This document shows positions 1-64,000 of a stretch of DNA of 64,000 nt, piece by piece. The position numbers and the translations under genes were made by a program. The number at the start of each line of letters is the position of its first letter. Positions within the stretch are counted from its first letter, which is position 1. The notes beneath the pieces are model-generated. The model saw only the letters and a list, made by a program, of their open reading frames with translations, was not told the DNA's origin and did no database searches. Origin of the DNA: Octopus sinensis (lineage: Eukaryota); contig NC_043014.1 of the NCBI RefSeq assembly GCF_006345805.1, forward strand, positions 45,942,001 through 46,006,000, read 5' to 3'.

Positions 1-484
1 CACAGTTTTAAAAGAAAACCTGATGACTAGTGTCAACATCATCATCATCAAGTTGCCATTCCCATTATATAATATTAAAAAAAAAAACGAAAAAGAAATC
101 CATAAACACTACAGACTATATTTGTTACATAACAATTGCCGCCACAGCCGCCATCAAACCACTGTTGTTACCGCCACAGCCGACACTGAAAAACAAATAA
201 CCAGCATTTTTACCGCCATCACCACCACCACCACCACCATCACTGATAATTAACCACCATCGTCACCATCACCACCATCAATGAATGAGTAACTAACGAT
301 TACACCACAACCAGAACCACAAACACCATCATCATCATCATCATCATCACTGAATAACTAACCAGCTGGTGGTGGTGGTGTGGCGGTAATGATTGTTGTA
401 TCGCCATCACCACCACCACCACCACCACATAACTAACCCATTCCCGTTCCCGTTCTCACCACCGCTTATAACGAGTCAACCAAG

Positions 485-1435
485 GAGCCTCTATGTACGC
501 CACGAGCTAGAAATAGCAGCCAAATCTCCCTTAAATCACCGCAGTCCCACCAAACCGTTTCTATTTCACATCGGATAATGTAACCGCGGTTCCTTTTACA
601 TACGAAAAAAGACGGGATGGTCACGGCTGGAATGCCTTCGGTGATCATTGGTCTGTTTGTACGAGAGCCTCTACGTACTCTACGAGTTAGAAATAGCAGC
701 CAAATCTCCCTTAAATCACCGCAGTCCCACCAAACCGTTTCTATTTCACATCGGATAATGTAACCGCGGTTCCTTTTACATACGAAAAAAGACGGGATGG
801 TCACGGCTGGAATGCCTTCGGTGATCATTGGTCTGTTTGTACGAGAGCCTCTATGTACTCTACGAGTTAGAAATAGCAGCCAAATCTCCCTTAAATCACC
901 GCAGTCCCACCAAACCGTTTCTATTTCACATCGGATAATGTAACCGCGGTTCCTTTTACATACGAAAAAGAACGGGATGGTCACGGCTGAATGCCTTCGG
1001 TGTCATTGGTCTGTTTGTACGAGAGCCTCTATGTACTCTACGAGTTAGAAATAGCAGCCAAATCTCCCTTAAATCATCGCAGTCCCACCATATCGTTTCT
1101 ATTTTACATCGGATAATGTAACCGCGGTTCCCTTTATATACGAAAAAAGACGGGATGGTTACGGCTGGAATGCCTTTGATGATCATAGGTTGCCTTATAA
1201 GGGAGCCTCTATGTACTCCAAAAGCTAGAAATAGCAGCTAAATCTCTCTTAAATAATCCCCAGTCCCACCACAACTTATTTTTTAAATAATACATTGGAT
1301 AATATAATTCTCAGCTCCCTGAAAATATATATAAAAAAAAAAAAGAAAGGATGGTCACGGATAGAACGCCATTTGTGATTATAGGTCTGTTTGTAAGGGC
1401 GACCTTGGAGCGACCTAAAACAACATTATCAAAAA
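485..1435 (+). repeat. Tandem array of five ~180-bp units derived from an old dispersed SINE-like family (F)
   Basis: Unit start GAGCCTCT at 485, 665, 845, 1023, 1203. Units 1-3 are near identical and units 4-5 progressively diverged. The motifs CTAGAAATAGCAGCCAAATCTCCC and GGGATGGTCACGGCTGGAATGCC recur as degenerate dispersed copies elsewhere (e.g. ~3.1, 13.9, 17.5, 30.1, 53.3 kb). Confidence 0.9.
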
Positions 1436-1865
1436 CAGCTATCATCATCATCACCATCATCATAATACCGTTAACATTGATACCATCAAATTCTTGAGAG
1501 TTAATTCATCATAATCGCCAACATCAAAGCATCACCATTCCAATAATAATAAGCATAAATATAAACAACACCACCACCACCACCGCCACGCCACCATTCC
1601 AACATCAGTGAAACCTTTGTAACTATTTTGTTATTTCAGCAATAATAATTAATTCTTGGTGCATAATTACACCACCGCCGCCGCCGCCACCACAACGACA
1701 ACACGAGTCAAAAAAGAAGCCTCGAAGAAGTAGTAGTGGTCGCCAGATCTGCTAGAAAGAGCTGTTAAAAATCTCACTTAAAATCACGCCCATAAAACCG
1801 TCATCTCAAGCCGCTGAAAAAAGGTTCTCAAATTCTTTGATTTCACAATGATACTAAAGTCACGT

Positions 1866-2150
1866 GGAGGCGCAATGGCCCAGTGGTTAGGGCAGCGGAC
1901 TCGCGGTCGTAAGATCGCGGTTTCGATTCCCAGACCGGGCGTTGTGAGTGTTTATTGAGCGAAAACACCTAAAAGCTCCACGACGCTACGGCAGGGGGTG
2001 ATGGTGATCCCTGCTGTACTCTTTCATCACTCTTCTGTTGGCCTGCTCACTTAGCCAGCGGAGTGGCGTCATTCGAAGGCTAAAACAATGCGAACGCATT
2101 GTGACCAGCGATGTGTAACAACATCTGATGGTCTGGTCGGTCACATGATC
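1866..2150 (+). mobile_element. tRNA-derived SINE family C, full length
   Basis: A-box TGGCCCAGTGG and B-box GGTTTCGATTCC in a tRNA-like head; near-identical copies at 24727, 44440-44610 and 55228-55575. Confidence 0.88.
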
Positions 2151-2199
2151 ACTAAAGACACACACACACACATACAATGGTTTTACGTTTTGGCACAAG

Positions 2200-2380
2200 G
2201 CCAGTAATTTTATGGGGAAGGTGGTGGGGGTTCATACTTAACTAAGTACTTTACTTTATCGCCTCCGAAAGGATGAAAGGCAAAAATCGACCTCGGTGAA
2301 ATTTGAACTAAGAATCTAAAGAGCCGGAAGAAATACCAAGAATCTTATTATCCAACTCGCTAACGAATCTGCCAGCTAGC
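2200..2380 (-). mobile_element. Diverged SINE-B copy
   Basis: Contains CCGAAAGGATGAAAGGCAAAAATCGACCTCGGTGAAATTTGAAC and head remnant GCTAACGAATCTGCCAGCT. Confidence 0.7.
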
Positions 2381-2390
2381 ACGCGCGCAC

Positions 2391-2507
2391 ATGTATGTAT
2401 GTATGTATGTGTGTATGTATGTATGTATGTATGTATGCAAGTGTGTGTGTGTGTGTATGTATGTATGCATGTGTGTGTGTGTGTATGTGTATGTATGTGT
2501 GTATGTA

Positions 2508-2538
<31 letters not shown>

Positions 2539-2539
2539 A

Positions 2540-2576
<37 letters not shown>

Positions 2577-2745
2577 ATGTGTGTATGTATGTGTGTATGT
2601 ATGTATGTGTGTATGTATGTATGTGTGTATGTATGTGTGTGTGTATGTATGTGTGTGCATGTGTGTATGTGTGTGCATGTGTGTATGTATGTATGTGTGT
2701 ATGTATATGTATGTATGTATATGTATGTATGCATGCATGTATGTG
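2391..2745. repeat. Compound (TATG)n/(TG)n microsatellite
   Basis: Direct reading; source of the HT/YV/CM pseudo-ORFs. Confidence 0.97.
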
Positions 2746-2771
2746 TCTTTGTGAAAAATAAAATAAATGCA

Positions 2772-3014
2772 CCCTTTTAAAGCCTAGCCAGGTTCATGGG
2801 CCCGGTTTCCAGGTTTCAATGGCGTATGTGTTCCCCAGCTGGACGGGATGTCAGTCCATCGCAGCGTTACTCATTTTTGCCAGCTGAGTGGACTGGAGCA
2901 ACGTGAAATGAAGTGTTTTGCTCAAGAACACAACGTGTCGCCTGGTCCAGGAATCGAAACCACAATCTTACGATCATGATGCTGACACCCTAACCACTAA
3001 GCCACGCGCCTCCA
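2772..3014 (-). mobile_element. tRNA-headed SINE family H, tail type 1
   Basis: Minus-strand tRNA head (TGGCTTAGTGGTTAGGG ... GGTTTCGATTCC) followed by TTGAGCAAAACACTTCATTTCACGTTGCTCCAGTCCACTCAGCTG, a segment shared with copies at 3.3, 20.8 and 21.4 kb. Confidence 0.8.
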
Positions 3015-3313
3015 CGTGTCTTTGTGAGTTCCATACTATATTGGTGGTATCCCAGTAATAGTTGGAGAGTGTAATCTTGGGTAAACGATGAGTGAATAAA
3101 CGACTGGGTGGTGATGGTCACGGCTGGTATGTTTCCTGATTGTATTTGGTTAGTGGGATTAAGGTACTTTAGCACCGCAAACCCGCCTGTCTTACAAACC
3201 ATTTTCCATTACTATGCTGTGACCACTACAGCGACAGTATCTGCTCCTATAAACATTGCAGATCGTTGTATTATAAGAAAAAAGGGGTGGGTGGGTAAAA
3301 AAGGGTTATGATT

Positions 3314-3608
3314 GACCATGGGATTGCACCTAGAAAGTTCCCCTCCGAGGCACATGACCGAACAAGGTTGTTTATGGAAGACCAGCAGTCACCCATGCGT
3401 ACCAACCTTCCCTCTCAACGCCACCGATGTTATCCAAGGGACAGGCAAAGGCCGACACAGCTTGGCACCTGGAATTTTGCAACTCATTTCTACAGCTGAG
3501 TGAAACTGGAGCAACATGAAATAAAGTGTCTTGCTCAAGAACACAACACACACCCGGATCCGAGAACGGAACTCACTACCTCATGATCGTCAGCCCGACG
3601 CTCTAGAA
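3314..3608 (-). mobile_element. SINE family H, tail type 2; head interrupted by hAT MITE
   Basis: Same body as 20761-21079; head broken at CGACGCTCTA by the insertion at 3609. Confidence 0.8.
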
Positions 3609-3828
3609 CAGTGGTTTTCAACCAAGGTTCCGCGGAACCTTAGGGTTCCGCCAGTACAGTCCAGGGGTTCCGCAAGAAGTTACAAAACTGCTAAAATCGG
3701 CAGTAATTTTTAAGTCTCCTGTGCAGATATGTGTGCATAAGACTATTAAATTATTGCACAGGGGTTCCTCGAGCCAGTGGAATGTTTCCTTGGGGTTCCG
3801 GCTCAAGGAAAAAGGTTGAAAAGCACTG
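3609..3828 (+). mobile_element. hAT (Charlie-like) MITE, 220 bp
   Basis: TIRs CAGTGGTTTTCAACC / GGTTGAAAAGCACTG; perfect 8-bp TSD CTCTAGAA on both sides; second copy at 34376. Confidence 0.93.
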
Positions 3829-4008
3829 CTCTAGAAACATAGTGAAGCGAGGCAGTTTGGAATGAAGTAGAGCTAGAATTCTCAAACTAAAGGAAACGAG
3901 TTTCGGGTTTTTTTTTTTTTTGAAAAATGAAAAAACTTCGTAATTCGCAGTTACGGGTTACGTTTTCAGAATCGGGTCCTCCATAACCAAAAACGTGTGA
4001 TTCCACAA

Positions 4009-4169
4009 GAGTTGCTGTGTGGTAAGTAGCTTGCTTACCAACCACGTGGTTCCGGGTTCATTCCCACTGCGTGGCACCTTGACAAAGTGTCTTCTACTTA
4101 TAGCCTCAGGCCGACCAAAGCCTTGTGAGTGGATTTGGTAGACGGAAACTGAAAGAAGCCTGTCGTACG

Positions 4170-4207
<38 letters not shown>

Positions 4208-4442
4208 GTGTGTGTGTGTGTTTCTTTGTGTGTTTGTTTGTGTGTCTGTCTTTTCCCCCCACACCACAGCGCTTGACAACCGATGGTGGTGTGTTTATGT
4301 CCCCGTAACCTAGCGGTTCGGCAAAAGAGACCGATAGAATAAGTACTATGCTCACAAAGTATAAGTCCTGGGGTAGATTTGCTCGACTAAAGGCGGTGCT
4401 CCAGCATAGCCACAGTCAAATGACTGAAACAAGTAAATGAGT
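4009..4442 (+). mobile_element. SINE family A (tRNA head + CORE-like segment + internal TA/TG microsatellite + 3' module)
   Basis: Head GCTGTGTGGTAAG..GGTTCCGGGTTCA..CCC, then GGCACCTTG..AAGTGTCTTCTAC, internal (TA)n(TG)n, 3' hairpin CAGTCAAATGACTG and AAGTAAA.GAGT tail; ~20 copies in the window. Confidence 0.88.
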
Positions 4443-4862
4443 ATATAAAAGAGTATAAGTTATGACGGAAAAATCGGATCTTGTGAATTTTCCGCAAGTC
4501 CCCAACACCCAGGGTCGTCAGCGCGCATTCCCCCACCCCTCATTCGTTTTCTACATACTTATTAACATCCACCAGGCTGGCTTATTTTATTTTATTTATT
4601 TTGGGAGAGGTGGTCCCGGGTGAAGAGCCTCATATTGATCGGGGTAAGGTTGTTGTGACAATTGTGCCGGATTACAAGATGACTTTTATTTTGCTCTTCA
4701 TTTTCTTTCTTTTTCTTTTTCTCCTTTATTGTGTGTGTGTGTGTCATGTTAGGAGAGGGGGCGATTGGGATGGTGAACTCCTTGAGATGGAAATGGGTGC
4801 GACACCCGTTTCCATTAGCGAAGAGGCAAACACTGTAAATACACATGATGGTCGTTTCAGTA

Positions 4863-4911
4863 GAGGAGGAGGAGGAGGAGATGGTGATGATGGTGATGAT
4901 GGTGATGATGG

Positions 4912-4946
<35 letters not shown>

Positions 4947-5104
4947 GTGATGATGGTGGTGGTGGTGGTGATGATGGTGATGGTGATGATGATGGTGATG
5001 ATGGTGATGGTGATGGTGATGATGATGATGGTGATGATGATGATGATGATGATGATGATGAGTGGTGGTGGTGATGATGGTGATGGTGATGATGATGGTG
5101 ATGG

Positions 5105-5136
<32 letters not shown>

Positions 5137-5167
5137 GTGATGATGGTGATGGTGATGATGGTGATGG

Positions 5168-5219
<52 letters not shown>

Positions 5220-5263
5220 GGTGGTGGTGGTGGTGATGGTGATGGTGATGATGATGGTGATGG

Positions 5264-5308
<45 letters not shown>

Positions 5309-5345
5309 CGATGACGGTGACGACTATGATGATGATAATGATGAC
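4863..5345. repeat. (GAT)n/(GGT)n compound trinucleotide microsatellite
   Basis: Direct reading; source of the poly-D/M/H pseudo-ORFs. Confidence 0.97.
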
Positions 5346-5575
5346 GGCGAGCTGGCAGAAACGTCAGCACACCGGGTGAAATGCGTAGCCGTATTTCTTC
5401 TGCCGCTACGTTCTGAGTTCAAATTCCGCCGAGGTCGACTTTGCCTTTCATCCTTTCGGGGTCGATAGATTAAGTACCAGTTACGCACTGGGGTCGATAT
5501 AATCGACTTAGTTCGTTTGTCTGTCCTTGTTTGTCCCCTCTGTGTTTAGCCCCTTGTGGGCAGTAAAGAAATAGA
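5346..5575 (+). mobile_element. SINE family B monomer (head + one 184-bp body)
   Basis: Head GGCGAGCTGGCAGAA (A-box-like), GAGTTCAAATTCC (B-box), central GTCGACTTTGCCTTTCATCCTTTCGGGGTCGATA (resembles from memory the Meta-SINE domain), 3' end GTAAAGAAATA. Confidence 0.88.
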
Positions 5576-5601
5576 TATATAAAAGTATATATAAGTGTGT
5601 G

Positions 5602-5660
<59 letters not shown>

Positions 5661-5689
5661 ATACACACACACATATATATATATAACAC

Positions 5690-5845
5690 ATACCTGACGA
5701 GCTTCTACAATTTCTGTCAAGCAAGTTTCATTCAAAAGCCTAACTGTGGTCCAGATAGAACATGACAGAAAGCATTTGCCCAAAGTGCCGAGCGGTGAGA
5801 TCGAACCTACAGCCAAACTGTTGCGAAGTGAACTTCTTAACCACA
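5690..5845 (-). mobile_element. Degenerate SINE-A head half
   Basis: Matches the A head/CORE-like segment, next to a (TA)n tract. Confidence 0.65.
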
Positions 5846-5933
5846 CACACACACACACACGCTGGAAGGGGCTATAAAGAAACGATTTACTGGAATCTCC
5901 GAACGTCTACAAAAACTCGAATGTAACGTTTTA

Positions 5934-6328
5934 TCTTTATATATAAAAGTGAAGTTGTGTGTCTGTCTCCTACGATTTAGATTCCTAACTACTCCCACAT
6001 TTTGCGGTGCAGTTTAACCAAAACCGGGTATCTTATAGTCGTGATTCATATCGAGCCCTTCTGGGTATTAGCGCGCGTCTACGATGAGTCTACGATTAAA
6101 AAAAAAATTTACCATAATTTTTTCCCATTTTTAATGCATTTTTTGCTATTATATAAGGGAAGAAACTCTCTAAAAATGTATTATTAAATCTCAGAACGTA
6201 AAAAGCTACAGTAACACCCCCCCTTTGTGGTTAGCCATATTGAGATGGCTATTATACTTTACATCTCTAAAAATGCTTATATAGTTATTTCCCTTACAAA
6301 CCCGAGCAACGCCGGGCGATACTGCTAG
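5934..6328 (+). mobile_element. Non-autonomous Helitron, 395 bp
   Basis: A|TC 5' end, CTAG|T 3' end, subterminal hairpin CCCG-AGCAACGC-CGGG 8 nt upstream of CTAG, no TSD; related copies at 27462 and 50692. Confidence 0.85.
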
Positions 6329-6656
6329 TTGTTTATAAAATATGAAGTTTAATTCGTCATAATAATTAAAGACTCCCTCTCTGGTTCATAAATTATTATT
6401 TACATTTCATGCGCGGAATCCTAAGGAGTGGTTTCTCTTATGTCTATACAATAGACCATATAACGATAATGAATTCAGTTTAATCCTAAGAGTCACTTAT
6501 GTAAAACGATGATAAAATTCTGAGGTGTGCTGTTTCATGTCTATGAACTATATCATGAAAAAGGTTATTCAATTCAGTTAATCTGGGTATAAAATTTCGA
6601 TAAAATGACGATTAATTAGTAAATAGAATGCAGCTGCCAGACAGCAAAGGAACTAC

Positions 6657-7072
6657 GGATCTTTTCGGTTTGAACGGCAGTTTTCAACATAATTTCTAGG
6701 TAACTAAACACTTTTAAATTTCCTATACTGGTAGAATGTGTTTATAAAACATCTTTTTCTCTTGGCTTTCTTGAGAAAATTCTATACTTTGTAAGATATT
6801 TGTTGTTCTTTTTTTTCAATTTCTGCAATTTCAACCAATCAATGACCGTCTATTGAGGTAAAAAAAACATTCTGTGCCGTATGAATATGTCCCTCGTTTA
6901 AGAAACAGATTGGGTTTATTTACATTTGTGAAGTAAAAAAAAGATACCCTTCCACCCACCCCTAACCCTAACACAGATTGAAATGCAATAGATGGATTCT
7001 AGGATCATAATTATGGGTAACAATTTCATATGACACCACTAGAAAAAACTGCCGTTCAAACCGAAAAGATCC
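6657..7072 (+). mobile_element. MITE-D (GG-terminated ~29-bp TIR, Merlin-like), flanked by a ~95-bp direct duplication
   Basis: TIR GGATCTTTTCGGTTTGAACGGCAGTTTT / AAAAACTGCCGTTCAAACCGAAAAGATCC; 6562-6656 repeated at 7075-7173. Confidence 0.92.
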
Positions 7073-7179
7073 ACAGGTTATTCAATTCAGTTAATTTGGG
7101 TATAAATTTCGATAAAATGACGATTAATTAGTAAATTAATTAGTAAATTGCTGTCAGACAGCAAAGGAACTACCTCTGA

Positions 7180-7690
7180 ACAGAAGTAGCACCTTGCCAA
7201 GGATGGTTAGGTGGACAGTTACCATCGGTCCTTATTCGACTATCACTCGATGGCGCCTCGCGTCACACACCGGTACCCCACTTCAGCTGGAGGGCTAAAC
7301 CAAGCAAGGAGATGGTGTTAACACTGCACCAGTAGGCGAAAGATTCAGGTAAGGTTTCCCAAGCAGCCACCGGCTAGGGCAGAAGACCTTGCTCAGCTCA
7401 AAGGTCTTGTGTTCAGGGGCCAAGCCGCGTCTCAGGTAGAGACGGCATACCGCCTTGGCTAACAGCCTGGAGAGGAATGGGCGCCACCAAACAGTACCCA
7501 TGATACATTCATGATGACGACAGCAACACTAGAACCCACACAAAATCGGTCGTTGCCTAGGTTAACATCAGACAGCGGACAGGACTTATTTTCGCCGACT
7601 CACACGGGACAGCAGAAGACCGGGGGAAGTGACGAAATCTGGTTAGACATCATCAACGACTGCCTTGACGACTACACGATCAAGATGTAT
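7180..7690 (+). pseudogene. Possible decayed non-LTR (RTE-like) retrotransposon fragment
   Basis: GC-richer unique stretch; translation ...RSLPRL...WLDIINDCL loosely resembles RTE ORF2 C-terminal motifs; no RT motifs seen. Confidence 0.25.
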
Positions 7691-7755
7691 GTATGTATGT
7701 ATGTAAGGAAAGAAGGATGAATGTAGCAAATATGCCGTTTTCTATATGGTCCCTC

Positions 7756-8105
7756 GGATCTTTTCGGTTTGAACGGCAGTTTTTTCTAGCGGTGTCATAT
7801 GAAATTGTCACCAATAATTATGACCCTAGTATCGATCTATTGCATTTCAATCTGTCTTAGGGTTAGGGTTACAGTTAGGGTTAGTTAGGGTTTGGGTTAG
7901 GGTATCTTATTTTCTTCAGAAATGTAAGTAAACCCAATCTGTTTCTTAAACGAGGGACATATTCATGCGGCACAGAATGTTTTTCACCTCAATAGACGTT
8001 ATTGATTGGTTGAAATTGCAGAAATTGAAGAAAAACAACAACAAATATCTTACAAACTATGGAATTTTCTCAATAAAGCCAAGAGAAAAAGATGTTTTAT
8101 AAACA
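7756..8105 (-). mobile_element. MITE-D, truncated, with expanded TTAGGG tract
   Basis: One TIR at 7756; TTAGGG-like repeats at 7858-7903; cut off at 8105 by a SINE-A fragment. Confidence 0.88.
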
Positions 8106-8230
8106 ACTCACAAGGCGTTGGTCGGCCCGAGGCTATAGTAGAAGACACTTGCCCAAGGTGCCACGCAGTGGGACTGAACCCGGAACCGTGTGGTTGGTAA
8201 ACAAGCTACTTACCACACAGCCACTCCTGC
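8106..8230 (-). mobile_element. SINE-A head fragment
   Basis: ACTCACAAGGC...GGTGCCACGCAGTGGGACTGAACCCGG...CCACACAGCCACTCCTGC. Confidence 0.85.
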
Positions 8231-8329
8231 TCCTTGTTGTTTAGTTTCTTATATTAAAGCCTAAAACTTCTCAAAGTTATATAACTCAATATCTTCACCC
8301 ACCCCGGTCCTCAGTTACAAACCGTGTGC

Positions 8330-8565
8330 ACGTGCGCGCGTGTGGACGGGTGCACGAGTGTGCGTGTGCGCCCGCGTATGTTGGTATGTGTGTGTATATA
8401 TATACGTAGCGTATATACACGAAAGCTTACATACATATAACATATATACACACAAACACATATACACACACACATATACACACACACATATACACATACA
8501 TATACACACACACATATATACACATACATATACACACACACACATATATACACATACATATATAC

Positions 8566-8597
<32 letters not shown>

Positions 8598-9095
8598 ATA
8601 CATACATATATATATATATATACTAGATATATAATATATAGCTAGATATATATATACATATATATATATATATACATAGATATATATATACATAGATATT
8701 ATATATATACATAGATATATATATAATATACATAATTATATATATATACATACATTATACATATATATATATACATAGATATATATATATATATACATAG
8801 ATATATATATATACATAGATATATATATATATATACATACATATATATATATATATACATACATATATACATATATATATGAATGCATATATATATGAAT
8901 ACATACATATATACATACATACATACATCATACACATATATACACACATACATACATACATACATACATACATACATACACATACACACACACACACACA
9001 TATATATGCTCATATGTATATAAATATGAATGCATACATACACACATACATACATACACACATACATACACATACACACATATATATATATGAAT

Positions 9096-9134
<39 letters not shown>

Positions 9135-9440
9135 TACTACATACATACATACGCTCATATGTATATAAATATGAATGCATACATACATACATACATACAT
9201 ACATGCAGAGATACACAAATAGTGTGTGTGTGTGTGTATGCATACTTATGTGCTCTATGTTCGCGTGCAACTGTGACAATGTGTGTTTGTGCACATGCAG
9301 CTTTATGCATATGTGCACACAACTGCATATACACACATATGCACGTGCATAATGCATATATATGCTGTGTGCTCGCATGTACCTGTGGCAATGCAATGTA
9401 TATACGCGCGCGCGTGTGTGTGTGTGTATGTGAGTGTGTG
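8330..9440. repeat. ~1.1-kb compound (TA)/(CA)/(TACA)/(TAGA) microsatellite
   Basis: Direct reading. Confidence 0.96.
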
Positions 9441-9569
9441 TGTACTTGAATCGTGTGCAGGCTTGTTTGTGTACCGAATCAAGTGACCTGGAGAGAAGAA
9501 TTAATGTATAGAGGGGAGGAGAGATTGGGAATTGAGAAAACAAGTCATACATATATTATATATATATAT

Positions 9570-10130
9570 AAATGAGAGAGAGAGAGAGAGAGAGAGAAAT
9601 AAAGAAAGAAACTGAAGGGGGGAGAGAGAGATAGAAAGAAATAAAGAAACTGAAGGAGAGAGAGAGAGAGAAAGAAAGAAAGAAACTGAAGGGGAGAGAG
9701 AGAGAGAAACTGAAGGAGAGAGAGAGAGAAATAAAGAAAGAACTGAAGGGGGGAAGAGAGAGAGAAACTGAAGGAGAGAGAGAGAGAGAAATAAAGAAAG
9801 AAACTGAAGGGGGGAGAGAGAGAGAGAGAAACTGAAGGAGAGAGAGAGAGAGAAATAAAGAAAGAAACTGAAGGAGAGAGAGATAGAAAGAAATAAAGAA
9901 ACTGAAGGAGAGAGAGAGAGAGAGAGAAAGAAAGAAAGAAACTGAAGGAGAGAGAGAGAGAGAGAGAGAGAAAAAAAGAAGGCAAGTGATAGTCACAGTA
10001 TAGACGAAAGACAGAGGGAGGGAGGGAGAGGGGGAAAAGAATATGAGAAAGAGTGAGGGAGGAAAGGGAGAATAATACGAGAAGGAATAAAAGGGAGGAG
10101 GAGGAGAGAGAGAGAGAGAAAAAGTTCATC
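9570..10130. repeat. Polypurine (GA)n/(GAAA)n minisatellite with recurring GAAACTGAAGG anchor
   Basis: GAAACTGAAGG recurs about ten times, separated by variable GA/GAAA runs. Confidence 0.9.
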
Positions 10131-10524
10131 AAAAGTATTTTCCTCCTCCTCCTCCTCTTCTGCTTGTAGAAGAAAAATATATTTCCATATTTAGGTCAGT
10201 GTTTTCGGGTGGAGGAGGGTGGATGGCAGAACGGTTTGGGGGTACCTCGAAAGATACTCGTTGGCTACTGGTTGTGATGATAGCTGTTCGAGCAGAGACG
10301 GTGGTAGTGTTGTTGTTGGTGGTGGTGCTGTTAGCGATGTAGTTGCGGTGGTTGTGGCGTGTTTATTGGTGATGAGGTGATGGTAGTAGTGCTACTAAAA
10401 CGTTGGTTTAGTAGTGGTGGTGGTTTCTGGTGGTACTGCTAGTGTGGTGGTGGTGGTTAGAGGGTTAGGGTTCGTTGTTTAACTCTAGGTTAACCTTGAT
10501 CAGTCAGACGTATCTCTCTTTCTC

Positions 10525-10748
10525 CCTTTTACTTGTTTCAGTCAGTTTGACTGCGGCCATGCTGGAGCACCGCCTTTAATCAAGCAACTCGACCCCGGGA
10601 CTTATTCTTTTTGTAAGCCCAGTACTTATTCTATCGGTATCTTTTGCCGAACCGCTAAGTAACGGGGACATAAACACACCAGCATCGGTTGTCAAGCAAC
10701 GCTAGGGGGACAAACACAGACACACACATACATATATACATTATATAT

Positions 10749-10781
<33 letters not shown>

Positions 10782-10862
10782 GACGGGCTTCTTTTCAGTT
10801 TCCGTCTACCAAATGCACTCACAAAGCATTGGTCGGCCCGGGGCTATAGTAGAAGACACTTG
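10525..10862 (-). mobile_element. SINE-A, 5'-truncated
   Basis: 3' module, internal microsatellite and part of the head half. Confidence 0.87.
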
Positions 10863-11396
10863 CCTACCCCTCTGCACATCTGGGACTACATCTTTCAATA
10901 AATGCTTCTCCCCCCCCCCCTTTTTTTTTTTTTGCTTCTGTAACACAGGGTGAGGTTTGAGGAAGATTAAAACTACTATTTCTAGCAAATCCAAAGACCA
11001 CGTAGAGACCTCCTTAGTAGGGTGGTGGCTAGGGCAGTGATACGATCGTTGTTGTCTCTATTGCTGTTTCGCACCACATAAGCTACGACAGAGCAACCTA
11101 TAACCAAAAGCATTCCAGTCATGACCACCCAGTTATATTTTTTAAAGAGACATTATTTATTCGAAACTATATTAATCGAACGTATTTATCCATTTTTTTG
11201 AAGACGGTAGAAACTGATTTGATGGATGTTTGGCTGTCATTTCTAACAAGCCGAGTGACCATCTCAGATCCCCCCTTCGTTAGCTCGAGTGAAAGAGGTG
11301 TTTTGTGTTTACAGGTGTTAATGATAACGAAGATGCGGGTGTTAGTGGAATCTTTGAAAGAGACAAGGGTGCTACTAGTTAGTAGTGCTAGTGTGT

Positions 11397-11530
11397 TGCC
11401 TTTCATCCTTTCGGGGTCGATAAATTAAGTACCAGTTACGTACTGAGGTCGATGTAATCGACTTAATACCTATGTCTGTCCTTGTTTGTCCCCTCTGTGT
11501 TTAGCCCCTTCTGGGTAGTAAAGAAATAGG
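11397..11530 (+). mobile_element. SINE-B 3' fragment
   Basis: TTGCCTTTCATCCTTTCGGGG...GTAGTAAAGAAATAG. Confidence 0.85.
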
Positions 11531-11881
11531 TAGTGTGTTAACATTGTGGAGATAGTAGAGGTAGGAATAGTAGTAATAATAGCAGTGGTTATTGTTGTTG
11601 CTGTTGTGAAGCAGAAACCAGTTCTAATAAAATTATTCTAATCATGACCATCACGTTTTCCTTGTAGCATACAAGGGGACTGGACCAGGCACAGGCAAAC
11701 CACCACCCGTAAGACTTTCTTCTTTCTGCTTGGCACACCTAACGAAATATTACCTTGAATTTTCTGTTTAATGGTGCGGCCCGCCTGACGGTGAAACAAT
11801 GTCTCATGCAGGCCCGCTCCTCGAAAATAGGTTACTTATACCTGGAACTAGACAGTCCAATGTCTTTCCTTATTTTAAGAT

Positions 11882-12050
11882 ATTTTCGTCTGTCGCAACG
11901 TTCTGAGTTCAAATTCCGCCGAGGTCGACTTTGCCTTTCATCCTTTCGGGGTCGATTAAATAAGTACCAGTTACGCACTGGGGTCGATATAATCGACTTA
12001 ATCCGTTTGTCCTCTCTGTGTTTAGCCCCTTGTGGGTAGTAAAGGAATAT
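11882..12050 (+). mobile_element. SINE-B headless monomer
   Basis: Starts ATTTTCGTCTGTCGCAACGTTCTGAGTTC, ends GTAAAGGAATA. Confidence 0.85.
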
Positions 12051-12592
12051 ATTTTAAGATAGTAGTGCGTGTTACCAGAGCGGTTTTGGTTACTATTTCT
12101 AGCATGATGAGCGGCTACACAGATGCTCTTTCTCTCTCTCTCTCTCTGTCTCTCTCTCTCTCTTTCGTCGGCTCGGGTGATAGCAGGGATGGTGGAAATT
12201 TGACGAGGTATAATACATAGTAGTAGTAGCGCTAGTGTTAGTGGTTGAAGGCGAAGTAGTTGTGGAGTTAGTATAATATATAAATAGCGAGTGGTATTAT
12301 TTGGCGTTGGTAGTGCAGAGCGGTGATGGTGTGTATGGGGGGGGGACCAGACTTCGTGTGAATAGCTGGGCAAGTAGGTCGAAAGGCGGGTAGATACGTG
12401 AAGTCGCCTGGTGTTGGTGGATGACGCTTCGTGAGTGCGTGCGCTGGCGATTAAACCCTGGAGCTCACATAGAAATAATAATAAACATTCACACACACGC
12501 GCGCGAGAGAGAGAGAGTGGGGATTAAGAGAAAAATGCACAGGGGCGCCAGCTGGATGGAAACTCAATAGGCAAGGGTGTACGCTGGTATGT

Positions 12593-13185
12593 GTTTCTTT
12601 ATTACCCACAAGGGGCTAAACACAGAGGGGACAAACAAGGACAGAGAAACGGATTAAGTCGATTACATCGACCCCAGTGCGTAACTGGTACTTAATTTAT
12701 CGACCCCGAAAGGATGAAAGGCAAAGTCGACCACGGTGGAATTTGAACCCAGAACGTAAAGACAGACGAAATACCTATCTCTTTACCACCCACAAGGGGC
12801 TAAATAAACACAGAGGGGACAAACAAGGACAGACAAACGGATTAAGTCGATTACATCGACCCCAGTGCGTAACTGGTACTTAATGTATCGATCCCGAAAG
12901 GATGAAAGGCAAAGTCGACCTCGGCGGAATTTGAACCCAGAACGTAACGGCAGACGAAATACCTATTTCTTTACTACCCACAAGGAGCTAAACACAGAGG
13001 GGACAAACAAGGACAGACATAGGTATTAAGTCGATTACATCGACCCCAGTGCGTAACTGGTACTTAAAGTATCGATCCCGAAAGAATGAAAGGCAAAGTC
13101 GACCTCGGCGGAATTTGAACCCAGAAAGGTAACGGCAGACGAAATACGGCTACGCATTTCGCCCGGCGTGCTAACGTTTCTGCCA
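12593..13185 (-). mobile_element. SINE-B trimer (one head + three bodies)
   Basis: Junction GACGAAATACCTAT(T/C)TCTTT at ~12770 and ~12960; single head ending at 13185; monomers carry different diagnostic variants. Confidence 0.9.
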
Positions 13186-13252
13186 AGAGGTTTCGAATAA
13201 TTAAAGTTATTAAAATTCAGACATAATATCTATCCATTCATTATCTTCTTTT

Positions 13253-13698
13253 GGCGATCTTTCGTCTCTAGTAGACTTTTCTGTCGATTTCCGTAAATTT
13301 TTTTTTTTTTTTTACGTATGGGCTTGCGGGAACTTTTGAAGTAATATACATACATATACACATACACCGAGTAAAAAATTTCAGTTATCTCTTTCTTTCA
13401 CACATTACTCTCTCTGTCTCTTCACACACACTAACAGAAGCACTTCACTTACACAACATACTGTCTGTCTCCCACACCCCATCAAACACACACACACACA
13501 CACGCACGCACGCACACACACATGTCCATCAATGCTCCCATGCACGGTAACTTCAAAAGAACTTCCCTCGTCATACAATCGCTTTCTCTTAGTCTCTTTC
13601 GCTCTCATTACTTCAAAAGTTCCCGCAAGCCCATATGTAAAAAAAAAAAATTTTTTACGGAAATCGACGGAAAGGTCTACTAGAGACGAAAGATTGCC
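13253..13698. mobile_element. MITE-L with ~95-bp TIRs (GG termini)
   Basis: GGCGATCTTTCGTCTCTAGTAGAC...GAAGTAAT inverted as ATTACTTC...GAGACGAAAGATTGCC; flanks CTTCTTTT / CTTTTTTT (7/8 match, probable 8-bp TSD). Confidence 0.8.
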
Positions 13699-14004
13699 CT
13701 TTTTTTTTTAACTGACAGTAAGACGTTCTTTGAGGGAGATTTGGTTGCTATATCCAGCGAGTTGAGCGACCAGGTATAAAGAAACAATATATGACTGAAC
13801 ACAAAAAAAAAAAAAGCTGCCGGCAGCCCATCCATGACTATCATATTCGATAGTCAGTCAGTCGATGATGGTTCATCGGTCGTCGCTTCAAACTTTGCCA
13901 TACCTTAAATAAACCAGAGAGCCTCTACGTGCCATTTGACATGCTAGAAATAACAGCAAAAAACCTTCCTCGTAATAAATAAAGCCGTATTAGACGATGC
14001 TGCC

Positions 14005-14034
14005 TTAAAAGAATAATAATAATGATAATAATAA

Positions 14035-14073
<39 letters not shown>

Positions 14074-14105
14074 GCAAAGAAGAAGAGGAAGAAGAAGAAG
14101 AGGAA

Positions 14106-14152
<47 letters not shown>

Positions 14153-14225
14153 AGAAGAAAAGAAAAAGAAGAAAAAGAAAAAGAAAAAGAAGAAAAAGAA
14201 AAAGAAGGAGAAGAAGAAGAGATAG
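14005..14225. repeat. (AAT)n-(GAA)n-(GAG/GAA)n-(AAAAAG)n compound repeat; second copy at 15573-15793
   Basis: Direct reading. Confidence 0.95.
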
Positions 14226-14527
14226 TCATGGCTGAAAATGAATGCTTTTGATCAGTGAGTTCTGTTTAATCAGGGCAGATCTTAAAGATCCATTAGGGCT
14301 GATCCGGGGCTAAACAAGAACGATGGCCGAACAAGGTCTTCAGTAAATCACTGGTCGTATGACCTTGTTGTAATATGAGAGAAAAAGTAAGGATAAAAAA
14401 AAAACATTAAAAAAAGCCTCGGCAGTGTTTTCAGTAAACAGGAGGCGCTCAAAAAGAAGAATACGACTAGGTCGCTGGGTACGGTAGAAATAGCAGCCAA
14501 ACTTCCTTCACATCATATCATAGCTAT

Positions 14528-14750
14528 CTATTTCTTTACTACCCACAAGGGGCTTAAACACAGAGGGGACAACAAGGACAGACATAGGTATTAAGTCGAT
14601 TACATCGACCCCAGTGCGTAACTGGTACTTAAAGTATCGATCCCGAAAGAATGAAAGGCAAAGTCGACCTCGGCGGAATTTGAACCCAGAAAGGTAACGG
14701 CAGACGAAATACGGCTACGCATTTCGCCCGGCGTGCTAACGTTTCTGCCA
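14528..14750 (-). mobile_element. Hybrid SINE-B at the duplication junction
   Basis: Tail variant GGCTTAAAC matches the 16099 copy; body/head variants (GACATAGG, AAAGTATCGATCCCGAAAGAATG, AAAGGTAACG) match the 12965-13185 copy. Confidence 0.85.
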
Positions 14751-14817
14751 AGAGGTTTCGAATAATTAAAGTTATTAAAATTCAGACATAATATCTATCC
14801 ATTCATTATCTTCTTTT

Positions 14818-15264
14818 GGCGATCTTTCGTCTCTAGTAGACTTTTCTGTCGATTTCCGTAAATTTTTTTTTTTTTTTACGTATGGGCTTGCGGGAACTTT
14901 TGAAGTAATATACATACATATACACATACACCGAGTAAAAAATTTCAGTTATCTCTTTCTTTCACACATTACTCTCTCTGTCTCTTCACACACACTTACA
15001 GAAGCACTTCACTTACACAACATACTGTCTGTCTCCCACACCCCATCAAACACACACACACACACACGCACGCACGCACACACACATGTCCATCAATGCT
15101 TCCCATGCACGGTAACTTCAAAAGAACTTCCCTCGTCATACAATCGCTTTCTCTTAGTCTCTTTCGCTCTCATTACTTCAAAAGTTCCCGCAAGCCCATA
15201 TGTAAAAAAAAAAAAATTTTTTACGGAAATCGACGGAAAGGTCTACTAGAGACGAAAGATTGCC
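14818..15264. mobile_element. MITE-L, duplicate copy
   Basis: Same TIRs as 13253-13698, inside the second duplication unit. Confidence 0.8.
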
Positions 15265-15602
15265 CTTTTTTTTTTTAACTGACAGTAAGACGTTCTTTGA
15301 GGGAGATTTGGTTGCTATATCCAGCGAGTTGAGCGACCAGGTATAAAGAAACAATATATGATTGAACACAAAAAAAAAAAAAAGCTGCCGGCAGCCCATC
15401 CATGACTATCATATTCGATAGTCAGTCAGTCGATGATGGTTCATCGGTCGTCGCTTCAAACTTTGCCATACCTTAAATAAACCAGAGAGCCTCTACGTGC
15501 CATTTGACATGCTAGAAATAACAGCAAAAAACCTTCCTCGTAATAAATAAAGCCGTATTAGACGATGCTGCCTTAAAAGAATAATAATAATGATAATAAT
15601 AA

Positions 15603-15641
<39 letters not shown>

Positions 15642-16098
15642 GCAAAGAAGAAGAGGAAGTAGAGGAGGAAGAAGTGGAAGAGGAGGAACAAGAGGAAGAT
15701 GAAGAAGAGGAAGAAGAAGAAGAAAAGAAAAAGAAAAAGAAGAAAAAGAAAAAGAAAAAGAAGAAAAAGAAAAAGAAGGAGAAGAAGAAGAGATAGTCAT
15801 GGCTGAAAATGAATGCTTTTGATCAGTGAGTTCTGTTTAATCAGGGCAGATCTTAAAGATCCATTAGGGCTGATCCGGGGCTAAACAAGAACGATGGCCG
15901 AACAAGGTCTTCAGTAAATCACTAGTCGTATGACCTTGTTGTAATATGAGAGAAAAAGTAAGGATAAAAAAAAAACATTAAAAAAAGCCTCGGCAGTGTT
16001 TTCAGTAAACAGGAGGCGCTCAAAAAGAAGAATACGACTAGGTCGCTGGGTACGGTAGAAATAGCAGCCAAACTTCCTTCACATCATATCATAGCTAT

Positions 16099-16506
16099 CT
16101 ATTTCTTTACTACCCACAAGGGGCTTAAACACAGAGGGGACAAACAAGGACAGACAAACAGATTAAGTTGATTATATCGACCCCAGTGTGTAACTGGTAC
16201 TTAATTTATCGACCCCGAAAGGATGAAAGGCAAAGTCGACCTCGGCGGAATTCGAACTCAGAACGTAACGGCAGACGAAATACCTATTTCTTTATTACCC
16301 ACAAGGGGCTAAACACAGATCGGACAAACAAGGATAGACATAGGTATTAAGTCGATTACATCGACCCCAGTGCGTAACTGGTACTTAATTTATCGACCTC
16401 GAAAGGATGAAAGGCAAAGTCGACCTCGACGGAATTCGAACTCAGAACGTAACGGCAGACGAAATACCACTAAGCATTTCGCCCGGCGTGCTAACGATCT
16501 TGCCAG
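16099..16506 (-). mobile_element. SINE-B dimer
   Basis: Two bodies joined at GAAATACCTATTTCTTT (~16280), one head. Confidence 0.88.
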
Positions 16507-18492
16507 GAAAGAGATAGGGACACGTTAGAGATAATGTGGTCCTGGATGCACTATGGGAAGGTCACAGCTGGAACGGTTTTGTCGACAGATCTGTTCAATC
16601 AGAGCTGAGTTGATGCGAAACATCAACAAAATGAGTGGACTTGGGGAATTCGTGTTCATTTCTTAAGCAGCTTCGCTTTTTTCGTGTGTTTCTCCCACAT
16701 CCGGCTCGAGCAATACTGTCAAGCTAGCAGCTCCGGGATCGATCTCACTGCACAGCACCTTGAACCTTTTACTCTTTACCACTAGCCGAGCGAAACTGTA
16801 CTTATTCTTAAACGGTCGGCTTAGATTCGTCGTCCAATTTCTCCACTACGACCCCTTTCCCAGGCAAAGCAATGCACTAGTGTCCCTTCACACTCGACCC
16901 CAGCATCAGCATTAGGGTCTCAGAGAAAGGCCTAGCGTACCTACTTCCACAACTGCTAGTACCCGGCTTTATGGGTACCTTCAACGGAGTCCACTGCGTT
17001 GCAAGTATTTCGACCAGGTTCCCGGTTTGAGCATAAATTTGATAAGTTGGATCGCCGTTTTCTACCGCAACAACCTACGGGGTTGTTGTTTCTCTATGCC
17101 TGCCTTTCACGAGCAGTAACCTCACCAATTTCAGAGGCTCTGGCAAATAAAGGTCAAGGTCAGAGATCATTGCCCTTTCTCTTCTCCCCGAAGCTATAAA
17201 AACATACAAAGCAGACGAGAGAGAGAGAGAGAGAGAGAGGTTGGAAAAGAACGAGACTATTTTTCAAACACAGATAATGTAGACTACTATTTTTCTAACA
17301 GAAGAGAAATGGAAGGAAGTAAACAAGACAAAAAAAGAAAAACGGTTCAATATAAAGTATAGAGGAGCAACAGTCATTAGCTTGCTGGTTGCTTTAGCTT
17401 CAAGTTGGCCCTGATCAAGCATACATATAAACAAAAGCATTTTAATCGAGGCCGCCCCACATATATTAACGAATATCTGCGATTATATATTCTGTCCTTT
17501 TATTTTCTGTTTGAGACGGTAGGGTGTTTGATTTCAGGGAAATTTGGCTACTATTTCTAACAGGTAGTTCAGCTACGAAGAAGCTACCACAACAGCACAT
17601 AGAATAGTTTGTTGTTTATAATACGAGGTCAATGATGATCGAATGGACGTGTGATCAAGAGGCGTTCCAGCTGTGACCATCTCGGATTAAGGACTATTAT
17701 TATTATCATTATTTGTGTTCTTTCCTTGTCTCTTTAAGACGGCAAGATGTGTGATTTGAGTGAGGGAGAGATCATTGCTGCTATTTCTTGCATTGCAGGC
17801 CATTTCTTAAGTGCGCAGTAGAATACGCCGAGGAAAAAAAGAGCGGTGGCTGCGAGAAGGAGCTGTGCAGAAAGGAAAGTGTGTGTGTGTGTTGAAATAC
17901 GAAAAGAAGTGGGGGGGGGGGTGATGCGAAGTAGAAAGCAACAAGCGCGGGGCGGCTAGAAAAGACGGGCTGGCTGGCTGCTTAGTCGGTTGGCGAAAAA
18001 ACGAAAACAGCTGATCAGGACAGGATTTTAAGGTAGAGATGGGTGTTTGTTTGAAGCTAGGCCGACTGACAGATCCAAATCTGCCGGCGACTACCACCAC
18101 CACCACTACTACTACTACTACTACGCACAACACCTGTCGCATTCTCCGAGCTTCTGTGTATGTGTGTGTGTGTGTATGGAGAGAGAGAGAGAGAAAGGAT
18201 TATTTATGTATGTGTCGCTCGGACTAACGCAAGGCGACTTAGCTACTCGGAGTAGCGACGGGGAGTGAACTCGCCATTTTTTGAACGAACCAATAATTAT
18301 ACTTTAGTGCATGTGTTAAATACTAGTATATCTCCATTTTGTAATACACACACAGATATACATATCTGTGTGTGAGAGAGAGAGACAGGGTGCGGAGAGA
18401 TAAATTCTGTTTTTGGGTAGAATTGGGTGATTACGTGTAAATAGAATGTGTTGTATACTGATTACATATAATTAAGTGTGTGTGTGTATGTG

Positions 18493-18548
<56 letters not shown>

Positions 18549-18579
18549 CATATACAATGCATTTAATATAATAATAATA

Positions 18580-18741
18580 GGCGCAGGAGTGGCTGTGTGG
18601 TAAGTAGCTTGCTTACCAAGCATACGGTTCCGGGTTCAGTCCCACTGCGTGGCACCTTGGGCAAGTGTCTTCTACTATATTCTCGGGCTGACCAAAGCCT
18701 TGTGAGTGCATTTGGTAGACGAAAACTGAAAGAAGCCCGTC

Positions 18742-18787
<46 letters not shown>

Positions 18788-19030
18788 ATGTGTGTGTGTA
18801 TGTATATGTGTGTGTGTTTGTGTGTCTGTGTTTGTCCCCCTAGCATTGCTTGACAACCGATGCTGGTGTGTTTACGTCCCCGTTACTTAGCGGTTCGGCA
18901 AAAGAGAACCGATAGAATAAGTACTGGGCTTACAAAGAATAAGTCCCGGGGTCGATTTGCTCGACTAAAAAGGCGGTGCTCCAGCATGGCCGCAGTCTAA
19001 TGACTGAAACGAGTAAACAAGTAAACAAGA
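18580..19030 (+). mobile_element. SINE-A, full length
   Basis: GGCGCAGGAGTGGCTGTGTGGTAAG start; internal (TA)n(TG)n; AGTAAACA tandem tail. Confidence 0.9.
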
Positions 19031-19066
19031 ATATATATACATAGCTAATAACTACCTGTAACAAAA

Positions 19067-19098
<32 letters not shown>

Positions 19099-19364
19099 CA
19101 CATTTCTGCTGTCTGTTCTTGTTTTTGACAGAATACAAAACACCTTTACAGCTTCATAGAGGAAAATACAATGTAACACTGTGATGTCCATGCCTTTCTT
19201 CTCAGCCACTAAGCCGCGTAAATTAAAGAAGAAGAAGAGTAAAAAAAAATGAGAAAGAGTTGCCGGTAGCTTATTTCACGCTCCACAGCACTCGCCGCCA
19301 AGTGTTACATAACAAATATTTATTTCTCTTGAATGTGAAACCAGGTCAAATTTCGTAAAAGGAG

Positions 19365-19960
19365 GTCGGAGGAGAAAGAGGGAGGACAAAAGAAGAGAGG
19401 GGGTGGGAGGAATGGGGAAAAGAGGGTTGGAGGGAGGAGAGAGAGGGAGGGAGAGATAAGGCGAGAGAGAAAAGGTGGGTGAGAGGAGTGAAGGACAAGG
19501 CGGAAGGAAGGGAAGGAGAGATGAAAGGGAGAGGGCGAGATGAAGAGAGACGGAAGAAAAGAAAGAGGGAGGACAAAAGAAGAGAGGGGGTGGGAGGAAG
19601 GGGGAAAGAGGGTTGGAGGGAGGGAGAGAAAAGGTGGGTGAGGGAGTGAAGGACAAGGCGGAAGGAAGGGAAGGAGAGATGAAAGGGAGAGGGCGTGATG
19701 AAGAGATAGGGGGGGAGAGAAAGAGACGGAAGAAAAGAAAGAGGGAGGACAAAAGAAGAGAGGGGGTGGGAGGAATGGGGGAAAGAGGGAGGGAGGGAGA
19801 GAAAAGGTGGGTGAGGGAGTGAAGGACAAGGCGGAAGGAAGGGAAGGAGAGATGAAAGGGAGAGGGCGTGATGAAGAGATAGGGGGAGAGAAAGAGAGAC
19901 GGGGGAATAGAGAGAGAAAAAACGAAAGAAGGGGAGGGAAATAAGAAAAGACGGTTTAGA
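19365..19960. repeat. Polypurine tandem repeat, three units of ~176-186 bp
   Basis: GAGGGAGGACAAAAGAAGAG at 19379, 19565, 19741; almost no pyrimidines on the + strand. Confidence 0.88.
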
Positions 19961-20161
19961 AGAATCTTAAAAGCAACAGAGGATGGACACTTAGTTCGTT
20001 GTTCCTCTCTCCGCTAAGACAAAACCTCGTCACTCGTCTTTATGACTTGTAAAGCCTTAAGTATACGTGCCGACGAAAGGGGCCCCTATGTGGCCGCTCA
20101 ATCTGCAAGAAAAAGCAGCTTGTCGTCTTGAAGAATAAGAAACTCGTGCAAGATAATGTAG

Positions 20162-20573
20162 GGATCTTTTCGGTTTGAACGGCAGTTTTTTAAAATAATT
20201 TCTAGGTAACTAAAAATTTTAAACTTTGTATACTGGTAGAATGTGTTTATAAAACATTTTTTTCTCTTGGCTTTATTGAGAAAATTCTATAGATTGTAAG
20301 ATATTTCTTGTTTTTTTTTTCTGCAATTTCAACCAATCAATGACGTCCATTGAGGTAAAAAAAACATTCTGTGCCGTATGAATATGTCCCTCGTTTAAGA
20401 AACAGATTGGGTTTATTTACATTTGTGAAGAAAAAAAGATACCCTTCCCTCCACCCTAAACCCTAACCCTAAAACAGATTGAAATGCAATAGATCGATAC
20501 AAGGGTCATAATTATGGGTGACAATTTCAAATGACACCGCTAGAAAAAACTGCCGTTCAAACCGAAAATATCC
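20162..20573 (+). mobile_element. MITE-D, complete
   Basis: Both TIRs; 8-bp TSD TAATGTAG (20154-20161 / 20574-20581). Confidence 0.95.
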
Positions 20574-20760
20574 TAATGTAGTCCTAGATAGAAACGTGTT
20601 GCTCATATTCGAAATAGTTTTGAGTATAAGTCTGTTCCATAAGAATTTTGACAACAGAAACAACTTCTACCTCAGTACACACACACACACACACACACAA
20701 GCGCGTATATAAAATAAAACAAATCTGCATATATCCATACATACATACATACATACATCT

Positions 20761-21079
20761 GAGACCCCCTTCGGTCACGAAACAGACCATGGGATTGCAC
20801 CTAAAAAGTTACCCTCCCAGGCTCAAGTCCGGGCAAGGTTGTTTATGGAAGACCAGCAGTCGCCCATGCATACCAGCCTCCCCTCTCCACGCCACCAGTG
20901 TTATCCAAGGGAAAGACAAAGGTCGATACAGCTTGGCACCTGTGACGTCGCAACTCATTTCTACAGCTGAGTGAACTGGAGCAACGTGAAATAAAGTGTC
21001 TTCCTCAAGAACACAACACGCAGCTCGGTCCAGGATTCGAGCTCACAACCTCACGCTCTAACCACTGAGCCATGCGCCT
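20761..21079 (-). mobile_element. SINE family H, tail type 2
   Basis: tRNA head TGGCTCAGTGGTTAGAG..; body identical in layout to 3314-3608. Confidence 0.82.
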
Positions 21080-21409
21080 TTACTACATACATACATACAT
21101 ACAAACAAAAATACCCTGCTGATGTTGAAATTCCAATGGAGGAGCCTTGCATCGAGGTTAGAAACTAGTTCTTTCTGTATTGGTAAGAAATCATGAAATA
21201 AAACTGAACTTAGCAGGCACTCAGCGATCGGCAATCTTGGAAGGCAGTTAAACTAAGAGTAGGGCATTTCCGAGCACCAAGTGTCACTGTCTATGAGTGA
21301 TTGATAGGAGGTGAAAGTTAAGGGAGTTAAATCGATTCGGATGCAAAGTCGGGGTCCACTAGCGCTAGACATCCTTTATTCAGCCTAGAGACGTAACGAG
21401 TGACTTAAT

Positions 21410-21650
21410 AGTGCATTAGAGGTTAGGGTATTCGGCTCGCGATTGTAAGGTTGTGAGTTCGATTCCCGGCGACGCGTTGCGTCCTTGAGCAAGACACTTT
21501 ATTTCACGTTGCTCCAGTCCACTCAGCTGGCAAAAATGAGTTGTACCTGTATTTCAAAGGACCAACCTTGTCACAGTTTGTGTCACGCTGAATCTCCCTG
21601 AGAACTACGTTAAGGGTACGCGTGTCTGTGGATTGCTCAGTCACTTCCAT
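21410..21650 (+). mobile_element. SINE family H, tail type 3
   Basis: B-box GAGTTCGATTCCC, shared CCTTGAGCAAGACACTTTATTTCACGTTGCTCCAGTCCACTCAGCTG, then a tail also seen at 44225-44435. Confidence 0.8.
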
Positions 21651-22307
21651 ATCTACATATATAGCATTCTTCCGGTTTAAGATGACAAAGTGAAAGTGGA
21701 AATAGCGACACTATTATCCAGGTCAACAAAGATTTTTCTGAGATTGGGACTTCACTTTCATTTAGCAACCATAGAGAGGAGGATCACCACACACATGTGT
21801 ACGTGTGTGCGAGTGTGCAGGCATTAACTCCAAGTTGGCTCTTCGTTTCGCTTTTCGCATTTAAACATTCCGCTTTTTATACTTTTGATCCACCTTTTTT
21901 GTTTTTTAAAGAGTAAATGTTTAAAAAGTTATTTCGTTAATTGATTTGTTTCCATTGTTATGTAGAAATATTTTCCTAAAAATAAAGGTGACTGGAGTGA
22001 CATTTTAAGTATGCAAAAATGTCAAACAAAAAAAAGAACAAAAGTAGAGAAAACAAAACAGTAAAAAGCGGAAGTGCTAAAAAAGCGAAATTGTTCAATG
22101 TCAAAAAAAAAAGAGAGAGAAAAGAAAATGGAAAAAAACGAATCTGGTCTAGAACCGAAACGTCGCCAACAACCGCTACTAAAAGCCAGGACTACAATAA
22201 ATACAGAGGTGGTGGCAGAGGTGGCTATGGTAACAGTTATAGCACTGAATACAGGCGATGCCTTTGACTAGTCAAATTTTGTTATTGTTTTTGTTGGATA
22301 AAATTTG

Positions 22308-22735
22308 GCATCTTTTCGGTTTGACCGGCAGTTTTTAAAAATAATTTCCACGTAACTAAACACTTTTAAACTTCATATACTGGTAGAATGTGTTTATAAA
22401 ACATCTTTTTCTCTTGGCTTTATTGAGAAAATTCTACGGTTTGTAAGATATCTGTTGTTTTTTCTTCAATTTCTGCAATTTCAACCAATCACTGACGTCT
22501 ATTGAGGTAAAAAAAAACATTCTGTGCCGTATGAATATGTCCCTCGTTTAAGAAACAGATTGGGTTTATTTACATTTGTGAATAAAAATAGATACCCTTC
22601 CCCCCACCCCAACCCTAGCTAACCCTAACCCTAAAACAGATTGAAATGCAATAGATCGATACTAGGGTCATAATTATGGGTGACAATTTCATATGACACC
22701 GCTAGAAAAAACTGCCGTTCAAACCGAATAGATCC
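22308..22735 (+). mobile_element. MITE-D, no TSD
   Basis: Both TIRs (left variant GCATCTTTTCGG); right end begins the 170-bp tandem array. Confidence 0.9.
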
Positions 22736-24170
22736 CGGTTTATTTAGTGTAGCACTGTCCAAGTGTTGGTTTTCGTTGAAGACTGCAAGATGCGGTGATT
22801 TGAGGGACATTTGACTGCTGTTTCTAGCAAGCAGGCCAAGCCACCACAAAGAGGCGTATCTCGTTGGATTGGTAGAAAAAACTGCCGTTCAAACCGAAAA
22901 GATCCCGGTTTATTTAGTATATATTTCTTTACTACCCACAAGGGGCTAAACATAGAGGGGACAAACAAGGACAGACGAAGGGATTGAGTCGATTATATCG
23001 TCCCCAGTGCGAAACTGGTACTTTATCGACCCCGAAAGGATGAAAGGTAAAGTTGAACTCGGCGGAATTTGAACTCACAACGTAACGACAGACGAAATAC
23101 TTATTTCTTTATTACCCACAAGAGGCTAAACATAGAGGGGACAAACAAGGACAGACATAGGTATTAAGTCGATTATATCGACCCCGGTGCGTAACTGGTA
23201 CTTAATTTATCGACCCCGAAAGTATGAAAGGCAAAGTCGACCTCGGCGGAATTTGAACTCAGAACGTAACGACAGACGAAATACCTATTTCTTTATTACC
23301 CACAAGGGGCTAAACAAGGACAGACATAGGTATTAAGTCGATTACATCGACCCCGGTGCGTAACTGGTACTTAATTTATCGACCCCGAAAGGATGAAAGG
23401 CAAAGTTGACCTCGGCGGAATTTGAACTCAGAACGTAACGACAGACGAAATACCTATTTCTTTATTACCCACAAGGGGCTAAACACAGAGGGGACAAACA
23501 AGGACAGACATAGGTATTAAGTCGATTACATCGACCCCGGTGCGTAACTGGTACTTAATTTATCGACCCCGAAAGGATGAAAGGCAAAGTCGACCTCGGC
23601 GGAATTCGAACTCACAATGTAACGACAGACGAAATACCGCTAAGCATTTCGCCTGGCGTGCTAACGTGTCTGCCAGCTTGCCGCCTTTTAAAGTTATTTA
23701 GTATAGCACTGTCCAAGTGTTGGTTTTCGTTGAAGACTGCAAGATGCGGTGGTTTTGAGGGACATTTGACTGCTGTTTCTAGCAAGCAGGCCAAGCCACC
23801 ACAAAGGGGCGTATCTCGTTGGATTGGTAGAAAAAACTGCCGTTCAAACCGAAAAGATCCCGGTTTATTTAGTATAGTACTGTCCAAGTGTTGGTTTTCG
23901 TTGAAGAGTGCAAGATGCGATGGTTTGAGGGACATTTGACTGCTGTTTCTAGCAAGCAGGCCAAGCCACCACAAAGGGGCGTATCTCGTTGGATTGGTAG
24001 AAAAAACTGCCGTTCAAACCGAAAAGATCCCGGTTTATTTAGTATAGTACTGTCCAAGTGTTGGTTTTCGTTGAAGACTGCAAGATGCGGTGGTTTTGAG
24101 GGACATTTGACTGCTGTTTCTAGCAAGCAGGCCAAGCCACCACAAAGAGGCGCATCTCGTTGGATTGGTT
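22706..24170. repeat. Tandem array of a 170-bp unit = MITE-D right TIR + 140 bp of flank, interrupted by a SINE-B tetramer
   Basis: GATCC TIR ends at 22735, 22905, 23860 and 24030 (period 170), each followed by CGGTTTATTTAG. Confidence 0.92.
22922..23693 (-). mobile_element. SINE-B tetramer
   Basis: Four bodies (periods 184, 169, 184) and one head; flanked by 12-bp TSD TTATTTAGTATA (22910-22921 / 23694-23705). Confidence 0.92.
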
Positions 24171-24508
24171 GGGCGCTGTGTGACGACAGGCAGTTGGTGT
24201 TGTTCGTTAAAACAGGGACTCGTCACAGTAGCAGTGTGGTTTTTTTGTAGTTTAATCGGATGTAAAGAATAAATAGCAGCCGTAGCAGTGGTGACGGCAG
24301 GTTTGACTGCATATAAAACAGCTGTGACTTGTTTACTATAAACACAAAGGAAGTTCGGAGTCGAAGCCGGCGCACACGCGAACAAACAAAGCGCGCGCGG
24401 GCGCGGATATATACAGAACGAAAAAGAAGTGACAGGAAGAAGAGAGAAAAATAAAGAAAAGGCTATGCACATCTATTGTGAATAGTATGTGTGTGCACTA
24501 TTCACAAT

Positions 24509-24675
24509 AGTGCTGCGTGGTAAGAAGCTTGTTTCTCAACCACATGGTTCCGGGTTCAGTCCCACTGCGTGGTACCTTGGGCAAGTGTTTTCTACTGTAG
24601 TCTCGGGCTGACTAAAGCAGCCCCTCGTGTGTGTATATATATATATATGTATATATATGTGTATATATATGTGTG

Positions 24676-24728
<53 letters not shown>

Positions 24729-25030
24729 AGAGGCGCAATGGCCCGGTGGTTAGGGCAGCGGACTCGCGGTCGTAGGATCGCGGTTTCAATTCCCACACCG
24801 GGCGTTGTGAGTGTTTATTGAGCGAAAACACCTAAAAAGCTCCACGACGCTCCGGCAGGGGGTGGTGGTGATCCCTGCTGTACTCTTTCATTGCAACTTT
24901 CTCTCACTCTTTCTTCTGTTGGCCTGCTCGCTTAGCCAGCGGGGTGGCGTCATTCGAAGGCTAAAGCACTGCGAACGCATTGTGACCAGCGATGTGTAAC
25001 AACATCTGATGGTCTGGTCGGTCACGTGAT

Positions 25031-25104
<74 letters not shown>

Positions 25105-25290
25105 GTCCTCGCACCATCGTTTGACAACCGATGTTTATGTGTTTACGTCCCCATAACTTAGCGGTTCGGCAAAAAAGAACCGATAGAATATGTGCTAGGC
25201 TTACAAAGAACAAGTCCTAGGGTCGATTTGTTCGACTTAAAAGCGGTGCTCCAGCTTGGCCGCAGTCAGATGACGGAAGCAAGTAGAAGG
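24509..25290 (+). mobile_element. SINE-A split by a SINE-C insertion in its internal microsatellite
   Basis: A head 24509-24630, TA/TG tract, SINE-C, TA/TG tract, A 3' module 25090-25290. Confidence 0.85.
24727..25031 (+). mobile_element. SINE-C, full length
   Basis: Same A/B boxes and body as 1866-2150. Confidence 0.9.
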
Positions 25291-25309
25291 GTATATATAT
25301 ATATCGTTT

Positions 25310-25650
25310 ACGTGTTTCAGTCAGTTATTGGACTACGACCATATTCTATCGGTACCTTTTGGCGAACCGCTAAGTTACGGGGACGCAAACAAACGAACAC
25401 ACAAACACAAACATATATACAGTGCTCCAGCATGACTGCATTCAAATGACTGAAACAAGTAAAAGAATACACACACACACACACACACACACACGACGGG
25501 CTTCTCTGAGTTTCCGTCTATCAAATCCACTCACAAGGCTTTGCTCGGCCCAGGGTTATAGTAGAAGACACATGATGAAGATGTCACGCCGTGGAACTGA
25601 CGCCGAAACCATGTGGGTTGCAAGCAAGCTTCTTACCACGAATATACACA
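25310..25650 (-). mobile_element. SINE-A, internally deleted/rearranged
   Basis: 3' module and head half on the minus strand. Confidence 0.75.
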
Positions 25651-25783
25651 CACATATATATACATCCGCGCCTCGGGCTTGGGAGGACGGTTTAGTCAAT
25701 TGTTTCGACCTCAAAACACACATTTGTTTGCAATTACCACAATTCTAACGAACAATGTCTTCTGGTAATTTTCTTCCATGTAG

Positions 25784-25905
25784 GGAAAAGTTGGGAAACT
25801 GAACGTTTCAGACAGTCCTTTTTACAGGGAACAACTGACAACGAAATCTTCAAAGATTTCACTCCAGTCAAATACAATTGCAACAATAATAAATCTCTGA
25901 ACAAG
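25784..25905 (+). CDS. Candidate internal exon (122 bp; KSWETERFRQSFLQGTTDNEIFKDFTPVKYNCNNNKSLNK), product unknown
   Basis: CTAAC branch-like motif at 25745, pyrimidine tract TTTTCTTCCATGTAG acceptor, AAG|GTATAA donor, one open frame, unique sequence. No homology recognised. Confidence 0.25.
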
Positions 25906-25929
25906 GTATAAACAGTAACTGCACGACAA

Positions 25930-26270
25930 TGTGAGGTATACTTGCCATCTCAATATGGCTAACCACTAAGGGTGGGTGTTACTGTAGCTTGTAGCCCCAG
26001 AAGAAGATCGTCTCCAGCTGGCTTTAGGACCCTTTCTGTGCCCTTATGGTATTTGCAAAGGGATGACCTCGCTTTGCAAATACCATAAAGGTACAGAAAG
26101 TGTGCCTAAAGCCAGCTGGAGATGATGTTCTCCTGGCCCTTTGCAAATACCATAAGGGCACAGAGAGTGTGCCTAAAGCCAGCTGGAGACGATGTTCTCC
26201 TGGGGCTACAAGCTACAGTAACACCCACCCTTAGTGGTTAGCCATATTGAGATGGCAAGTATACCTCGCA
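25930..26270. mobile_element. Foldback/MITE-M, ~130-bp inverted arms with a duplicated ~65-bp core
   Basis: TGTGAGGTATACTTGCCATCTCAATATGG... inverted at ...CCATATTGAGATGGCAAGTATACCTCGCA; no TSD evident. Confidence 0.82.
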
Positions 26271-26325
26271 ACTATAATTATATTTTACGCCTAATGAAAT
26301 TTAGCAATATATATATCATACATAC

Positions 26326-26482
26326 GACAGCATCCATCATCAACAGTAGACAGAAGTTTCCCTCGTTTTACAAAGAACAATAGCATCTCCATGTCGTCTG
26401 AAGACTTCATTAGCCTTTCTTGGGAAATAAAAGGTCGCGCGCTTGAATCTCGTCTCTGGGGAACTGACATCAATCCAGCACT
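26326..26482 (-). CDS. Candidate exon (157 bp), product unknown
   Basis: Minus-strand acceptor CTTTACTCTTTTATTCCTGCCTAG and donor C|GTATGT; frame SAGLMSVPQRRDSSARPF...DDGCC is fully open, and a second frame CWIDVSSPETRFKR...SVYC ends in a stop. A plus-strand terminal-exon reading is also possible. Confidence 0.25.
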
Positions 26483-26970
26483 CTAGGCAGGAATAAAAGA
26501 GTAAAGTTATTCCAGAATTGATGAATATAAGAGAAGAAGATGAGTGAGAGACATATGATAAGAAGAGATCAAGAAAAAGATCTTTCGTTTGATTGATTTT
26601 GCAACCGAAATGCTGTTTCATACAAAGATCCCAACATACTGCGATGTGTGAAGAGATGTACTCATGAACTTATAATGGGCGGCCATCAACGTATTAATAA
26701 ACTCAAGAGCTAACCGGCCAAAGCAGGTTCCAAGCCATAACAACCGGTGTGTGCTACAACCAATAGAACGCTATCAATTCCACCACCACCACCACCACCA
26801 TCATCCTCCTTATCATCATCCTAATTAATCATTAGCACTAAATCATTATATCCGATTTCATACACACACACACACAGCTCAGCACATTACGATGATCATC
26901 ACCGCATTCACGTTAGCATATTATATATGTGTATGTATACGTGTGAATGTATGTATGTGTACACATATAC

Positions 26971-27019
<49 letters not shown>

Positions 27020-27030
27020 AATATATATTC

Positions 27031-27410
27031 GCTTTTACTTGTTTCAGTCATTTGACTGTGGCCATGCTGGAGCACCGCCTTTAGTCGAGCAAATCGACCC
27101 CCAGGACTTATTCTTTGTAAGCCTAGTACTTATTCTATCGGTATATTTTGCCGAACCGCTAAGTTACGAGGACGTAAACACACCAGCATCGGTTGCCAAG
27201 TGGCAGTGGGGAACAAACACAGACACACAAACAGATATATATATAAGGCGGGCTTCTTTCAGTTTCCGTATACCAAATCCACTCACAAGACTTTGGTCGG
27301 CCCGACGCTATAATAGAAAACACTTGCCCAAGGTGTCACGCAGTAGGACTGAACCCGGAACCATCTGGTTGGGAAGCAAGCTACTCACCACACAGCCACA
27401 GCTGCGCCTG
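27031..27410 (-). mobile_element. SINE-A
   Basis: Full layout on the minus strand. Confidence 0.87.
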
Positions 27411-27420
27411 TGTATATATA

Positions 27421-27461
<41 letters not shown>

Positions 27462-27949
27462 CTAGCAGTATCGCCCGGCGTTGCTCGGGTTCTAAGGGAA
27501 ATAACTATATAAGCATTTTAGAGAGTTACTTCCTTTATAGATGCCAATTCGGGCTTTCTAGCCATTTCTGTTTGGTGTCTTCAAGCCATGAAGTCGTTGT
27601 TCTAAAAGACGCTGGTCTCCTTGACAACGCTTTACGACGTTGATTTCCTTACACTCCCTTCCCCACAGCTTCACGAGGGAGGGAAAAGGGGGAGAAGCAA
27701 ACACAGGTGCAGGTGTGACCATGGACGCCAACTCCGCCGCCATCGACACACGAAAATTATGCATTAAAATGGAATAAAAAAATGATGTTAAATTATTTTA
27801 AAAATCGTAGACTCATCGTAGACGCGCGCTAATACTCAGACGGGCTCGATATGAATCACGACTATAAGATACCCGCAAAATGTGGAGGAGTTAGGAATCT
27901 AAATCGTAGGAGACAGACACTCACACAACTACAGTTTTATATATATAGA
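27462..27949 (-). mobile_element. Non-autonomous Helitron, 488 bp
   Basis: Minus strand A|TC...hairpin...CTAG|T; shares both ends with 5934-6328 but has a different middle. Confidence 0.85.
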
Positions 27950-28008
27950 TATATATCACCATGAAAGATCGCTAGCCACTACACATTCCTTATTTTCTCT
28001 CCTTGTTC

Positions 28009-28044
28009 CTTTCTGTGGAAGAGCGTAGGCTCGAAACGTTAAAG
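28009..28044 (+). ncRNA. Minimal type I hammerhead-like motif with variant core
   Basis: Stem I CTTT/AAAG, core CTGTGGA(A), stem II GAGC-gtag-GCTC, GAAAC, palindromic ACGT, NUH = GTT. Confidence 0.5.
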
Positions 28045-28180
28045 ACTTTTTCACTTCCCGAGCGTTATACTAATACATCTGTTCGTTGTCTACACCACCT
28101 GTCTTCGTCTTTTGTTGTTGTTTTTTTGTGAATCATCTCCCTACATACACCATACATACATACATACATACCTACATACC

Positions 28181-28218
<38 letters not shown>

Positions 28219-28381
28219 TTACTCATAAGGTATTGGAATCTTACATAGATACCATTCTGCCTAAAAAATGAACCTACAACTTCAATATCTCTCATATCTT
28301 ACATCTATTTTCTTTCCTCCACCTCACTCTCTATTTTGTATCCTATCTAAATAAAGTATTACTTAACCATCCTCTCACACC

Positions 28382-28433
28382 GTCTCCGATGAAGGGATAT
28401 AATTAATAAATATCCTGGAAACAGCTGTAAGAC
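28382..28433 (+). ncRNA. Minimal type I hammerhead ribozyme motif
   Basis: Stem I GTCT/AGAC, core CCGATGA (U4C), stem II GGGATAT/ATATCCT, GAAAC, palindromic helix III ACAGCTGT, NUH = GTA. Confidence 0.65.
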
Positions 28434-29419
28434 CTTCTATCTATAAATGTTCTAATATCTACACAGCCTTGTTTTTTTTGTGTCTCATTACGCAAAAAAT
28501 TCTTATATATATATATATATATATATATCCTTCTTCCCTTCTTTCCTGAGCGTCCAATAATACTTTATTTGTTCCACGTCCTCGCGTTGCTGTTTTTTTG
28601 TGTTTTCTTGTTTGGATTAACTATATATACATATATATATATAACACATGTACATAGATACAGGCATGCCTGGGGATAATCTCTACGGCGAGGCTCGGTG
28701 GGGCTCGACCTACAAGTAATAGTAACTAAAACTTCTTCGAATCACTCACTCCTCACCTTAGCAGACGACAAATTGAGCAGTGTGACCCTAAATCCCTCCA
28801 CACACAGAGGAAAAGGGGCAGTGAAATGACGGCTGCAACGCGTTTTATCAGTCTTAGTCGATTCGGGCAACAACAACAACGAAAGAATATACACGCACCA
28901 GAGAAAAAAAAAGGATGGATGGATGGAGGGAGAACCGGAGAGACAAACAGACGACAACCACCCAAACACACCCACAGCAATTATCTCACACTCATACACA
29001 GCAACGGTTACAATTATACGAGGACGCATGCGCACATACACACTCACAGCAAGAAGGACATACGGATCAACAACAGACGGACACACACACACAGAGAAAG
29101 AAACAAATCTACAATTACACACAGCAATAAACACATACACCTTAACAAAAACACAGGGGGAGAAAGCGAAAGAGAGAGACAGACAGACAGAGAAGTTACG
29201 AACACTTACATACGTTCATACACAGTAACAAATGCATATAGATCAAATCGCACACGCACACACATTCACTACACACGACTTTGAATGACATCACTGCTAT
29301 TCTAAGCGTTAATATATTTTAACTCTATTTCGCTTGCCTTACAATTCTCTCTCTCTATCTCTGTCTCTCACCTTAAACCACATCTACTGTCATAACAAAG
29401 GTCGTATTGTTCAAATGTG

Positions 29420-29837
29420 GGATCTTTTCGGTTTGAACGGCAGTTTTTAAAATAATTTCCACGTAACTAAACACTTTTAAACTTCGTATACTGGTAGAAT
29501 GTGTTTATAAAACATCTTTTTCTCTTGGCTTTATTGAGAAAATTCTATACTTTGTAAGATATTTGTTGTTTTTTTCTTCGATTTCTGCAATTTCAACCAA
29601 TCATTGACGTCTATTGAGGTAAAAAAAACATTCTGTGCCGTATGAATATGTCCCTCGTTTAAGAAATAGATTGGGTTTATTTACATTTGTGAAGAAAAAA
29701 AGATACCCTTCCCCCCACTCCCAACCCTAACCCTAAAACAGATTGAAATGCAATAGATCGATACTAGGGTCATAATTATGGGTGACAATTTCATATGACA
29801 CCGCTAGAAAAAATTGCCGTTCAAACCGAAAAGATCC
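29420..29837 (+). mobile_element. MITE-D, complete
   Basis: Both TIRs; 8-bp TSD CAAATGTG. Confidence 0.95.
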
Positions 29838-30194
29838 CAAATGTGTTGCGAGGTAAATATTCCTGAAATAAAATGTGAGGGTCACAGTCAGATCACCCTT
29901 TGACGTAAATGCGCCCTATCAGCACCGACCTGGGGCGGTTGAACAACAGCATAAGCTAAAACTAAAGAGCTGTACGCACCGCTGGCTGACCCCTTATGAC
30001 AAGAACATTATAACGACAAACACTTCTAGAATCAAACTAAAAGAGCAGACCTATGATGAAGCTGTCTTCTTGTATAACTAACTAGAAGGCACAACAGTGT
30101 TTAAGGTGTCCTTCCATTTTTTGAGACTGTAGTGTACGATTTAGAGGAGATTCAGCCGCTATTTCTAGCAGATTGAGCCTTCTGAAAGAAGTCG

Positions 30195-30345
30195 CCATGA
30201 TAGATCGTTATCCACTACACACATTTTTTTCTCTCCTTGTTTTCTGTGTCCCTTTCTGTAGAAGAGCGTAGGCTCGAAACGTAAAATACTTTTTCTATTC
30301 CTGAGCGTTATACTAATATATCTTCGTCTTGTTGTTTTTTTTGTA
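30195..30345 (+). mobile_element. Second Penelope-like relic with hammerhead-like motif (30252-30287)
   Basis: CTTT-CTGTAGA(A)-GAGCgtagGCTC-GAAAC-GTA; homologous to 27960-28120. Confidence 0.55.
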
Positions 30346-30369
30346 AACTCTCCCTATATGTATATATAT

Positions 30370-30515
30370 ATATATGTATGTGTGTGTGTTTGTCCCCCCA
30401 AGATCGCTTGACAACCGATGCTGGTGTGTTTACGTCGCCGTAACCCAGCGGTTCGGCAAAACAGACCGATAGAATAAGTACTAGGCGTGCAAAGAATAAG
30501 TACTGGGGTCGATTT
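30370..30515 (+). mobile_element. SINE-A 3' module fragment
   Basis: TTTGTCCCCC...GCTTGACAACCGATGCTGG...GATAGAATAAGTAC. Confidence 0.8.
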
Positions 30516-30706
30516 GAGGAGAGGAACCAAATGTTGCATAGACAACTGAATGCTTCGACTATAGATAGCCTTCCTTGTAATTGCCAAACGGAACAGGACT
30601 AGGCCGCCAAAGTCCATTAAAAAAGCGACAAGTAAGTAGGTGGATAAGAATGTAAGGACCATACTAGAAAGAGATATGGACGAAATTCTGGAATTCTGGA
30701 ATTGAA

Positions 30707-30937
30707 GGCGGCGATCTGGCAGAAACGTTAGCGCGCCGGGCGAAATGCTCAGCGGTATTTCGTCTGTCTTTACGTTCCGAGTTCAAATTCCGCCGAGGTC
30801 GACTTTGCCTTTCATCCTTTCGGGGTCGATTAAATAAGTACCAGTTACGCACTGTGGTCGATATAATCGACTTAATCCGTTTGTCTGTCCTTCTTTGGCC
30901 CCTCTGTGTGTAGCCCCTTGTGGGTAGTAAAGAAATA
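30707..30937 (+). mobile_element. SINE-B monomer
   Basis: Head + body; flanking GAAATTCTGGAAT repeated on both sides (TSD-like). Confidence 0.9.
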
Positions 30938-31236
30938 AGAAATTCTGGAATCGCGGAAAATACAACAAAAAAACTAGGTTAGTATTTAATGCAAGATGGT
31001 CCTCGCATCGCCCCACAGTACATGACAGGGCTAAAGATGTGTTTGAGAAACCAAAGACACATTAAGGCTGATTTTGTTGCGAGGATATAACTCTTTGCTT
31101 CCCTGTTAGAGCAATGCAACCAAGGTCACCCAAACTATCTCCTGGCTCCCAACATTTAATTAAGTTCTGTTATATTCAGAGTAACCATGAGGAAGAAAGG
31201 TGAGTGCTGGGGACAACAGTATATCTGCAAAACGAA

Positions 31237-31718
31237 GGCGGCGATCTGGCAGAATCGTTAGCGCGCCGGGCGAAATGCTTAGCGGTATTTCGTCTGCCGC
31301 CGCGGCGAGCTGGCAATGGTGGCGAGCTGGCAGAATCGTTAGCACACCGGGCGAAATACGTAGCCGTATTTCGTCTGCCGTTACGTTCTGAGTTCAAATT
31401 CCGCCGAGGTCGACTTTGCCTTTCATCCTTTCGGGGACGATAAATTAAGTACCAGTTACCAACTGGGGTCAATGTAATCGACTTAATCCGTTTGTCCCCT
31501 CTGTGTTTAGCCCCTTGTGGGTAGTAAAGAAATAGGTATTTCGTCTGCCGTTACGTTCTGAGTTCAAATTCCGCCGAGGTCGACTTTGCCTTTCATCCTT
31601 TCGGGGTCGATTAAATAAGTACCAGTTACGCACTGGGGTCGATATAATCGACTTAATCCGTTTGTCTGTCCTTGTTTGTCCCCTCTCTGTTTAGCCCCTT
31701 GTGGGTAATAAAGAAATA
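31237..31718 (+). mobile_element. SINE-B nested inside SINE-B
   Basis: Outer TSD AGTATATCTGCAAAACGAA (31218-31236 / 31719-31737); inner copy 31300-31534 flanked by GGTATTTCGTCTGCCG (31284-31299 / 31535-31550). Confidence 0.92.
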
Positions 31719-31984
31719 AGTATATCTGCAAAACGAAGCTGAAGTAGTAGAAAAACAAAGCGATCGAGTCGCAAACCGTCACGGATTTCAATTGGTTGTA
31801 ACCAGGACAACCTCAAGGAGAAAGGCGCCAAGAGTGAACAGGACGGTGCCAGAAATATGGTTAACAAAAAAAGACAAAAAAAACGAAGAACACAAGCTCA
31901 TTAAAACATTTATGCAAAGTGATGTAAAATAGGAGGCTGGTGATGTCCCTCAAGACAAAAAAGATGCTGGGATTGTCTCTAAAT

Positions 31985-32131
31985 TATGTAGGTTAAGAAG
32001 CTCGCTTTGTAATCACGAGGTTTTGAGTTCTGTCCCAGTTCGTGACACCTTGGGCAAGTGACTTCTACAATAGCCCCGAGTCGATCAATGCCTTGAGAGA
32101 GAATTTGGTACGGAAACTGTATGGAAGCCTG

Positions 32132-32166
<35 letters not shown>

Positions 32167-32430
32167 GAGAGAGAGAGAGAGAGAGAGAGGGGAGGGAGGG
32201 AGAGAGAGATGCGTGTGTGTCTTTCTGTTTGTGATTATCCCACACGCCCCGCGTCTGACAACCGTTGTTGGTTAGCTTATGGCCCTGAAACTTAGTGGCT
32301 CGGCAAAAGCGATCGAAAATTACTAGATTTAAAAGAGCTGGGGACAGATATGGTCGACTGAAAAAAATCCTTCAAGGTGGTGCTCCAGCATGGTCGCAGT
32401 TTAGTGATTGAAACAAGTGAAACCAAGAAA
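31985..32430 (+). mobile_element. Old diverged SINE-A with TA/GA internal tract
   Basis: Degenerate head, CACCTTGGGCAAGTG, GGTGCTCCAGCATGG 3' part. Confidence 0.7.
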
Positions 32431-32645
32431 GAGCGATAGAAATAAATGCAAGAACTGAGGAGGGATTTCAGTACTTGATAAGGTCGAGAAGGTATTTGCA
32501 AATCTGTTGCGTAACAAACTGAATGAAAAAAAACCTCAATAGTTCTACTCGAAATTCAATGTCAGTTCAAAAGAGAAAGAAGAACCATAGCTGTGGTGTT
32601 CTGCTTTCAACAAATCCAAGAAAACGTGTAGAATAGATCAAAGTA

Positions 32646-33159
32646 CCATAAATCCTCGAGTATAATCCGCATTTTTTTCCCCAAAATTTAAATGTCAAAA
32701 TCCCTAGTGCGTACTATATACGAGGTTAAAAATGAAAAAGTATTTTCTAAGCAATGTCCAAGTCTCTATTTGCTGTCCGGCAATGTTTATTCAGACGCAT
32801 TTTGTGATGTCGGGCGCGAAAATACCCTAAGCTAAGCCTGAAAGCAATGAAGTCATAAAAGAATCATCCATAACTTGCAGTAAGCAACATTTACTAAACG
32901 TTATTACTGTTATTTCTTTATTTTCTGGCAACAAAATGCACAAAAAAGCTACACGTTTGCATTATGTTATATATACAATAATAATAAAGGGCATTACCGT
33001 ATACAGTTTTACAAACCAAGGACGCTATATAGACCTCCTTGACTCAAGTTAGAGAAGGGGAGCGCATTATACACAAGGTTTAGGTTTTTCAGAGGTACAG
33101 CCCCCTAAAAATCCCCTGCGTATTATACTCGAGGGCGGACTATACTCGAGGATTTACGG
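32646..33159. mobile_element. Tc1/mariner-superfamily (pogo/Tc2-like) MITE, 514 bp
   Basis: TA|CCATAAATCCTCGAGTATAATCCGC ... GCGGACTATACTCGAGGATTTACGG|TA; TA TSD. Confidence 0.85.
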
Positions 33160-33497
33160 TATTGTATTCAGTCCTTGTTGACACGAAAAAGGCGGTGGAT
33201 ACAGTATGTTAGTTGAGTCAGTGACAAAAGGTCTGGACATCTGAGTAAGTTCACTCGTATGACAGTCATTAAAGATGTGCACTGCAGTTCAGGTCGCGTG
33301 AATTAACTCAAGCTTTGTATAGTTTGATGTAACACTGCGAGTCAAACAGTACTGAATGCTAGCGCCCAATGTCATTGTTACTCCGACAGCATTGCTCTAC
33401 GAGGCATTCATTCCACAGCGTATCTGAAAGTGTATGCATAGAGACAAGAAACGAGGCAAATCTAGAGAGTCGCACTTCAGAATTATGACACAAGAAT

Positions 33498-34113
33498 TGG
33501 CATAAACGTTAGCACGCCGGGCGAAATGCGTAGCCGTATTTCGTCTGCCGCTACGTTCTGAGTTCAAATTCTGCCGAGGTCGACTTTGCCTTTCATCCTT
33601 TCGCGGTCGATTAAATAAGTACCAGTTACGCACTGGGTCGTCGATATAAGAGGGGACAAACAAGGACAGACAAAGGGATTAAGTCGATTACATCGACCCA
33701 GTGCGAAACTGGTACTTTATTTATCGACCCCGAAAGGATGAAAGGCAAAGTCGACCTCGGCGGAATTTGAACTCCGAACGTAACGACAGACGAAATACCT
33801 ATTTCTTTATTACCCACAAGGGGCCAAACACAGAGGGGACAAACAAGGACAGACATAGGTATAAAGTCGATTACATCGACGCCAGTGAGTAACTGGTACT
33901 TTATTCATCGACCCCGAAAGGATGAAAGGCGAAGTCGACCTCGGCGGAGTCGATTACATCGACCCCAGTGCGTAACTGGTACTTTATTTATCGACCCCGA
34001 AAGGATGAAAGGCAAAGTCGACCTCGGCGGAATTTGAACTCAGAACGTAACGGCAGACGAAATACCGCTAAGCATTTCGCCCGGCGCGCTAACGTTTCTG
34101 CCAGCTCGCCGCC
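33498..34113. mobile_element. Tail-to-tail inverted SINE-B pair (+ fragment 33498-33650; - rearranged multimer 33650-34113)
   Basis: Heads point inward from both ends; the minus copy has an internal partial repeat. Confidence 0.85.
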
Positions 34114-34375
34114 TTCCGAGATTCAAGGATATAGCTAAGCGTTAACACGAAGAGATTTGGTTGTGATGGCCACAGTTGGATCACAGCAAATCAGGATAGA
34201 AATCAGTAAAAGAGAACAATTAACATCTGCGCTTTCCGTCCTTCGCTCACTTGAATGATGGTGCTTGAAATGGTGAAAGAAGTGTTGTGCTAAACTCAAA
34301 ATGATATTTTTATTTTTAATGAGCTGACACAAGACACACAATTATTTAAAACTAGAAACAGGCCATGATATAAGT

Positions 34376-34594
34376 CAGTGCTTTTCAACCTTTTTGCTGG
34401 AGCGGAACCGCAAGGAAACATTCCACTGGCTCGAGGAACCCCTGTGCAATAATTTAATAGTCTTATGCACACATATCTGCAGAGGAGAATTTAAAATTAC
34501 TGCCGATTTTAGCAGTTTTGTAACTTCTTGCGGAACCCCTGGACTGTACTGGCAGAACCCTAAGGTTCCGCGGAACCCTGGTTGAAAACCACTG
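34376..34594 (-). mobile_element. hAT (Charlie-like) MITE, second copy
   Basis: Reverse of 3609-3828; 8-bp TSD ATATAAGT. Confidence 0.93.
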
Positions 34595-35344
34595 ATATAA
34601 GTTAATTTTTTTACTGAATACTAAACGTCCACCACTAACAACAACAACCATCACACACGGGTATACAACAATTCCTGATCACTTTGAAAATTAATTTGTA
34701 AACAGCAAGGGTGTTGTGTATTCCGCTGGAAACACGGTCACGAGCGAGAGTCGAAACTGCTGAAAGGCAGGGAAGGGGTTTGCGTACACACGCAACCTCT
34801 AAGCTCAGAGAAGACGCAACCACGGTGAGCAAACGTTGACAAGAAGCAGGACACAGCTTGGAAGTGGGCCAAACGTTCTCGAATGTCAGCGACTGAACAA
34901 CAGATCGTGGTTGGTGAGTGTGATGGTGGCAGCGATGACGAAGGTGGTGTTAGGGGGGGTAACAGGGCGGGGGGAGATAGAATGGTGTCCAGGCTATGTG
35001 CTTGTGCCCGATGCATGTCCCATCACATGGCATTCGAAAATATCAGCTGACATCACTATTTTTGCACCGGGACATGTCAAAACTGCAAAGCAGACTTAAA
35101 ATTTATATATATATTTTTTATTTTTAATCTATTATTAGATAACACAATAAAGTAGAAAAGATAGCATTTGTATGTGAAGCGTGGGGTGGGACGGGGGTAA
35201 GTGTGCTCGTGTCTGTGTGTGTCTATATACACACACACACGAGTAAGTACATAAACATTTGTATGTGACCAGAGAACATATATTAAACACACGCAAAGAG
35301 TATACTCTAAAAAGAATTAGTGAAGTCAGTACTTGTCTGAAGTC

Positions 35345-37070
35345 CCAGGACTAACTTATAGCCCCGGGATTAACTACAACTTGAGAGCCCCAGGACAAGC
35401 TACAACTTATGAGCCCCGGGACTAGCTACAGCTTGAGAGCCCCAGGACTAGCTACAGCTTGAGAGCCCCAGGACTAACTACAGCTTGAGAGCCCAGGGAT
35501 TAACTACAACTTGAGAGCCCCGGGATTAACTACAACTTGAGAGCCCCGGGATTAACTACAACTTGAGAGCCCCGGGATTAACTACAACTTGAGAGCCCCT
35601 GGACTAACTACAACTTGAGAGCCCCGGGACTAACTACAACTTAAGAGCCCCGGGACTAACTACAACTTAAGAGCCCCGGGACTAACTACAACTTATGAGC
35701 CCCGGGACTAACTACAACTTAAGAGCCCCGGGATTAACTACAACTTGAGATCCCCGGGACTAACTACAACTCGAGAGCCCCGGGACTAACTACAACTTAT
35801 GAGCCCCGGGACTAACTACAACTTATGAGCCCCGGGACTAACTACAACTAAGAGCCCCGGGATTAACTACAACTTGAGAGCCCCGGGACTAACTACAAAT
35901 CGAGAGCCCCGGGACTAACTACAAATCGAGAGCCCCGGGACTAACTACAAATCGAGAGCCCCGGGACTAACTACAACTTAAGTGCCCCGGGACTAACTAC
36001 AACTTATGAGCCCCGGGACTAACCACAACTTGAGAGCCCCGGGACTAACTACAACTTGAGGGCCCCTGGACTAACTACAACTTGAGACCCCGGATTAACT
36101 ACAACTGAGAGCCCCGGGACTAACTACAACTTAGAGCCCCGGGATTAACTACAACTTGAGAGCCCCAGGACAAGGTACAACTTATGAGCCCCGGGACTAA
36201 CTACAACTTGAGAGCCCCAGGACTAACTACAACTCGAGAGCCCCGGGACTAACTACAACTTGAGAGCCCCGGGACTAACTACAACTTAAGAGCCCCGGAC
36301 TAACTACAACTCGAGAGCCCCGGGACTACTACAACTTAAGAGCCCCGGACTAACTACAACTTATGAGCCCCGGGACTAACTACAACTTAAGAGCCCCGGG
36401 ATTAACTACAACTTGAGATCCCCGGGACTAACTACAACTCGAGAGCCCCGGGACTAACTACAACTTATGAGCCCCGGGACTAACTACAACTTATGAGCCC
36501 CGGGACTAACTACAACTTAAGAGCCCCGGGATTAACTACAACTTGAGAGCCCCGGGACTAACTACAAATCGAGAGCCCCGGGACTAACTACAAATCGAGA
36601 GCCCCGGGACTAACTACAAATCGAGAGCCCCGGGACTAACTACAACTTAAGTGCCCCGGGACTAACTACAACTTATGAGCCCCGGGACTAACCACAACTT
36701 GAGAGCCCCGGGACTAACTACAACTTGAGGGCCCCTGGACTAACTACAACTTGAGAGCCCCGGGATTAACTACAACTTGAGAGCCCCGGGACTAACTACA
36801 ACTTAGAGCCCCGGGATTAACTACAACTTGAGAGCCCCAGGACAAGGTACAACTTATGAGCCCCGGGACTAACTACAACTTGAGAGCCCCAGGACTAACT
36901 ACAACTCGAGAGCCCCGGGACTAACTACAACTTGAGAGCCCCGGGACTAACTACAACTTAAGAGCCCCGAGACTAACTACAACTTGAGAGCCCCGGGATT
37001 AACTACAACTTAAGAGCCCCAGGACTAACTACAACTTATGAGCCCCGGGACTAACTACAACTTAAGAGCC
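35345..37070. repeat. 26-bp minisatellite, ~66 units, with a ~670-bp higher-order duplication
   Basis: Consensus GAGCCCCGGGACTAACTACAACTT(GA/AA/AT); rare variants repeat at 668-672 bp spacing (35747/36415; 36170/36842). Confidence 0.95.
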
Positions 37071-37074
37071 TCCT

Positions 37075-37799
37075 TTTAGGGTCGATAAAATATGTATCAG
37101 TGGCACACTGGGGTCGATGTAATCAATTTACTCATCCTCCCAAATTGTTGGTCTTGTACCAAAGTTTGGAATGCCGCTAAGCATTCTGCATGGCGTGCTT
37201 ACGATTCTTATTTCTTCACTGCCCACAAGGGGCTAAATATAGAGGGGACAAACAAGCACATTAAATCGATTACATCGACCCCAGTGCGTAACTGGTACTT
37301 AATTTATCCACCCAGAAAGGATGAAAGGCAAAGTCGACCTCGGCGGAATTTGAACTCGCAACGTAACGGCAGACGAAATACCTATTTCTCTACTACCCAC
37401 AAGGGGCTAAACACAGAGAGGAAAAACAAGGACAGACAAACGGATGAAGTCGATTATATCGACTCCAGTGCGTAACTGGTACATATTTAATCGACCCCGA
37501 AAGGATGAAAGGCAAAGTCGACCTCGGCGGAATTTGAACTCAGAACGCAGCGGCAGACGAAATACTTATTTCTTTACTACCCACAAGGGGCTAAACACAG
37601 AGAGGACAAACAAGGACAGACAAACGGATTAAGTCAATTATAAAACGACCCCAGTGCGTAACTGGTACTTAATTTATCGACCCCGAAAGGATGAAAGGCA
37701 AAGTCGACCTCGGCGGAATTTGAACTCAGAACGTAACGGCAGACGAAATACCGCTAAGCATTGCACCCGTCGTGCTAACGATTCTGCCAGCTCGCCGCC
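37075..37799 (-). mobile_element. SINE-B trimer plus adjacent B fragments
   Basis: Three bodies and a complete head (CTGCCAGCTCGCCGCC) at 37785-37799; a short + strand B fragment at 37075-37130. Confidence 0.87.
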
Positions 37800-37997
37800 T
37801 AACTCGCTAACCCTTATAACAATAGTTTCTGATTCAGACAGGTCAGCAATTTGGAGCGAGTGGGAAATTGATAGATTACATCAACTCTAGTACAAGGATG
37901 GAACCTTATTTTATCGACGTCTGAGAGACAATAAGCGAAATTGAGATTTGGTTATTTTTTTTTTAAGGTCAAATGACCAACAGAAGCTTCCACTATC

Positions 37998-38218
37998 TGT
38001 TTCTTTACTACCCGCAAGGGGCTAAACATAGAGGGGACAAACAAGGACAGACAAACGGATTAAATCGATTACATCGACCCCAATGCGTAACTGGTACTTT
38101 ATTTATCGACCTCGAAAGGATGAAAGGCAAAGTCGACCTCGGCGGAATTTGAACTCAGAACGTAACGGCAGACGAAATACGACTACGCATTTCGCCCGGC
38201 GTGCTAACGTTTCTGCCA
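37998..38218 (-). mobile_element. SINE-B monomer
   Basis: Flanked by CAGAAGCTTCCACTATC on both sides (TSD). Confidence 0.9.
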
Positions 38219-38584
38219 GAAGCTTCCACTATCATGACACATTTCGGTTTAAAAGAAGAGATTTTGAAATATTTCATTGTTTCCTGTGACATTTCTAACA
38301 TTCTAGAGTGGCACACTGCCTTGAGATTGCGCTATCGTTCATGACGGATTATATCGTGTTTTATCATTCCTTGTATCGTCACTGTGGAACACAAAGTAGG
38401 ACCAGGCTATATCTGATTGCCCAGAGATAACGTATTTATTTTGCTTATGTCATAAAACTACATGACAAATGCAGGTTTCAAGTCAGCACTGGAATAGGGC
38501 AAAAACTGGAGAGCCTTTAGTTAAAAAGCAGAAAAAAGGGCAACGTCTGACAGCTTAGATTAATAACAATGAAACGAAAGATCG

Positions 38585-39184
38585 GGATCTTTTCGGTTTG
38601 AACGGCAGTTTTTTTTAATAATGTCCACGTAACTAAACACTTTTAAACTTCGTATACTGGTAGAATGTGTTTATAAAACATCTTTTTCTCTTGGCTTTAT
38701 TGAGAAGATTCTATAGTTTGTAAGATATTTGCTGTTTTTCTCTTTCAATTTCTGCAATTTCAACCAATCAATGACGTCTATTGAGGTAAAAAAGCATTCT
38801 GTGCCGTATGAATATGTCCCTCATTTAATAAACAGATTGGGTTTATTTACATTTCTGAAGAAAAAAAAGAAACTCTCTCCCCACCCCTAACCCTAAAACA
38901 GATTGAACTGCAATAGATCGATACCAGGGTCATAATTATAGGTGACAATTTCATATGACATCAATGACGTCTATTGAGGTAAAAAAAAAACATTCTGTGC
39001 CGTATTAATATGTCCCTCATTTAAGAAAGAGATTGGGTTTATTTACATTTGTGAAGAAAAAAGATACCCTTCCCCCAACCCTAACACAAATTGAAATGCA
39101 ATAGATCGATACCAGGGTCATAATTATGGGTGACAATTTCATATGACACCGCTAGAAAAACTGCCGTTGAAACCTTAAAGATCC
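38585..39184 (+). mobile_element. MITE-D with internal 193-bp tandem duplication
   Basis: 8-bp TSD AAAGATCG; TCAATGACGTC at 38768 and 38961. Confidence 0.92.
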
Positions 39185-39429
39185 AAAGATCGGAATCAGA
39201 GAGTTACAGGAGAAACAAATCATCAGTATAAAATGTTACCTTCGCATACACCACACACACAAAGTTTTTAATTGCCCCCTCTCATACTTTACCCCTGTAA
39301 TATCAGAAAGAAAAAGGAATCATCAGCATCGTTATGATTAACCCTTTTGATACCAAGCTGCTCTGGTTCTATGAAGGAAGCTTGCTGTCCTTCCCACCAA
39401 TATTTTATATAAATCTTTAATCTTTTAAT

Positions 39430-39822
39430 CTTTTACTTGTTTCAGTCATTTGACTGTGGCCATGCTGGAGCGCCGCCTTTAGTCGAGCAAATCGACCCCA
39501 GGACTTATTCTTTGTAAGCCTACTTACTTATTCTATCAGTCTCTTTTGCCGAACCGCTAAGTTACGGGGACGTAAACACACCAGCATCAGTTGTCAAGCG
39601 ATGTTGGGGGGACAAACTCAGATACACAAACATATACACACACATATATACATATATACGACGGGCTTCTTTCAGTTTCCGTTTACCAAATCCACTCACA
39701 AGGCTTTGGTCGACCCGAGGCTATAGTAGAAGACACTTGCCCAAGGGGCCACGCAGTGGGACTGAACCCGGAACCATGTGGTTGGTAAGCAAGCTACTTA
39801 CCACGCAACCACTCCTACGCCT
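39430..39822 (-). mobile_element. SINE-A
   Basis: Full layout on the minus strand. Confidence 0.88.
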
Positions 39823-40878
39823 AATTTATATTATTTTTCAAACACCAGCTTAATAAGGACAGAGTGATTTTACTAAGTCCTACATTATTTTCAAAATTAA
39901 TTGAAACAACGGCAGAAATATGGTAACAAAACGGTTAATATGGCGGCGAGGTGACTGAACCGTTAGAGCGTCGAAAAAGTAGCTCGCGGTATTACTTCCG
40001 GCTTTTTACGTTCGGAGTTTAATAACAGTCGAGATTACTTCGCCGGCCGTAAGATCGCCAAAAGGACCTTACCCGGGCTTGCGCTTACATGGGTAGATGC
40101 ACAGCCAAAAAATGACCGGTGGCGGTCCCACACAAACACACACAATTGGTTTTATTGGTTGAATAAACCGCCAGCTGAAGGCTAAAGTACCAATTTTACA
40201 ACAAATCTTACTCTATTTTCAGTAATGAATGAGAGTGTGTGTGTGTGTGTGTGAGTGAGTGAGTGAGAGTGAGTGAGTGAGTCAGAAAGAGAGAGAGATG
40301 TTGTGGTATTAGTAAAAGCCCGTCAGTCATGATTGAACGTGTGCGAGTGTATGTTTTGACTGTTCATCTGTGTCAAGCAGATGGAAGGCAATGTCGCACA
40401 CTCACTCATGACGTCATAGACTTTTACCGAAAGACTGTCGCGTGCGTGCGTGCGTGCGTGCGTGTTGTGAATTTGATGTGTTAAATGTGTACATATGTTT
40501 CTGTAATAAATGTATTCGGTAAAACACACCGCCACCTTTCGCACCAGAATATTAATTAAAACATACCTACAGGTGTGATTGAATTAATTAATCGCACCTT
40601 GGAATAGATGAGATGAAAAGCCAGCGAAAACATTTCGAACGCAGTTCTTTACGAATGTTTCATGGAGCAAAGATTCGGTTTAAGGACAATATTGTCCTTA
40701 AACCGAATCCTTGCTCCATGAAACATAACTCAACTTACATCGTTTCGAGTTATCTTCTTTTTTACTTTACGTCGGGTTTTTTTCTTCTTTTTAAGAAATT
40801 AATTAATGGAGAAAAAAAATCTCAACTTCAGTCGATTTATCCAATGAATTTATTTCAAAGAATAAATAAACTTATTTG

Positions 40879-41240
40879 GGATCTTTTCGGTTTGAACGGC
40901 AGTTTTTTAAAATAATTTCCACGTAACTAAACACTTTTAAACTTCGTATACTGGTAGAATGTGTTTACAAAACATCTTTTTCTCTTGGCTTTATTGAGAA
41001 AATTCAATGACGTCTATTCAGGTAAAAAAACATTCTGTGCCGTATGAATATGTCCCTCGTTTAAGAAACAGATTGGGTTTATTTACATTTGTGAAGAAAA
41101 AAAGATACCCTTCCCCCCAACCATAACCCTAACCCTAAAACAGATTGAAATGTAATAGATCGATACTAGGGTCATAATTATGGGTGACAATTTCATATGA
41201 CACCGCTAGAAAAAAACTGCCGGCCAAACCGAAAAGATCC
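40879..41240 (+). mobile_element. MITE-D with internal deletion
   Basis: 8-bp TSD CTTATTTG. Confidence 0.94.
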
Positions 41241-41908
41241 CTTATTTGAAAGTATATAAAAAAAACATCTAAAAATCAATACTGAAGTGGAAAAATTGAA
41301 TTATAATACATAGGAAGTTTATTAACGTAGATATAATAAACTAATAATTTTTTTATTAAATGTTCTTTTTCTTTCCTTGTTGAGTTCGTTGTTTTTCAAG
41401 TCTTCGAACCACTTAAGTTGAGACATGCCTGTATCTGCAATGCACTTTTATACAGACATTTCTTGATAATATACATTACAGAATAAAAACTAAGCAAAAA
41501 CACTTCAACGCAAATCTGTTTTAAAGTAGATTGTAAAATTTATACTAGACACTATGGTTCTGAGAAATATTCGGCGCGTTTGTGACGTCACGGGCTTTTA
41601 CGCTTAAACCAAGCGAACACATTTCATGCATATTCGGGAAAGGTCGTTGACTGGGTTTTGCTCATATTTGAAACGAATTCTTTTATCTTTTTTACTTGTT
41701 TCAATCGTTGAACTGCAGCCAAGCTGGGGCACAGAGCCTTCAAGGGCTTAGTACAGCGTTTCTCGACCGTTTTATTATTATTATTTATTTATGGACCCGT
41801 TTAATCCTTATTTGCTTCAGAAGGATCATCATAACACCGATGTTTAAAAAAAAAATCCAATAGTATTTTTATAAGTGAATATTACGAATTGCATAGAGAG
41901 AAAAAAAG

Positions 41909-42316
41909 GGATCTTTTCGGTTTGAACGGCAGTTTTTAACATAATTTCTAGGTAACTAAAAAATTTTAGACTTCGTATACTGGTAGAAACATCTTTTTCT
42001 CTTGGCTTTATTGAGAAAATTCTATAGTTTGCAGAAATTGAAGAAAAAACAACAACAAATATCTCACAATTTCAACCAATCAATGACGTCCATTGAGGTA
42101 AAAAAAAACAAAAAACATTCTGTGCCGTATGAATATGTCCCTCGTTTAAGAAACAGATTGGGTTTATTTACATTTGTGAAAAAAAAAAAAACCTTCCCTC
42201 CACCCCTAACCCTAAAACAGATTGAAATGCAATAGATCGATACTAGGGTCATAATTATGGGTGACAATTTCCCATGACACCGCTAGAAAAAACTGCCGTT
42301 CAAACCGAAAAGATCC
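41909..42316 (+). mobile_element. MITE-D without TSD; right flank is an inverted copy of the 52.3-52.4 kb flank
   Basis: Both TIRs; 42317-42482 is the reverse complement of ~52275-52442; extra TIR fragment at ~42483-42503. Confidence 0.88.
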
Positions 42317-43004
42317 CCAATTATTAATATTCTTAGAAAGGAGTCGATTAGCTCAATTGTTAAGCACATCGAAAAGAAAAAAAAAAACAACTTTGTGGTA
42401 TTTGTCCTAGCTCTACGTTCTGAGTTCAAATACCGCTGGGGTCAACTTTGTTTTTCGTTTTTTCGGGGTCAGTAAAATAAAGCCGTTCAAACCGAAAAGA
42501 TCACCAGTTTAATGAGCATAAATTTTAACGAACAATTTTAACAACAAAATCTTATATGAACCCCGGTTGAGAACCACTGGATTAGTCGAATAAATCGACC
42601 CAAGAACTCGTGTTTTTAAAGCTTAGTACTTATTCTCTCGGCCGCTTATGACCTTCCTTTATGAAAACAGCAGTGTGGTCTGAAAGAGATTTAGCTGCTA
42701 TTTTAGACTGCTTAATGGCTGCCTTGGTAGCACTTAACGTCAATACATTTTCAAATAAGCTTATGGTCAAAAGTGTCTGTATAAAAGATGGGCTACGGTC
42801 ACCACATCTTTTATACCACAGGTTCTCAAAGTGGGTGTTGAGAGGGTCCAGATGAGTGTTTGGTGTCTAAGAAGGCAGTGGATTGGGGGACGCTTATGAA
42901 TTTATAATATTATTATAGCGTTGTATACAAATTATATAACATTATATTAAATATCAAATGAATCATAGTATATATAAATTAGTAAAATATAAAAATTTTA
43001 TTTA

Positions 43005-43378
43005 TAGTGGCTGTGTGGTAAGAAGCTTGCTAACCAACCACATGGTTCCGGATTCAGTCCCACTGCGTGGCATCTTGGGCAAGTGTCTTCTGATATAGCG
43101 CCGGGCCGACCAATGCCTTGTGAGTGGATTTGGTAGACGGAAACTGAAAGAAGCCTGTCGTATATATTTATATATATATGTGTGTGTGTGTTTGTGTGTC
43201 TGTGTTTGTCCCCCTAGCATTGCTTGACAACCGATGCTGGTGTGTTTACGTCCCCGTCACTTAGCGGTTCGGCAAAAAAGAGACCGATAGAATAAGTACT
43301 GGGGTTGATTTGCTCGACTAAAGGCGGTGCTCCAGCATGGCCGCAGTCAAATGACTGAAACAAGTAAAAGAGTAACAG
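43005..43378 (+). mobile_element. SINE-A
   Basis: Head to AAAGAGT tail. Confidence 0.88.
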
Positions 43379-43804
43379 TATACATAAGAATAGGGGCGAG
43401 GGTATTATGTGTCCATAAGGGCGGCGGAGACCCCAAAAGTTTGGAAACCGCTGTTTTATACAGATAGTATATTCATGAATATGTCACGGATCTTTAAAAA
43501 TTATTTTTTAAATCTGTCGGTCAAAAGGTAAAGATTCTATGTCACTTCTTTTATAAAAACGTTACGATACAGTTTAAAGGAAATTTGGTTGCGGAACCCC
43601 TTATGGCCCTTTATGATTCTTTGTATTTCTTTCAACTGGTTTCTGTCCTAGTTTTTGCCATTTCTACCAATCTTTTTTTTCCATTAAACATTTCAGACAA
43701 TATTATCTCAAGTGATAACAGAATAAAAAAATAAAATAAAAAAGAGAAAAAAAGTGCTATCATTATTTGATATTCGAGAATGGTTGTAGCAGTCAGTACC
43801 TTTG

Positions 43805-44192
43805 CTTTTTACTTATTTCAGTCATTAGACTGCGGCCAAGCTGGGGCACCGCTTTGAAGAATTTTAGTCGAACACAGCTTAAGGGTTTCATTTGAAACAC
43901 ACACACATATATATATATATCAAGCGATGTTGGGGGGACAAACACAGACACACACACACACACACACGACGGGCTTCTTTCAGTTTCCGTCTACCAAATC
44001 CACTCACAAGGCTTTGGTCGGCCCGAGGCTATAGTAGAAGACACTTGCCCAAGGTGCCACGCAGTGGGACTGAACCCGGAACCATGTGGTTCGTAAGCAC
44101 AGGTCTCTTTTGCCGAACCGCTAAGTTACGAGGACGTAAACACAGCAGTATCGGTTGACAAGCGATGTTGAGGAGACAAGCACAGACACACA

Positions 44193-44227
<35 letters not shown>

Positions 44228-44781
44228 TGGCACTCCGTCGGTTACGACGACGGTCTCAGTTGATCCGGTCAACGGAACAGCCTGCTCGTGAAATTCACGT
44301 GCAAGAGGCTGAGCACTCCACAGACACGTGGACCGTTAACGTAGTTCTCGGGGAGATTCAGCGTGACACAGAGTGTGACAAGGCTGGCTGGCCCTTTGAT
44401 ATACAGGTACAACAGAAACAAGAAGAAAGAGTGGGAGAAAGTTGTGGTGAAAGAGTACAGGAGGGTTCACCAGCAATCCCTGCCGGAGCCTCGTGGAGCT
44501 TTAGGTGTTTTCGCTCAATAAACACTCTCAACGCCCGGCCTAGAAACCAAAACCGCGATCCTACGACCGCGTATCCGCTGCTCTAACCACTGGGCAATTG
44601 CGCCTCCACGACACACACACAACAAGCTTCTTTTCAGTTTCCATCTATAAAATCCACTCACAAGGCTTTAATCGGCCCGAAGTTATACTAGATGACACTT
44701 GCCCATGGTACCACGCTGTGGTACTGAACCCGGAACCATGTGGTTGGTAAGCAAGCTACTTTCCACACAGCCACTCCTGCG

Positions 44782-44827
<46 letters not shown>

Positions 44828-45000
44828 TACACTGATGCTGGTGTGTTTACGTCCCCGTAACCTAGCGGTTCGGCAAAAAGAGACCGATAGAGTATGTACT
44901 AGGCTTACAAAGAATAAGTCCTGGGGTCGATTTGCTCGACTAAAGGCGGTGCTCCAGCATGGCCACAGTCAAATGACTGGAACAAGTAAAAGAGTAAAAG
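43805..45000. mobile_element. Nest of SINE-A fragments with a C/H chimeric SINE (44225-44610, minus strand)
   Basis: A pieces at ~43805-43870, 43920-44100, 44100-44220, 44620-44785 (-) and 44835-45000 (+); the insert has a C head and an H type-3 tail. Confidence 0.8.
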
Positions 45001-45451
45001 AAAATGAGAGAGTAACCGTCAAATGAGGCTGATTTTATTTGTTTATTCAGTTAGTTATCAAACCGGATGTTTTCACAATGCAATATATTTTGCGACACAA
45101 GACAAACACAGCTGTACGTAAGATACGCCGTCACAGGTACACACAATGATAATACTCTACTTTCACTTTCAAATGGTCGCAGTTATTTTCACTTTGTCTG
45201 CCATATTAAATGCACAAAGAAAGAAAGACCGCCAGTAAGCTAATGACACGAGGTTTTTACAAATATGAACGTGAACATTTTAACTTAGGAGTCTTTGTAC
45301 CAGAGGACCAGAGACCCTGTCCTCAGCCGGGTTGGAATCAAAACGACTACACGGCCACATTCTCTGGAACATTTTAGAAGACGGGCGAGGAAATCGGTTT
45401 AGAATGAACACGGTGGTTGTTATGACTATGATGTTATTGTGATGACTATAG

Positions 45452-46110
45452 GGTGGCGAGCTGGCAGAATCGTTAGCACGCCGGGTGAAATGCATAGCAG
45501 TACTCGCGCATCCACGCTGGCTAGTCGTGACTAGTCGATCTTTACTTTGTGTTTTTGTGTTTTATTTACTTTGTTTTAAAAAAATTATTTACTTTGTGTA
45601 AAATAAATTATTTATATGTTTTTATTTACTTGCTAGGTAGTCGTTGTAGGATCGACTAGTCACGACTACTAGCGCGGATGCGCGAGTACGCGAATGTGCG
45701 CACCGGACTACTCTTCTTAAGTAGTACCCCATTAGCTATCTGTCGCAATGCTAGCGGTATTTCGTCTGCTGTTACGTTCTGAATTCAAATCCGCCGAGGT
45801 CGACTTTGCCTTTCATCCTTTCGGGGTCGATAAATTAAGTACCAGTTACGTACTGGGGTCGATGTAATCGACTCAATCCGTTTATCTGTCCTTGTTTGTC
45901 CCCTCTGTGTTTAGCCCCTTGTGGGTAGTAAAGAAAATAAATAGGTATTTCGTCTGCCGTTACGTTCTGAGTTCAAATTCCGCCGGGGTCGACTTTGCCT
46001 TTCATCCTTTCGGGGTCGATAAATTAAGTACCGATGAAACACTGGGGTCGATGTAATCGACTTACTCCCTCCCCCAAAATTTCAGGCCTTGTGCCTAAAG
46101 TAGAAAGGTG
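45452..46110 (+). mobile_element. SINE-B dimer interrupted by a 246-bp templated insertion
   Basis: Head 45452-45498, insertion 45500-45745, bodies resume at GGTATTTCG; junction AAATAGGTATTTCG at ~45940. Confidence 0.88.
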
Positions 46111-46719
46111 TATAGAAGAAAATTCATTCGAGGGTGGACTGCCTGTTATTTCTAGCAGGTTGAACGACCGTATAGAGGTCTCTTGCGCAGGAAGCCAGTT
46201 TATTATATTTATTTATTTAGCAAACTTATTGTAGATCAAGCCACGCTGGAGCAGCGCTGTCGTGACGTAAAAGATAATAGAAGCATTCGATAGTGCCTAC
46301 ATTCAAATAAATGCTTTCACAAGCAATAAACACACACAAAGAGAGATATACTCACATATCAAGAGAGAGAGACACACTGCTAAAGAGAAACACGTGTACA
46401 CACACACAAAAAGTCTCTCACACACTGACATAAGATAGGCATAAGCCATACACACAGACAAAGAGTATGAACAGAGACATACACAAGCAAATACACAATG
46501 GAAATTCAGTCTGACTGACTGATGTGCACGTGTTAAGGCACACGTATTTCCTTTGACCCTCTCTCTCTCTCTCTCTTACTCACACTCTTTTAGATAGAAA
46601 CACACACACGAACAACACTTTGCTAGAAACTAAGCCGGCAACAAAGCATTTGTCAATGTTATAAATATATATACTACGTCTCTCTCTCTGACTTGACAAA
46701 CACACAGATAAATAAATAC

Positions 46720-48960
46720 ATGGCTAGATGGCTCGTTAGATGGATATGTCAAGATAGATAGATAGATAGACGGATGGATGGGTCGAAGGATGAGTGGATG
46801 GCTCCAAGACTAGCTCGAATGGATGGCCGGCTAGCTCGAAGGACGGATAGATGGATGAAAGGTTCGATAGATAGCTAGATAGATAGGAAGATAGATAGAT
46901 AGACGGATGGATGGGTCGAAGGATGAGTGGATGGCTCCACGGCTAGCTCGAAGGACGGATAGATGGATGAAAGGTCCGATAGATAGCTAGATAGATAGAT
47001 AAGCTAGATAGATAGACGGATGGATGGGTCGAAGGATGAGTGAATGGCTCCACGGCTAGCTCGAATGGATGGCCGGCTAGCTCGAAGGACGGATAGATGG
47101 ATGAAAGGTCCGATAGATAGCTAGATAGATAGGAAGATAGATAGATAGACGGATGGATGGGTCGAAGGATGAGTGATGGCTCCACGCTAGCTCGAATGGA
47201 TGGCCGGCTAGCTCGAAGGACGGATAGATGATGAAAGGTCCGATAGATAGCCAGATAGATAGATAAGCTAGATAGATAGACGGATGGATGGGTCGAAGGA
47301 TGAGTGAATGGCTCCACGGCTACCTCGAATGGATGGCCGGCTAGCTCGAAGGACGGATAGATGGATGAAAGGTCCGATAGATAGCTAGATAGATAGGAAG
47401 ATAGATAGATAGACGGATGGATGGGTCGAAGGATGAGTGGATGGCTCCACGGCTAGCTCGAATGGATGGCCGGCTAGCTCGAAGGACGGATAGATGGATG
47501 AAAGGTCCGATAGATAGCCAGATAGATAGATAAGCTAGATAGATAGACGGATGGATGGGTCGAAGGATGAGTGAATGGCTCCACGGCTAGCTCGAATGGA
47601 TGGCCGGCTAGCTCGAAGGACGGATAGATGGATGAAAGGTCCGATAGATAGCTAGATAGATAGATAGATAAGCTAGATAGATAGACGGATGGATGGGTCG
47701 AAGGATGAGTGAATGGCTCCACGGCTAGCTCGAATGGATGGCCGGCTAGCTCGAAGGACGGATAGATGGATGAAAGGTCCGATAGATAAGCTAGATAGAT
47801 AGACGGATGGATGGGTCGAAGGATGAGTGAATGGCTCCACGGCTAGCTCGAATGGATGGCCGGCTAGCTCGAAGGACGGATAGATGGATGAAAGGTCCGG
47901 TAGATAGCCAGATAGATAGATAAGCTAGATAGATAGACGGATGGATGGGTCGAAGGATGAGTGAATGGCTCCACGGCTAGCTCGAATGGATGGCCGGCTA
48001 GCTCGAAGGACGGATAGATGGATGAAAGGTCCGATAGATAGCTAGATAGATAGATAAGCTAGATAGATAGACGGATGGATGGGTCGAAGGATGAGTGAAT
48101 GGCTCCACGGCTAGCTCGAATGGATGGCCGGCTAGCTCGAAGGACGGATAGATGGATGAAAGGTCCGATAGATAGCTAGATAGATAGATAAGCTAGATAG
48201 ATAGACGGATGGATGGATGGGTCGAAGGATGAGTGAATGGCTCCACGGCTAGCTCGAATGGATGGCCGGCTAGCTCGAAGGACGGATAGATGGATGAAAG
48301 GTCCGGTAGATAGCCAGATAGATAGATAAGCTAGATAGATAGACGGATGGATGGATGGGTCGAAGGATGAGTGAATGGCTCCACGGCTAGCTCGAATGGA
48401 TGGCCGGCTAGCTCGAAGGACGGATAGATGGATGAAAGGCCCGATAGATAGCTAGATAGATAGACGGATGGATGGATGGGTCTAAGGCTAGCTCGAAGGA
48501 CGGATAGATGGATGGAAGGCTCGACAGATAGCTAAATGGGGTACTACTTAAGAAGAGTAGTCCCGGTGCGCACATTCGCGTACTCGCGCATCCGCGCTAG
48601 CTAGTCGTGACTAGTCGATCCTACAACGACTACCTAGCAAAGTAAATAAAACACAATATAAATAATTTATTTTACACAAAGTAAATAATTTTTTTAAAAC
48701 AAAGTAAATAAAACACAAAAACACAAAGTAAAGATCGACTAGTCACGACTAGCCAGCGTGGATGCGCGAGTACGCGAGTGCGCGCACCGGGACCGCTCTT
48801 CTTAAGTAGTACCCTCCAAGGTTCGAAGAATGGATGGATGGCCGGCTAGCTCGAAAACGGATAGATGGATAAAAAGGCTCGACAGATAGCTAGATGGATG
48901 GCCCGATGAATAGAACGAATGGATGGGTGGATGACTCGAAGGACGGGTGGAAGGCTCGAT
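46720..48960. repeat. Complex satellite, ~14 units of ~120-140 bp built from GATA/GATG/GACG tetramers and GCTAGCTCGAA anchors
   Basis: GGTCGAAGGATGAGT recurs about every 134 bp (e.g. 47814, 47948, 48082). Confidence 0.95.
48539..48814. mobile_element. MITE-K with ~82-bp CpG-rich TIRs, inserted in the satellite
   Basis: GGGTACTACTTAAGAAGAG...CTAGTCGATC inverted as GATCGACTAG...CTCTTCTTAAGTAGTACCC; AT-rich core; no TSD seen. Confidence 0.87.
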
Positions 48961-49071
48961 ACATGGTGGGGGTAGGTGGCTGGCTGGATAACTCGGCATA
49001 AGCATTTGTTTAGCTGGCTAAACAAATGTCCAAATAAAGAAGGGCAGATATCAAAAAAAAAAAATCAAGAG

Positions 49072-49228
49072 GAGCGGCTGTGTGGTAAGTTGCTTGTTTA
49101 CCAACCACATGGTTCCGGGTTCAGTCCCACTGCGTGGCACCTTGGGCAAGTGTCTTCTACTATAGCCTCGGGGCCGACCAAAGCCTTGTGAGTGGATTTG
49201 GTAGACGGAAACTTAAAGAAGCCCGTTG

Positions 49229-49281
<53 letters not shown>

Positions 49282-49497
49282 GTGTTTGTGTGTCTGTGTT
49301 TGTCCCCCTAGCATTGCTTGACAACCGATGCTGGTGTGTTTATGTCCCCGCTACTTAGCGGTTCGGCAAAAGAGACCGAGATAGAATAAGTACTGGGCTT
49401 ACAAAAAGAATAAGTCCCGGGGTCGAGTTGCTCGATTAAAAAGGCGGTGCTCCAGCATGGCCGCGGTCAAATGACTGAAACAAGTAAAAGAGTAAGC
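49072..49497 (+). mobile_element. SINE-A
   Basis: Full layout. Confidence 0.89.
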
Positions 49498-49894
49498 GTG
49501 GGGTGAAATACGTGTAGAACGTGAAGGCACGTAGCTTAGTGGTTAGGCAACTGGGCTCTCAACCATAAGATGTTGGGTACGATTCACGACGGCCAAGGAG
49601 GAATGGTGTGTCCTTGGATAAATCACGTTATTTTGCTTGGCCAAAAAGGGGACAGACAGCGACTGGTTAAGTGTCAATTTTAATATGTTCGCGGCGTAAA
49701 CGAATCAGTTGTAAGGTTTAAAATCTACAGGTTGTGGGACCCACAGCGGGTATGTGGTCTCGTTTGGCGTTCTTTTGGGTTGACCACAAAATAAAGTGGG
49801 AAATTATATCAGGCAAATCTGCATTAAAAAAATAAAAAGTGTGTTGTCGAAAACAAGAATCCAAGAAAATGTTTGAGTGAAAGAGTGAGTGTGC

Positions 49895-50470
<576 letters not shown>

Positions 50471-50691
50471 TCTAAGTCGGTTGGGTCGTCCGAGTAAGAG
50501 AGTGTGGTTGCCGAAAGACACATAACGCCCAATTACCCCCCGGGAAATAGATCGCTAATGAGGTGTACATGGTCAATCATTGGACGATGACGCATGGGAA
50601 AATTCAAAACTAGACTTAGAAAATGTGTGTTCTAGATGTAATACTATATGATGCCGGCTTAATCCTAGTTTCTGATGGTTTATTTATTAGA

Positions 50692-51070
50692 CTAGCAGTA
50701 TCGCCCGGCGTTGCTCAGGTTTGTAAGGGAAATAACTATAAAGCATTTTTAGAGAGTTATAGCCAAAAAATAACAAAAAAATGGAAAAAAATGATGGTAA
50801 GTTTTTTTTTAGTTAAAAAAGGTGGAGTTGCGTCCCCTAGACAGTTTGCGGTTTGTGTTTCTATTCTCGACCCCATGTCGAATTTATCTATTTTTTTCAG
50901 AACTGGGGGAACTTTTCAAAATTTTCGCTGTGTTAGTTTTGAATTATGACATTGGGCTATGTGTGTGTCAAGTTTCATCAGAATCGGTTGAAAGCCGTGG
51001 TCAGGGTGAGGGTACAAACAAACAGACACACAGAAACACGCACAGACAAACTGCCGTTTATATAGAGAGA
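50692..51070 (-). mobile_element. Non-autonomous Helitron, 379 bp, different 5' part
   Basis: Same 3' ~65 bp (hairpin + CTAG|T) as the other two copies; 5' A|TCTCTCTATATAAAC; unrelated interior. Confidence 0.82.
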
Positions 51071-51314
51071 TTAGAAAACACATGACGACCAGATGGACAG
51101 AACCGAAATATCAAATCCGCCCTCTCCCTCCACAACAAACAGGCTTCATTGTATAATATGATTACCTAAGATAGGCAAAGTACCAACTTCGAGGGGAGAG
51201 TTGAGTCCACGAAACTGAAGCTAGTAACTGGATTTAGTCTCTCGATCACTCAAACGATGAAAGACAATGGTGACACGAGAGGCATATAATAATAATAATA
51301 ATGATAATCAATAC

Positions 51315-51724
51315 CACAGATTTGCTTGTCAGTTGTTTGACCTTAACCAGTTGAGCATGTCCCTTAGTGGCTGACGATATGTGCATCTCTGATCACGAGC
51401 AGAAGTAGTGGGGGAGCATCATAGCCATGTGTTCAGAGGGATTCTTTGGGGTTTGAATAATTCACCTTTGGAAACATGGGTGTTTCATTCAACATCCTTA
51501 AACAACCCTTATTCAGGGACCGTTTGAGCGGGATGGGCTACTCAACCTGAAGAAAATTCTAACTGGGCCCCACCTGCAAGGTCATGTGCTGTTTATCTTG
51601 ATATGAGATCACCATGTCGCGCACATATGGTTGTGATGCATGTGCCTGGTGTACCCTTATCAGACGAGGGCTTCGTATATTTTACCCCAGTGTCACTTTG
51701 ATGGCATGAACTGCTCTCTCACTC

Positions 51725-51725
<1 letters not shown>
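51315..51725 (+). mobile_element. Probable 5'-truncated retroposon 3' fragment with (AAT)n tail
   Basis: GC-richer block ending CTCTCTCACTC(AAT)n and embedded in an (AAT)n run; no ORF. Confidence 0.4.
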
Positions 51726-51755
<30 letters not shown>

Positions 51756-51789
51756 GTTTCAAATTTTGGCACGAGACCAACAATTTCGG

Positions 51790-52420
51790 GTGAGGTGGGG
51801 GCTAGTCAATTACATAGACTCCAATGCTCAATAGGTACTTATTTTATCGACCCAGGAAGGCTGAAAGGCTAAGTCGACCACGGCGGAATTTGAATTGGGA
51901 AAATAAATACGAACGAAACGTCGACCCGCTAACGATTCTGCCAGCTCGCCGCCATAATAATAATAATAATAATCTTTTCTACTATAGACACAAGGCTTGA
52001 AATTTGGTGGGGAGGAGATAGGTCGATTACATCGACCCTCCACTGTTCAACAGGTACTTATTTTATCGACCTCGGAAGGCTGAAGGGCAAATTCGACCCC
52101 GGCGGAATTTGAACGCAGAACGTAAATACGGACGAAATGCCACTAAGCATTTTGCCCTGCATGCCAGCGATTCTGCCAGCTCGCTGCCTTTAAATGGGCT
52201 TTAATCTAATCACGAGGCCAGCAATTTGGAGAGGAAGGGGATAAGTCGATACCTACCGCCCCAGTACTTGATCGGTGCTTTATTTTATTGACCCCGAAAA
52301 AACGAAAATCGAAGTTGACCCCAGCGGTATTTGAACTCAGAACGTAGAGCTAGGACAAATACCACAAAGTTGTTTTTTTTTTCTTTTCGATGTGCTTAAC
52401 GATTGAGCTAATCGACTCCT
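51790..52420 (-). mobile_element. Three older SINE-B-subfamily copies in tandem
   Basis: Repeated GTACTTATTTTATCGACC..GAAGGCTGAA.GGC..AGTCGACC..GGCGGAATTTGAA with heads ending CTGCCAGCTCGC. Confidence 0.75.
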
Positions 52421-52442
52421 TTCTAAGAATATTAATAATTGG

Positions 52443-52869
52443 GGATCTTTTCGGTTTGAACGGCAGTTTTTCCTAGCGGTGTCATATGAAATTGTCACCC
52501 ATAATTATGACCCTAGTATCGATCTATTGCATTTCAATCTGTTTTAGGATTAAGATCAGTTAGGGGTGGGGGGAAGGGTAGCTTTTTTTTCTTCACAAAT
52601 GTAAATAAACCCAATCTGTTTCTTAAACGAGGGACATATTCATATGGCACAGAATGTTTTTTTTACCTCAATAGACGTCAGTGATTGGTTGTAATTGCGG
52701 AAATTGAAGGAAAACAACAACAAATATCTTACAAACCATAGAATTTTCTCAATAAAGCCAAGAGAAAAAGATGTTTTATAAACACATTCTACCAGTATAC
52801 GAAGTTTAAAAATGTTTTAGTTACCTAGAAATTATTTTTAAAAAACTGCCGTTCAAACCGAAAATATCC
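52443..52869 (-). mobile_element. MITE-D flanked by a 13-bp duplication
   Basis: TATTAATAATTGG at 52430-52442 and 52870-52882. Confidence 0.93.
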
Positions 52870-53479
52870 TATTAATAATTGGTTCTAACATATACACACG
52901 GCCAGAAGATTGGCGGGGAGAATAACAATTGATTGAACTGACTCCAGCACTTCGCTGCTACATCGATTTATCGACCACGGAAGAACAAAATGACAAAGCG
53001 GACGTCAGCGTGATTCGAACCCACCACAAGGCATTTCATTCGACGCCCCGCTTGTCGTGCCAATTATTTTGGCAAACTAGATGTGGTTATCTAAAACGAA
53101 CAGCTTGCACACTAGCAAGACAGAATCCAGAGTACACGCGACCTATATGATGCAAGCACAAAGCACTTGACATGTGTTTACGGTGAAATTATATATATAT
53201 AATACACACACACACGTACACACAACAAGCACGCGCGCGCAATACCAAGTGATGTTACACACACGCCTGAAACTATGTCACAAACAAGCCAGCGAAGAAG
53301 ATGCCTCTACCACTATGTGGTTGTACGATCTGCTAGAAATAGTAGCCATTTCACCCTTATATCATCCTACCGTCTTCAAATGCAAAAGAAATACCATGCA
53401 CAATGTAATCATTGATAAACACAAATCGTACGGGATGGTCACGGTGAATATATAAATATATATGTATATATATATATAT

Positions 53480-53810
53480 AGGCGTGACTGTGTGGTAAGA
53501 AGCTTGGTTTCCAACCACACGATCCGGGTCCAGTCCCACTGCATGGCACCTTGGACCGACCAAAGCTTTGTGAATGGATTTGGTAGACGGAAACTGAAAA
53601 GAAGCCCGTCGTAAATAGATGTTTGTGTGTCTGTTTGTCCCGCCACCACCGTTTTGACAACCGATGTTGGTGTGTTTACGTCCCCGAAACTTAGCGGTTC
53701 GGCAAAAGGAACCGATAGAATAAGCACTAAGGCTTACAAAGAATAAGTCCTGGGGTCGATTTGTCCGACTAAAAGCGGTGCTCCAGCGAGGCCGCAGTCA
53801 AATGCCCGTA
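53480..53810 (+). mobile_element. SINE-A with internal deletions
   Basis: GGCGTGACTGTGTGGTAAG head through GGTGCTCCAGC. Confidence 0.82.
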
Positions 53811-54492
53811 ATTTTGTGTGATTTTCCAGTTTTGCCTCTTTTTTTATTTATAAAAATGTCTTTTCAGATTTTTTATTTTATTTTATTTTATTTTATTTAG
53901 TTTAGTTTAGTTTCAGCTCACAAGCTGTGGCCATGCTGGGGCACCGCCATTTAAACATTTGTTTAAAAAAGTTACGGATGGTTTTTGAAAAATAATAATT
54001 CCAAGTGTTTAAAACCTCAATCCGCCTAACATTTCAAGAAGAAAGCTGGGGGGGAATGGGGTAAAATTTACCCACCCATTCTTTTTTTTTTCTTCTTTAT
54101 TTCTTTCGCAGAATTGTAATCTACGATTAAAACATACATATCCGGAGAAATTCCAGTTTTTCAAGAACAAGATAATTTCCGACTCTATTCTACAGGAATC
54201 TCACAGCTATCTCACGAACTTAGGAACATTCAAGGAATGTTGTACAGCCCAAGGCCAGCAGCACTGATTGTGCACTCCGATGATCAAATTGCATTCCAAC
54301 CTTGGCCATCCTGTCTTTTTCCTAAGTGCAAGGAACCCCAGACGACATCATCCAAATGGGTCTTCTTCGGAGAGGTTTGGGTGCTATTTGAGGGAGATTT
54401 GGCTGCTTTTTTTCCCCATTATTATTTCAACAAGTTAGATACTTGTATAGGCTCCCTCTGTGTTTATTATATGGTATATTAATAAATTTCAA

Positions 54493-54900
54493 GGCAGCGA
54501 GCTGGCAGAAACGTTAGCACGCCGGGCGAAATGCGTAGCCGTATTTCGTCTGCCGCTACGTTCTGAGTTCAAATTCCGCCGAGGTCGACTTTGTCTTTCA
54601 TCCTTTCGGGGTCGATAAATTAAGTACCAGTTACGCACTGGGGTCGATATAATCGACTTAATCCGTTTGTCTGACCTTGTTTGTCCCCTCTATGTTCAGC
54701 CCCTTGTGGGTAATAAAGAAATAGGTATTTCGTCTGCCGTTACGGTCCGAGTTCAAATTCCGCCGAGGTCGACTTTGCCTTTCGGGGTCGATAAATTAAG
54801 TACCAGTTACGCACTGGGGTCGATGTAATCGACTTAATCCGTTTGTCTGTCCTTGTTTGTTCCCCTCTATGTTTAGCGCCTTGTAGGTAGTAAAGAAATA
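54493..54900 (+). mobile_element. SINE-B dimer
   Basis: 17-bp TSD GGTATATTAATAAATTT (54473-54489 / 54901-54917); internal junction AAATAGGTATTTCG. Confidence 0.92.
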
Positions 54901-55227
54901 GGTATATTAATAAATTTAATATCATTATCGATTTCTGAAATAAACACGAATCTCAATATTTTTTAACCGCTGGGGGGTACGGAAATATTCCAATAATATC
55001 GACCCTAATACTTACTTGACAGGTATTTTTATTTTATCGAGCCTTAAATGATGAAAAGATGAGGTCGACATCGGTGGGATTTGAACTCGAGATGAAGCTA
55101 AATACCAAAACAACATTGTGTAAGATCCTCCGCCTGTTCAGCCGATCCAAATACTAACAACATTGATGTCTAACACTTTGAAGGATCTCTCGATTAAACC
55201 GACCCCTTTCCTATCGCCCCATCCCTG

Positions 55228-55575
55228 TTACTAGATTAGCCTTCGAATGACGCCACCCCGCTGGCTAAGCGAGCAGGCCAACAGAAGAAAGAGTGAGAGA
55301 AAGTTGTGGCGAAAGAGTACAGCAGGGACCGCCACCAACCCCTGCCGGAGCCTCATGGAGCCTTTTGGGTGTTTTCGCTCAATAAACACTCACAACGCCC
55401 AGTCTGGGAATCGAGACCGCGATCCTACGACTGCGAGTCCGCTGCCCTAAACACTGGGCCATTGCGCCTCCACTGTTTTCGCTCAATAAACACTCACAAC
55501 GCCCAGTCTGGGAATCGAAACCGCGATCCTACGACTGCGAGTCCGCTGCCCTAACCACTGGGCCATTGGGTCCAC
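55228..55575 (-). mobile_element. SINE-C with tandemly duplicated 104-bp head
   Basis: TGTTTTCGCTCAATAAAC at 55370 and 55474. Confidence 0.87.
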
Positions 55576-56279
55576 TATCAAATAGCTAGCTGTTCGAGAA
55601 GAACATGAAATATGTAAAGCCTTGATCTCATTGGGTCTGAAGAGCCGACGAAGGCCACTAGCACAACCACTCTCTATCTTCGGACCATACCGCGGTCAAT
55701 GACACTTACACTCTGGTTCAAGCCCTGCTATGGGTTACATATAACTAAATACACGGTCATTGTGAAATTTAGACGCATGAGGACCATCACGGTAGCTTGG
55801 AATCAATGTAAAAAAAAAATGGTCGGTTTTGTTATTTAACAACGTAGATTCACTCATCACTCACTCATAAAATAAAGCAGTTGATTAAATTAATTAAAAA
55901 ACGTAAACAAGAATGTTTTTTATGTGCAAATTCATTTGCATAATTGTATATAACAAGGTCGACAGCCCAACCAACAAACTACCAAAGCTGTGAACAAGCT
56001 AAGGCTCTTTCTGTTCTGAATTAAAATCTCGCCGAGGTTATTTATCTTTGCCTTTCACCCACCCTTCCAAGGGGTCGACAGAAATAACGTATCGGTCTTC
56101 TACTGCATACACAAGGAAGGACCTGCTTTACGAGACCCCTGATTTACGAGTTTTATTTTTCAAGCACAAGATCCAAATTTTGAACTACGTGCAAAAGTTT
56201 CTACTTCCATAACAAATGATTCTGTGTGTGACCGAGAAATTTATAGAGAGCGAAAAAAAAAGGCTTCTAAGCAAACAAC

Positions 56280-56691
56280 GGATCTTTTCGGTTTGAACGG
56301 CAGTTTTTTTAAACAATTTCCACGTAACTAAACACTTTTAAACTTCGTATACTGGTAGAATGTGTTTATAAAACATCTTTTTCTCTTGGCTTTATTGAGA
56401 AAATTCTATAGTTTGTAAGAAATTTGTCGTTTTTTTTCTTCAATTTCTGCAATTTCAACCAATCAATGACGTCTATTGAGGTAAACAACATTCTGTGCCG
56501 TATGAATGTGTCCCTCGTTTAAGAATCAGATTGGGTTTATTTACATTTCTGAAGAAAAAAAGATACCCTTCCCTCCACCCCTAACCCTAAAACAGACTGA
56601 AATGCAATAGATCGATTCTAGGGTCATAATTATGGGTGACAATTTCATATGACACCGCTAGAAAAAACTGCCGCTCAAACCGAAAAGATCC
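56280..56691 (+). mobile_element. MITE-D, complete
   Basis: 8-bp TSD CAAACAAC. Confidence 0.95.
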
Positions 56692-57004
56692 CAAACAACT
56701 CTTAGACTTGTTTTTTAAAAAGAAATCTACGAGTCCATCTACGAGTTCTTGGGATTCGGCGATCGCGTCAACAAGTGATAGTTTGCGCGAGTCTAATGCT
56801 AGCGAAAGTGATTCAGAAAACGATTATAATATTTATTATAACTGATCTTGACATTCTTTTTACCTAACATTAAATATTCTTTACATTCTACTGTTGTTTT
56901 ATTGTCTTTTATTTACTAATATATTATAAGTTTTTGGGCAATCTTTCGGATGTGGTAGCAGACTTCGTTAATTTATGTAAAAAAAAAAAATTATCTATTT
57001 TTAT

Positions 57005-57405
57005 AGGCGCAGGAGTGGCTGTGTGGTAAGTAGCTTGCTAACCAACCACATGGTTCCGGGTTCAGTCCCACTGCGTCGCATCTTGGGCAAGTGTCTTCTG
57101 CTATAGCCCCGGGCCGACCAATGCCTTGTGAGTGGATTTGGTAGACGGAAACTGAAAGAAGCCTGTCGTATATATGTATGCATATATGTATGTGTATGTG
57201 TTTGTCCCCCTAGCATTGCTTGACAACCGATGCTGGTGTGTTTACGTCCCCGTCACTTAGCGGTTCGGCAAAAGTGACCGATAGAATAAGTACTGGGCTT
57301 ACAAAAAGAATAAGTCCCGGGGTCGATTTGCTCGACTAAAGGCGGTGCTCCAGCATGGCCGCAGTCAAATGACTGAAACAAGTAAACGAGTAAAGAGTAA
57401 AAGAG
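57005..57405 (+). mobile_element. SINE-A, full length
   Basis: GGCGCAGGAG start, (AAAGAGT)n tail. Confidence 0.9.
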
Positions 57406-57611
57406 TATTTACTTTTAATATTCTTCTGGGAACGAATTACGATTTACAACATTGCTTATGGGAAATTATTGCTCTGCTTTTACGAGTTTTCGTTTTAAGA
57501 GCAGTCTCCGAGAACAAATTAACTCGTATGTTGTGACCGCCGTGACAATTGTTTTCAAAAATCAATTTCTAGCAACACGGCACAAGTTTTTGAAATAAAT
57601 TGGTAACTCCC

Positions 57612-58000
57612 TTTTACTCTTTTACTTGTTTCAGTCATTTGACTGCGGCCATGCTGGAGCACCGCCTTTAGTCGAGCAAATCGAACCCAGGACTTATTCT
57701 TTGTAAGCCTAGTACTTATTCTATCGGGCTCCTTTTACCGAACCGCTAAGATACGGGGACGTAAACACACCAGCATCGGTTGTCAAACGATGTTGGGGGG
57801 GGGAAACATATACACACACATACATATATATACATATATACGACGGGCTTCTTTCAGTTTCCGTCTACCAAATCCACTCATAAGGCATTGGTCGACCCGA
57901 GGCTATATAGTAGAAGGCACTTGCCCAAGGTGCCACGCAGTGGGACTGAACCCGGAACCATGTGGCTCGAAAGCAAGAAACTTACCACACAGCCACTCCT
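57612..58000 (-). mobile_element. SINE-A
   Basis: Full layout on the minus strand. Confidence 0.89.
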
Positions 58001-58307
58001 ACGAGGTTATAACAACATTTAGACTCATTGCGAAATTAGGCCCGTGAGGGCCTTTCCAGTATAGTTCGGAAAGCGATGTGGTCCGTCACGTAGACTTGTA
58101 CAAGATCCGATTTACAACACAGGAATATATTTAAGCAGCTAATACTCCTCAAAGTTGTGTGATACTCACTACCGTAGCAATATGACATAAATGATTGAGA
58201 TCGCGGCCGTGTGGTTTAAGGTCGCCCCACAGTCATAAATATGGTTCAAGGTTCGATTCCATTGAGCGGCACCGCGCAGTACGAATCTTTTTTTTTTTAT
58301 ACCAGAC

Positions 58308-58725
58308 CGCAGGAGTGGCTGTGTGGTAAGTATCTTGCTTACCAACCACATGGTTCCGGGTTCAGTCCCACTGCGTGGCACCTTGGGCAAGTGTCTTCTA
58401 CTATAGCCTCGGGCCGACCAAAGCCTTGTGAGTGGATTTTGTAGACGGAAACTGAAAGAAGCCCGTCGTATATATGTATATATATATATATATATACATG
58501 TGCGTGTGTGTGTTTGTGTGTCTGTGTTTGTCCCCCTAGCATTGCTTGACAACCGATGCTGGTGTGTTTATGTCCCCGTTACTTAGCGGTTCGGCAAAAG
58601 AGACCGATAGAATAAGTACTGGGCTTACAAAAAGAATAAGTCCCGGGGTCGAGTTGCTCGATTAAAAGGCGGTGCTCCAGCATGGCCGCGGTCAGATGAC
58701 TGAAACAAGTAAAAGAGTAAAAAGA
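58308..58725 (+). mobile_element. SINE-A
   Basis: Full layout. Confidence 0.9.
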
Positions 58726-59029
58726 GAGACCCTCAAATCAAGTAACGAAAAACTTAGTGGTTGTTGTTTAACAGCAGGTCAACCCTGAAAGTGCAGACCA
58801 ATCATTGAAGACATTCCACTGGTAATCATCGCTTGTTATATCCACACATATACATCGTAGAAAGGAGGAATTACAACCGTGTTTCGTGGTCTGCTACCAC
58901 AACAGCTCCTTTATAGGATCCAGTTAGCTCAAGACATCATCAGGAGGAACCACGTCTGGTTTCGGCCCCTACTCCTCTACCGTTTTGACGTGGCGCCCCC
59001 CTCTCTTTCGGAGGTGTCTTCAACTCTGG

Positions 59030-59300
59030 TGTTGGGTGGTTAAGAAGCCTACTTCCTAACCATGTAGTCTTGGGTTCAGTCCCATTTGGCGGCACCTCGC
59101 GAGTGTCTTCTACTATAGCCCCCGCTCGACTTTTTTTGAGTGGGTTTTGTAGACGGAAATTGAAAGAAGCCCGTTGTGTGTGTGTGTGTTTGTGATGTTT
59201 GTCCCTCACACCCGCTTGACAAACGGTGTTGGTTTGTTTGTGTCGCCATAACTTAGCGATGTTGGGGGGGGGGGCGGGACAAACACAGACACGCAAACAT

Positions 59301-59351
<51 letters not shown>

Positions 59352-59510
59352 ACGGGCTTCTTTCAGTTTCCGTCTACCAAATCCACTCACAAGGCTTTGG
59401 TCGGCCCGAGGCTATAGTAGAAGGCACTTGCCCAAGGTGCCACGCAGTGGGACTGAACCTGGAACCATGTGACTCGTAAGCAAGCAACTTACCACACAGC
59501 CACTCTACGA
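59030..59510. mobile_element. Fused inverted SINE-A halves (old + copy 59030-59250; - copy 59255-59510)
   Basis: Junction at ACTTAGCG|ATGTTGGGG shares AGCG. Confidence 0.75.
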
Positions 59511-59875
59511 AGGGACCCGACAGAATAAGTACCCGGCTTTAAAATAAATACTGGGTTCGATTAGTTCAAGGCCGTGCCCCCAGCATATCTGCAAACCAAT
59601 GACTGAAACAAGTAAAAAAAAATATACTGGACTAAGTTATTATTCAGAGTAATTTTTCTTTTTGTTGCTAAGGTGGTAGAGACTGATTCGAGAAGAGATG
59701 GTTGCTATTTATAGCAAGTGAAGCGGAAACGGTGCGGAAGCCCCGTCGGATGTATGTGATCAGGTATGCTGTAACCTACATCCTATCAAGCGTTGTATTG
59801 AGAGTGTGCGCACACTGAGTGGTTAGAGTCCCTGAAAGAGCATCGGACAAAGTACACAGTGATGTTTGTTTCTAT

Positions 59876-60298
59876 GGATCTTTTCGGTTTGACCGGCAGT
59901 TTTTAAAAATAATTTCTAGGTAACTAAACACTTTTAAAACTTCGTATACTGGTAGAATGTGTTTATAAAACATCTTTTTCTCTTGGCTTTATTGAGAAAA
60001 TTCTATAGCTTGTAAGATATTTGTTGTTTTTTTCTTCAATTTCTGCAATTTCAACTAATCACTGACGTCTATTGAGGTAAAAAAAAAACATTCTGTGCCG
60101 TATGAATATGTCCCTCGTTTAAGAAACAGAGTGGGTTTATTTACATTTGTGAAGGAAAAAAAGATAACATTCCCCCACCCCTAACCTTAACCCTAAAACA
60201 AATTGAAATGCAATAGATCGATACTAGGGTCAAATATTATGGGTGACAATTTCATATGACACCGCTAAAAAAAACTGCCGTTCAAACAGAAAAGATCC
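59876..60298 (+). mobile_element. MITE-D flanked by a ~50-bp direct duplication
   Basis: GAGTCCCT...GATGTTTGTTT.TAT at 59826-59875 and 60299-60347. Confidence 0.92.
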
Positions 60299-60619
60299 GA
60301 GTCCCTAAGAGCATCGGACAAAGTACAACAGTGATGTTTGTTTATATGGCTTGACGTTCTCAGTTCAAATTCCGCCCAAATTAATTCTTGCTTTTCCGCT
60401 TTCCGAGTTTGATATAAATAAATAAATAAACAAATAAAGCATCGTACGAAGCACTGGGGTTCCCTGCATAGCGAGGAAGGAAACTACAATACCTGAAGCC
60501 CTTTATTATTCAGGGCCACCGAGATTGGTGGAAGGGAAGGGCAGTAGCCATCCTGAAACTTAAGAACCTGGTTTCCCAATGCTTGGTAACTCTGCTATAA
60601 ATGCACCCAAGCACCTTTT

Positions 60620-60851
60620 TCTTTTACTCTTTTACTCGTTTCAGCCATTTGACTGTGGCCATGCTGGAGCACCGCCTTTAGTCGAGCAACTCGACCCCGG
60701 GACTTATTCTTTGTAAGCCTAGTACTTACTTATTCTATCGGTCACTTATGCCGAACCGCTAAGTTACGGGGACGTAAGCACACCAGCATCGGTTGTCAAG
60801 CGATGTTGGGGGGGACAAACACAGACACACAAACATATACATACACAGACG

Positions 60852-60931
<80 letters not shown>

Positions 60932-61097
60932 TACGACAGGCTTCTTTCGGTTTCCGTCTACCAAATCCACTCGCAAGGCTTTGGTCGGCCCGAGGCTATA
61001 GTAGAAGGCACTTGCCCAAGGTTCTACGCAGTGGGACTGAAGCCGGAACCATGTGGTTCGTAAGCAAGCTACTTATCACACAGCCCCTCCGACGCCT
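60620..61097 (-). mobile_element. SINE-A
   Basis: Full layout with a long internal TA tract. Confidence 0.88.
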
Positions 61098-61488
61098 AAA
61101 TATGTTTTGCATTCAGTCCTCACGCAATTTGCGGCGAGTCAAACACTTATATTATCTTAGGGGGGGTCCTCCGCTGATTTTTCCACAGACGCGTGTACCC
61201 TTAATGTGATTCTCAGGCCGATAACGTTTGACACAATATCGTGACAGGACTGGATCAGTGAATTACACCTCCAATCTACCTGTCTCGATTTCACTCACAA
61301 GGGTTGGCTTGGCCCGAAGGGTTATGGTAAAGGGCACTTGTTTGCGCACGATGTGAGATCGAACTATGCACTGCAAAGCGAATTTCTACATCACTATCAT
61401 ATTTTATACGTACGTCTACAAACATATACACAAATGTAGATGATAGAGAAAGAAGGGCTTATAATGATCCTTGGTGTGGTTGTTGGAA

Positions 61489-61790
61489 GGCGGCGAGCTG
61501 GCAGAAACGTTAGCACGCCCAGCGAAAAGCTAAGCGGTTTTTCGTCTGCCGTTACGTTCTGAGTTCAAATTCCGCCGAGGTCGACTTTGCCTTTCATCCT
61601 TTCGGAGTCGATTAAATAAGTACCAGTTACGCACTGGAGTCGATATAATCGTTTGTCCGTCCTTGTTTGTCCTCTCTGTATTTAAGCCCCTTGTGGGTAA
61701 AGAAATAGGTATTTCGTCAGCCTTTACGTTCTGAGTTCAAACTCCGCCGAGGTCGACTTTGCTTTTCATCCCTTCGGGGTCGATAAATTT
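61489..61790 (+). mobile_element. SINE-B, head + 1.5 bodies
   Basis: Junction AAAGAAATAGGTATTTCG at ~61700; truncated against a MITE-D fragment. Confidence 0.87.
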
Positions 61791-62027
61791 CAACCAATCA
61801 ATGACGTCTATTGAAGGTGAAAACATTCTGTGCTGTATGAATATGTCCCTCGTTTAAGAAACAGATTGGGTTTATTTACATTTGTGATTTAAAAAAAAGA
61901 TACCTTTCCCCCACCCCTAACCCTAAAAGAGATTGAAATGCAATAGATCGATACTAGGGTCATAATTATGGGTGACAATTTCATATGACACCGCTAGAAA
62001 AAACTGCCGTTCAAACCGAAAAGATCC
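61790..62027 (+). mobile_element. MITE-D right half
   Basis: From TTTCAACCAATCAATGAC to TIR GAAAAGATCC. Confidence 0.88.
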
Positions 62028-62250
62028 GAGTCCCACAAAATTTCGGACCTTGTGCCTAGAGTAGAAAAGAATTCTTAAAAGTAAAATAGAAGATATTGAG
62101 GGAAATTTCACCACTATTTCTAGCAGACCGAGAAACCGCAGGTGAGCCCATATCAACGTATTTTTTTGCGTCTCTGTTTCACTGGGGAAGGGCCGACCCC
62201 CGAAACGTCTGCATTCGCCCGCAAAACTCACCACAAACTTTAATATACAT

Positions 62251-62414
62251 AGGCGCAGGAGTGGCTGTGTGGTAAGTAGCTTGCTAACCAACCACATGGT
62301 TCTGGGTTCAGTCCCACTGCGTGGCATCTTGGGCAAGTGCCTTCTGCTATAGCCCCGGGCCGACCAAAGCCTTGTGAGTGGATTTGGTAGACGGAAACTG
62401 AAAGAAGCCTGTCG

Positions 62415-62449
<35 letters not shown>

Positions 62450-62670
62450 ATATGTTTGTGTGTCTGTGTTTGTCCCTCTAGCATTGCTTGACAACCGATG
62501 CTGGTGTATTTACGTCCCCGTCACATAGCGGTTCGGCAAAAGATACGGATATAATAAGTACTGGGCTTACAAAGAATAAGTCCCGGGGTCGATTTGCTCG
62601 ACTAAAGGCGGTGCTCAAGCATGGCCGCAGTCAAATGACTGAAACAAGTAAAAGAGTAAAGGAGAGTAAG
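62251..62670 (+). mobile_element. SINE-A, full length
   Basis: GGCGCAGGAG start; TATACATA present on both flanks. Confidence 0.9.
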
Positions 62671-63274
62671 AGTATACATACATGTGAATGATAAAGCCAG
62701 GGGTTTTATTGAAATTCAGTGAGATGCAAATGTAGTCGGTGAGGGTCACTGCGTGGCAGAGAAAGCAGAAGTCAAGGAAAAGCAGGAGATTTTCTTTGGC
62801 AAGAATTCTTCCAAGTGAAGCATGTGTTACGAATTTTGGTCATGAGAGTGAGGGGGGAGAAAGTGAAGGAAGAGAGAGAGAGAGTAAACGAGGAAGAAAC
62901 GGTGATAACCAAAGGGGAGAAGGATCAGTGAGAGTGAGAGAGAGAGAAAGAAAGAGAGGGCGAGACAGGAGGAGAAGGCTCACGGCACGAACACGTGCAG
63001 TTCCATTAGAATAGAGAAAGGGCAGGAGGAGAGATAGAGACAGAGAAGCGACGGGGTGGCATACAGATGTGAGTTTAAGGGAGAGGAAGAGCGTAAATGG
63101 ATAAACGAAGGGGGTTATGGATAGATAAAGGGATATATATATATATATATATACGATATCCTTTAAGATGGTGCCCCAGCATGGCCGCGGCCTTCGGGCT
63201 TAAACATTTTAAAGGATTTATATATATATACATATATATACATATATATATATATTTATATATTAAAGGATATT

Positions 63275-63441
63275 TGCGTTCTGAGTTCAAATTCCGACGA
63301 GGTCGACTTTGCCTTTCATCCTTTCGGGGGGTCGATAAATTAAGTACCAGTTACGCACTGGAGTCGATATAATCGATTTAGTCCCTTTGTCTGTTCTTGT
63401 TTGTCCCCCTCTGTGCTTAGCCCCTTGTGGGTAGTAAAGAA
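63275..63441 (+). mobile_element. SINE-B body in TA microsatellite, facing a short minus-strand B tail (63508-63560)
   Basis: GTTCTGAGTTCAAATTCC...GTAAAGAAATA followed by (TA)n and TATTTCTTTACTACCC. Confidence 0.83.
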
Positions 63442-64000
63442 ATATATATACATATACATATATATACATATATATATATATATATTATATATATATATAT
63501 ATATATATTTCTTTACTACCCACAAGGGGCTAAGCACAGAGGGGACAAACAAAGACAGACATATATATATTAAAGGATATTGTACACATACATATACACA
63601 CAAAGACACACACATACATACATACAAAAGAATATTTTTCGAATTGAAAATCAAAATACATTTTGATGGATATTATTAGTTCATAAATGAAATGGACAAA
63701 GTGTAACAACACTGGAAAAAAGTGCTTCGACAAAAACGTCTGAGTTCCATAGAAGACATGTATTATATGTAGACAAAATAAATTGCAAAATGAATACCAA
63801 AATCAATTTAGTAGAAGTACAATAAACCTATATACATATATACACATGCCCGTACTATGAGATGTGCGAGAAATAAAAGTGGGGGTTACTAAAACAGAAA
63901 TTTAGAAAACGCAAAGAAGGAAGAAATGGCGAAATGAGTAGGAAAAAAAAGGCCAAAACAATAGAAAATATATTTATGGAGAAAAGCGATGTGAATATTG

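Follow-up and report, generated by a model that had tools for sequence, protein, structure and literature searches.

Tandem arrays of an octopus SINE share one junction that looks made by retrotransposition, with a single nested self-insertion

SINE-derived tandem arrays are an already known class of repeat. Alu inserts into the A-rich tracts of Alu through the TT/AAAA preference of the L1 endonuclease, and U6-L1 chimeras are among the products of template jumps (here and below, a slash in a target or join marks the break). In the clam Scapharca broughtonii, tandem SINEs take the form TSD1-(SINE)n-TSD1, and unequal homologous recombination between TSDs has been discussed as one possible route to such arrays (Martelossi et al. 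2024, PMC11481361). The same source cites an Alu 'target site triplication' (Lee et al. 2015, as cited in PMC11481361). Among satellites, the sSat repeats of squamates are SINE-derived (Vassetzky et al. 2023, PMC10702118) and Patella PcH-sat derives from Nin-SINE (PMC11121367); both are viewed as early stages of satellite formation (PMC10702118, PMC11121367). The transition from SINE to tandem array or satellite has been explained mostly by unequal recombination (PMC10702118, PMC11481361). In Magnaporthe, tripartite chimeric retrocopies arise when a LINE reverse transcriptase (RT) jumps twice between templates (PMC2104539).

We analysed SINE-B in a 64,000-nucleotide stretch of Octopus sinensis contig NC_043014.1, called the window, which a first-pass annotation had described as home to a self-targeting retroposon that builds multimers. 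The SINE-B unit is ~245 bp long, lacks a long ORF, and consists of a ~60-bp head and a 184-bp body whose terminus is AAAGAAATA. SINE-B is a putative Pol III-type SINE. By eye, an A-box-like TGGCAGAA[A/T]CG, present in the head only, resembles TRGCNNAGTGG, and a B-box-like GAGTTCAAATTCC in the repeated body resembles GGTTCGANNCC; the consensus body has no TTTT run (Pol III terminator). A tRNA ancestry of the head is possible; ARAGORN found no tRNA genes, and Rfam gave no match at the gathering threshold, nor at E ≤ 10 using copy F. No LINE sharing the SINE-B 3′ tail was found within the window. The head is predicted to fold into one long hairpin, with a conserved 13-bp hairpin in which 97.6% of cells are paired among 13 heads and two pairs are compensated. 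Six of the 13 heads are of a CCG type, and the others include a GG type. The tail GAAAUA could pair with UAUUUC at the head/body boundary; we found no mechanism that uses such pairing. TSDs of variable length (7 to 20 bp) flank copies E, F, G, I, J, O, and P, and none was found around A, B, C/D, and H. In the 5′-truncated copies O, P, Q, and R, the 5′ ends fall at body columns 51, ~2, 16, and ~128, respectively. All keep the AAAGAAATA end, and two of these four deep truncations lie at the hairpin, at its apex (P) and its 3′ base (Q).

The focal element, G (31238-31718), contains a second SINE-B copy (Table 1). Its outer TSD, annotated earlier as 19 bp, is present and measures 20 bp. The other details of that annotation proved exact, namely the second complete copy at 31300-31534, the 16-bp repeats on either side of it, and the different diagnostic bases of the inner head (6 of 46 positions between H1 and H2). 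The outer head, with the A-box-like TGGCAGAATCG, and the outer body both match solitary copy F, and the inner head matches A and J; this pairs the outer head with the last body and marks the inner copy as foreign. Distances to F1 are 0.049 for G2 and 0.083 for the inner body G1, which shares a 14-bp deletion with P1 and lies at 0.042 from N1. H2 is of the CCG type, with an A-U-improved hairpin at 31348-31377. The inner copy is a full-length SINE-B from another subfamily, inserted by TPRT with its own 16-bp TSD. The irregular 5′ end of this copy looks like template switching at an RNA 5′ end. Two adjacent insertions followed by a deletion were rejected as an account of G, since H1 is linked to G2 both by the 20-bp outer TSD and by their subfamily match.

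Table 1. Positions of SINE-B arrays and of the parts of nested element G in the window.
Feature	Position	Strand	Details
Array B, CCG-type head and 3 bodies	12594-13185	-	junctions 12964/12963 and 12776/12775
Element C, one body	14529-14750	-	recombinant of B1 (columns 19-132) and D2 (columns 168-172)
Array D, head and 2 bodies	16100-16506	-	junction 16285/16284
Array E, head and 4 bodies, 12-bp TSD TATACTAAATAA	22922-23682	-	junctions 23455, 23286, 23102
G, outer TSD, left copy AGTATATCTGCAAAACGAAG	31218-31237	+	20/20 against 31719-31738
G, outer head H1, GG type, GATC/GCGCGCC variant, to hairpin loop	31238-31283	+	44/46 as in head of solitary copy F
G, 13-bp hairpin of H1	31267-31296	+	predicted fold; loop TAGC 31280-31283; junction point 31283/31284
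G, inner 16-bp duplication, left copy GGTATTTCGTCTGCCG	31284-31299	+	16/16 against 31535-31550; new 5′ end directly after
G, inner copy, irregular 5′ end: CCGC, partial head GGCGAGCTGGCA, ATGGT	31300-31320	+	read from sequence
G, inner complete copy: head H2 and body G1 ending AAAGAAATA	31321-31534	+	H2 42/46 against heads A and J
G, outer body G2	31535-31718	+	opens with the right copy (16 nt) of the inner duplication; TAAATAAG subfamily like F1
G, outer TSD, right copy AGTATATCTGCAAAACGAAG	31719-31738	+	
Array M	33649-34110	-	head, body with 83-bp internal duplication, junction 33800/33799, cut-off second body
Array H, head and 3 bodies	37209-37796	-	junctions 37567 (A), 37383 (G); middle body from another subfamily
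Array N, head, body N1, N2 with tail of related B′ family	45455-46108	+	junction 45943/45944
Array J, CCG-type head and 2 bodies, 17-bp TSD GGTATATTAATAAATTT	54497-54900	+	junction 54723/54724
Array K, head, body K1, then K2	61492-61787	+	junction 61707/61708

The window holds nine arrays, built of a head and, behind it, two to four 184-bp bodies, and their 13 canonical junctions all read AAAGAAATA followed directly by G or A and then GTATTTCG. At each of them, a unit ending exactly at its 3′ terminus meets the base that opens the 3′ arm of the head hairpin (TAGC/GGTATTTCG). To the left stands the whole tail, as it also occurs in solitary copies bounded by a TSD, and every inner unit retains the full tail (AAAGAAATA type). 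Later units are head-truncated at one point, with a complete head on the first unit only, and a single TSD surrounds the whole array in E, J, and G. The joining of all multimers at one point, rather than at points scattered along the SINE, had been recognized in the first-pass annotation, whose listed multimers all exist; it missed array M. It had also placed the join at the head/body boundary, where it does lie; this boundary is inside the putative Pol III promoter region, with the B-box-like motif in the body, and is the hairpin apex, a structure that the annotation did not mention. The only non-canonical junction is the 83-bp internal duplication in M, located at a TCGAC microhomology; the second body of M is cut off by an inverted fusion with L (33498-33649). 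The hairpin loop of the N head is interrupted by a ~250-bp insert, the K head has a compensated hairpin (GAAAAGC/GGTTTTTCG, the two arms), and K2 runs, past some unrelated sequence, into a B′-type tail near 62031-62067. Three older B′-family copies at 51760-52420 are nested in the (ATT)n tails of one another. An assembly artefact was rejected as the source of the arrays, as units inside them differ by 2 to 12%.

The target-site bias of SINE-B is real. Solitary copies favour Y/RRTA(T) targets, and the RTAT-type motif reported earlier opens 8 of the 13 independent 3′ flanks, compared with a frequency of 2.1% per window position (P = 4 × 10−11; the motif was defined post hoc, after the data had been seen, and n is small). 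NNTA stands at 10/13 flanks against 7.9% (P = 2 × 10−9), and the base preceding the TSD is a pyrimidine in 7/7. The SINE also carries its own preferred site, as had been proposed. Of all sites in the element, the internal C/GGTATTT comes closest to the solitary-copy target consensus, and it is the sole consensus site fitting Y/RRTATWT; the hairpin apex also matches Y/RRTAT. Priming by annealing between the tail and the nicked target is not visible as microhomology in these copies, in all of which the entire tail lies ahead of the TSD. Among 18 primary insertions, a single nested full-length copy is as the target motif alone predicts (P = 0.16 to 0.92). Joins at boundary sites number 13 of 30, while the boundary makes up 0.9 to 12.8% of motif sites, an excess over the motif prediction (P ≤ 3.5 × 10−5) that the single nested copy does not show. 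Thus, the RTAT preference alone cannot build the arrays, contrary to the first-pass proposal of repeated self-insertion, and the excess argues against a separate endonuclease hit for each unit. What stands of self-targeting is one fresh 16-bp duplication at the SINE's own site, in G; the frequency of self-hits is not explained by preference. Self-insertion of SINE-B is seen once in the window, which does not establish that route for every extra body.

If self-insertion were nonetheless recurrent, each extra body would be a separate nicked, target-primed SINE-B insertion at C/GGTAT of a resident copy. Its 5′ end would be resolved by the 16-nt TSD overhang, or the whole head, annealing to the cDNA, and the second head would not be kept, with G as the exception that escaped resolution. 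G proves that insertion at the boundary site with a 16-bp TSD happens, and the site's fit to the target consensus, heterogeneous arrays, and alpha units (TAATACCTATG) within different residents all agree with this route. So does array E, where the head, last unit, and all alpha units share T13 in the TSD zone (alpha units elsewhere have C13) and E4 bears 6 private changes against 1 to 2 in E1-E3 (P = 0.0025). The first base at the junction is G in 11 cases, A in 2, and C in none, though six of 13 heads are of the CCG type (P = 3 × 10−4 if drawn from current heads). The lack of C-start junctions would be expected if C/CGTAT is a poor target, and GG-type heads occur in 7/9 arrays versus 1/5 solitary copies (Fisher P = 0.09). 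We nevertheless consider the route unlikely. A strong extra bias toward the boundary must be assumed, and 12 head-less joins stand against one double-headed join, when ~70% of solitary insertions are full-length. Moreover, the left and right 'TSD' copies, which a simple TSD model would make identical, differ in B, J, K, and M. The B and J heads are CCG and start CGTATTTCG, yet their later junctions read GGTATTTCG, which only heteroduplex segregation over the head could rescue, and the first base of adjacent units differs in arrays B, J, E, and H. Nor are the duplicated segments identical, with 2/16 differences between B2 and B3 and 3/16 between K1 and K2. Across adjacent units, the first 16 nt show 13 differences in 224 nt (5.8%), not below the rest of the unit; this speaks weakly against a simple TSD model, and heteroduplex repair could rescue it. 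Array-specific variants outside the TSD zone, common to the units of B, D, and M (such as G at column 27 in all three bodies of B), would require later gene conversion. Inner units younger than the head and last unit are seen in E only, private-change counts being alike elsewhere. CpG-rich, fast-mutating heads confound this age test, and head divergence was dropped as evidence because solitary copy A has an equal disparity (~3 private changes in 46 nt of head, by eye, against 3 in ~184 nt of body).

Other features would be accounted for if RT switched templates or re-primed in the course of one TPRT event. RT would copy a SINE-B RNA to the hairpin apex, and the released cDNA (...ATACC-3′, a mimic of the nicked target) would prime at the tail of another SINE-B RNA, repeating at ~0.5 per unit until one template is read to its 5′ end. 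A single TSD per array, exactly one head that is always 5′, and heterogeneous units all fit, the last including hetero-dimers with a B′-tail unit as the first template (N and K). The head is linked to the first unit in J, where J1 bears the CCG-linked C16 marker and J2 does not, and in K through its compensated hairpin. Unit numbers are geometric-like, with 5, 5, 2, and 1 observed and 6.8, 3.2, 1.6, and 0.75 expected at p = 0.48. Both truncations at the hairpin agree with a stop there, and extra partial 5′ heads, in the inner copy of G (31300-31320) and in SINE-A (55370-55568), are taken to show an enzyme that switches templates. The double-jump chimeras made by LINE RT provide a precedent (PMC2104539). 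Set against these points, about half of the junctions should read A/CGTAT and none does (P = 3 × 10−4), unless only ...TACC-3′ ends re-prime. Arrays with alpha units should share the head of the alpha subfamily and do not, and variants shared within arrays, as well as the near-identity of E1-E3, require later local events. Junctions show no read-through into the flank of the acceptor RNA, so initiation would have to be as precise as in normal TPRT, and the enzyme would have to be assumed to stall at the hairpin. We regard this explanation as somewhat unlikely when taken by itself. The data agree about equally well with RT template switching, with whole multimers retrotransposing, and with recurrent self-insertion.

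These two mechanisms can be joined in a broader proposition, that the retrotransposition machinery recurrently adds units at the hairpin apex without DNA recombination, so that the SINE would grow unit by unit into a satellite-like array. Units could be added by endonuclease-nicked self-insertion with the 5′ end resolved by homology, or by a released ...ATACC-3′ cDNA that mimics the target and re-primes on the tail of another SINE RNA. We give this proposition a little under an even chance. Unless ectopic gene conversion is frequent, recurrent de novo joining is favoured by the nearest neighbours of array units, which lie in another array for 10 of 16, by the differing head haplotypes and last units of the alpha arrays, and by heterogeneous arrays, namely H (where the subfamily of H2 differs from that of H1 and H3), J, and those that end with tails of another family (N and K).

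Exchange at the DNA level also acted on SINE-B. Element C, which sits in a 1768-bp duplication (97.1% identity), matches B1 at 15/15 informative sites and D2 at 2/2 in the column ranges of Table 1. Unequal exchange between SINE-B units is thereby proven, which goes against the first-pass interpretation, and arrays are shown to have been reshaped later by unequal homologous exchange. Monomers are on average closer within arrays than between them (0.063 vs 0.077; permutation P = 0.003), and in E, units E1-E3 differ from one another by 2.4 to 3.8% and from E4 by 7.3 to 8.4%. With the shared variants of B, D, and M, this goes part of the way toward the closeness within arrays that the first-pass annotation had named as evidence against its own model. 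An origin at the DNA level for each locus, with slippage or unequal crossing-over duplicating the body of a solitary copy without reverse transcription, would draw on the same similarity, on the proven exchange, on the duplication within M at its microhomology, and on a window rich in other 100- to 180-bp tandem repeats. We judge it highly improbable. Independent duplications would not share the retrotransposition terminus and the same head nucleotide in 13 of 13 junctions; flanks begin differently (TATAC, GATAG, AGTAT, and GGTAT), so there is no common microhomology; and arrays of mixed subfamilies in intact TSDs (J and H) cannot come from local duplication. DNA-level duplication is therefore largely refuted as the origin of the junction and remains valid for later changes in unit number. 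Rolling-circle reverse transcription, or replication of a circularised body unit, would give a fixed junction between the 3′ end and an internal 5′ point and near-identical units such as E1-E3. This is scarcely credible here, given that most arrays mix subfamilies, a single complete 5′ head is always attached, units number only 2 to 4, and there is no sign of body excision as a circle.

Our preferred route, which we hold tentatively as possible rather than probable, is a small number of founding joins followed by the spread of whole multimers and by unequal exchange. The junction looks made by retrotransposition. Its left side is the exact retrotransposition terminus in every case, which argues for reverse transcription and not random duplication. 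The machinery may have made the canonical junction in a limited number of founding SINE-into-SINE events, in which the internal head would have been lost or never copied. Elements with one head and n bodies would then themselves be transcribed and retrotransposed, and unit number and sequence would afterwards drift through unequal exchange and gene conversion. Multimers could be transcribable and mobile as units because the body lacks the TTTT terminator and every unit ends in the tail at which RT starts; their retrotransposition would therefore explain the single TSD around a whole array. Junctions that start with G or A, never C, fit inheritance from GG-type founders. Alpha units are never last: they open arrays B, D, and M and fill the first three places of E, much like a left monomer tied to its position, and this placement would fit amplification as a unit. 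G would be an ordinary nested hit at the best target site, a model of a founding event and not a routine intermediate. The heterogeneous arrays described above count against the spread of multimers. Furthermore, the four alpha arrays have at least three head haplotypes and unlike last units (D2 and E4 are not close), which is not what is expected of copies of one dimeric master. Retrotransposition as a unit would be marked most clearly by 5′-truncated multimers, and none was found in the 64-kb window.

The sample behind this preference is one 64-kb window with nine arrays, and all statistics rest on that window because scans of public data gave no usable extra copies. Viral and JGI metagenome contigs scanned with exact 27-mers gave no hits. 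In a 21-mer scan, body columns 42-91, a 50-bp core, recurred at 80 to 92% identity in nine JGI metagenome contigs, where the surrounding SINE-like sequence was otherwise unrelated; this core may be a conserved central domain of the Nin-DC/Deu-like kind. Searching proteins with the reverse-frame ORF that spans the junction returned one 543-bp ENA contig with a solitary related copy.

SINE-B offers a sharper handle on the passage from SINE to array, with an exact terminus on one side of the junction and a structured, target-like site on the other. It also offers arrays of 1 to 4 units in intact TSDs and a nested copy at that very nucleotide. Were reverse transcription to add the units, this would be a distinct and experimentally testable route to the birth of satellites, and the RNA hairpin of a retroposon would prove able to programme the element's multimerisation. 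Should the arrays instead descend from a few founders that spread as multimers, SINE-B would be a further case in which multimeric SINEs evolve and are also altered by ordinary unequal exchange.

Among described systems, the Scapharca broughtonii arrays resemble those of SINE-B in having one TSD per array and a complete head on the first unit, with the same part of the head absent from later ones. Both are mollusc SINEs, with a conserved core domain in the clam element and a candidate one in SINE-B, and the first head of the clam array is tRNA-related. They differ in that inner units of the clam are 3′-tail-truncated, whereas SINE-B units keep the tail to the last base, and in that the SINE-B junction lies at a target-like hairpin apex, where a nested copy has its own TSD. 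sSat and PcH-sat likewise consist of ~150- to 180-bp tandem units that represent a segment of a SINE, and their terminal unit is longer and extends to the SINE terminus. Those satellites can run to ~1000 units near telomeres or centromeres, with boundaries that vary by locus or taxon; SINE-B has 2 to 4 units in dispersed arrays within TSDs and one boundary at all loci. With dimeric and multimeric SINEs (Alu and others; PMC10702118), SINE-B shares a single 5′ Pol III promoter (a putative one in SINE-B), related monomers, and a TSD around the whole. Multimers of the Alu type have a fixed number of monomers with clear left/right diagnostics, whereas n ranges from 1 to 4 in SINE-B and positional bias is found in alpha units only. 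As in Alu-into-Alu hot spots, the element bears its own preferred target, giving nested, head-to-tail copies. The Alu sites lie in the tail or linker and complete elements pile up there, whereas the SINE-B site is in the promoter-bearing region and the second head is usually absent. Like chimeras from LINE template jumps, the arrays hold several RNA copies fused head-to-tail in one TSD, with the 3′ partner cut at a defined 5′ point. Those chimeras are rare and unite unrelated RNAs, whereas the SINE-B partners are copies of the same SINE, and switching would take place at one hairpin apex with a frequency of ~0.5 per unit.

The window holds 18 SINE-B elements, located by BLAST with head and body, which occupy 9.3% of its length. 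They comprise solitary copies (A, C, F and I), 5'-truncated copies (O, P, Q and R), the headed copy L and nine one-head arrays with two to four bodies (B ×3, D ×2, E ×4, G, H ×3, J ×2, K, M and N). TSDs of 7 to 20 bp surround E, F, G, I, J, O and P, and enclose arrays E, G and J entirely. A TSD was sought around array H and none was found, so its 3' flank would be a complex nested or rearranged site. This flank opens with a piece of another SINE that resembles a head (AGAATCGTAAGCACGCC...); beyond it lie a body fragment in inverted orientation and then the 26-bp minisatellite. Array E sits within a 170-bp tandem repeat, whose motif ACCGCTAG(G)AAAAACTGCCGTTCAAACCGAAAAGATCC recurs twice, once inside unit K2. 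Other tandem repeats are unusually abundant in the window, which suggests that this genome or region readily undergoes tandem duplication. In public data, we found one further related copy (L001) and nine JGI metagenome contigs (L002-L010) with only a ~50-bp core, GGTCGACTTTGCCTTTCATCCTTTCGGGGTCGATAAATTAAGTACC (body columns 42-91, e.g., 31577-31626), at 80-92% identity within SINE-like sequences that are otherwise unrelated. This appears to be a SINE core domain that is conserved across taxa and may be Nin-DC/Deu-like.

Coordinates of features in the window
Feature	Position (strand)	Detail
Outer head H1 of G	31238-31283	
16-mer GGTATTTCGTCTGCCG in G, left copy	31284-31299	
Ragged new 5' end of G inner copy	31300-31320	CCGC + GGCGAGCTGGCA + ATGGT
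Second full head H2 + body G1	up to 31534	G1 ends AAAGAAATA
16-mer repeated in G	31535-31550	runs on into body G2
Body G2	to 31718	ends AAAGAAATA
L, further headed SINE-B copy	33498-33649	cut off at inverted fusion with M
L/M inverted junction	33649 (region 33498-34110)	joined tail-to-tail, 3' ends of both lost
Segmental duplication	12960-16283	1.77 kb, tandem; breakpoints within SINE-B units
170-bp repeat around E	22740-24169	2.8 copies at 23694-24169, more below 22921
E-flanking repeat motif	52440-52480; 61990-62028	the second inside K2
Array H 3' flank	37090-37208 (-)	
Hairpin in K head	61520-61545	GAAAAGC...GGTTTTTCG
Insert in N hairpin loop	45503-45748	~250 bp, flanked by ATGCATAGC and ATGCTAGC
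Nested inverted repeats, N insert	45500-45518/45671-45689; 45522-45540/45650-45668	
SINE-A-like copy	55370-55568 (-)	5'-truncated copy of first 104 nt (positions 10-104) fused to full copy's 5' end
Other SINE-A-like heads	1864; 24730; 44506	
Three older, related B'-family SINEs	51760-52420 (-)	head-to-tail, (ATT)n tails; best-preserved copy has its head at 52131-52184
Other tandem repeats	485-1271; 19520-19916; 35353-37070; 46828-48464	180 bp ×4.4, 173 bp ×2.3, 26 bp ×66, 113/134 bp ×11, and long microsatellites

All 13 head-less junctions within the arrays read ...A(A/G)A(A/G)A(A/G)ATA joined to (G/A)GTATTTCG, with G as the first base after the junction in 11 cases and A in two, which bears out the single fixed junction point claimed by the first-pass annotation. 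Apart from these, a single internal junction exists, formed by an 83-bp duplication within M (33865-34031) at a TCGAC microhomology. On the left stands the complete SINE-B 3' terminus, whose last base adjoins the TSD in solitary copies and which a random duplication would meet about once in 230. On the right stands the base with which the 3' arm of a hairpin opens; folding predicts this 13-bp hairpin, CGGGCGAAATGCT-TAGC-GGTATTTCGTCTG. Over the 13 heads, 97.6% of cells remain paired, and compensation is seen at two pairs: six heads, which form the CCG type, have G-C in place of U-G, and K has A-U in place of U-A. Neither the complete terminus nor the hairpin had been described in the first-pass annotation. 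This geometry is shown to point to retrotransposition. The repeated unit holds a B-box-like motif without an A-box-like one, and neither ARAGORN nor Rfam recognized a tRNA in SINE-B. In K, the compensated hairpin creates five consecutive T residues, which could act as an internal Pol III terminator. The insert in N resembles a MITE, one that would have landed only a few bases away from the point at which multimers are joined.

Target preference was likewise confirmed. Of 13 independent 3' flanks, 8 open with RGTAT, GATA or TATA, compared with 2.1% per window position (P = 4 × 10−11), and 10 carry NNTA (7.9%; P = 2 × 10−9); a pyrimidine directly precedes the TSD in seven of seven cases, giving the Y|RRTA(T) bias that had been proposed as an RTAT-type site. 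Within the SINE-B consensus, only the hairpin apex, C|GGTATTT, fits the longest motif version, Y|RRTATWT, and a SINE-B inserting in another would therefore be expected to land there. In the best-preserved B' copy, the equivalent hairpin site is GGCATTTCG, without TA. The two downstream B' copies each begin directly after the previous copy's (ATT)n tail, and no body multimers were seen among the three.

Element G is such an insertion. The 20-bp sequence AGTATATCTGCAAAACGAAG stands in direct orientation on both sides of it (31218-31237 and 31719-31738), the two copies being identical. Between its outer head and that of solitary copy F (30710-30937), 44 of 46 positions agree, and the GATTAAATAAG body variant of F is also that of G2 (distance 0.049). 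The inner head is of the other hairpin type (42/46 against the heads of A and J), and the 14-bp deletion in G1 is also present in P1. Because the outer parts resemble F and the inner ones other copies, the outer head and last body belong to a single old element, into which a full-length copy of foreign origin, 235 bp long and flanked by a 16-bp duplication of its host, has been inserted at the coordinates first proposed.

Can self-insertion account for the arrays? Boundary sites make up 0.9% of RRTA, 3.9% of RRTAT and 12.8% of RRTATWT sites in the window. One full-length nested hit among 18 primary insertions then has a probability of 0.16-0.92, and 13 of 30 joins at boundary sites has P ≤ 3.5 × 10−5. 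Thus, G is expected under any model, and the arrays require something beyond target preference. What is shown is a true nested insertion at the junction base; the joins exceed motif expectation. A fresh duplication per unit, with the 5' end resolved on the homologous TSD, predicts that the first 12-20 nt match on either side of a junction. Instead, adjacent units show 13 differences over 224 positions of these stretches (5.8%), a rate equal to that in the remainder of the unit, and B and J have CCG-type heads opening CGTATTTCG, but later junctions reading GGTATTTCG. The prediction can be saved by assuming in addition that the cDNA, when full-length, pairs with the resident head along its entire length and that the resulting heteroduplex then segregates.

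Repeated de novo joining draws support from the composition of the arrays. The second body of array H belongs to a different subfamily from the first and third, the CCG-linked C16 marker is present in J1 and absent from J2, and the last units of N and K bear the tail of the related B' family. Units of the alpha body subfamily (TAATACCTATG) are never last, standing first in B, D and M and as the first three in E; these arrays have at least three head haplotypes. Private changes number six in E4 versus one or two in E1-E3 (P = 0.0025). Even so, we consider recurrent self-insertion unlikely. Recurrent reverse-transcriptase template switching at the hairpin apex would yield one TSD, one 5' head and mixed units, with geometric-like unit numbers (observed 5, 5, 2 and 1; expected at a per-unit p of 0.48, 6.8, 3.2, 1.6 and 0.75). 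Two of four deep 5' truncations fall at the hairpin (P at the apex, Q at the 3' base), extra partial 5' heads in G and the SINE-A-like copy show that the enzyme switches, and the released cDNA end ...ATACC-3' resembles nicked targets in J and O. The double 5' end of the SINE-A-like copy itself has the appearance of a switch between templates on reaching the 5' end of the RNA; a SINE of this kind points to a cephalopod as the probable source of the DNA. However, C is never the first base of the 13 junctions, even though it would be available from 6 of 13 heads (P = 3 × 10−4), and the alpha arrays lack a common head; we hold this route to be doubtful. Jointly, the two routes that add units by reverse transcription come fairly near an even chance.

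Units are closer within arrays than elsewhere (0.063 versus 0.077; permutation p = 0.003), a pattern that the first-pass annotation would have counted against self-insertion, but the nearest neighbor lies in a different array for 10 of 16 array units. The closeness is driven by E1-E3 (0.024-0.038) and B1-B2. Arrays B, D and M each have a variant of their own, present in every unit and lying outside any TSD zone (G27, G32 and A83, respectively). Duplication at the DNA level alone, locus by locus, is very improbable as the source of the arrays, and rolling circle close to negligible. Exchange between existing arrays is another matter. The segment 12960-14712 recurs at 14525-16283 with 97.1% identity, and element C (14529-14750) within it matches B1 at 15 of 15 informative sites (columns 19-132), then D2 at two of two (columns 168-172). 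On these matches, we take it as proven that recombination between B and D units made the 1.6-kb tandem duplication and the one-body element C. Arrays that lie 3 kb from each other have thus undergone non-allelic homologous recombination.

We tentatively favor, at appreciably less than an even chance, an origin in which a few SINE-into-SINE joins would have founded the arrays and whole multimers would then have retrotransposed, with unequal exchange and gene conversion acting alongside. Retrotransposition of whole multimers is proposed because the body has no TTTT and each unit ends in a start site for reverse transcription.

Comparable arrays exist elsewhere. A clam has TSD-(SINE)n-TSD arrays with a full head on the first unit only (PMC11481361), which E, G and J resemble in lying within one TSD; squamates have SINE-derived satellites (PMC10702118), and limpets a 179-bp satellite derived from Nin-SINE (PMC11121367). 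There, the units either stop short of the full tail or have boundaries that differ from locus to locus; where a mechanism is considered, the discussion centers mainly on unequal recombination (PMC11481361, PMC10702118, PMC11121367). What is new in SINE-B, in contrast, is a tail that is complete at each junction, a junction placed at the apex of a conserved hairpin, where the sequence fits the target consensus, and a nested copy with its own TSD at that same base.
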